NCBI GenBank assembly: GCA_039588295.1
Contig: JBDHAB010000035.1
Coordinates: forward strand, 1-32,575
Length of the DNA stretch: 32,575 bases
Source of the DNA: Gemmatimonadota bacterium
Lineage (GTDB): Bacteria > Gemmatimonadota > Gemmatimonadetes > Gemmatimonadales > GWC2-71-9
Direction: 5' to 3'
A program made the position numbers and the translations under genes. How positions within the stretch are numbered: position 1 is the stretch's first letter; each line of letters starts with the position of its first letter. Below the pieces are notes generated by a model. The model was given only the letters and a program-made list of their open reading frames with translations. It did no database searches and was not told where the DNA came from. Shown piece by piece: positions 1 to 32,575 of this stretch.

Positions 1-2392
1 GATGCTATAGTTGTACCCCTCTGACGTGTTGTCGATGACGTAGATCCCAGCCTGGCCGTCAGGGTTCAGCTCACAGAAGCAGTTGAACGTGGCAACATCG
101 AAACCACCGTAATACGGCCGGCCGTCAGGTGCCGGCAGGTTGCCCACCGGGGCTACCAGATCGGCGTTCCGCATGAAGACGGCGTTGATGTCCTTCCCGT
201 AAATGAACTCGAGAGTCCCTAGAACGTCGCCGGGCAGCCGGGAATCGATGGCAATGTCCGTGGTCCACAGCTGTGGCAGCTTGAAGTCCGGAGCCATCGC
301 GTTCAAGTCGAACGACTGCTGCAGAATGGCGTCGTCCGACGTGGGAATCTGCTCCACGCCTTCATTCGAGAACGGCGCCCACAGGTTGGGGTTCGCACCC
401 GGGTTCGAGATCACGTTCCCGACCCAGACCATCGGTACCCGACCGGTGAAGATCCCAGTGCCCCCTCGGATTTGCGTGCTGCGGTCACCGGTCACGTCAT
501 AGTTGAATCCCAAGCGCGGTGAGAACATGGGCGTGATGCCGGGCAAACTGGCCTGGTCGACCGTCTCTGAATTGCCGTTCTCGTCCAGCGCGATCAATGA
601 CGTGGAAAACGGATTCGCAACCGGGTCGGTGAAGTAGGTCGGGAAGTCGACCCGCACACCGGCCGTGAGGTTGAACTGGTCCGTCAGCGCCACCTCGTCC
701 TGCAGGTAGACGCCGAACTGGCCGAGGCTGATCTTCTCACCCTTGAACGGCGCCGTCGACGGCGTAACAAACGAACTGAAATCGACCTGATTCGGGTTGC
801 CCGGATCCGTCGCACCGAAGAACTCGGCCAGCGTCGCGAACGTCGTTCCGCCGAATCCTGTCGGGTTGTGCGGCAGGAAGAACACGCCATGCCGGAAGAT
901 GTTGAACGAATTGAAGAACGAGAAATACTCGAAGTTCGCCCCAATCGTCAGGACGTGTCGACCCGTGAAGTAGCTGAAGTTGTCGGTAACCTGCCAGACA
1001 TCCGTATCGAGAATGTTGTGAATCGAGAACGGCTCGTGTCCCAGAGTCGTGTACGTCACACCGCCCTCGCCGATCTCGACGGTCGGGAAGTCGGCGCTGA
1101 ACGGTTCTCGGAAGTCACGGAAGCGGTTGTAGCTGGCGAAGAACCGGTTGGCGAAGCCGCTGGACAGGCTGTTGAGCTCCAGCGCAAACGAGTGGATCTC
1201 GTTGTTGATCGCATACCCGGCATTTTGAAACGGCAGGCTGCTCGAATTCGGCCCCCGGCCGCTATTGGCAAAGCTCAACACGAACGGGTGGGGTGGCAAA
1301 TCGCGCTTCGCATCCAAGTAGTTGTACCGCAGCCAGAAGTTATTGTTGTCGTTGATGTTCCAGTCCAACTTCGCGAGTACCTTGTTGTTGTCCGTCTGGT
1401 GAACGAATCCCTGATACGCCCCGGGGTCGTAGTTGTATTCCTGCATCATGCGATCGCGGATCTGATCCATCACTGCGGCGTCTACCCGTGAGATCCCGAG
1501 ACCGGATGAGCCGCCGCTGCTGGCCACGAAATTCGTCCCCGGGTCGTCCGTCCGCTCGATCTCCGCATTGACGAAGAAGAAGAGCTTGTCCGGGATGATG
1601 GGCCCGCTGAGGCTGGCGCCTGACTGCAAGAAGGTGAGATCGGGATTGGCGATGACCTGCTCCCCACTCACCTTATTGCCCTGGAACTCCTGGTTGCGGT
1701 AAAACGTGCGGAGCAATCGAGACCTGCACCTGCTCCACCGCATCGTACGGCACCGGCTCGGCATTGGTCTGCCCGCCCGGGGCCGGGTCGTCCAGGCCAA
1801 ACGAGTTGTTGAAGTAGGACCCATCCAGCGAGATGTTGTTGTACAGCCAATTCCTCCCGCCGAACGCATAGTTGCCGTCGTTCCGCGGATCCGTGCGGAT
1901 GAGGTCGCGGATACTCCGCTTGACGGACGGCAGCAACTCTACCTGGTCCGGGGTGATGAAGGTCGCCGCCCCGCTTCGGTCCGCGTTGAGGATCTCGTTT
2001 TCCTCGGCCGTCACTTCGATGGCCGTCAGGCGGATGGCCTGCGGCGTCAACAGGAAGTCCAGTCGAAGGTCCTGCCCAAGGCTCACGAAGATGTTTTGCT
2101 CTTCCTGTTGCGCATAGCCAATGAGCTGGGCCGTCACCGTGTACGGCCCACCGACACGCATGTTGGGAAGGTTGTACACCCCCCCGGACCGCACCACGGT
2201 CTGGTAGCGGGTGTTGCTTGGCACATGGACCGCTACCACCACTGCCTGGGGAAGTGGAGTCCCCAAGGTATCCGTGACGATCCCACTCATGGCCCCCGTC
2301 GTGACGCCTTGCGCGTTGAGCGCGGTTGCGGTACTTGCCATGAATGCCACCGCCAGAAGCGTCACCGCGAGCAATCGACGAGTCATGGTCAT
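1..2392 (-). pseudogene. Oar-like TonB-dependent receptor with N-terminal carboxypeptidase-regulatory-like domain; frameshifted near 1708; 3' end runs off the window
   Basis: ATG at 2392 after AAAGGAG. Signal peptide MTMTRRLLAVTLLAVAF..ALNA, then GAMSGIVTD..G.PL..A.V and plug motifs (YNNISLDGSYFNNSFGL, PYDAVEQVQVSIAP). This frame stops at 1673. A +1 frame from 1707 reads TFYRNQEFQGNKV..GASLSGPIIPDKLFFFVNAEIER, and the same frame is still coding-like at base 1 (..IYVIDNTSEGYNYSI). Could be an assembly artefact rather than a true pseudogene. Confidence 0.85.
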
Positions 2393-2664
2393 CCATGCTC
2401 CTTTCCGGCGAGATGGAAACGGGACGTTTCTCACCTCAGACCATATGAGGTTCTCTCTGAAGCCCGCACCTGGCGCAGAGCGCCCCCGGGCCCAATGGCC
2501 ACAAGCTAACCGCCGTCCAGCCGCGCGCCAGTGAGACCCCCGTTCCAGCTGTGGCCCCCTCCCAGGGCGCCCCGCTGACGAGTGGCACCAGCCCATGCAC
2601 CCGGGCTATCCTAGGGTGGGCGCTACTAGCTTCTGGTAGTGCGGTCCTTCGGGCTCGAGGTGCT

Positions 2665-3336
2665 GTGACCGGACATGTACGAGTCAAAATCTGTTGTATC
2701 GCCTCCGTTGAAGAGGCGCGGCTCGCCGTACGCCACGGGGCCGCAGCCCTCGGATTGGTTTCGGCAATGCCGAGCGGCCCCGGAGTGATTTCCGAGGAGC
2801 TCATCGCACGCATTGCCGGTTCGGTCCCACCCCCAATCGGGACCTTTCTACTCACCAGCAACCAGGACCCCGCCGAGATCATCCGTCAGCAGCACCGGTG
2901 CGGCGTCAACACCATTCAGCTGTGCGACCATCTCCCCGCCAACGGCCATCGCAAGTTACGAAGATCGTTGCCCGGCATCTCGCTGGTGCAAGTGGTGCAC
3001 GTGGCGGGGGACCACGGGATCGACGAGGCCCTGGAGGTCGCACCGCACGTGGACGCGTTGTTACTCGATTCGGGGAACCAGGCGCTCACGGTCAAGGAAC
3101 TGGGTGGTACCGGCCGAACGCATGACTGGGACGTCAGCGCGCGGATCGTGTCGCGGGTCCCCGTCCCCGTGTTTCTCGCTGGCGGGTTGAACGCTGAGAA
3201 CGTCAGGTCCGCAATCGAGACCGTCCGGCCGTTCGGCGTGGATCTCTGCAGCGGTATCCGTACGAATGGCATGTTGGACGAGCGGAAGTTGCAGGAGTTC
3301 ATGGCGGCGGTGGCGGCCGCCGAGCGCACGACCTGA
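2665..3336 (+). CDS. trpF: phosphoribosylanthranilate isomerase (TrpF family), stand-alone
   Basis: GTG after GAGG. Motifs VKICCI, ALGLV, IQL, ALLLDSG, GGTGRTHDW, FLAGGLNAENV, RPFGVDLCSG. Confidence 0.85.
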   Translation: MTGHVRVKICCIASVEEARLAVRHGAAALGLVSAMPSGPGVISEELIARIAGSVPPPIGTFLLTSNQDPAEIIRQQHRCGVNTIQLCDHLPANGHRKLRRSLPGISLVQVVHVAGDHGIDEALEVAPHVDALLLDSGNQALTVKELGGTGRTHDWDVSARIVSRVPVPVFLAGGLNAENVRSAIETVRPFGVDLCSGIRTNGMLDERKLQEFMAAVAAAERTT

Positions 3337-3459
3337 TCCCAACCACCTTCTCTCCGCCTCGGGCAACTGCCACAAGACCGCACACTGGCACCGCACCGCA
3401 TCGCGGTACATCTTTCCCTCGCCGTTGTATCCGAAACACCGTAACCCTGGAAGGAACTC

Positions 3460-5358
3460 ATGCGCACACACCGTCCGCATCCCTTGATCTTGCTACTCGC
3501 CGTCGCCGTCGCCGGCTGCAGTATCGACACCGTGCGTCAGGTACGGCAGTACACCATCGAGGATTTCTACGAGAACGATCGCTTTTTCGGATCCTCGTTC
3601 TCACACGACAACTCCCGGCTACTCGTCACATCCAACCTGACCGGGGTGTTCAACGCGTACGCAATTCCTGTGGGTCGTGGCTCACCGGAGCCGCTCACGG
3701 AATCGACCACTGACGCCGTATTTGCCATCTCGTTCTTTCCCGACGACGACCGAATCCTGTACTCGCAGGATGAGGGCGGCAACGAGCTCAACCATCTGTT
3801 CGTACGGAACCCCGACGGCACGACACAGGATCTCACACCCGGCGAGGGCCTGAAGGCCTCGTTCGCCGGTTGGGCGCACGACGAGCAGTCCTTCTTCGTC
3901 GAGACCAACGAACGCGACCAACGCTTCTTCGACCTGTACGAGTATCAGGTCGACGGGTATGCGCGCACGCTCGTGTACGAGAACACCGACGGGTACGGCA
4001 TCGGCTCAATGTCGCGTGACGAGCGCTACCTCACGCTCGTCAAGCCGTACACGACCTCCGATTCCGACATCTTCCTCCACGACCGCGAAACGAACACGAC
4101 CAGGAACATCACGGAGCACTCAGGAAGCGTCTCCAACTCGCCGTCCGATTTCACACCGGATGGCTCTGCGCTGCTCTACACGACCAACGAGGAAGGTGAG
4201 TTTACGGCGCTGAAACGCTATGACCTGGCAACGGGCGAGCGGACTTCCGTCATGGAGACCGAGTGGGACATCCTCGGCGGCGCTTACACGCACAGCGGTC
4301 GCTACCTCCGCGTGTGGACGAACGAGGAGGCACGAGTCATCACTCGCGTCTACGACGCCGAGAGCCTGGAAGAGACAGCGCTCAGTGGGCTCCCCGAGGG
4401 AATCGTCCGTGGCATGCAGTTCTCCAAGGACGACTCGTACGTTGCGTTCTACAGCTCGGATGGCAGCACGCCCGACGACCTCTGGGCCGGTCCAATGGAC
4501 GGAACTCCCCAGCGTTTGACGGACGGTCTCAGTGCCACGATCGCGCGCGAGAACCTCGTGGCACCCGAGCACGTGTGGTTTACGTCGTACGACGGCGTGG
4601 AAGTTCCCGGGCTGTTGTACAAGCCACACCAGGTGTCCTCGAACGCCCCGGCGCCGGCGCTCGTGATGGTGCACGGCGGGCCGGGCGGCCAGGCAACGTT
4701 CGGCTACTCCGCGCTCAAGCAGGCGCTGGTGAACCACGGCTATGTGGTGTTCGACATCAACAACCGCGGCAGCTCCGGCTACGGCAAGACGTTCAACAAG
4801 ATGGACGATCAACAGCACGGGGAAGCCGATCTGGGCGATGTCGTGGCGAGCAAGCAGATGCTGATCGAGACCGGCTACGTGGATCCCGACCGGATCGGCA
4901 TCATCGGTGGCAGCTACGGCGGGTATATGGTGCTCGCGGCCCTCACGTTGCAGCCCGACGAATTCGCCGTGGGCGTCGACCTGTTCGGGATCTCCAATTG
5001 GCTCCGCACGCTGAATAGCATCCCGCCCTGGTGGGAGTCGTTCCGCGAGGCGTTGTACGAAGAGATGGGTGACCCGGCGACCGACTCCGTGCGCCTGCAC
5101 CGGATCTCGCCGCTGTTCAACGCCGAACAGATCCGGGCCCCGCTCATGGTGCTCCAGGGAGCCAACGACCCGCGGGTGCTCCAAGTTGAATCAGACGAGA
5201 TCGTGGCTGCCGCGCGGGCGAACGGTGTCCCCGTCGAGTACGTCGTCTTTGCCGACGAAGGGCATGGGTTCGTGAAGAAGGAGAACGAGATTCAGGGATA
5301 CACGGCGGCACTCGCGTTTCTCGACGAGCATCTCAGAGGCACGATAACGCCCGAGTAG
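3460..5358 (+). CDS. S9 family peptidase (acylaminoacyl/dipeptidyl-peptidase type), probable lipoprotein
   Basis: Lipobox VAVAGC, propeller-like N-terminal repeats, VHGGPG, N.RGSSGYG, nucleophile GGSYGG, QGANDPRV (Asp), DEGHGF (His). Confidence 0.95.
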   Translation: MRTHRPHPLILLLAVAVAGCSIDTVRQVRQYTIEDFYENDRFFGSSFSHDNSRLLVTSNLTGVFNAYAIPVGRGSPEPLTESTTDAVFAISFFPDDDRILYSQDEGGNELNHLFVRNPDGTTQDLTPGEGLKASFAGWAHDEQSFFVETNERDQRFFDLYEYQVDGYARTLVYENTDGYGIGSMSRDERYLTLVKPYTTSDSDIFLHDRETNTTRNITEHSGSVSNSPSDFTPDGSALLYTTNEEGEFTALKRYDLATGERTSVMETEWDILGGAYTHSGRYLRVWTNEEARVITRVYDAESLEETALSGLPEGIVRGMQFSKDDSYVAFYSSDGSTPDDLWAGPMDGTPQRLTDGLSATIARENLVAPEHVWFTSYDGVEVPGLLYKPHQVSSNAPAPALVMVHGGPGGQATFGYSALKQALVNHGYVVFDINNRGSSGYGKTFNKMDDQQHGEADLGDVVASKQMLIETGYVDPDRIGIIGGSYGGYMVLAALTLQPDEFAVGVDLFGISNWLRTLNSIPPWWESFREALYEEMGDPATDSVRLHRISPLFNAEQIRAPLMVLQGANDPRVLQVESDEIVAAARANGVPVEYVVFADEGHGFVKKENEIQGYTAALAFLDEHLRGTITPE

Positions 5359-5387
5359 TGGACCGTTACGACCCGACGTGATAGCAC

Positions 5388-5419
5388 AGCCCCGCCGTCG
5401 ACCGTTTGACGGCGGGGCT
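5388..5419. terminator. probable bidirectional intrinsic terminator
   Basis: 12-bp perfect stem AGCCCCGCCGTC / GACGGCGGGGCT with an 8-nt loop between convergent genes. U-tails are weak. Confidence 0.7.
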
Positions 5420-5438
5420 TCCTTCCAACCACTGCTGT

Positions 5439-6257
5439 CTAGCGTTTCAATGTGGTCGTCTGCTCGCCCGTGTAGTCCAGCGGCAGCGTCAACCCCATGC
5501 TCACGATGGTGACGTCGCCGCTCAGATTCTGAGTTACATCTAGTGCGAGCATCACGCCGCGTTCGGCATCCCAGAGGCATCGAATGGTCTCCGGGCCCGT
5601 TACCAGGAACTCCAGCTCACCCACCGGGCTCCCCGGCGGTGTGCCGCTTCCAGTCACCCGAGCCTCACCCTGGACCACGATCACCTTCGCGGCAATGCCG
5701 TTCCACGTCGTGTCTCCCACGACCCGACCGGAGCCCTCGAGAAGCGTCGTGATGGTGAAACCCATGTCCCACGTGGTCTCACGCCGAACCGGCCATGACT
5801 CCGCCCCCTCCGAGCCGGCCGGCGGCATCGGACTCATGAGCTCGGCCAGAAACGCCCTCGGGTCGAACACCGCCCGCAGTGCCGTCGGCGTCTCGGGGCC
5901 ATCGGTCACGCGGATCGTGCCATTTCGCATCAACAATCCGGAGAATGGCTCCCCGATGAGAGCACCGCCTTCGTAGCTGCCCCGGTCGCTCGAGTATCCC
6001 TCGAGCGATTCGTACACCGCGGACACCTGCAGGCCGTCGGGCTCCGCTTGGCCAACGGTCACCACTACCGTTGCAGAAGTCCGGCCGGTTGACTCCTCTG
6101 CCCCGTCGGGCGTCTCGACCGAGCTGGTCTCGTTCGTGCGCACCTCGTATCGCAGAGGTCCCGCGGTCGGCTGGAACTCAAAGGACGGTCGCGCCGCACC
6201 CGAGGCGCAGGCCGTCGCGAGCGCCGCCGTCAGAACCGAAAGTCGATGGAGCCGCAT
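5439..6257 (-). CDS. hypothetical lipoprotein
   Basis: 272-aa ORF with RBS GAGGGGGG. Signal MRLHRLSVLTAALATAC ends in a lipobox Cys. Mature part is beta-rich. Confidence 0.8.
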   Translation of the reverse strand: MRLHRLSVLTAALATACASGAARPSFEFQPTAGPLRYEVRTNETSSVETPDGAEESTGRTSATVVVTVGQAEPDGLQVSAVYESLEGYSSDRGSYEGGALIGEPFSGLLMRNGTIRVTDGPETPTALRAVFDPRAFLAELMSPMPPAGSEGAESWPVRRETTWDMGFTITTLLEGSGRVVGDTTWNGIAAKVIVVQGEARVTGSGTPPGSPVGELEFLVTGPETIRCLWDAERGVMLALDVTQNLSGDVTIVSMGLTLPLDYTGEQTTTLKR

Positions 6258-6335
6258 GGATTTCCCCCCTCAATGCTTGGTGGCATCCTGAAATCGAGCA
6301 CGGATGAAGGATAACGGGGGGCACCGGCCGCCGGA

Positions 6336-8594
6336 TCAGACAAGCTTCATCCTGCTCAGGAGCTGCTCGAACCGGGCCTCCTGCCGAATTGGATCGAACA
6401 GCGGTTCCACTTTGAGATACGTGAGCCAACCGCGGCGCTCGCGGTAGGCCTCCTCCAGCCAGTGGAACGCCCGGTCCGCATCGCGGAGACCCACGTAGAG
6501 TGTGACAAACGCTACCGGCGACACGTAGTGCTGTCTCGCCCGCGCTTGGAGCTCGAGGAGCAGCTGGACGGCCTCGGCCTCCCGACCACGCAACGCTTCC
6601 AGGTATCCCAGCGCGGCACGTGCGTACACGGATTCGGGCGAGAGCGCCAACGCTTCGCGCACGGACTGGGCCGCGTCGTCGTACGAGCCCTTCTGCATCT
6701 GTGCGAGCGCCAGCACACGGTGGTTCTCTGGAGATGTCGGGTCCATGACGACAGCGCGCCGCAGGTGCATCACTGCCGTATCGGGTTGATGCGCGTAGTA
6801 GTGCAGCCAGCCGACGCCACGCCGGATTGCGACCGAGACCGGATCGAGTTCCATGGCGACGTGCCCTTCCGCCAGGGCCTCGTCCAGTCGACCCACTGCC
6901 GCCAACAGCCAGGCGTACCACTGGTGTGCGGTGGCGTAGTCCGGGTTGAGCGCGATCGCCCTGCCGAACTCGCGCGACGCACTCTCCCAGTCCCAGTCAT
7001 AAATGAACGTCACCCAGCCGAGCGAGGTATGTGCTTCGGCGAGTGAGTCGTCCAGCTCCAAGGCCTTGCGTGCCTCGGCCTTCGCGCGCTCCATGCCTTG
7101 CGCGACCGGAAGGCCGCGGTAATCGGTCTGCAACGCGTGGCAGTCGGCCAACCCCGAATATGCCAGAGGGTACTCGGGATCCTCTGCAATGGCCGCTTCG
7201 AAGTGCCTGATCGCCTCCGCAATGCCTTCCGGGCTCCGCCGGTTCCAGTGATACCGGCCTTTCAGGTAGAGGCCGTATGCCCGGACGTTCTCCGTGTACC
7301 GCCGAGGCGGCGGCTCGCCAATATCCCGCAGCACCGTGCGCCGCAGGGTGCTCACGATGGTCTGGGCAATCTCATCCTGGATCGCAAAGACATCCTGCAC
7401 TTCACGATCGTACCGCTCGGACCAGAGCAGCCGCCCGTTTGCGACGTCCGTGAGCTGTGCGGCAACCCGAAGTCGGTCTCCCGCGATCCTCACGGTTCCC
7501 TCGAGCACCACAGAGACATCCAGAAGTGCCCCGATCGCCCGCACATCCCGTTGCTCCCCTTTGAGCGCAAAGACAGAGGTGCGCGAAACGACTCGAAGTC
7601 CCGCCACCTTCGCGAGCGCGTTGATGAGCTCGTCCGTGATGCCGTCACTCAAGTACTCGGTATCCGGATGCGGGCTAACGTTGGCGAAGGGGAGGACCGC
7701 GATCGTACGACTATCGCTCCCCGTCCGGTCGAGTCGCCGTCGACTTGGGGTCGGCTGCGACAGTGCCAGCTCGAGTGCCTCGCCGAACGCAGCCGTCGTC
7801 GCGAACCGATCCGCTGGGTCCTTTGCGAGCCCCCTGACGATCACATCCTCCAGCGCCTCGGAGACCTCTCCGCGAAGCGGACGCACCCGCGGCACCGGTC
7901 CGATGGCATGCAACACCATGGTCTTGCGCGCGTTGCCGCCCGCAAAGGGAGGCTGACCTGTCACCATCTCGTACAGCACGCACGCGAGGCCATAGAGATC
8001 GCTCCGGCCGTCCAGATCGTCGTCAGCGCTCGCCTGTTCCGGGCTCATGTATGCCGGAGTTCCCACGGCGAGCCCCGCCAGCGTCAAGTCATCGCAACAT
8101 TCCGTGATCGCCCGGGCAACCCCGAAGTCGGCCACCAAAGGCTGACCTTCGTGCAGGAAGATGTTCCCCGGCTTGATGTCGCGGTGAAGCACATCGCGCC
8201 GGTGCGCGTAATCCAGGCCGGTGGCAACCGCCGTGGCGATGCGAACGGCCTCCTTGATCGGCAGCCGCGCGTCGCGACTCAGGCGATCGCGCAACGTACC
8301 GGCTTCCACATACGGCATGACGTAGAACAACAAGCCGTCACACTCGTCCGAGTCGTGAAGCGGCAAGATGTTCGGGTGGATCAGGCCGGCCACCGTCCGG
8401 ATCTCCCGGAGAAACCGCTCGGGATGGTAACCATACGAAACCAAGTCGGGACGCAGGAGCTTGATCGCTACGTGCCGATCGTGCTTGACGTCCCGAGCTA
8501 GATACACCGTGGCCATCCCGCCTCGGCCGAGTTCCCGCTCGACGGCGTATCGCTGTGCGAGAGCAGCTTGGAGCCGCTCCAAGAGTCCGGACAT
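6336..8594 (-). CDS. Hanks-type Ser/Thr protein kinase with TolB-N-like domain and C-terminal TPRs
   Basis: GRGGMATVY, VAIK, HRDIKPGN, DFG, GTPAYMSPEQ, then IAVLPFAN..YLSDGITDELI and TPR repeats ending ..LKVEPLFDPIRQEARF. Confidence 0.95.
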   Translation of the reverse strand: MSGLLERLQAALAQRYAVERELGRGGMATVYLARDVKHDRHVAIKLLRPDLVSYGYHPERFLREIRTVAGLIHPNILPLHDSDECDGLLFYVMPYVEAGTLRDRLSRDARLPIKEAVRIATAVATGLDYAHRRDVLHRDIKPGNIFLHEGQPLVADFGVARAITECCDDLTLAGLAVGTPAYMSPEQASADDDLDGRSDLYGLACVLYEMVTGQPPFAGGNARKTMVLHAIGPVPRVRPLRGEVSEALEDVIVRGLAKDPADRFATTAAFGEALELALSQPTPSRRRLDRTGSDSRTIAVLPFANVSPHPDTEYLSDGITDELINALAKVAGLRVVSRTSVFALKGEQRDVRAIGALLDVSVVLEGTVRIAGDRLRVAAQLTDVANGRLLWSERYDREVQDVFAIQDEIAQTIVSTLRRTVLRDIGEPPPRRYTENVRAYGLYLKGRYHWNRRSPEGIAEAIRHFEAAIAEDPEYPLAYSGLADCHALQTDYRGLPVAQGMERAKAEARKALELDDSLAEAHTSLGWVTFIYDWDWESASREFGRAIALNPDYATAHQWYAWLLAAVGRLDEALAEGHVAMELDPVSVAIRRGVGWLHYYAHQPDTAVMHLRRAVVMDPTSPENHRVLALAQMQKGSYDDAAQSVREALALSPESVYARAALGYLEALRGREAEAVQLLLELQARARQHYVSPVAFVTLYVGLRDADRAFHWLEEAYRERRGWLTYLKVEPLFDPIRQEARFEQLLSRMKLV

Positions 8595-8645
8595 GGCAAC
8601 TTGAATAATGGGGCAAGTCCCGTGGCGTGGCGAGCACGCGGGAAC

Positions 8646-8725
8646 TAGGTAGTGGATGGTAGGTCGGAGGTGTTAGGTGATAAGGGTCTCCGCGACTGCA
8701 CCCACCACCTAACACCTCCGACCTA
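8646..8725. repeat. heptamer-periodic palindromic element with a 20-bp perfect inverted repeat
   Basis: TAGGTCGGAGGTGTTAGGTG (8660-8679) and its exact reverse complement (8706-8725), 26-nt spacer. Left side parses as TAGGTAG TGGATGG TAGGTCG GAGGTGT TAGGTGA. Confidence 0.85.
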
Positions 8726-8734
8726 GGGCCTACT

Positions 8735-9151
8735 TCACTTCGCTCCCAGCACCCTTGCGGCGCGGCCGTACTGGTTTGGCCTCACCCAGAGGATCATCCC
8801 GTAGCGGCCCTTGCCGGCGGCCACTGCATCCGCTGCGGTGATGTTGATCTTCTTGTCCGCCAGTTTGTTGATGTGGCGATGCACGGCGCCGATCTGATCG
8901 CTGCCCGTGACGAGGAATCCCTTCTTCGCCTTGCTCAGTCGCCACCCGTTCTGCCGCGCAACCCGACGGAGCGCTCCCATGTCTTCCGGGATGAAGTCGA
9001 GCTGTGCTTTCCCCCGGCCGATCGGGAATCCCGAGTATGCGATGAGGTTGACTCCCTCCTCCCGGAGCTGGCCGAGTACCTTCTCACCCTGTCCGGCGCG
9101 GTTCGGGACCTTCATGTAACAGTAGCCCACCTTCTTCACGCGATCCGCCAT
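8735..9151 (-). CDS. small ACT-domain-like protein
   Basis: RBS CAGGAGG. Two ACT-like halves: VPNRAGQG..VL..L.EEGVNL and GSDQIGAV..HI..LADKKINI. Confidence 0.75.
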   Translation of the reverse strand: MADRVKKVGYCYMKVPNRAGQGEKVLGQLREEGVNLIAYSGFPIGRGKAQLDFIPEDMGALRRVARQNGWRLSKAKKGFLVTGSDQIGAVHRHINKLADKKINITAADAVAAGKGRYGMILWVRPNQYGRAARVLGAK

Positions 9152-9281
9152 GAATGACCTCCTGTTGGAGAACGGGCCGGCTCGTTATGCACCAACGTTC
9201 ACCCGAGCGGTAGCTGACGCAAGTGAGGCCGCCCTCCGGGAGCATAGACAGGACCCCGTCGCGGCGTATCTTCCACCACCC

Positions 9282-10619
9282 ATGGCCACCACCGCGCCCG
9301 GCGCTCCTCCCTCGCGACGCCAGCTTGGCGTTTGGATCTGCACCGCGCTGGTCGTCGGCAACATGATCGGGTCCGGGGTGTTCCTCCTTCCGGCTTCGCT
9401 CGGCTCCTACGGCGGTATCAGCATCGTTGGGTGGGTGGCTAGCACCGGCGGCGCGCTCGCCCTCGCCCTGGTATTCGCACGCTTGAGCCGCATGGTGCCG
9501 CGCACGGGGGGGCCGTACGTGTTCGCCAGACAGGGATTTGGCGACCTGGGCGGTTTCCTGGTGGCGTGGTCGTACTGGATCTCGATCTGGACGACCAATG
9601 CGGCCCTGGCTGTCGCGTTCGTGAGCTATTTGACCGTGTTCGTCCCAACGCTCGCAACGACGCCGATGCTCGCGGCTGCGGTCGCGCTCGCCGCGATCTG
9701 GGGCCTCACCGCGGTAAACGCGGCCGGCGTGCGCTCCGCCGGGGCGGTGCAATTGGTGACGACCGTGATCAAGCTGGTCCCGCTGATCGCTATCAGCACG
9801 CTGGGACTGTTGTGGTTCAACGGCGCGAACTTCCAACCGTTCAACGCGAGCGGCCAGCCGGCGATACCCGCAGTCTCCGCCACGGTCACGCTCACACTCT
9901 GGGCGTTCCTCGGACTCGAGTCCGGCACCGTCCCCGCCGAGAACGTGGTGGATCCGGAGCGAACCATTCCGCGCGCCACCGTGCTCGGCACGCTCATCGC
10001 GTCCGCCGTGTACATCATGGGCACGATTGCGGTGATGGGGATCATCGCGCCCGCGCAACTCGCCACATCTCCGGCCCCCTTCGCCGACGCGGCCAGGTCC
10101 ATCTGGGGATCGTGGGGCGGATACCTGCTCGGTGCGGGTGCCGTCGTGTCGTGCTTCGGCGCGCTCAATGGTTGGATCTTGCTCTCGAGTCAGATTCCGT
10201 TCGCCGCGGCACGAGACGGCTTGCTCCCGTCATCGCTGGCCCGGGTGTCATCGAGGGGGATACCACTCGTGGGGCTCATGGTCTCGAGCATTGTCGCGAC
10301 CGCGCTCACAGTCATGAACTACACTCGGGGGTTGGTGGAGGCTTTCACGTTTCTCATCGTGTTGGCCACGTTGGCCACGCTGGTCCCGTACGTGTTCGCG
10401 AGTCTCGCGGCACTCGTCATCTCCGCCAGGGAGCGAGCCGGACATCGGGCGGCGGCGGCCGGAACGTGGCTCCTTGCACTTGGTGCGTTTGGCTATGCCT
10501 TGTGGGCGATCGCCGGTGCGGGGCGGGACGCGGTGTACTGGGGGTTCTTGCTGATCATCGGCGGTTTGCCGGTTTACGCAGTCATGATGCGACACCGGCG
10601 CCGAGGAGAGACGGGCTAG
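9282..10619 (+). CDS. APC-superfamily amino acid/polyamine permease (AdiC/PotE-like)
   Basis: GNMIGSGVFLLPASL, GGPYV, TLWAFLGLES, DPERTIPRAT and about 12 hydrophobic segments. Start moved to ATG 9282 because the longer ORF overlaps the divergent gene. Confidence 0.92.
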   Translation: MATTAPGAPPSRRQLGVWICTALVVGNMIGSGVFLLPASLGSYGGISIVGWVASTGGALALALVFARLSRMVPRTGGPYVFARQGFGDLGGFLVAWSYWISIWTTNAALAVAFVSYLTVFVPTLATTPMLAAAVALAAIWGLTAVNAAGVRSAGAVQLVTTVIKLVPLIAISTLGLLWFNGANFQPFNASGQPAIPAVSATVTLTLWAFLGLESGTVPAENVVDPERTIPRATVLGTLIASAVYIMGTIAVMGIIAPAQLATSPAPFADAARSIWGSWGGYLLGAGAVVSCFGALNGWILLSSQIPFAAARDGLLPSSLARVSSRGIPLVGLMVSSIVATALTVMNYTRGLVEAFTFLIVLATLATLVPYVFASLAALVISARERAGHRAAAAGTWLLALGAFGYALWAIAGAGRDAVYWGFLLIIGGLPVYAVMMRHRRRGETG

Positions 10620-12169
10620 CCACCCCCCTCCCTTCTCCCACCTACGAACTGTTCAGCCTCGGCACGTTCCGACAGCCCGGCGTCCGCGCTGTGCCAAGTC
10701 TCCGCAAGCGTTGCATACGCCCATGCCGCCGTTTGTTGATCTCCCGTCGCCAACGCAGCTCGACCGAGCCCCAGGAGTGACCGTGCCCGCTTAGGTGCGA
10801 GCTCGAGCGCCCGGGCAAACTCCCGCTGCGCCTCGACTGCACGGCCCTGACCCAGGAGGACCTCGCCCAGCAACTCGTGCGATGGCTTCACGATATCGGG
10901 CGGCCCGTATTCCATGGGCAGTTCATCTTCGATCGCCGTCGCCTCCAGCAAGAGCGCAACGGCCTCCTCAGTGTCGCCCGCATCGAGCAAGAGGGCCGCG
11001 GCCAGCTCTTTCTCGATCACCTCGAGCTTGGCAGCCCGATCGTGCTCCTCTCCCAGCGCTCGAAGCCGTCGGAGTGACGCGTTGGCGAGCGCCCGATCCC
11101 CTCGCTTCAACGCGGCATACCCCACGATGTACGCATCCATCGCCCGCGCCGTCGGCCAGGTGTCGGTCAGATCCAGCTCCCACTGGAGCGACGCGTCGTC
11201 CCAGCGTTCAGTGTTGACGACGTGATGCGCCCGCATAGTCACCATGTACGAGCGGCCGCCCTCGGTGCTGCGCTTCGACAAGTTCTCGTGCGCTTGCGCG
11301 ACGTACTTCTCAGCCGCCCGGAAACGACCCTGCTGCGCGAGACCGTAGGTGAGCCACGACGTGTAATGTCCCGGCCCCCACCATGTCAGATTTGCCGAAA
11401 GCGTGTTCTGGGACACGACGTCGTCCCACATCCCGAGCGCGACGAAAATGTGGGTGGTCATATGCTGCGCGTGAGCCGCGTCAGGCGCGATACCCGAATA
11501 GGCGCGCGCCGCCCGAAGCCCAAGTGGCGCGTGAATGGGATCGTCGTACGAGTGGATCATGTAGTGGGCGGCGCCGGGGTGGTTCGGGTTCTCCCGGAAG
11601 ACCTCCTCCGCGATTGCCGCGGCTCGCATGTAGCTCGAGAAGACACGCGTCGTTCCGCTCAGACCGAGAATCGACAGCGAGTAGAACGCGCGCGCTTCGT
11701 GATCGCGGGGATACCGTTCCGCGAGCCCCCGCATCGCCTGCATGTACGCGGTGTCGCGCTCTGCCTTGGGGCCGTCGGCCCACAATGCTTCCACCGCATC
11801 GAGGAACATCCGCTCCCGCTCAGTTGGTGCCTTGGTGCGGCGGGCCTCAGGGGTTGGTGCAAGCCGGCTGAGCGCCGTGCGCGCCGCCTGCTCATCCCGC
11901 TCACCCCACAGCGTGTGGTTGTAGGTCATGGCCTCGCCCCAGTAGGCCATCACGAAGTCGGGGTCGGCCTTCTGCGCACGGCGGAAGGCCTCCGCAGCAT
12001 CGCCGTATTCGAAGCTGTGCAGGTAGAGCGCGCCACGGACAAAGTGCCGCTGCGCTTCGGGAGCGCCGGACGTGGGGAACTCGATGCTGCCGAGTTGGGG
12101 CTCCTGAGCGTGGACGCCGCCAACATGCGCGAGCGCGATGGCGCCCACCAACAGAGTGCGGTGGCTCAC
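10616..12169 (-). CDS. secreted TPR-repeat protein with His-rich motifs
   Basis: GTG after AGAGGGA. Signal ending VHA-QE, AQRHFVRG..LHSFEY..A, HPGAAHYMIH, HAQHMTTHIF, C-terminal TPRs. Confidence 0.85.
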   Translation of the reverse strand: MSHRTLLVGAIALAHVGGVHAQEPQLGSIEFPTSGAPEAQRHFVRGALYLHSFEYGDAAEAFRRAQKADPDFVMAYWGEAMTYNHTLWGERDEQAARTALSRLAPTPEARRTKAPTERERMFLDAVEALWADGPKAERDTAYMQAMRGLAERYPRDHEARAFYSLSILGLSGTTRVFSSYMRAAAIAEEVFRENPNHPGAAHYMIHSYDDPIHAPLGLRAARAYSGIAPDAAHAQHMTTHIFVALGMWDDVVSQNTLSANLTWWGPGHYTSWLTYGLAQQGRFRAAEKYVAQAHENLSKRSTEGGRSYMVTMRAHHVVNTERWDDASLQWELDLTDTWPTARAMDAYIVGYAALKRGDRALANASLRRLRALGEEHDRAAKLEVIEKELAAALLLDAGDTEEAVALLLEATAIEDELPMEYGPPDIVKPSHELLGEVLLGQGRAVEAQREFARALELAPKRARSLLGLGRAALATGDQQTAAWAYATLAETWHSADAGLSERAEAEQFVGGRREGGG

Positions 12170-12483
12170 TGGATGATCCCTCTTGCGCGGCCTGCAAGTG
12201 CCGCGGCTGGTACGGGCCCGGTCAAAGGCCGTGTGATTGGCTCGCCAGCTGTCGCTGAGGCCAGGCAAGTGCTGGAGACCCCGGAAGCTTCAGTCTCCGA
12301 TAATAACGGTCGCCTTTAGCGCTGACCACCCCTGGAGCCGTCGGTGCTGGGAACCTCTTCCCCCCGACCTGGCCTCTCGCAATTCGCATGGCGCGGTGCA
12401 AGCTCCCGACCCAGTCCGGAACTGGACGCCGTGTGCAATGCCACAACCCGTTGCCATACAGATGGTTACGACACACCCAGCAG

Positions 12484-12498
12484 CGGCATGCTGCTTGC
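12484..12498 (+). promoter_or_regulatory. candidate sigma-54 (-24/-12) promoter
   Basis: CGGCATGCTGCTTGC has GG-N10-GC spacing and is close to the TGGCACG-N4-TTGC consensus. It lies about 87 nt before the GTG at 12585 in a roughly 415-bp divergent intergenic region. Confidence 0.45.
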
Positions 12499-12584
12499 GA
12501 TTCCCATTGTTGCTGCGGGGCGTGTGCAAGGCCGTCTCGCTCAGGCGTCACCAGAATCCGAAGGCTACCCGGAGAGAGTTCCTC

Positions 12585-13163
12585 GTGCGCTTGCTGTACC
12601 TGGTTGGCTTCACCTACGTGGCGATATGCGCGTACGCCGTGCTCCGCGGCTCGGCCCCGGCCGCAGACCCCGACGGCACGGCGTATTTCGTCATGGCCGA
12701 TCCAACGCAGGACGGCGAGGTGTGGTTCAGTCAGGCGAAGGCCTACTGCAATACCCTCGAGGTCGAGACGATCCACCGACGGATGCCCCCACCCGAGTCG
12801 ACGGGCGGCACGGGGTTCAGCGCCGCCTGCTGGGCGTTGGCCGGACGGATCGATGAGGCACGCGACCTGATCCTTGGACTCCAAGGCGATGACCGCTGGA
12901 AAGCGGCCGGCATCGTGTTCGCCATCGGGCACCCGATCGCCGACATGGGTGACGACCGGTCGGCCGGTCCGATCATGGAGCTCGTAATCGAGTTCTGGCC
13001 CAATCACTATCAGGCGCTCTACCACGCAGGCGCGGCGCGCTTCACACTCGGCGACGTCGAGCTCGCCGAGAAACACCTGCGAGAGTTTCTGATGTACTAC
13101 GACAACAACGACGGCTGGACACGGAGCGCCAAGCGGATGCTCAAGGAGATCGAGTCCCTATGA
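12585..13163 (+). CDS. hypothetical membrane-anchored helical/TPR-like protein
   Basis: GTG after GGAGAGAG, N-terminal hydrophobic helix, TPR-like end (WPNHYQALYHAGAARFTLGDVELAEKHL). Stop overlaps the next ATG (ATGA). Start is inferred. Confidence 0.75.
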   Translation: MRLLYLVGFTYVAICAYAVLRGSAPAADPDGTAYFVMADPTQDGEVWFSQAKAYCNTLEVETIHRRMPPPESTGGTGFSAACWALAGRIDEARDLILGLQGDDRWKAAGIVFAIGHPIADMGDDRSAGPIMELVIEFWPNHYQALYHAGAARFTLGDVELAEKHLREFLMYYDNNDGWTRSAKRMLKEIESL

Positions 13164-14131
13164 GCGACGAATCCGCGAACACCTGCGTCATTTGCGGCGC
13201 CGCCGAACCGTTCGGTCTGAGCGTGTGCCCCGCCTGCGGCGGAACGGCACACGCGGTGGGCGATACCCTGATCTTCGTACAGACCGCCGAGGCCCGACGT
13301 GACAAGCGTCGCGTAGCAGAAGCGTTGGAGCCGCTGCTCACTGGTCGTGCGCATGTCGAGGAACGCAGCTTGGTGGCGGCCGGTCACCGAGCACTCATTC
13401 GCGTTCCTCGTGCGTCCGCCGACACGGTCGTGCGACATCTCGCGCTGCGAGACGTGCCAGCCGTCGCCCGGACGGCACGGACGGCGTGGGCTTCGGCACC
13501 GGTTTCTTTCTACGCGGTGCTGATCGCGATGGTGCTGGTGGGAACGTGGGCGGGACGCTTGGCCGAGCCCTTCCTGCTGTGGACCAGCCCGCTCATGGCA
13601 CTCGTGCTGCTGCTGGCCGCGCAGCTACGATTGCAGAACCCGGCGATCACGACACCCGAGCGACGCGCCGTCTTCCCAACCCAAATCGACAAGCTCGTCG
13701 TTTCGACTCTCGCGCAACTTCCGCTCGGCGACGCGCGGGATCTTCTGGCCCGTCTGGTACGTTCGGCAGAGCCGGTGTACGGCGCGCTGCACCGCGTGCC
13801 GGCGGGAGGGACCCGGCCACGGGATGTCGAGCGGCTCCTCACCCACGCCTGTCGGGCCGCTATCGATCTGTCCGATCTCGAACGGAGTCTCACGGTGCTC
13901 GGCAGCGATCCCGGCGTCGAGCGCGTGACGGTACTCCGGGACGGACTGGCGGACCGATTCCGCCAGGGAATCAGCGTGCTGTATCGCCTGCGCGCCGAGG
14001 CGGTGGATGCGGACCCGGCCGCCGTGGAGCTGGCGGAACTGTTGGAAGCGCTGGACACCGAAGCGGACGCTTACGCCGAGGCGCGGCAAGAGGTCACCGC
14101 CCTGCTACGAGAGAGCCCCGCAGCCGACTGA
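13160..14131 (+). CDS. hypothetical membrane protein with N-terminal zinc ribbon
   Basis: CVIC..CPAC, two central hydrophobic helices and a helical/coiled-coil C-terminus. Translationally coupled to the upstream gene. Confidence 0.75.
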   Translation: MSDESANTCVICGAAEPFGLSVCPACGGTAHAVGDTLIFVQTAEARRDKRRVAEALEPLLTGRAHVEERSLVAAGHRALIRVPRASADTVVRHLALRDVPAVARTARTAWASAPVSFYAVLIAMVLVGTWAGRLAEPFLLWTSPLMALVLLLAAQLRLQNPAITTPERRAVFPTQIDKLVVSTLAQLPLGDARDLLARLVRSAEPVYGALHRVPAGGTRPRDVERLLTHACRAAIDLSDLERSLTVLGSDPGVERVTVLRDGLADRFRQGISVLYRLRAEAVDADPAAVELAELLEALDTEADAYAEARQEVTALLRESPAAD

Positions 14132-14170
14132 CCGCGGGGCTTCACGTGCTGTACCATCTAGCCTGAACGC

Positions 14171-15346
14171 TTACGAATCCACCCGATATCGCTCGAGCCA
14201 CATCAAGTCGTATTCGTCGACGCGCGCCAGGTAGACGCTTTCCGTGCCGAACCCAACAATGCGCCGACCTTCCGGAAGCACGATACGCTTGGTGTGCTGT
14301 GCGTGGCGGTCGAACACATCGAACGTCGGTGGGTCACCGGCACGAACCGAGCGCGCCGCCCACAGCTCGCCCCACGGTGTCGCGAACACGTCGCCGGCTT
14401 GGAACGGCGGCATCACGTCAGGCCACTCGAGGTCGTCCACGTTTCCCGCCGCGCGCCGGCCGGGACCCCGACGGAACGTCGTTCGGATCTGGCCGTTCTG
14501 GTTCTCGACGCCGATCATCAGGCCGCTGCGCCCGCTCTCCTCCGCCCACGCCTCTTTCTCCGCGCTCCCGACCTTCACCGGCTTGTAGGAGACGGGTGAC
14601 CCCCGCACGACGTGTCCGTCAGGGGTGACCCACTCAACGTGGTAGTCGGCTGCCCGAACCACGCCGATCCAACCGTCCCATGAGACGGCCCACGCATCAC
14701 GCGGCGTCATCGGTTTCGGTCGCATCTGCACCGACTGGTTGTTCGGTCCGCCGCTGCGCGACATTTCAATGTCCTCGAGCTTGACCTGGGCCGCGGTCTC
14801 CTCAACATCGGTGGCGGGATCCCACCGCAACACCGCCGCCGAATCACGCAGCGATCCATCGGGCCGCATTCGCCCCGCGGCCTGATAGTAGAGCCGCCCG
14901 CTCGAGTCGGTGCCACGCGGCAGTCGGATCGACAGCGCCCCCGGCCGCGGTTCACCCTGGGCAATGGGTGCCGTGCGTCCGAACGCAAAATCCGGTCCTA
15001 GCACGGTGAGCCGACCGTTTCCGAGATCCACCAGCAGCGTGGAGTCACCGGGCATGGCAAACAGCCCATCGGGCTGCATGTACTCACGGGGGCCTCGACC
15101 CTCTCGGCCAATGGTATCGGCGGTTCCGGCGGCCAAATCCAGAATGGCCACGGCCTGGCCGAGCCCATCGGCAACCATCACGCGGCCGTCTGGTAGCTCC
15201 CGCACGCCGCGGAGGAAGCTGAACTCTTGGGCGAAGGTTGCGTCGGGTCTTGTGAGGCGTCGCTCCGGCACCTGCGCGTGCACCGGATTCCACCACGAGA
15301 CTCCAAGCAACACGACTCCCAGGGCTGCGATTCGTTTGCCCTGCAC
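14171..15346 (-). CDS. secreted 6-bladed beta-propeller (NHL-like) protein
   Basis: GTG after AGGAGG. Signal peptide ..VHA-QV, LPDGRVMVAD, IGREGRGPREY..P, GDSTLLVDLGNGRL, G.LW, FDVFD.. Confidence 0.85.
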   Translation of the reverse strand: MQGKRIAALGVVLLGVSWWNPVHAQVPERRLTRPDATFAQEFSFLRGVRELPDGRVMVADGLGQAVAILDLAAGTADTIGREGRGPREYMQPDGLFAMPGDSTLLVDLGNGRLTVLGPDFAFGRTAPIAQGEPRPGALSIRLPRGTDSSGRLYYQAAGRMRPDGSLRDSAAVLRWDPATDVEETAAQVKLEDIEMSRSGGPNNQSVQMRPKPMTPRDAWAVSWDGWIGVVRAADYHVEWVTPDGHVVRGSPVSYKPVKVGSAEKEAWAEESGRSGLMIGVENQNGQIRTTFRRGPGRRAAGNVDDLEWPDVMPPFQAGDVFATPWGELWAARSVRAGDPPTFDVFDRHAQHTKRIVLPEGRRIVGFGTESVYLARVDEYDLMWLERYRVDS

Positions 15347-15644
15347 CGTTCTACCTCCTGATCGAGCCGATGCCGATCCTATGGACCATCGTTCTGAGGA
15401 TACCGTCGACGCCTTCCAGGATGCGCAAGACCCCACCAAGGTCGCGTCCGGTTAGAAGTGAGCGGATGCAGCGTCAGCTGCTGAGTCGGGGGTCAGGATT
15501 ACGGCGCTGGCCGACGCGCGGTCTGTGGTACGCACTTCGAGGTACGCCGATCAGGGCGCGCGGATGAATGGTCAACCGCTTTGCTACCTCAAGTGAGCGC
15601 CGAACGAGTGGCGAGAAGGCGAGCACCGATGTTGCTGAGATCGC

Positions 15645-16868
15645 TCAGCGGCCCTGATCCAGTGACTGCAGAAAGAGTACGAGGTCCGCCATCTCGGTGG
15701 CGGTGAATGTCGGCCAGGCACGACTGCCACCGACGGCCTCCGCGTCCACACGCGTGTGGTTCCATAACGCGGCGATCACGGCCGCGGGCGAACTCAGTCC
15801 GCGGACGGCGGCGATATCCCCGCCCACCGATTCACGCTGTCCACGCAACGAATGGCAGGCAAGGCACCCCTTCTCACGCAGCCGACGTGGGCCGCGGTCG
15901 GGGCTGCCCGTTTCGGTAAAGTACTGCAGCGAATAGAGATAGCCCACGAGATCGGCCATTTCCTCGGGTTCCAGCTGCGGCACCGACACTCCCCGCGCCC
16001 GCATCGCCCGCATCATCTGCGGCGCCTTGTTCCACATCGCAGCCGCAAAACTGATGAGGCTGCTGTGAGCCCGACGCTCAGCGAGGTCAGGTGCAAGCCG
16101 GCCTCCTGACCCTCCAACCGCATGACACGAACTGCACCCTCGTTCCACGAACACCCGGCGCCCATCGCCCGCCAGACCCGGGAGGACGTACAGGGGGCCC
16201 GCGAGATGTTGTGGCTTGTCTGATTCGAGATACGCGATGAGATCAGCCAACTCAGCGCCCGTGAAGCGCGGACGCCTGATCCCTTGCTCCGCCATCGCGG
16301 TGCTCATAGCCGGTCCGTGATTCCACATGGCTGCCGCGACCTGAATGGGCGCAGCGTACCTGACGCGCGTGCCAAGATCGGGGCCAAATACCCCTCCCAC
16401 GCCGCCGCCTTGGTGGCACATCACACATTGCTTGTCGGCAAACAGCTTCCCTCCCCGCTCGACATCACCTGGCGCGTCGAAGTAGTCGAGCGTGTAGAGG
16501 AATGCCATGAGGTCACCCGTTTCCCGCTCGTTCAAGCGGGGCGGGTCGAGGTCTCGCTCGCGCATTCGCTCGACCATGCGGGGTCGGTGGTTCCACATGG
16601 CGGCGGCGAGTTCGTAGAAGGTCCGCGCTTTCGGCCGCTGTGCGAGGTCGGGTCCCTCGGTGCCTCCCAACCCGTCGATCGCATGGCACTCGACGCAGTT
16701 CTTGGAACCGAAGACTCGCGCACCTGCGATTGCGCTTTGTGTCGAGGTCGTTCGCGTCTGGGCCTGTAGAGACCAGGTTACCGGAAGTACAAGAAGGATC
16801 GCGGTCCAGACCGCGATCTCTGCGGCTCGCCTACCGAGCTGGAGTCCGTTCGCCACCTTGACCCGCAT
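15645..16868 (-). CDS. tetraheme c-type cytochrome (four tandem class-I-like domains), paralog A
   Basis: CVECH, CVMCH, CSSCH, CLACH, each followed by a GPDL-like motif and WNH/WNH/WNK/WNH. N-terminal signal/anchor. ATG after GGGAGGG. Confidence 0.92.
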   Translation of the reverse strand: MRVKVANGLQLGRRAAEIAVWTAILLVLPVTWSLQAQTRTTSTQSAIAGARVFGSKNCVECHAIDGLGGTEGPDLAQRPKARTFYELAAAMWNHRPRMVERMRERDLDPPRLNERETGDLMAFLYTLDYFDAPGDVERGGKLFADKQCVMCHQGGGVGGVFGPDLGTRVRYAAPIQVAAAMWNHGPAMSTAMAEQGIRRPRFTGAELADLIAYLESDKPQHLAGPLYVLPGLAGDGRRVFVERGCSSCHAVGGSGGRLAPDLAERRAHSSLISFAAAMWNKAPQMMRAMRARGVSVPQLEPEEMADLVGYLYSLQYFTETGSPDRGPRRLREKGCLACHSLRGQRESVGGDIAAVRGLSSPAAVIAALWNHTRVDAEAVGGSRAWPTFTATEMADLVLFLQSLDQGR

Positions 16869-16962
16869 GCTCCGGCCCTCCCGTGCGATGAGCGTGATTG
16901 CCGGCGGGTCACACCCCGCCAGGCTCCCATCCTCCCGGAGGTACTTCCCCCGACTAGTACCC

Positions 16963-18180
16963 CTACGGTTCCTCTGAAGCAAGGCTCCGGAGAAAAACCG
17001 CCAGGTCTCGCATCTCGTCGTGTTCGAACCGGGGCCAGTCGGCATGGGCCACCTGAATCTGATCGTACATGGCTGGCGCGTGGTCCCACATCGCCGTCGC
17101 AAGTCCGATGGCCGTCAGCACCGCCTCCGACTGCGACAGATCGGGCCCCACCGACGGTTGGCCACCCGACGCGTGACATGCCGTGCAACCCTTTTCTGTG
17201 AACAAGCGCTCGCCGGCACGCCGATCCCCCGCCGTCTCGTAGAATCGCAGGTAGTAGAGAAACGCGATCACGTCCGCCATTTCACTGCCCCGAAACTCCG
17301 GAAACGTTATGTCCCTGGCCTGCATGGCCGCGGCCATCGTCGACTGGTGGTTCCACAGCTGCCCCGCAATCTCGGAGACCCGCAGTCGCTCCGTCGCCGC
17401 TCGCAGGTCGGGTCCGTACGACGTGCCGCGGCCGTCAGGCCCGTGGCAGCGTACACATTGCTTGACCGCGAAGAGACGCCGGCCGTTGGTCGGGTTCGGA
17501 GGCTGCAGCAGCACCATGTCCCTCCCTCGCAGCGTCGACTGCGCCCGGATGTAGGCCTGGATGTCGGCAATCTCTCGGCCAAGGAAGGTCAGCGCCCGCC
17601 CCCGCTGAGCGGACTGCTGCCGCTGCATGGCCGGACCGTGGTTCCACAATCCTTGGGCCAGCGTGATCGGGGCGATGTACCGCGCATAGGGATCCAGCGC
17701 CACGGCCGTGGTGCCGCCCACGCCGCCGACGGCATGACACTCCACACAGCCCTTCTCACCGAACCACCGCTCTCCGAATACCGGATCCCCCGGTTCGTCA
17801 AACAGCTTCACGTAGTAAATGAAGCTGATGATGTCGGCCAGTTCCTCCTCCGAGAATGTCGGCCACGCGAAACCCCGCTCCCGCACCGTCTCGATCATCC
17901 TCGGTGTATGGTTCCAGAACATCCCAGCGAGCTGTGGCAGACTACGACCGGCCCCGACCGTTGCGAAATCGGGTCCGAGTGTACCGCCACTGCCCCAGAT
18001 CGCGTGGCACCGCACACAGCGACGCTCGATGAACAGTCGTCGACCGGCGGTGGGATCCCCTGGAAAGCCGGCAGCGGATTGTGCCTGAGCTGATGATACC
18101 GCCGCGAGCAATATCCCCACGAACATCGGGGCCGTGCCAAGCCACCCACGTGCCGGGAAGTGCAAGCGTCGCGGGATCAT
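16963..18180 (-). CDS. tetraheme c-type cytochrome (four tandem class-I-like domains), paralog B
   Basis: CVRCH, CVECH, CVRCH, CTACH with WNH/WNH/WNH/WDH. Signal peptide ..SAQA. ATG overlaps the stop of the NrfD gene. Confidence 0.93.
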   Translation of the reverse strand: MIPRRLHFPARGWLGTAPMFVGILLAAVSSAQAQSAAGFPGDPTAGRRLFIERRCVRCHAIWGSGGTLGPDFATVGAGRSLPQLAGMFWNHTPRMIETVRERGFAWPTFSEEELADIISFIYYVKLFDEPGDPVFGERWFGEKGCVECHAVGGVGGTTAVALDPYARYIAPITLAQGLWNHGPAMQRQQSAQRGRALTFLGREIADIQAYIRAQSTLRGRDMVLLQPPNPTNGRRLFAVKQCVRCHGPDGRGTSYGPDLRAATERLRVSEIAGQLWNHQSTMAAAMQARDITFPEFRGSEMADVIAFLYYLRFYETAGDRRAGERLFTEKGCTACHASGGQPSVGPDLSQSEAVLTAIGLATAMWDHAPAMYDQIQVAHADWPRFEHDEMRDLAVFLRSLASEEP

Positions 18181-19520
18181 GCCAACGACCCCGAATATCC
18201 CGCTATCCGATCAGCAACCTCCTTCACCATTGCCCGCCCTTCCTTGATCTCCCAAATCGACACGATTGGCACCAGTTTGGTCGCGAGCATGTAGAGCAAG
18301 ACGAAACCGGAAAAGGTCGCCGACATGATCGAGAGTTCGATCCACGACGGGAAGTAGTGACCGATGGTCTCCAGCTCCCACCGCGGATTCACCGAGGTCG
18401 GCACCACGATGTTGTACCGTTCGAGCCACATGCCGATCACCACGGCAATGCCCGCGATGAGCGTGCCCTTCGGTGTGCGTGTTGCCCGACGTGACATCAG
18501 CGCAAACGGGATGATGAAACACCCGGCCACCATCATCCAGAAGGGTATGGCGAACGGCCCAGTCAGTTTCGCCCAAAAGGTCCGCATCTCGCCCGGTTCG
18601 CCTCCGTAGAACGCGGTCAGGTACTCCGCGAACGTGAAGTAGAACCACAGCACGCTGAGAACGAGGAGCAGGCGACCCAAGTAGTCGAAATGGACGGCTT
18701 TGAAGTAGTCTTGCAGCCGATACACCCGCCGGAGGATCACCATCGCAACCAGAATCGCGGCGATCCCGGAATAGATCGCACCCATGACGAAATAGGGCCC
18801 AAAGATCGTGCTGTGCCACATCGGCCGCAATGTCATGGCGAAGATCCACCCAATCACCGTATGAACCGATACCGCGATCGGAATCACCACGATCGAGAGA
18901 ATGCCGATCGCACGCTCGAGGCGTGCACGCTGCGGGGGGGTATCGCGATACCCGGCCGCCACGAACCGGTAGAGTCGGGGAGCCTTGATGCCGCTGTCTC
19001 GGATAATGGCCAAGTCCGGGAGCAACGGGAGGTAGAGATAGATCGTGCAGGAGACGAAGTAGAGCCCGATGCTGATGACGTCCCACAGCAAAGGTGACCG
19101 CCACTGCGCGTGCAAGATCACGTTGAGCACACGATCAGGACGGCCCAGATCGACGATTGGCTGAATGGCCCCAAAGCCGATCACGAGCACCGTAATCAGC
19201 TCGGCCGACCGGGTGATGGACCGCCGCCATTCCGCTTTGCTCACGCGCAGGATCGCTGAGATCAACGTGCCTGCATGACTGATCCCGATGAAGAACACGA
19301 AGCAGATGATGTAGATGCCCCAGTACCCCGGTCGGTTCAGCCCGGTACGGCCGAGCCCGTACTTGACCTGGAGTATGTAGGCGATCATTCCCCAGACCGT
19401 TATGGCTGCGAGAATGCCGGCGCCCACGTAGAACCCACGCGAGGTTTCGACGAGCGGTCGCAGCAGCACCCGTTCGTCGGGTGGCAGCTTGGCTAATTTC
19501 TCAGCAACGTCGCTGCGCAT
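18177..19520 (-). CDS. nrfD: NrfD/PsrC-family integral membrane subunit (ActC/QrcD-like); symbol is a family label
   Basis: GISHAGTLISAIL, WRRSITRSAE, DLGRP, SPLLWD, VSVHT, WHSTIFGPYFVMGAIYSG, GMWLERYNIVVP and about 10 TM helices. ATG lies 1 nt after the FeS gene stop. Confidence 0.93.
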   Translation of the reverse strand: MRSDVAEKLAKLPPDERVLLRPLVETSRGFYVGAGILAAITVWGMIAYILQVKYGLGRTGLNRPGYWGIYIICFVFFIGISHAGTLISAILRVSKAEWRRSITRSAELITVLVIGFGAIQPIVDLGRPDRVLNVILHAQWRSPLLWDVISIGLYFVSCTIYLYLPLLPDLAIIRDSGIKAPRLYRFVAAGYRDTPPQRARLERAIGILSIVVIPIAVSVHTVIGWIFAMTLRPMWHSTIFGPYFVMGAIYSGIAAILVAMVILRRVYRLQDYFKAVHFDYLGRLLLVLSVLWFYFTFAEYLTAFYGGEPGEMRTFWAKLTGPFAIPFWMMVAGCFIIPFALMSRRATRTPKGTLIAGIAVVIGMWLERYNIVVPTSVNPRWELETIGHYFPSWIELSIMSATFSGFVLLYMLATKLVPIVSIWEIKEGRAMVKEVADRIAGYSGSLA

Positions 19521-19521
19521 C

Positions 19522-20205
19522 TCACCCTCTCGCCTGGAGGTAGTACACTTTGGGTTGCGTTCCCAGGTCCTCCATGATGCGCGTGGCTCTCGCATCGTCC
19601 TTCAACTCGGCAACACGGTGTGTCGGGTCGTCCAAATTCCCGAATACGATCGCCCCAGTGGGGCAAACCTCCGCGCACGCTGGCTGATAGTCTTGCTCAC
19701 GCAACTCGCGACCTTCGACGCGTGCGTCCTCACGTGCTTTCTGCAAACGATGGTGGCAAAACGTGCACTTCTCGATGACTCCTCTGTCTCGCGGCGAGAC
19801 GTCCGGATTCAGATACTGGCGCTCGGACGCGGCCCAATCCGGTCCATACCAATTGAAGTACTTCACCGTGTACGGACAGGCGTTGGCACAATAGCGGCAG
19901 CCAATACAGCGCGGATAGATCTGTCCGACGATACCTTCGGCGTCGATGTACGTCGCACGCACTGGACACACCTTGATGCACGGGGGATTGTCGCAGTGCA
20001 TACAGGGGCGTGGTAAGAAGTCCATCGAGGTGTCGGGGAAGTCCCCGTGCACATGCGTCGATACCTTCATCCAGCTCATCGTGCGCCCGGCATCTGCCTC
20101 CTCGAGGGACACCGTCGGGATGTTGTTCTCGGCCTTGCACGCTACCTCGCAGGCGGCGCACCCGGTGCATCTGTCGAGGTCGATCACCATGCCCCAGCGC
20201 GTCAT
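19522..20205 (-). CDS. 4Fe-4S dicluster electron-transfer subunit (NrfC/PsrB/QrcC/ActB2-like)
   Basis: WGMVIDLDRCTGCAACEVAC, CMHCDNPPCIKVCP, CIGCRYCANACP, KCTFC..PACAEVCP: 16 cluster Cys. Confidence 0.96.
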   Translation of the reverse strand: MTRWGMVIDLDRCTGCAACEVACKAENNIPTVSLEEADAGRTMSWMKVSTHVHGDFPDTSMDFLPRPCMHCDNPPCIKVCPVRATYIDAEGIVGQIYPRCIGCRYCANACPYTVKYFNWYGPDWAASERQYLNPDVSPRDRGVIEKCTFCHHRLQKAREDARVEGRELREQDYQPACAEVCPTGAIVFGNLDDPTHRVAELKDDARATRIMEDLGTQPKVYYLQARG

Positions 20206-20217
20206 CGCATCAACCCC

Positions 20218-22581
20218 CTAGGCTCGTTCGAGCCGGACGAAGGTGGAGAACCATGACGGCAGTCCAGTCAGGACATCGGTTGAACCATCGAGGAGCGCGA
20301 GTGGGTTTGCCAGCTCACCATCAGCGTGCCGCAGACCATACGGCGCACAGACATTCTCGGGTGCAGTCCCCGGAAACACCTTCACCCGCGCTCGATAGCG
20401 CCCCTGCGCAGATACCACCCAGACAAGGGTGTCATCGTCAAAGCCCAGGTCGCTTGCTGTCGCAGGTGCGACCTCCACCCACGGTACCCAATGCACGTCA
20501 GGGAACAGACCGGGTTGCTCGGCAAGCCACCGCTCCAGTGCAACAGTCCCAGAGGAAAGCGTCGAAACGCGGTAGGGGATGAGACGGAGCGGAAAGTCGT
20601 GGGTTCCACCGTCATCGGTCGGCCCGACGTCCACGTGCAGTGCTCGCTCAGGGGCTACCTCGCGCAACGCCTCGTCGAGCGCGCGCGGCAGGAGCTCGAT
20701 CCGCCCGTCCGAGGTTCCGGCGATGCCCGCGGGATCGGTGGTATCATAGAACAGATCGGTCCAACCACCTCGATCGACGAGCGCATCCCAAAACGCCTCA
20801 AACTCGGTGTGCTCCGCGAGCCACCAACCCCGTGCTTCCATCGCTCGATGCTGCTCGCGCTCGAACGCATCACCGAGCAGCATGCCGCGACCCGCTCGGA
20901 ACAGGCCTCGCGCCCGCGCTCGAACCAGGGCTTCGAAGCTCTCGAACGGCAGGCTCTGCGCCATGGGGCCTCCAAGCCTCCTCGCGAGCGCAAGCACGGC
21001 ATCACCCGTGTGTACCGGGCCTTCGGGCGGCTCGACCACAGGTCGTACCAACCCCCACGTCGCATAGGGGTACGTGGGCGAGCCCGGCGCATCCTGCCAC
21101 CGCTCATACGGCAGCAAGTCGGGGAGCACGAGGTCCGCCTGTGAGGCGGTCTCGTCGAGAAACGGGGAAAAGCTCACGACGAACGGGATCCGATCGAGTG
21201 CTTGCCGCCACGCCTCGGGCCTCGCAGACGACGCCAACGGGTTCGCGTAGTACAGCAACAGCGTGTCGATCTCCGGCCCATCGGCAGCGGCCATGGCCTC
21301 CGCGAACCGCACAGGACGGTCGCCGTCACCGAACGGGGGCATGCCGTTCAGCACCGGTTGCCGGGCTAGTCCGGCGCGGCTCGTCGCGTCTGCAGCGGGT
21401 GTCGGCAGCGCCTCGACTGGCGCGTCGCTGCCGAACATCACGCCACCTGCCCGGTTCACCCGGCCCATGAGCACGTTGAGGCTGTGCACGGCCACGCCAG
21501 CGAGGAGGCCGTTCGGTGCGTGCAGGACGTCACTGCCCGGAACGACCACCGGTGCCTCGCTCCGAGCAAGCGCTCGGGCGAGCGAGGTGATTCGCTCCAC
21601 CGGGACCCCGGTGACCGCCGATACCTCCTCCGTGCGATACCGCCGCATCACGAGCGACCGGTATCCTTCGCGGCGTTGCCCACGCGCATCGGTGAAGTCT
21701 TCAAACCCCGAGACGTGTCGTGCGACAAATGCTGCGTCGTACAGCTCGTCACGGATGAGCACGTACGCCATGCCCATCGCAAGGACCGCGTGGGTACCGG
21801 GCCGAATGCCCACCCACTCGTGTGCACGGGCGGCAGTGCGGGAAAAACGGGTGTCGACCTGTACGAACCGGGGACGGGCCGGGCGCTCCGCTCCCGGGTC
21901 CGCATACGCCACGAAGGCCTGAAGCGGCGACCACCACGACTCGAACAAGGGCGCCCCGAACGAGAGCACGAAGTCCGCCCGCTCCAAGTCGTAGCTGGGC
22001 GCACGCCGGATTCCGTGCATCAGCGCCATCACGGCGCTGCTCCCATCGTAATAGTCGTCCGCAACGTAGTTGGGCGACCCGTAGGAACGGAGGAACTGCT
22101 GCCAGACGTCCTGCATGCTCGCGGCGGAGAACCCACTTAGTACGGCGAGCGCCTCCGGTCGACCACCGGCTCGCAGCGCTTGGAGCCGTTCGCTGACCTG
22201 GTCGAGGGCATCGTCGGCTGAGATCTCTCTCCACTCCCCGGCACCGCGCGCGCCGACTCGGGCGAGCGGGTGGATCACGCGATCGGGGTGATACAGCATC
22301 TGCACACCGGCAATCCCTCGGGGACAGATGCCACCGCGGTTCATCGGATGCAGGGGACTCCCGACCAGCCGAACGAGTCGGCCGTCGACGACACGGGCAC
22401 TGATGCCGCAGCGCGACGGACAGATGAGACACGCCGAATTGAACCGCTCCTCGACGCCCGGAGCCCACCCCGGGTCGTCGAGCACGTCAGCTTCCCACAC
22501 CACATCCTGCGACCATCGTAGGCCGACAGCCGTTGCCGCCGCACCCACTGTCCAGAGAAACTCGCGTCGTGTGGATCCCAT
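20218..22581 (-). CDS. Tat-exported molybdopterin-oxidoreductase-like subunit (QrcB/ActB1-like)
   Basis: Tat motif STRREFL, FS0 motif CLICPSRC..GICPRG, LYHPDR..PL, GSPN, DTRFSRTA..A.EW..IRPGT, FLDETASQADLVLP and a C-terminal dinucleotide-binding-like domain. Confidence 0.93.
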   Translation of the reverse strand: MGSTRREFLWTVGAAATAVGLRWSQDVVWEADVLDDPGWAPGVEERFNSACLICPSRCGISARVVDGRLVRLVGSPLHPMNRGGICPRGIAGVQMLYHPDRVIHPLARVGARGAGEWREISADDALDQVSERLQALRAGGRPEALAVLSGFSAASMQDVWQQFLRSYGSPNYVADDYYDGSSAVMALMHGIRRAPSYDLERADFVLSFGAPLFESWWSPLQAFVAYADPGAERPARPRFVQVDTRFSRTAARAHEWVGIRPGTHAVLAMGMAYVLIRDELYDAAFVARHVSGFEDFTDARGQRREGYRSLVMRRYRTEEVSAVTGVPVERITSLARALARSEAPVVVPGSDVLHAPNGLLAGVAVHSLNVLMGRVNRAGGVMFGSDAPVEALPTPAADATSRAGLARQPVLNGMPPFGDGDRPVRFAEAMAAADGPEIDTLLLYYANPLASSARPEAWRQALDRIPFVVSFSPFLDETASQADLVLPDLLPYERWQDAPGSPTYPYATWGLVRPVVEPPEGPVHTGDAVLALARRLGGPMAQSLPFESFEALVRARARGLFRAGRGMLLGDAFEREQHRAMEARGWWLAEHTEFEAFWDALVDRGGWTDLFYDTTDPAGIAGTSDGRIELLPRALDEALREVAPERALHVDVGPTDDGGTHDFPLRLIPYRVSTLSSGTVALERWLAEQPGLFPDVHWVPWVEVAPATASDLGFDDDTLVWVVSAQGRYRARVKVFPGTAPENVCAPYGLRHADGELANPLALLDGSTDVLTGLPSWFSTFVRLERA

Positions 22582-22597
22582 GATGTCGAGCTCCGCC

Positions 22598-23098
22598 CTA
22601 GCGATGGCAGGCGTTGCAGTCAAGCGTCGCCCCTTGTTCCCGGTGGCAGTCCATGCAGAAGTCCATATCGATCCGCATGAGGGCTCGGCGAGGGGGCCGC
22701 TCCGTCGCGGCGATGTCGCCGTGACAGCGTTCGCACGGAAGCTCGGCGACCGCGACGTGACGCCGATGTGTGTAGAAAACGTGGTCCGGCATCCGAAACA
22801 GCTTGTTGAACTGGAGCGGATCGCCTGCGGTGAGGAGTTCTGTCACGCGGGCTGCTTCCTCAGACTCTCCCTGAGCCGCCGAATGACAGAGGGAACACGT
22901 GGTGGCGTCGGGCAGCCCGGAGTGGGCGCCGGTCTGCGCGTAGGGGTGGCAGAACTCGCAGGCAAGCTCGAGTTGCTGCGTGTGTTTGGCGTGGTTGAAT
23001 GCCACCGGCTGCGGCACCGCGGAGCCCCGGCGCACGATCGTCACGATGGCCGTCACACCGAGCAGGAACGCCACCGCCACCGGCAGCACCAGGCGCAT
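22598..23098 (-). CDS. membrane-anchored pentaheme cytochrome c (ActA/QrcA-like)
   Basis: N-terminal TM helix, QPVAFNHAKH, CEFCH, CSLCH, PDHVFYTHRRHV, CERCH, MDFCMDCH, DCNACH. Start at ATG 23098 is inferred. Confidence 0.92.
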   Translation of the reverse strand: MRLVLPVAVAFLLGVTAIVTIVRRGSAVPQPVAFNHAKHTQQLELACEFCHPYAQTGAHSGLPDATTCSLCHSAAQGESEEAARVTELLTAGDPLQFNKLFRMPDHVFYTHRRHVAVAELPCERCHGDIAATERPPRRALMRIDMDFCMDCHREQGATLDCNACHR

Positions 23099-23667
23099 TG
23101 CACCCCCGCCCCGCCCGCGGAGCGCCCACGGTGACCACCTTCCGCCGCCGAACAGTCTCGTCACAGAGGGCGTGATCCGCACTGGCGGCCCCCCCGCAGA
23201 CTGAGTGGAGGGAATACCGACGGCCTTGACTCGGTGCAGGAGTGCGCGGATCTGCGCGCAAACCGCGCGCGAGCGTCCCCCCCCGCCGGAGTCCACGCAG
23301 CAAACGCGCACACCGAGTGCCCTGCAGCCACCCACGAGAATCCGCGCATGTCCCCCCCGCACATCGAGTGGTCAGGAGAGCGATGCCAACACTGGCTTGG
23401 AAGCCAAACCCAGTGCTTCGAACGTTAGGCCGCATCACCGGAGCCAAGCCACCCTTCTTGCCGGCCCGCTAAGCGCCTCTCAGCCAACGGGTTGCACACT
23501 TTCCAGGCAGCGAGCCAGCGGACGCTGCGACCATCCCAAACATGCAGGCTTCGCCCAAAAAACGAAAGACCACGATAAAGCTCGTAAAACGCCCGACCCT
23601 CGCGTGCTGGCCCCGAACGCGCTGCCAGGCATCGACTACCACCCGACGGGCCTGTCGCGGCGATGGC

Positions 23668-24150
23668 CTACGCTAAAGGATCCCTTTGCCGGACATTCGT
23701 CTTGATCTCCGACACCAGGATCCGGCGGGCAAATTCATACCGCTCACCGACGATGCGGGCGATGTTCTTCATGACGATGAAGCCCAATCGGACATCTGCG
23801 TCGCAGCATTCCTGCAAGTCGGACTGCTTGATCCGCAATAGCTCCGAATCTTCGACCGCGTGGGCCGTGAGTGTGTAGCGGTGCGGTGGAATCATCGCAG
23901 ACCAGCCGCATGCACCATAAGCTCCTACGGTGTCCAGCGGGAGTTCGTCCGTGGCACCGGCGTACTCGACCTGAAACCGGAGCTCGACTCGTCCGGAGCG
24001 CACAAACACGAGATGTGTGGCGGGATCGCCCGCCTTGAAGATCGTTTCACCCTGCTTGACGGTCATGATCTCGCAACGCTGCCCGAGCACGTTCAACTGT
24101 TCCGGCGTCAGGCCTTCAAAAATGGGAAACGCCTCGAGTCCATCCATCAT
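23668..24150 (-). CDS. stand-alone cyclic-nucleotide-binding domain protein (Crp-type sensor domain, no HTH)
   Basis: RBS GGGAGGA. FPIFEGL..EQL, GETIFKAGDPA, VRSGRVEL, GWSAMIPPHRYTLTA.A.EDS.LL.I. 160 aa. Confidence 0.9.
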   Translation of the reverse strand: MMDGLEAFPIFEGLTPEQLNVLGQRCEIMTVKQGETIFKAGDPATHLVFVRSGRVELRFQVEYAGATDELPLDTVGAYGACGWSAMIPPHRYTLTAHAVEDSELLRIKQSDLQECCDADVRLGFIVMKNIARIVGERYEFARRILVSEIKTNVRQRDPLA

Positions 24151-24469
24151 GACTGGTTCCTCCCGCCTGCCGTAGTGAGCTGTCGTCGGACATCGCCAAC
24201 CGACGACAACCCGTCGACCCTCAACGGCTCTGAATGGCGCCAAGGGGTTGCGGCATGCCATCTGCCTTTTAAGCTGCGGGTGACGCACAGCGCTCGCAAG
24301 ATGCTCACGGGTACGTGGTAACCGGGGTTATACCCCAAGAGCTGGGACCCTGCAGATCACTACGAAGGTCCGATCATTCGGGCTACAGAGAAGACCTGTA
24401 CGTTGAGACCGCGTCTCGGATAAGGACATAAGGCTCGCCAGCTTCACGGGGGCAGTTGAACTGCGGCGG

Positions 24470-25471
24470 ATGCTACCCACACGCACCCTCGGCACGAATG
24501 GCCTCGAGATCACCGTCGTCGGGTTCGGCGCCTGGGCGGCGGGTGGCGGCGGCTGGGCGTTCGGCTGGGGACCGCAGGATGACGCCGACTCGATCGCCGC
24601 CATGCAGCGCGCGGTCGAGCTGGGCGTCAACTGGATCGACACGGCGGCGGTATACGGATACGGACACTCGGAGGAAGTCGTGGGGCGATTCCTCCGAGAA
24701 CTGGCCGCCTCCGAGCGACCGTACGTCTTCACCAAGTGCGGGCTGGTATGGCCCGAGGACGACCGCTCTGCGCTGGCAGAGCGCGTGCTCCGACCCGACT
24801 CGATCCGCCGTGAGTGTGAGGCGTCGCTGCGACGGCTCGGCATCGACCGCATCGATCTCTACCAGTTCCACTGGCCGGACGAATCCGGCGTGCCGGTAGA
24901 GGATTCGTGGGACGAGATGCAGCGGCTCATCGAGGAAGGGAAGGTGCGCTACGGTGCAGTCTCCAACTTCGAGGTCCCGCTTCTCGAGCGCTGCGAAGCC
25001 CTGCACCATGTACAATCGTTGCAGCCGCCCTTCTCACTCATCCGGCGTGAGGCGGCGGAAGACGTGATCCCGTGGTGTCGCGCACACGGAACTGGCGTCA
25101 TCTGCTACAGCCCAATGCAGGCAGGTCTGCTCACCGGTACGTTCACCGCCGAGCGCGTCGCCGGACTCCCGGACGACGACTGGCGGACCCGCGACGCCGC
25201 GTTCCAACGGCCGCTGATTCAACGGAACCTCGCCCTGCGCGACGCACTTCGTCCGGTCGCGAAGCGGCACGGCATATCTGTCGCAGCCACGGCCGTTGCG
25301 TGGACGCTTCGGTGGCCCGGTGTCAGCGGCGCGATCGTGGGTGCGAGGTCACCGAAACAGGTCGACGGATGGATTGACGCTCCGAGTGTCGAGCTTGGGA
25401 ACGAGGATCTCGACGAGATCGCAGCGGCAATTTCCATGACGGGCGCCGGAGGAGGACCGAGCCGGCCGTAG
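24470..25471 (+). CDS. aldo/keto reductase
   Basis: GFGAWAAGG, WIDTAAVYGYGHSE, FTKCG, SLRRLGIDRIDLYQFHWP, VSNF, YSPMQAGLL. Confidence 0.96.
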   Translation: MLPTRTLGTNGLEITVVGFGAWAAGGGGWAFGWGPQDDADSIAAMQRAVELGVNWIDTAAVYGYGHSEEVVGRFLRELAASERPYVFTKCGLVWPEDDRSALAERVLRPDSIRRECEASLRRLGIDRIDLYQFHWPDESGVPVEDSWDEMQRLIEEGKVRYGAVSNFEVPLLERCEALHHVQSLQPPFSLIRREAAEDVIPWCRAHGTGVICYSPMQAGLLTGTFTAERVAGLPDDDWRTRDAAFQRPLIQRNLALRDALRPVAKRHGISVAATAVAWTLRWPGVSGAIVGARSPKQVDGWIDAPSVELGNEDLDEIAAAISMTGAGGGPSRP

Positions 25472-25514
25472 TACGGCTGGTGTCCCCAACGCTCTATACC
25501 TGCAAAGATCTTCG

Positions 25515-25523
25515 TGATACAAT
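25515..25523 (+). promoter_or_regulatory. candidate extended -10 promoter for the PqqD-family gene
   Basis: TG-A-TACAAT in an AT-richer gap about 50 nt upstream of ATG 25573. Confidence 0.3.
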
Positions 25524-25572
25524 GACTCGTGTGCTCCTGGTGAAGAGCGACTGTGTCAGGGGTTATCCGACT

Positions 25573-25857
25573 ATGGTGGACGATTCGCCCGACAGACTCG
25601 AACGCGTAGCTCTCTCGAAGGACGTGCTGACCGCACATCTGGAGGGGGAGGCTGTGCTGCTCCATCTCGGCACCAAGCAGTACTACCACCTGAACGAGAC
25701 AGGCGCGGTCATTTGGAAAGCTCTCGAGCAGGGCCTCGATCTTGACCGCATTGTGGGCCGCCTCGTGGAGCATTTCGATGTTGACCTCGCAACCGCAACG
25801 ACCGAAGTCGAACGCGTACTCAGCGAGTTGCGGGATCGGGACCTTCTGGAATCGTGA
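25573..25857 (+). CDS. PqqD-family protein / RiPP recognition element (lasso B1-like)
   Basis: 94 aa with the typical RRE pattern LEGEAVLLHL....YYHLNETGAVIW..L....IV..L...FDVD...A..EV...L..L....LL. Start uncertain (upstream ATG at 25522 is in frame). Confidence 0.9.
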   Translation: MVDDSPDRLERVALSKDVLTAHLEGEAVLLHLGTKQYYHLNETGAVIWKALEQGLDLDRIVGRLVEHFDVDLATATTEVERVLSELRDRDLLES

Positions 25858-25870
25858 AGACTTCCCCACA

Positions 25871-26833
25871 GTGAGCGCGAACGCCAACCGCGCGCGTCTC
25901 ACGCACGCGCTGCTGGAAGACCAATCCCTCATCCTCGAATCGCAGGTGGAGTGCTGGCCACTGGTTCGTGCGTGGCTGCCGCTGAACTGCGAGGCTGCCG
26001 CGAGTACGGCTCGGCCGCGAGCGACTCTGGCAGTCGAAATCGCTCGATCGAACGCCGGCCCACGCTCCTCCGGCAAGGGCACGCTCCGGGTCGGGTCCGT
26101 GCGGGCACATGTCGATGAACACGCGGCGCGCGTTCGGCTGGTCGGGGCAGCCGAGTGCTGGGGGTGGGTCGATCTCGATGGGCTTCACGCGAGCCTGCAG
26201 GTGCCACCGGGCGGACCGGAGGCGGTGGCCGCGGACGTCTACTCGATGCTCACCATTGCGTCGGCGCTCCTCTTGGGCAGATCGGGTCGGGGCTTGATCC
26301 ACGCTGGGGCAATCGTCGCGCCCGAGCGGAACGCCTGGCTCATCGTCGGCGATGCCCGTTCAGGCAAATCCACAACGTGCGCCAGTCTCGCAATCACAGG
26401 CTGTGAGCTGCTGTCTGACGACCAGGTTGTGCTGACCCGCAGTGAAGAGGGGGTTGCTGTTGAGGGTTGGCTGCGACCGCTGCATCTCGATGAGGGGTGG
26501 CCGGACGGTGTCCCACGCGGACGACGGCGCACGGTTCATCCAGCGGAGTTGACGGGCGAACCCCGCAGTCGATCGGTTCAGCTTGCCGGCGCACTGTTCA
26601 CGTCGGTGGTGGCCGCCGAGCGGACATCGGTGTCGGTGATCTCGGCTGCCGATGCGTTCACCGGCATGGTACGCCAGTCCCCCTGGCTGATGGCGGATCG
26701 GCGCGCCGCGGAATCGGTGGTGGAGACGCTCTCTTCCGTGGCGAGGCTTTCTGCGTACGCCGTTCAACTGGGGCTCGACACCTTCAGCCAGCCAGATCGG
26801 CTCCGGGCGGTGCTGGATCCGGTGATTGGCTAG
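25871..26833 (+). CDS. HPr-kinase/PEPCK-like P-loop kinase
   Basis: LIHAGAI, Walker A GDARSGKST, LLSDD. Follows the PqqD gene by 13 nt. GTG start inferred. Confidence 0.8.
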   Translation: MSANANRARLTHALLEDQSLILESQVECWPLVRAWLPLNCEAAASTARPRATLAVEIARSNAGPRSSGKGTLRVGSVRAHVDEHAARVRLVGAAECWGWVDLDGLHASLQVPPGGPEAVAADVYSMLTIASALLLGRSGRGLIHAGAIVAPERNAWLIVGDARSGKSTTCASLAITGCELLSDDQVVLTRSEEGVAVEGWLRPLHLDEGWPDGVPRGRRRTVHPAELTGEPRSRSVQLAGALFTSVVAAERTSVSVISAADAFTGMVRQSPWLMADRRAAESVVETLSSVARLSAYAVQLGLDTFSQPDRLRAVLDPVIG

Positions 26834-27972
26834 CCAGACACGCGCATGGCGCGGCGGGCCTGGAAGGCGGCCAACAGCGCCAGCGGCACCGCGAACATCA
26901 CTGCAACCGGGATCCGGACCAGGCGACTGACGACTCGCAACAGTCGCCCGGTGCGCGGCATGATTCGCTCGACGCGCGCAATGGGGCGGGAAAGTGACGG
27001 GCCGATCGTCTTCATCGCCACTTTGGCCAGCTCGGTCTTCAGGTCAGCTCTCCCAGTGTGAAGGGCGACTGCCCACCGGCCAACAGCCGCTTTGAGGATC
27101 CATGGAAGCGGGAGCCGCCGACCGTGCCAGCTCACAGCATAGAGCACGGCCGATTGGTACTCGAACCTGTCTCGGACCGGTTCCAGCCCCACACCTAGGT
27201 CCCGCGCGACACCGAGCATGTTGCGTAAGTCACCGGCGCGGCGGTGCCGATCAATCACTGCCTCGACTTCTGCAAGCTCGTCGGCGCTGCATTCCTTCGC
27301 TGCCTGTGCAAGGAGCAGCAGGTCACGGATAGCGCCGCGCCGCTCCGGATGGCCCACACCAACATGCAGCAGGAGGTGCCAAAGATGATCTTTCGGAGCC
27401 AGCCGCCGGAGCAGCCCTCGATCTGCCAACAAGATCGAGCGACTCCACAGCGCCTCGGGTGACTCCGAATCCAGCATCTCGATGCCCGTGTGAACATCGA
27501 TGGGCAGCGCTGCTGTGGTAACCCGCGTCTCGAGGTGGTGGGGACTACTGGGTCCCGTTCCCTGGTAGCCCTCACGATCGAGGGCTGCTGTGAGCGCGCG
27601 GGCATCGGCCGGTCTGGCCCAGAGATCGAGATCCGCGAGGTCCAGGGCATGGCGAGGGTCGCCCAACACCGTTACGGCACCCTTGAGTGCAATGACTTCA
27701 CTGCCGCCATCCGACGCAACCCGGTCGACATGAGCAAGCTGTGCTCGCGCGGATAGCACGTGCTGCAACTCAGTCTGAGCGCACCGGTCGAGGAGCGCCT
27801 TGATCGCCACCGGAAGTTCGCAGCCGCCGCTTGCAGCGAGCTTGGCGTGTAACGGCAGCGCACAGCGCTCGACGGCCAAGAAAAGCCGCCACGAGGAGGG
27901 GGAGCACTGCGGCACGTCCCGGTGCTCAGGGTCTGAGCCGAGTGCGCGCAGTGTCCATCGCCGGAGCGCCAA
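26830..27972 (-). CDS. nucleotidyltransferase family protein (NTP_transf_5-like)
   Basis: IALKG, DLADLDL, L...GY, IDVHT, DHLWHLLLH, IRDL. TTG start is weakly supported. Confidence 0.8.
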   Translation of the reverse strand: MALRRWTLRALGSDPEHRDVPQCSPSSWRLFLAVERCALPLHAKLAASGGCELPVAIKALLDRCAQTELQHVLSARAQLAHVDRVASDGGSEVIALKGAVTVLGDPRHALDLADLDLWARPADARALTAALDREGYQGTGPSSPHHLETRVTTAALPIDVHTGIEMLDSESPEALWSRSILLADRGLLRRLAPKDHLWHLLLHVGVGHPERRGAIRDLLLLAQAAKECSADELAEVEAVIDRHRRAGDLRNMLGVARDLGVGLEPVRDRFEYQSAVLYAVSWHGRRLPLPWILKAAVGRWAVALHTGRADLKTELAKVAMKTIGPSLSRPIARVERIMPRTGRLLRVVSRLVRIPVAVMFAVPLALLAAFQARRAMRVSG

Positions 27973-28012
27973 CGCGTCGGAAACTACGATGGCTGTCGTC
28001 GCCTCTACTTCC

Positions 28013-29305
28013 TCACTCTGCCGTCCAGTGATGGTTACGGAGCCGCAACGCCAGCCACCCCACCGCCAGGTTGGGCGGCAGTGTCAACGCGATAATCGAA
28101 CCGTTGACCTGCGAGAACCAGGGCAGCACCTGCACCAGGAATCCGAGCACCGAGAGTCCCGCCATCAGGCCGGCGCACACGACGGACGTGCGACGCGCCC
28201 ATCGGTCCCCTCGTGCGGCGAATGGCAGCGCGACCACCAAGGGCAGTGCCACGGGACTCAACAAGAACAGGTTCTCGTTCCCATAGGCGATCCAGTGGTT
28301 GGTGAACACCCACAACCCCGCCAACACCAGTCCAAAGAGTCCCGCCAAGAGTGCCCACAGCGATCCTGGTACGGTGGCAGCGACTCGTCCAACGGGGCGT
28401 CGCGCTCGCAATACCGGTACCGCGATCACCGCGGCCAGGACGAGGCCAACCGCGAGAAACGCGAGCGTCCAGTTTGGTGGTGTCTCACGGCCGTATGTTG
28501 CCGAACTCTCGAACAGCGTGCGCTCCGACAGCACGAGTGGCACTTCCCGACCGTCCGCGTCGAGCACCCTGACGTCGCGCAAGTGCCGCCGCATCTCGAG
28601 CGGGATGAACATCTCCTCCCACTGAGACAGCGGTTGATCGGACGGCTGCCCCAACGCCGTGAGCAGACCGACATATGTCGGCAGGGCCTCGGTGACGAGC
28701 CGGAGCGAATGCGATCGGAACGTCGCGCCCGTCTCCTCGCCATCGGTCACCTCCCGCAGCCGTCCCTCCAGGACCCGATCGATGGCATCTCTGATTCTGC
28801 TCGAGCAGTTGTCGCGGTACGGGTCGTACCGGTAGTAACGGTTTTCGGGACGCTCGTTCCACTCCAGGAAATCGCGCAACGCAGCGCGTTGCACTGGTGT
28901 CAGGTTCAATTTCTGGATCCACACCGACCGATTCTGTGCCACGTAGTCCTGAAGGTGGGTCTCGACGTCGAACCCTTGCATCCAGTACTCCGGCCGTCCC
29001 TGAACGAATCGAACGAGGAAGTTCTCCTGCTCGAAGCTGAAAATCCCGTAGTTATACGCCCGGCCCAGACCCGTGCGATTGTCCTGGATCCAGAGCGCAT
29101 TGTGACCGTACCGCTCCCACACATGTCGCCCCGGACCCATGGTGATGAGAGAGACCGAGAGCTCGGAGCCGTCGGAAACGTCTCGGACAGCCGTCGGCTC
29201 TTGCGCACGAGCCGGGGACACCAGCGCCAGCAAGAGCGCGACTGTCGGCCCTGACACGCAGATCCAGCGGCCTAGCCAATCACGGAGCGAGATGCGCCGA
29301 TTCAT
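28013..29305 (-). CDS. DUF4105 (Lnb N-terminal-like) membrane protein
   Basis: Signal peptide, GPG..VWERYGHNAL.I, YNYGIFSF, LNLT, YRYDPYRDNCSSRIRD (putative Cys/His dyad) and several C-terminal TM helices. Confidence 0.88.
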   Translation of the reverse strand: MNRRISLRDWLGRWICVSGPTVALLLALVSPARAQEPTAVRDVSDGSELSVSLITMGPGRHVWERYGHNALWIQDNRTGLGRAYNYGIFSFEQENFLVRFVQGRPEYWMQGFDVETHLQDYVAQNRSVWIQKLNLTPVQRAALRDFLEWNERPENRYYRYDPYRDNCSSRIRDAIDRVLEGRLREVTDGEETGATFRSHSLRLVTEALPTYVGLLTALGQPSDQPLSQWEEMFIPLEMRRHLRDVRVLDADGREVPLVLSERTLFESSATYGRETPPNWTLAFLAVGLVLAAVIAVPVLRARRPVGRVAATVPGSLWALLAGLFGLVLAGLWVFTNHWIAYGNENLFLLSPVALPLVVALPFAARGDRWARRTSVVCAGLMAGLSVLGFLVQVLPWFSQVNGSIIALTLPPNLAVGWLALRLRNHHWTAE

Positions 29306-29415
29306 TGAACCCACAAGATGCACGCGGTCGTACCGGTATGCGAGTATCGTGCGGTTCACCACTGCGCGTAGCACCAGCCCCATCCGTTCAGGCTCGTCCC
29401 ATCACCTCAGTCGGA

Positions 29416-29474
29416 CACCGGCGACCCGTCACCTATCACCTGTCACCTGTCACCTGTCACCTGTCACCGGCGAC
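29416..29474. repeat. heptamer tandem repeat (GTCACCT)x6 bracketed by CACCGGCGAC direct repeats
   Basis: 29428-29469 reads GTCACCT ATCACCT GTCACCT GTCACCT GTCACCT GTCACCG. CACCGGCGAC occurs at 29416 and 29465, 49 bp (7x7) apart. Confidence 0.9.
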
Positions 29475-30727
29475 AGGGGCCGCTCGACGGCGAGGCTGTC
29501 CACCACCCGAAGTGACGAATCGTACACGGTGAGTGTCGTGGTCGTCCCCGATACGGTTGGACCCGCCACGAGATAGGTCGACACCGAGTCTTCCAGACTG
29601 GGGACCAGTTGCTCGATCGCTAGCGCGAGTGTGTCACCTCGGAAGACGCCGTCGGCACTGGCATCGAGCGTGCCGTGGAGCCACTGACCGCTCACGAAGG
29701 CCGACAACTCCGTCGAGTCCGCACCCGCCGTCGCAACGTATGATCCCAGTGCCACGTCGACCGGAACACCAAGGAGTGTACCGCTCACGCGGAACGGTCC
29801 TTCGCGGTCGTCATCCAGGTTGCCGACGACCTTCAGCCCGCTCGTTGCTGCAACGACGCTGCCGAACACCCCAATGCCACCCTCCAAATGGTTAATGAAC
29901 CCCCGGCCCGAAGGCGGGATGTTACCCGACCGGACGAAATCGAAAAAGCGCGAGTCGCCGAGCGCGACGGTCACGGAGTAGTACCGACCGGCGGCGAAGA
30001 CGGGTAGGAATTCGTCCGGGATGCCCGCCGTGTCATGCAGCAACGCGGTGACGATGTCTGGCAGGTCTCCCGGCACAGTCATGGCGGTCGAGTCCACCAC
30101 GAACCAGAATCCCGGTGTGGACGTTCCGGTGACGTCGGGCCGGCGGACCTCGAGTTGGAGGGCACGGCCCGCGACCACCTCGGCTATGGCCTTCAAGGTG
30201 TCGACGTCACGGTTGAGTTCGAGGGTCGGCCCCGGCATCACCACCGAATCGGATGCAACCCGCAACACCAAGGCCGTCGCGCCCGGGACCTCGGTCAGTC
30301 CGCGTACGACCGCGCCGTCCGTCGTGGTGACTCGGAGCTCGAGCGTGTCTCCTGCGTTCATCGCAGGGCACCCGGCGGGACTCCAGTAGACTCCCGATGC
30401 GACCGTGACATCCGGCACTCCCGGGTTCTCGTTGAACGTAGTCGCGCCGCAGGGATCATTCAGATCGGTACGATTGACGACGACCACCGTCGCACCGGAG
30501 ACCGGGAGCAGCGGCGCATCACCCGGGATCTCGATTGAATTCGAGTCGACAACCACTGCGCCCGACAACGTCTGTTCCACGAGCACCCACTGCCGCGCGA
30601 TATCCGGACGCATGATCGCCTGCACGATCACGATGGGCTCTCCCTTGGGCACGGCGATCTCGCCGAACTCACAAGCCGCGGTCAGCACTGTCACCGCGGC
30701 CGCTACCAGAGCGCGCTTCGGTCTCAA
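29450..30727 (-). CDS. DUF4249-like lipoprotein partner of the TonB receptor
   Basis: TTG overlaps the receptor TGA. Lipobox LTAAC, IVIVQAIM.P, PVSGATVVV, G.T.EL.V...DG, and the NHLEGGIGVFGS signature, followed by an extra C-terminal beta domain. Confidence 0.78.
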   Translation of the reverse strand: MRPKRALVAAAVTVLTAACEFGEIAVPKGEPIVIVQAIMRPDIARQWVLVEQTLSGAVVVDSNSIEIPGDAPLLPVSGATVVVVNRTDLNDPCGATTFNENPGVPDVTVASGVYWSPAGCPAMNAGDTLELRVTTTDGAVVRGLTEVPGATALVLRVASDSVVMPGPTLELNRDVDTLKAIAEVVAGRALQLEVRRPDVTGTSTPGFWFVVDSTAMTVPGDLPDIVTALLHDTAGIPDEFLPVFAAGRYYSVTVALGDSRFFDFVRSGNIPPSGRGFINHLEGGIGVFGSVVAATSGLKVVGNLDDDREGPFRVSGTLLGVPVDVALGSYVATAGADSTELSAFVSGQWLHGTLDASADGVFRGDTLALAIEQLVPSLEDSVSTYLVAGPTVSGTTTTLTVYDSSLRVVDSLAVERPLSPVTGDR

Positions 30728-32574
30728 AACTCGAACTCCACGCCCACGCTGGGCAGTAATGGAAGCTGTGAAATGGCGCGCCGTGTAGGCGGCGTGTTGT
30801 TGTAGTCGTAGAAGTAGAGGAAGACGTTTCGGCGGTTGAGCAGGTTGGCGATCTGCAGGTACGGCCGCAGCAGTCCACCCCACGCCCGCTTCTCCCAGCG
30901 GAAGCTCAGGTCGAGCCGGCCGTAGTAGGGATACCGTCCGCTGTTGAGTACGGGGCTGGCGATGGGCTCCCGTTCGAAGTCATCGAACGTATGGGTTGCC
31001 GCCCGATAGTAGCGGTGATCCCACTCCCCCACGAACGGCGTGAAGGGCAGCGGCGACCCGTACCCCCAGCGGACCGCGAGATCACTCCCGAGTGGACCGG
31101 GCGCCTGCAGCACCACGTTCAGCGTGTGGCGCCGATCGTGCACGGCGGGGTACTCGGGTCCATCCGCCCGGCGAACCGCCTTGGTCATGCTATACGCGAT
31201 CCACCCGGTGACACGCCCCCAATGCCTCCGCAGCAACAAATCGAACCCCCAAGCATCGCCACGCACGGGAATGGTCTCGTCCCCCGGTACGGCGGGATCC
31301 TCGCTGAGGTTCGCGTCGATGATGTCGATGAACGTCTTCCGATAGGCCTCGATGGAAAGCGACTCGGCTCCACCGAACCACCATTCCAGGCCGAGCACCA
31401 CGTGGTCCGACCGTGCGACCGCTATTGCCGAGTCGGCCCCGATCCAGAGATCGAACACGTTCCAGGGGAGATTCTGATCCCTGAGCGAGTGGATCGCCTG
31501 ATGGTAGCGTCCGACGGAACCCGTCACGGCCAGGGCCGGGGTTACAAAGACCTTCGCCCCGACCCGCGGCGCGACATTGACGACATCCGGCCCTTCCACT
31601 TGTTCGACCCGGATCCCGGGGCGGAGCAACAGCCACGGGAAGACACGCCACTGATAGTCGGCGAACCCGGACCAGACTCGAGGCGCGAACCTGCTCTCCA
31701 AGAACGATGAGCCAAAGCTCTCGGATCCGGCGCCGTACTTCATGTGATACTCTTCGACCCCCATGCCGACTCGGATTTCGTGCGCGGGATGCGGCTCGAG
31801 CAGGAGCCGCGCGCGCGCTGACAGGAGGCGGGCCGTGTTTTCCGCCGACACGAGACCCGGCTCCAGCCCGACATCGGCGGTGAAGGAGGTGATCCCCCCT
31901 TCCATCGTCAGTCGGTGCCGCCCCAACGGTTGGTCATAGCGGACGCCAAGGAGCTGATTCCCCCAGTCGGCCACCAACCGCACGGCATCTTGCCCGGGGC
32001 GTGCATCGGTCCACGTCCAGTCGAGGACGTCGCGACCCCAGTACCCGGTGACGGAAACCGTGCTGCCGCCACCGAGTGGCACATTCACTTTGCCGACGGC
32101 ATCGGCAAAGTAGTACGGGAACGACGTCTCGCTGAGTGCGGCCACCAGGGCATCCGCATAGGTGCGGCGGCCACTCACCAGCCACGTCGCTCCGGTTCCT
32201 CCAAGGGGACCTTCGGCCAGCAGCCTGGTCGAAAGCAGTGAGATGTTGCCTCGTACGCCAACGCGATCCCCCCGGCCGGGACGAACGGAGACATCCATCA
32301 CACTGCTCAGCCGGCCACCGTACTCCGCGGGAAACGCTCCAGCGATGAAGTCGACCTCGTCGACGGCGTCGGCATCGAACGTACTGAAGAGCCCACCCAA
32401 GTGCGACGGATTGAAGACCATGATGCCGTCGAGCTGCGTCAGGTTCTGATCCGGCTCGCCACCACGCACGTTGAAGCCCACCGTGTAGTCGTTGAGCGCC
32501 ACCGTGCCGGGCAGCATCTGCACCACGCGGATGACATCCGCTTCGATCGGCGCCGGAAGGCGTCTGATGGTGGA
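30724..32574 (-). CDS. TonB-dependent receptor (5' part outside the window)
   Basis: Frame open from the window edge. LPAPIEADVIRVVQMLPG, FNVRGGEPDQNL..LDG..VFNPSHLGGLFSTF, FPAEYGGRLSSV, DRRH, Y.RLDL, terminal GVEFEF. Confidence 0.95.
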   Translation of the reverse strand, partial: STIRRLPAPIEADVIRVVQMLPGTVALNDYTVGFNVRGGEPDQNLTQLDGIMVFNPSHLGGLFSTFDADAVDEVDFIAGAFPAEYGGRLSSVMDVSVRPGRGDRVGVRGNISLLSTRLLAEGPLGGTGATWLVSGRRTYADALVAALSETSFPYYFADAVGKVNVPLGGGSTVSVTGYWGRDVLDWTWTDARPGQDAVRLVADWGNQLLGVRYDQPLGRHRLTMEGGITSFTADVGLEPGLVSAENTARLLSARARLLLEPHPAHEIRVGMGVEEYHMKYGAGSESFGSSFLESRFAPRVWSGFADYQWRVFPWLLLRPGIRVEQVEGPDVVNVAPRVGAKVFVTPALAVTGSVGRYHQAIHSLRDQNLPWNVFDLWIGADSAIAVARSDHVVLGLEWWFGGAESLSIEAYRKTFIDIIDANLSEDPAVPGDETIPVRGDAWGFDLLLRRHWGRVTGWIAYSMTKAVRRADGPEYPAVHDRRHTLNVVLQAPGPLGSDLAVRWGYGSPLPFTPFVGEWDHRYYRAATHTFDDFEREPIASPVLNSGRYPYYGRLDLSFRWEKRAWGGLLRPYLQIANLLNRRNVFLYFYDYNNTPPTRRAISQLPLLPSVGVEFEF

Positions 32575-32575
32575 G

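Follow-up and report, generated by a model that had tools for sequence, protein, structure and literature searches.

Six co-oriented genes (A to F) lie on the minus strand of a window of 32,575 nt, which is the whole stretch of DNA analyzed and also makes up an entire contig (C35); the genome is 96% complete, and the named homologs are in Gemmatimonadota. Gene A (22598..23098) encodes a membrane-anchored pentaheme cytochrome c of the ActA/QrcA type with a size of 166 aa and five CxxCH motifs. It is followed by gene B (20218..22581, 787 aa), encoding a Tat-exported, stand-alone ActB1/QrcB-like subunit that is likely Mo-free, gene C (19522..20205, 227 aa) for a four-cluster FeS subunit, and gene D (18177..19520, 447 aa) for an ActC-like NrfD membrane subunit. 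Gene E (16963..18180, 405 aa) encodes a secreted tetraheme cytochrome at the fifth position, which is that of ActE, and gene F (15645..16868, 407 aa) an optional second tetraheme cytochrome, both with four CxxCH motifs. The genes are separated by 16, 12, 1, -4, and 94 bp, respectively, and A, E, and F together contain 13 heme motifs; C has one more CxxCH, which belongs to an FeS motif and is not included in this number. The gaps and motif count given in the earlier note were thereby confirmed, as were its split B with a single NrfD subunit and the lack of ActD, ActE, ActF, or an oxidase next to the core, none of which is found within the whole window. No sigma-70 promoter was found in the sequence (1.6 expected) and terminators occurred only at chance level.

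The six-gene layout does not result from chance because the gene order is kept across genomes. Gene-neighbourhood comparison of Gemmatimonadota loci shows that the conserved unit consists of the five genes A-B-C-D-E, with A preceding B in 72/72 loci and E following D in all 67 informative loci, while F follows E in only 32 out of 57. Long open frames hinted at an NrfD-tetraheme fusion, but in the loci concerned D and E turned out to be two genes read in different frames, and the fusion was rejected. The proposal of an uncharacterised complex related to alternative complex III (ACIII) and Qrc with a fixed tetraheme partner was thus supported. The dedicated module of two tetrahemes, also proposed, was not supported, as F is optional and belongs to a separate lineage.

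Subunit A has one N-terminal hydrophobic helix, is 29% identical to the genome's own ActA, and scores 94 bits against the QrcA model (cut-off 180). Subunit B has a twin-arginine N-terminus and Molybdopterin, Molybdop_Fe4S4, and Molydop_binding domains, and annotations usually treat the type as a catalytic molybdoenzyme. The four FS0 cysteines (51, 54, 58, and 86) are kept in 57/57 Gemmatimonadota copies and in 96-102 of the 102 members of the wider B family per position. We should note that their retention in metagenome loci is by construction, since the scan patterns included the FS0 motif, and is not counted as evidence. B scores 301 bits against the QrcB model, below the cut-off of 440, and in a large B tree (FastTree, 157 rows, weak deep support) it falls outside the clade in which most of the tested members exceed this cut-off, but within the radiation that also contains QrcB and ActB1.

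Subunit C has no signal peptide and contains 16 cluster cysteines that are invariant in 57/57 aligned copies. Among them is the fourth Cys at the quinone-proximal cluster, where ACIII, including the genome's own ActB, has a Thr; the three-Cys motif of the [3Fe-4S] cluster beside the ACIII quinol site is absent. C reaches 316 bits against the QrcC model (cut-off 400), and a tree of C only gave no resolution among this type, Qrc, and ACIII. D scores 217 bits against ActC structures and 31.8 bits against the QrcD model (cut-off 570), against which nine validated Qrc cassettes, used as control, score 603-692 bits. In the D tree it is placed with ActC (100/100), to which it is sister (86/92), in a clade separate from QrcD. 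D retains 12 out of 13 N-side and five out of six P-side residues of the proposed proton paths listed for ActC (PMC8076601), plus Trp82, Ser164, and Asp169 (Asp147 in D, in 57/57 copies). The quinol-site trio His139/Asp169/Asp253 is nevertheless incomplete, with His139 replaced by Asp124 and Asp253 by Ile226 (Ile/Val), a pair that is replaced in 57/57 copies.

Tetraheme E comprises four class I-like domains with a CxxCH ... W-x-H-x-x-x-M repeat, of which the Met is invariant in domains 1-3. Class I hemes with His/Met ligation usually have a high potential, downhill from menaquinol. The E model has no Foldseek match at E <= 0.001 and its best VIA hit (Z 6.6) is to a single NorC domain; the lack of a Foldseek match is no demonstration of a new fold. 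F is 37% identical to E, departs from the repeat in domains 3 and 4, and belongs to a separate clade, which is also found at the head of Rieske/cytochrome b operons that lack the core (L032, L034-L036).

By sequence, the five-gene type is neither Qrc nor canonical ACIII. In the tree of the concatenated core, the type joins ACIII (96/98) but stays outside the ACIII clade itself, and it is monophyletic in only 43% of bootstrap trees. The Qrc-like or hybrid core of the earlier note finds no support in the D and concatenated trees, nor in the model scores, which for all four subunits stay below the NCBIfam Qrc cut-offs. That note had also considered that the core might fall inside canonical ACIII with actDEF elsewhere; actDEF are indeed elsewhere, in a separate full canonical ACIII (C7 cluster) of the same genome, but the core is not inside the clade. 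The cluster shares with ACIII (ActABCDEF; 6F0K, 6BTM, 6LOD, 8K9E) an ActA-type pentaheme as first gene, the Mo-enzyme-like B1 and FeS B2 parts, and a membrane subunit that belongs to the ActC lineage and retains most residues of the proposed proton paths, with a class I cytochrome gene behind it. It differs in its split B, in having no ActD or (usually present) ActF, in four instead of three Cys at the proximal cluster, in Asp and Ile/Val for His139 and Asp253, and in a tetraheme instead of the monoheme ActE. With QrcABCD it has in common the A-B-C-D order, the separate B and C, the single NrfD subunit, the four-Cys proximal motif (in the sampled cassettes), and Asp at the His139 position, whereas its D is in the ActC clade and a tetraheme is fixed as fifth gene.

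The split into actB1/actB2 also occurs in ACIII of Nitrospirales (PMC12342949) and of iron oxidisers (PMC4643136). An FS0 motif is reported for ActB1 of the latter (PMC4643136) and ActF is missing in the former (PMC12342949). Both retain ActD and ActE, unlike the present type, and in comparable cassettes of our metagenome sample neither His139/Asp253 nor the three-Cys cluster is lost. The same residue signature as in the present type was found in 23 out of 44 split-B metagenome cassettes; a tetraheme of the same family lies beside 21/21 informative cassettes of this type, and ActD is encoded in 0/21. The architecture itself is already in print: a 2022 genome paper on MBNT15 describes a nearly identical cluster as ‘ActABCD plus four-heme ActE-like’ (PMC9386147). 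This ACIII-like cluster 4 of SHF-111 has an ActA-like pentaheme, an ActB/C-like core (B, C, and D by description only), a four-heme ActE-like protein (NCA08_05800) with the same CxxCH...WNH repeat, and a neighbouring octaheme/FeS/NrfD module with no oxidase nearby. In contrast to E, its tetraheme is a predicted lipoprotein; ActD is listed and no second tetraheme is named. What is reported for cluster 4 is a genome inference only (PMC9386147). Our literature search found no biochemical study of this complex, which has apparently never been purified; subscription reviews on ACIII variants, outside the reach of the search, may describe the type.

This type of D is present in 25 out of 301 genomes of the phylum, compared to canonical ActC-type matches in 284/301. 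All 25 also hold a second ActC-type match, and the complex is therefore accessory. The genome studied here additionally encodes two heme-copper oxidases, a futalosine-pathway menaquinone gene, NapA-like and clade II NosZ proteins, and a large multiheme island on another contig than the operon. We propose, at a probability of roughly 55%, that A-E form an accessory menaquinol:cytochrome c oxidoreductase that supplies electrons to anaerobic multiheme chains. Menaquinol would be oxidised at D, and electrons would travel through the FeS clusters of C and the hemes of A to reach E, which presumably takes the place of ActE and would deliver them to periplasmic multiheme chains of anaerobic respiration. 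B may act as a scaffold that takes C along in Tat export and binds one [4Fe-4S] cluster, and F may be an optional extra carrier common to Rieske/cytochrome b modules. The sister relation of D to ActC and its retained proton-path residues, the fixed E with its class I-like domains, the F clade at the head of Rieske/cytochrome b operons, and the futalosine, NapA/NosZ, and multiheme genes speak for this reading; the replaced His139/Asp253 pair and the departure of F domains 3 and 4 from the repeat argue against it.

Also against it, the Asp at the His139 position and the four-Cys proximal motif are common to true Qrc cassettes, which work in the opposite direction. The complex might accordingly run like Qrc, with the periplasmic cytochromes E and F bringing external or periplasmic electrons to reduce menaquinone and protons taken from the cytoplasm. 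We consider this unlikely, although Asp124 corresponds in position to QrcD Asp120, the four Cys occur in 9/9 QrcD-validated cassettes, B is split, and NrfD is single. The acidic residue is no marker of direction, because a QrcD Asp120 variant retains 68% activity (PMC13059093) and quinol-oxidising PsrC is acidic there too. Likewise, the Tyr that follows the third cluster motif of C (55/57 copies), whose counterpart is described as essential in QrcC (PMC13059093), is also present in ActB. Moreover, D is not a QrcD by score or clade, and the genome has no [NiFe] hydrogenase match.

Very unlikely is a catalytic Mo/W role of B in which Asp serves as ligand and the hemes are a side branch. It would explain the intact FS0, the full-length ArrA-like fold (closest match, TM 0.82; model pLDDT 90.5), and Asp179, which aligns with the Mo-ligand Cys of ArrA and is invariant in 57/57 Gemmatimonadota copies; the four-[4Fe-4S] subunit likewise recalls PsrABC/ArrAB. 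Yet a Cys or Sec ligand is missing and multiheme subunits are added. Asp is found in only 40 out of 102 wider family members, 93 have no Cys nearby, and Asp179 may be a helix cap. The bis-MGD pocket keeps some motifs while others are ActB-like, and the domain II and IV segments follow the cofactor-less ActB pattern, unlike the genome's own Mo enzymes. QrcB and ActB1, from the same radiation, are both reported cofactor-free, and B likely lacks a molybdenum cofactor as well. A redundant, stripped ACIII serving the oxygen reductases that the canonical copy also serves is quite improbable. In its favour, D is ActC-like, two oxidases are available, and the operon adjoins canonical ACIII in L076, L085, L089, L099, and L207. 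Against this, the quinone site, proximal cluster, and terminal cytochrome differ jointly and consistently, the type is rare compared to canonical ActC, and no oxidase is among the recurrent neighbours scanned.

For menaquinol oxidation, a porin-multiheme conduit would be the leading candidate for final acceptor, with NapA or NosZ next. In five genomes, but only in these, a gene for a predicted beta-barrel (0.92-0.93 in the atlas to barrels of the outer membrane) and flanking multihemes lie within ~7 kb of the operon; most loci adjoin a two-component system or unrelated genes, and here operon and island are on different contigs. If the complex feeds such a conduit, this would point to uncultured Gemmatimonadota of sediments respiring minerals or humics. 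Tentatively, and with considerable doubt, the type could form, next to ACIII and Qrc, a third family that is widespread and retains a state older than the ACIII His/Asp quinol site, [3Fe-4S] cluster, and ActF. An unbroken wire of five [4Fe-4S] clusters from the quinone site to FS0 would then provide a second exit besides the heme wire, in an inner-membrane quinol oxidase supplying a porin-multiheme conduit through which Gemmatimonadota of sediments would carry out extracellular electron transfer. The type offers a natural variant for the open question of whether ACIII needs His139/Asp253 and ActF to oxidise quinol and translocate protons, and for that of the unexplained [4Fe-4S] branch, whose role was called elusive (PMC5928083). 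The usual annotation as a catalytic molybdoenzyme misleads metabolic reconstructions. An excision of the six genes from the multiheme island of the genome was considered and dropped, as in close relatives the block is separate from the island and each of the two has an F of its own.

Recheck of the six minus-strand genes, lettered A to F in order of transcription (pentaheme cytochrome A, molybdoenzyme-like B, iron-sulfur protein C, NrfD-type D, tetraheme cytochromes E and F), agrees with the earlier note on their spacing (gaps of 16, 12, 1, -4 and 94 bp) and their 13 heme motifs. The window spans the whole of contig C35, from a genome of 96% completeness, and the named homologs of B and of E are from Gemmatimonadota. 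With B as query against one genome per species, 92 stretches were confirmed, and 80 loci were kept from these. Among loci of sufficient length, in genomes that are kin and non-independent, A lies upstream of B in 72/72, C downstream of B in 74/74, D downstream of C in 72/72 and E downstream of D in 67/67, with F following E in only 32/57. The conserved unit is therefore A to E with F optional, and the expectation that the tetraheme genes are conserved beside the core (A to D) was borne out for E and failed for F. This five-gene unit is real, conserved and uncharacterised. Frameshifts in E, D or B were seen in single assemblies (L043:14445-15556, L075:3203-4464 and L048), and at locus L111, whose record bears the title Akkermansiaceae, the operon (64-82% identity) has neighbors like those of Gemmatimonadota; the contig may be mis-binned. 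A stand-alone cNMP-binding-domain protein is encoded in the window upstream of A and in the same orientation (23668-24150, minus strand); a 74% identical homolog lies ~4.5 kb downstream of the operon at L022/L068.

The unit is not a canonical alternative complex III (ACIII). Contig C7 of the same genome contains a full cluster of actA, fused actB, actC, actD, actE and actF. In a survey of 301 genomes of the phylum, each at least 90% complete, D as query (E <= 1e-60) found a match in 284; 25 of the 301 have a match of at least 56% identity, and all 25 also have a second one, at the canonical ActC level of 35-39% identity in the 20 of 25 for which it was listed. Mapped on R. marinus ActC by pairwise alignment and the residue table in the accessible part of PMC8076601, D retains 12 of 13 N-side and five of six P-side residues; Trp82, Ser164 and Asp169 are kept. 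Among 57 copies (the window and 56 complete loci), the Ser180 position carries Cys 40 times and Ser 17 times, and His139 and Asp253 are replaced by Asp and Ile, respectively, in all 57. The quinone-proximal cluster has four Cys in C, with Thr at one position in ActB. At five loci (L207, L076, L085, L089, L099) a canonical ACIII cluster adjoins the five-gene unit, which at L207 lies directly 3' of actF on the same strand.

Nor is the unit a Qrc. The QrcA, QrcB and QrcC models match A, B and C, all under cut-off, and D scores 31.8 on the QrcD model against a cut-off of 570; nine metagenome control cassettes score 603-692. In the D tree, D groups with ActC (100/100) and the window's type, defined by these D residues and the four-Cys cluster, forms one clade (86/92). 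This score and placement do not support the proposed Qrc/ACIII hybrid. The C tree does not resolve the window's type, Qrc and ACIII. A concatenated tree (25 rows; LG+G4 with no mixture, long branches flagged) places the window's type with ACIII (96/98), which is one clade (100/100), and neither supports nor rejects monophyly of the window's type. 'Sister or stem group of ACIII' is a better fit than 'hybrid'.

More than 100 stand-alone relatives of B (28-44% identity) were found among 50%-identity representatives; two of ten looked up had a taxon given (Acidobacteriota, Tectomicrobia). In a metagenome scan, of which the best 79 of 575 confirmed stretches were kept as loci, 44 of the 79 contain B, C and an NrfD gene together: 23 cassettes with the window's signature, ten of ACIII type (Thr in the cluster motif, His and Asp in the NrfD subunit), nine Qrc and two others. 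Two of the 23 lie on contigs ending too early to score the tetraheme. Within these best 79 of 575, a same-family tetraheme adjoins 21/21 informative window-type cassettes (19 downstream, two upstream), ActD adjoins 0/21 of them and lies downstream in 9/10 ACIII-type cassettes (the remaining contig ends), and no such tetraheme was found beside ACIII or Qrc cassettes (three of nine Qrc contigs end within 2.6 kb). Look-alike tetraheme clusters in the atlas come from Gemmatimonadota, Acidobacteriota, Methylomirabilota and Rokuibacteriota. In a divergent cassette (L122:2284-7945, L137:1939-7600), A has seven hemes, B is missing the fourth Cys of the [4Fe-4S] site FS0, and D is longer, with other quinone-site residues; at L122 it lies directly 5' of a window-type cassette. 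L213:7761-10818 pairs an iron-sulfur gene with a D-like gene that is 46% identical, shares the Asp and has no Asp253, with no match to A, B or the tetraheme within 20 kb.

B has a Tat motif, the four FS0 Cys in 57/57 copies and a predicted fold (pLDDT 90.5, TM 0.82) like that of ArrA, a molybdoenzyme whose Cys ligates Mo. Asp179 aligns with this Cys and is invariant among Gemmatimonadota copies; of 102 members of the wider family, only 40 have Asp there, and 93 lack a Cys in its vicinity. The domain II and IV segments are ActB-like, unlike those of the genome's Mo enzymes. ActB1 and QrcB are reported to be cofactor-free in the accessible parts of PMC5928083 and PMC13059093, respectively. B is very probably Mo-free, and a catalytic Mo enzyme is most unlikely.

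E and F form separate clades (100/100) in a tree of 44 tetrahemes. F-clade genes lead nonaheme, Rieske and cytochrome b operons with no adjoining core (L032, L034-L036), and L134, L138 and L144 have two E-clade duplicates, so there is more than one route to a two-tetraheme ending. E consists of four ~90-residue domains, each with CxxCH followed 33-34 residues on by W-x-H-x-x-x-M, from which domains 3 and 4 of F depart; we infer His/Met heme ligation in this repeat. The predicted structure of E is confident (pLDDT 85.9, pTM 0.81). Taken singly, its domains are like class I cytochromes (best Z 6.6, to NorC); a structure search with the E model found no solved structure covering all of E.

The architecture has already been noticed in print. 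The accessible part of PMC9386147 describes, in an MBNT15 genome, a cluster 4 made up of ActABCD and a four-heme ActE-like protein, well away from the oxidase and adjoining FeS/NrfD/multiheme modules. Its tetraheme (NCA08_05800) and proteins of eight further MBNT15 genomes, as far as supplementary table 5 was available, have the repeat of E. The available text of PMC4643136 and PMC12342949 mentions that B can be split and ActF lost. The window's type is not described in the parts available of PMC9426454, PMC5317091, PMC3362086, PMC10564751, PMC3903129 and PMC6303296, and we found no biochemical study of it in the literature.

By analogy with the ACIII path in the accessible part of PMC5928083, D would oxidise menaquinol and electrons would pass via C and A to E, which, in the role of ActE, would feed anaerobic periplasmic chains (probability about 0.55). 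The replaced His/Asp pair of D and the four-Cys cluster of C are Qrc-like, and we therefore keep reverse flow, in the Qrc direction, as an unlikely alternative. In a genome with two heme-copper oxidases, the complex could also be a redundant aerobic ACIII, which we regard as improbable; this genome (96% complete) also encodes a clade II NosZ, a NapA-like gene and one futalosine-pathway gene, with no match for [NiFe] hydrogenase or bd oxidase.

A multiheme island beside gyrB in the same genome (contig C4, 115360-144874; L201, L202) encodes an octaheme/FeS/NrfD module, two Rieske/cytochrome b modules, 9-, 11-, 12-, 19- and 21-heme cytochromes, HmcB/C-like and GcvH-like proteins, a two-component system and an unannotated, predicted beta-barrel protein. 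It is without the F-type tetraheme that leads the module in relatives. At L049, L050, L052, L053, L054 and L069 the six genes lie within the island, between the NrfD gene and the first nonaheme, and in five genomes (L092/L219, L086, L077, L055, L091) barrel-gene homologs lie within ~7 kb of the operon. At many other loci the neighbor is a divergent sigma-54 two-component system; a sigma-54-like motif, its pattern tightened after hits were seen, precedes the operon at 8/17 loci of this kind, where base shuffles give 0.05, and is absent upstream of the operon in the window. A further cluster (contig C72, 2960-10648; L206) encodes an alginate-export-type porin, Rieske protein, cytochrome b, HAO-like octaheme, NapA and a tetraheme, and resembles the Nap cluster of Caldithrix in the available text of PMC5317091.
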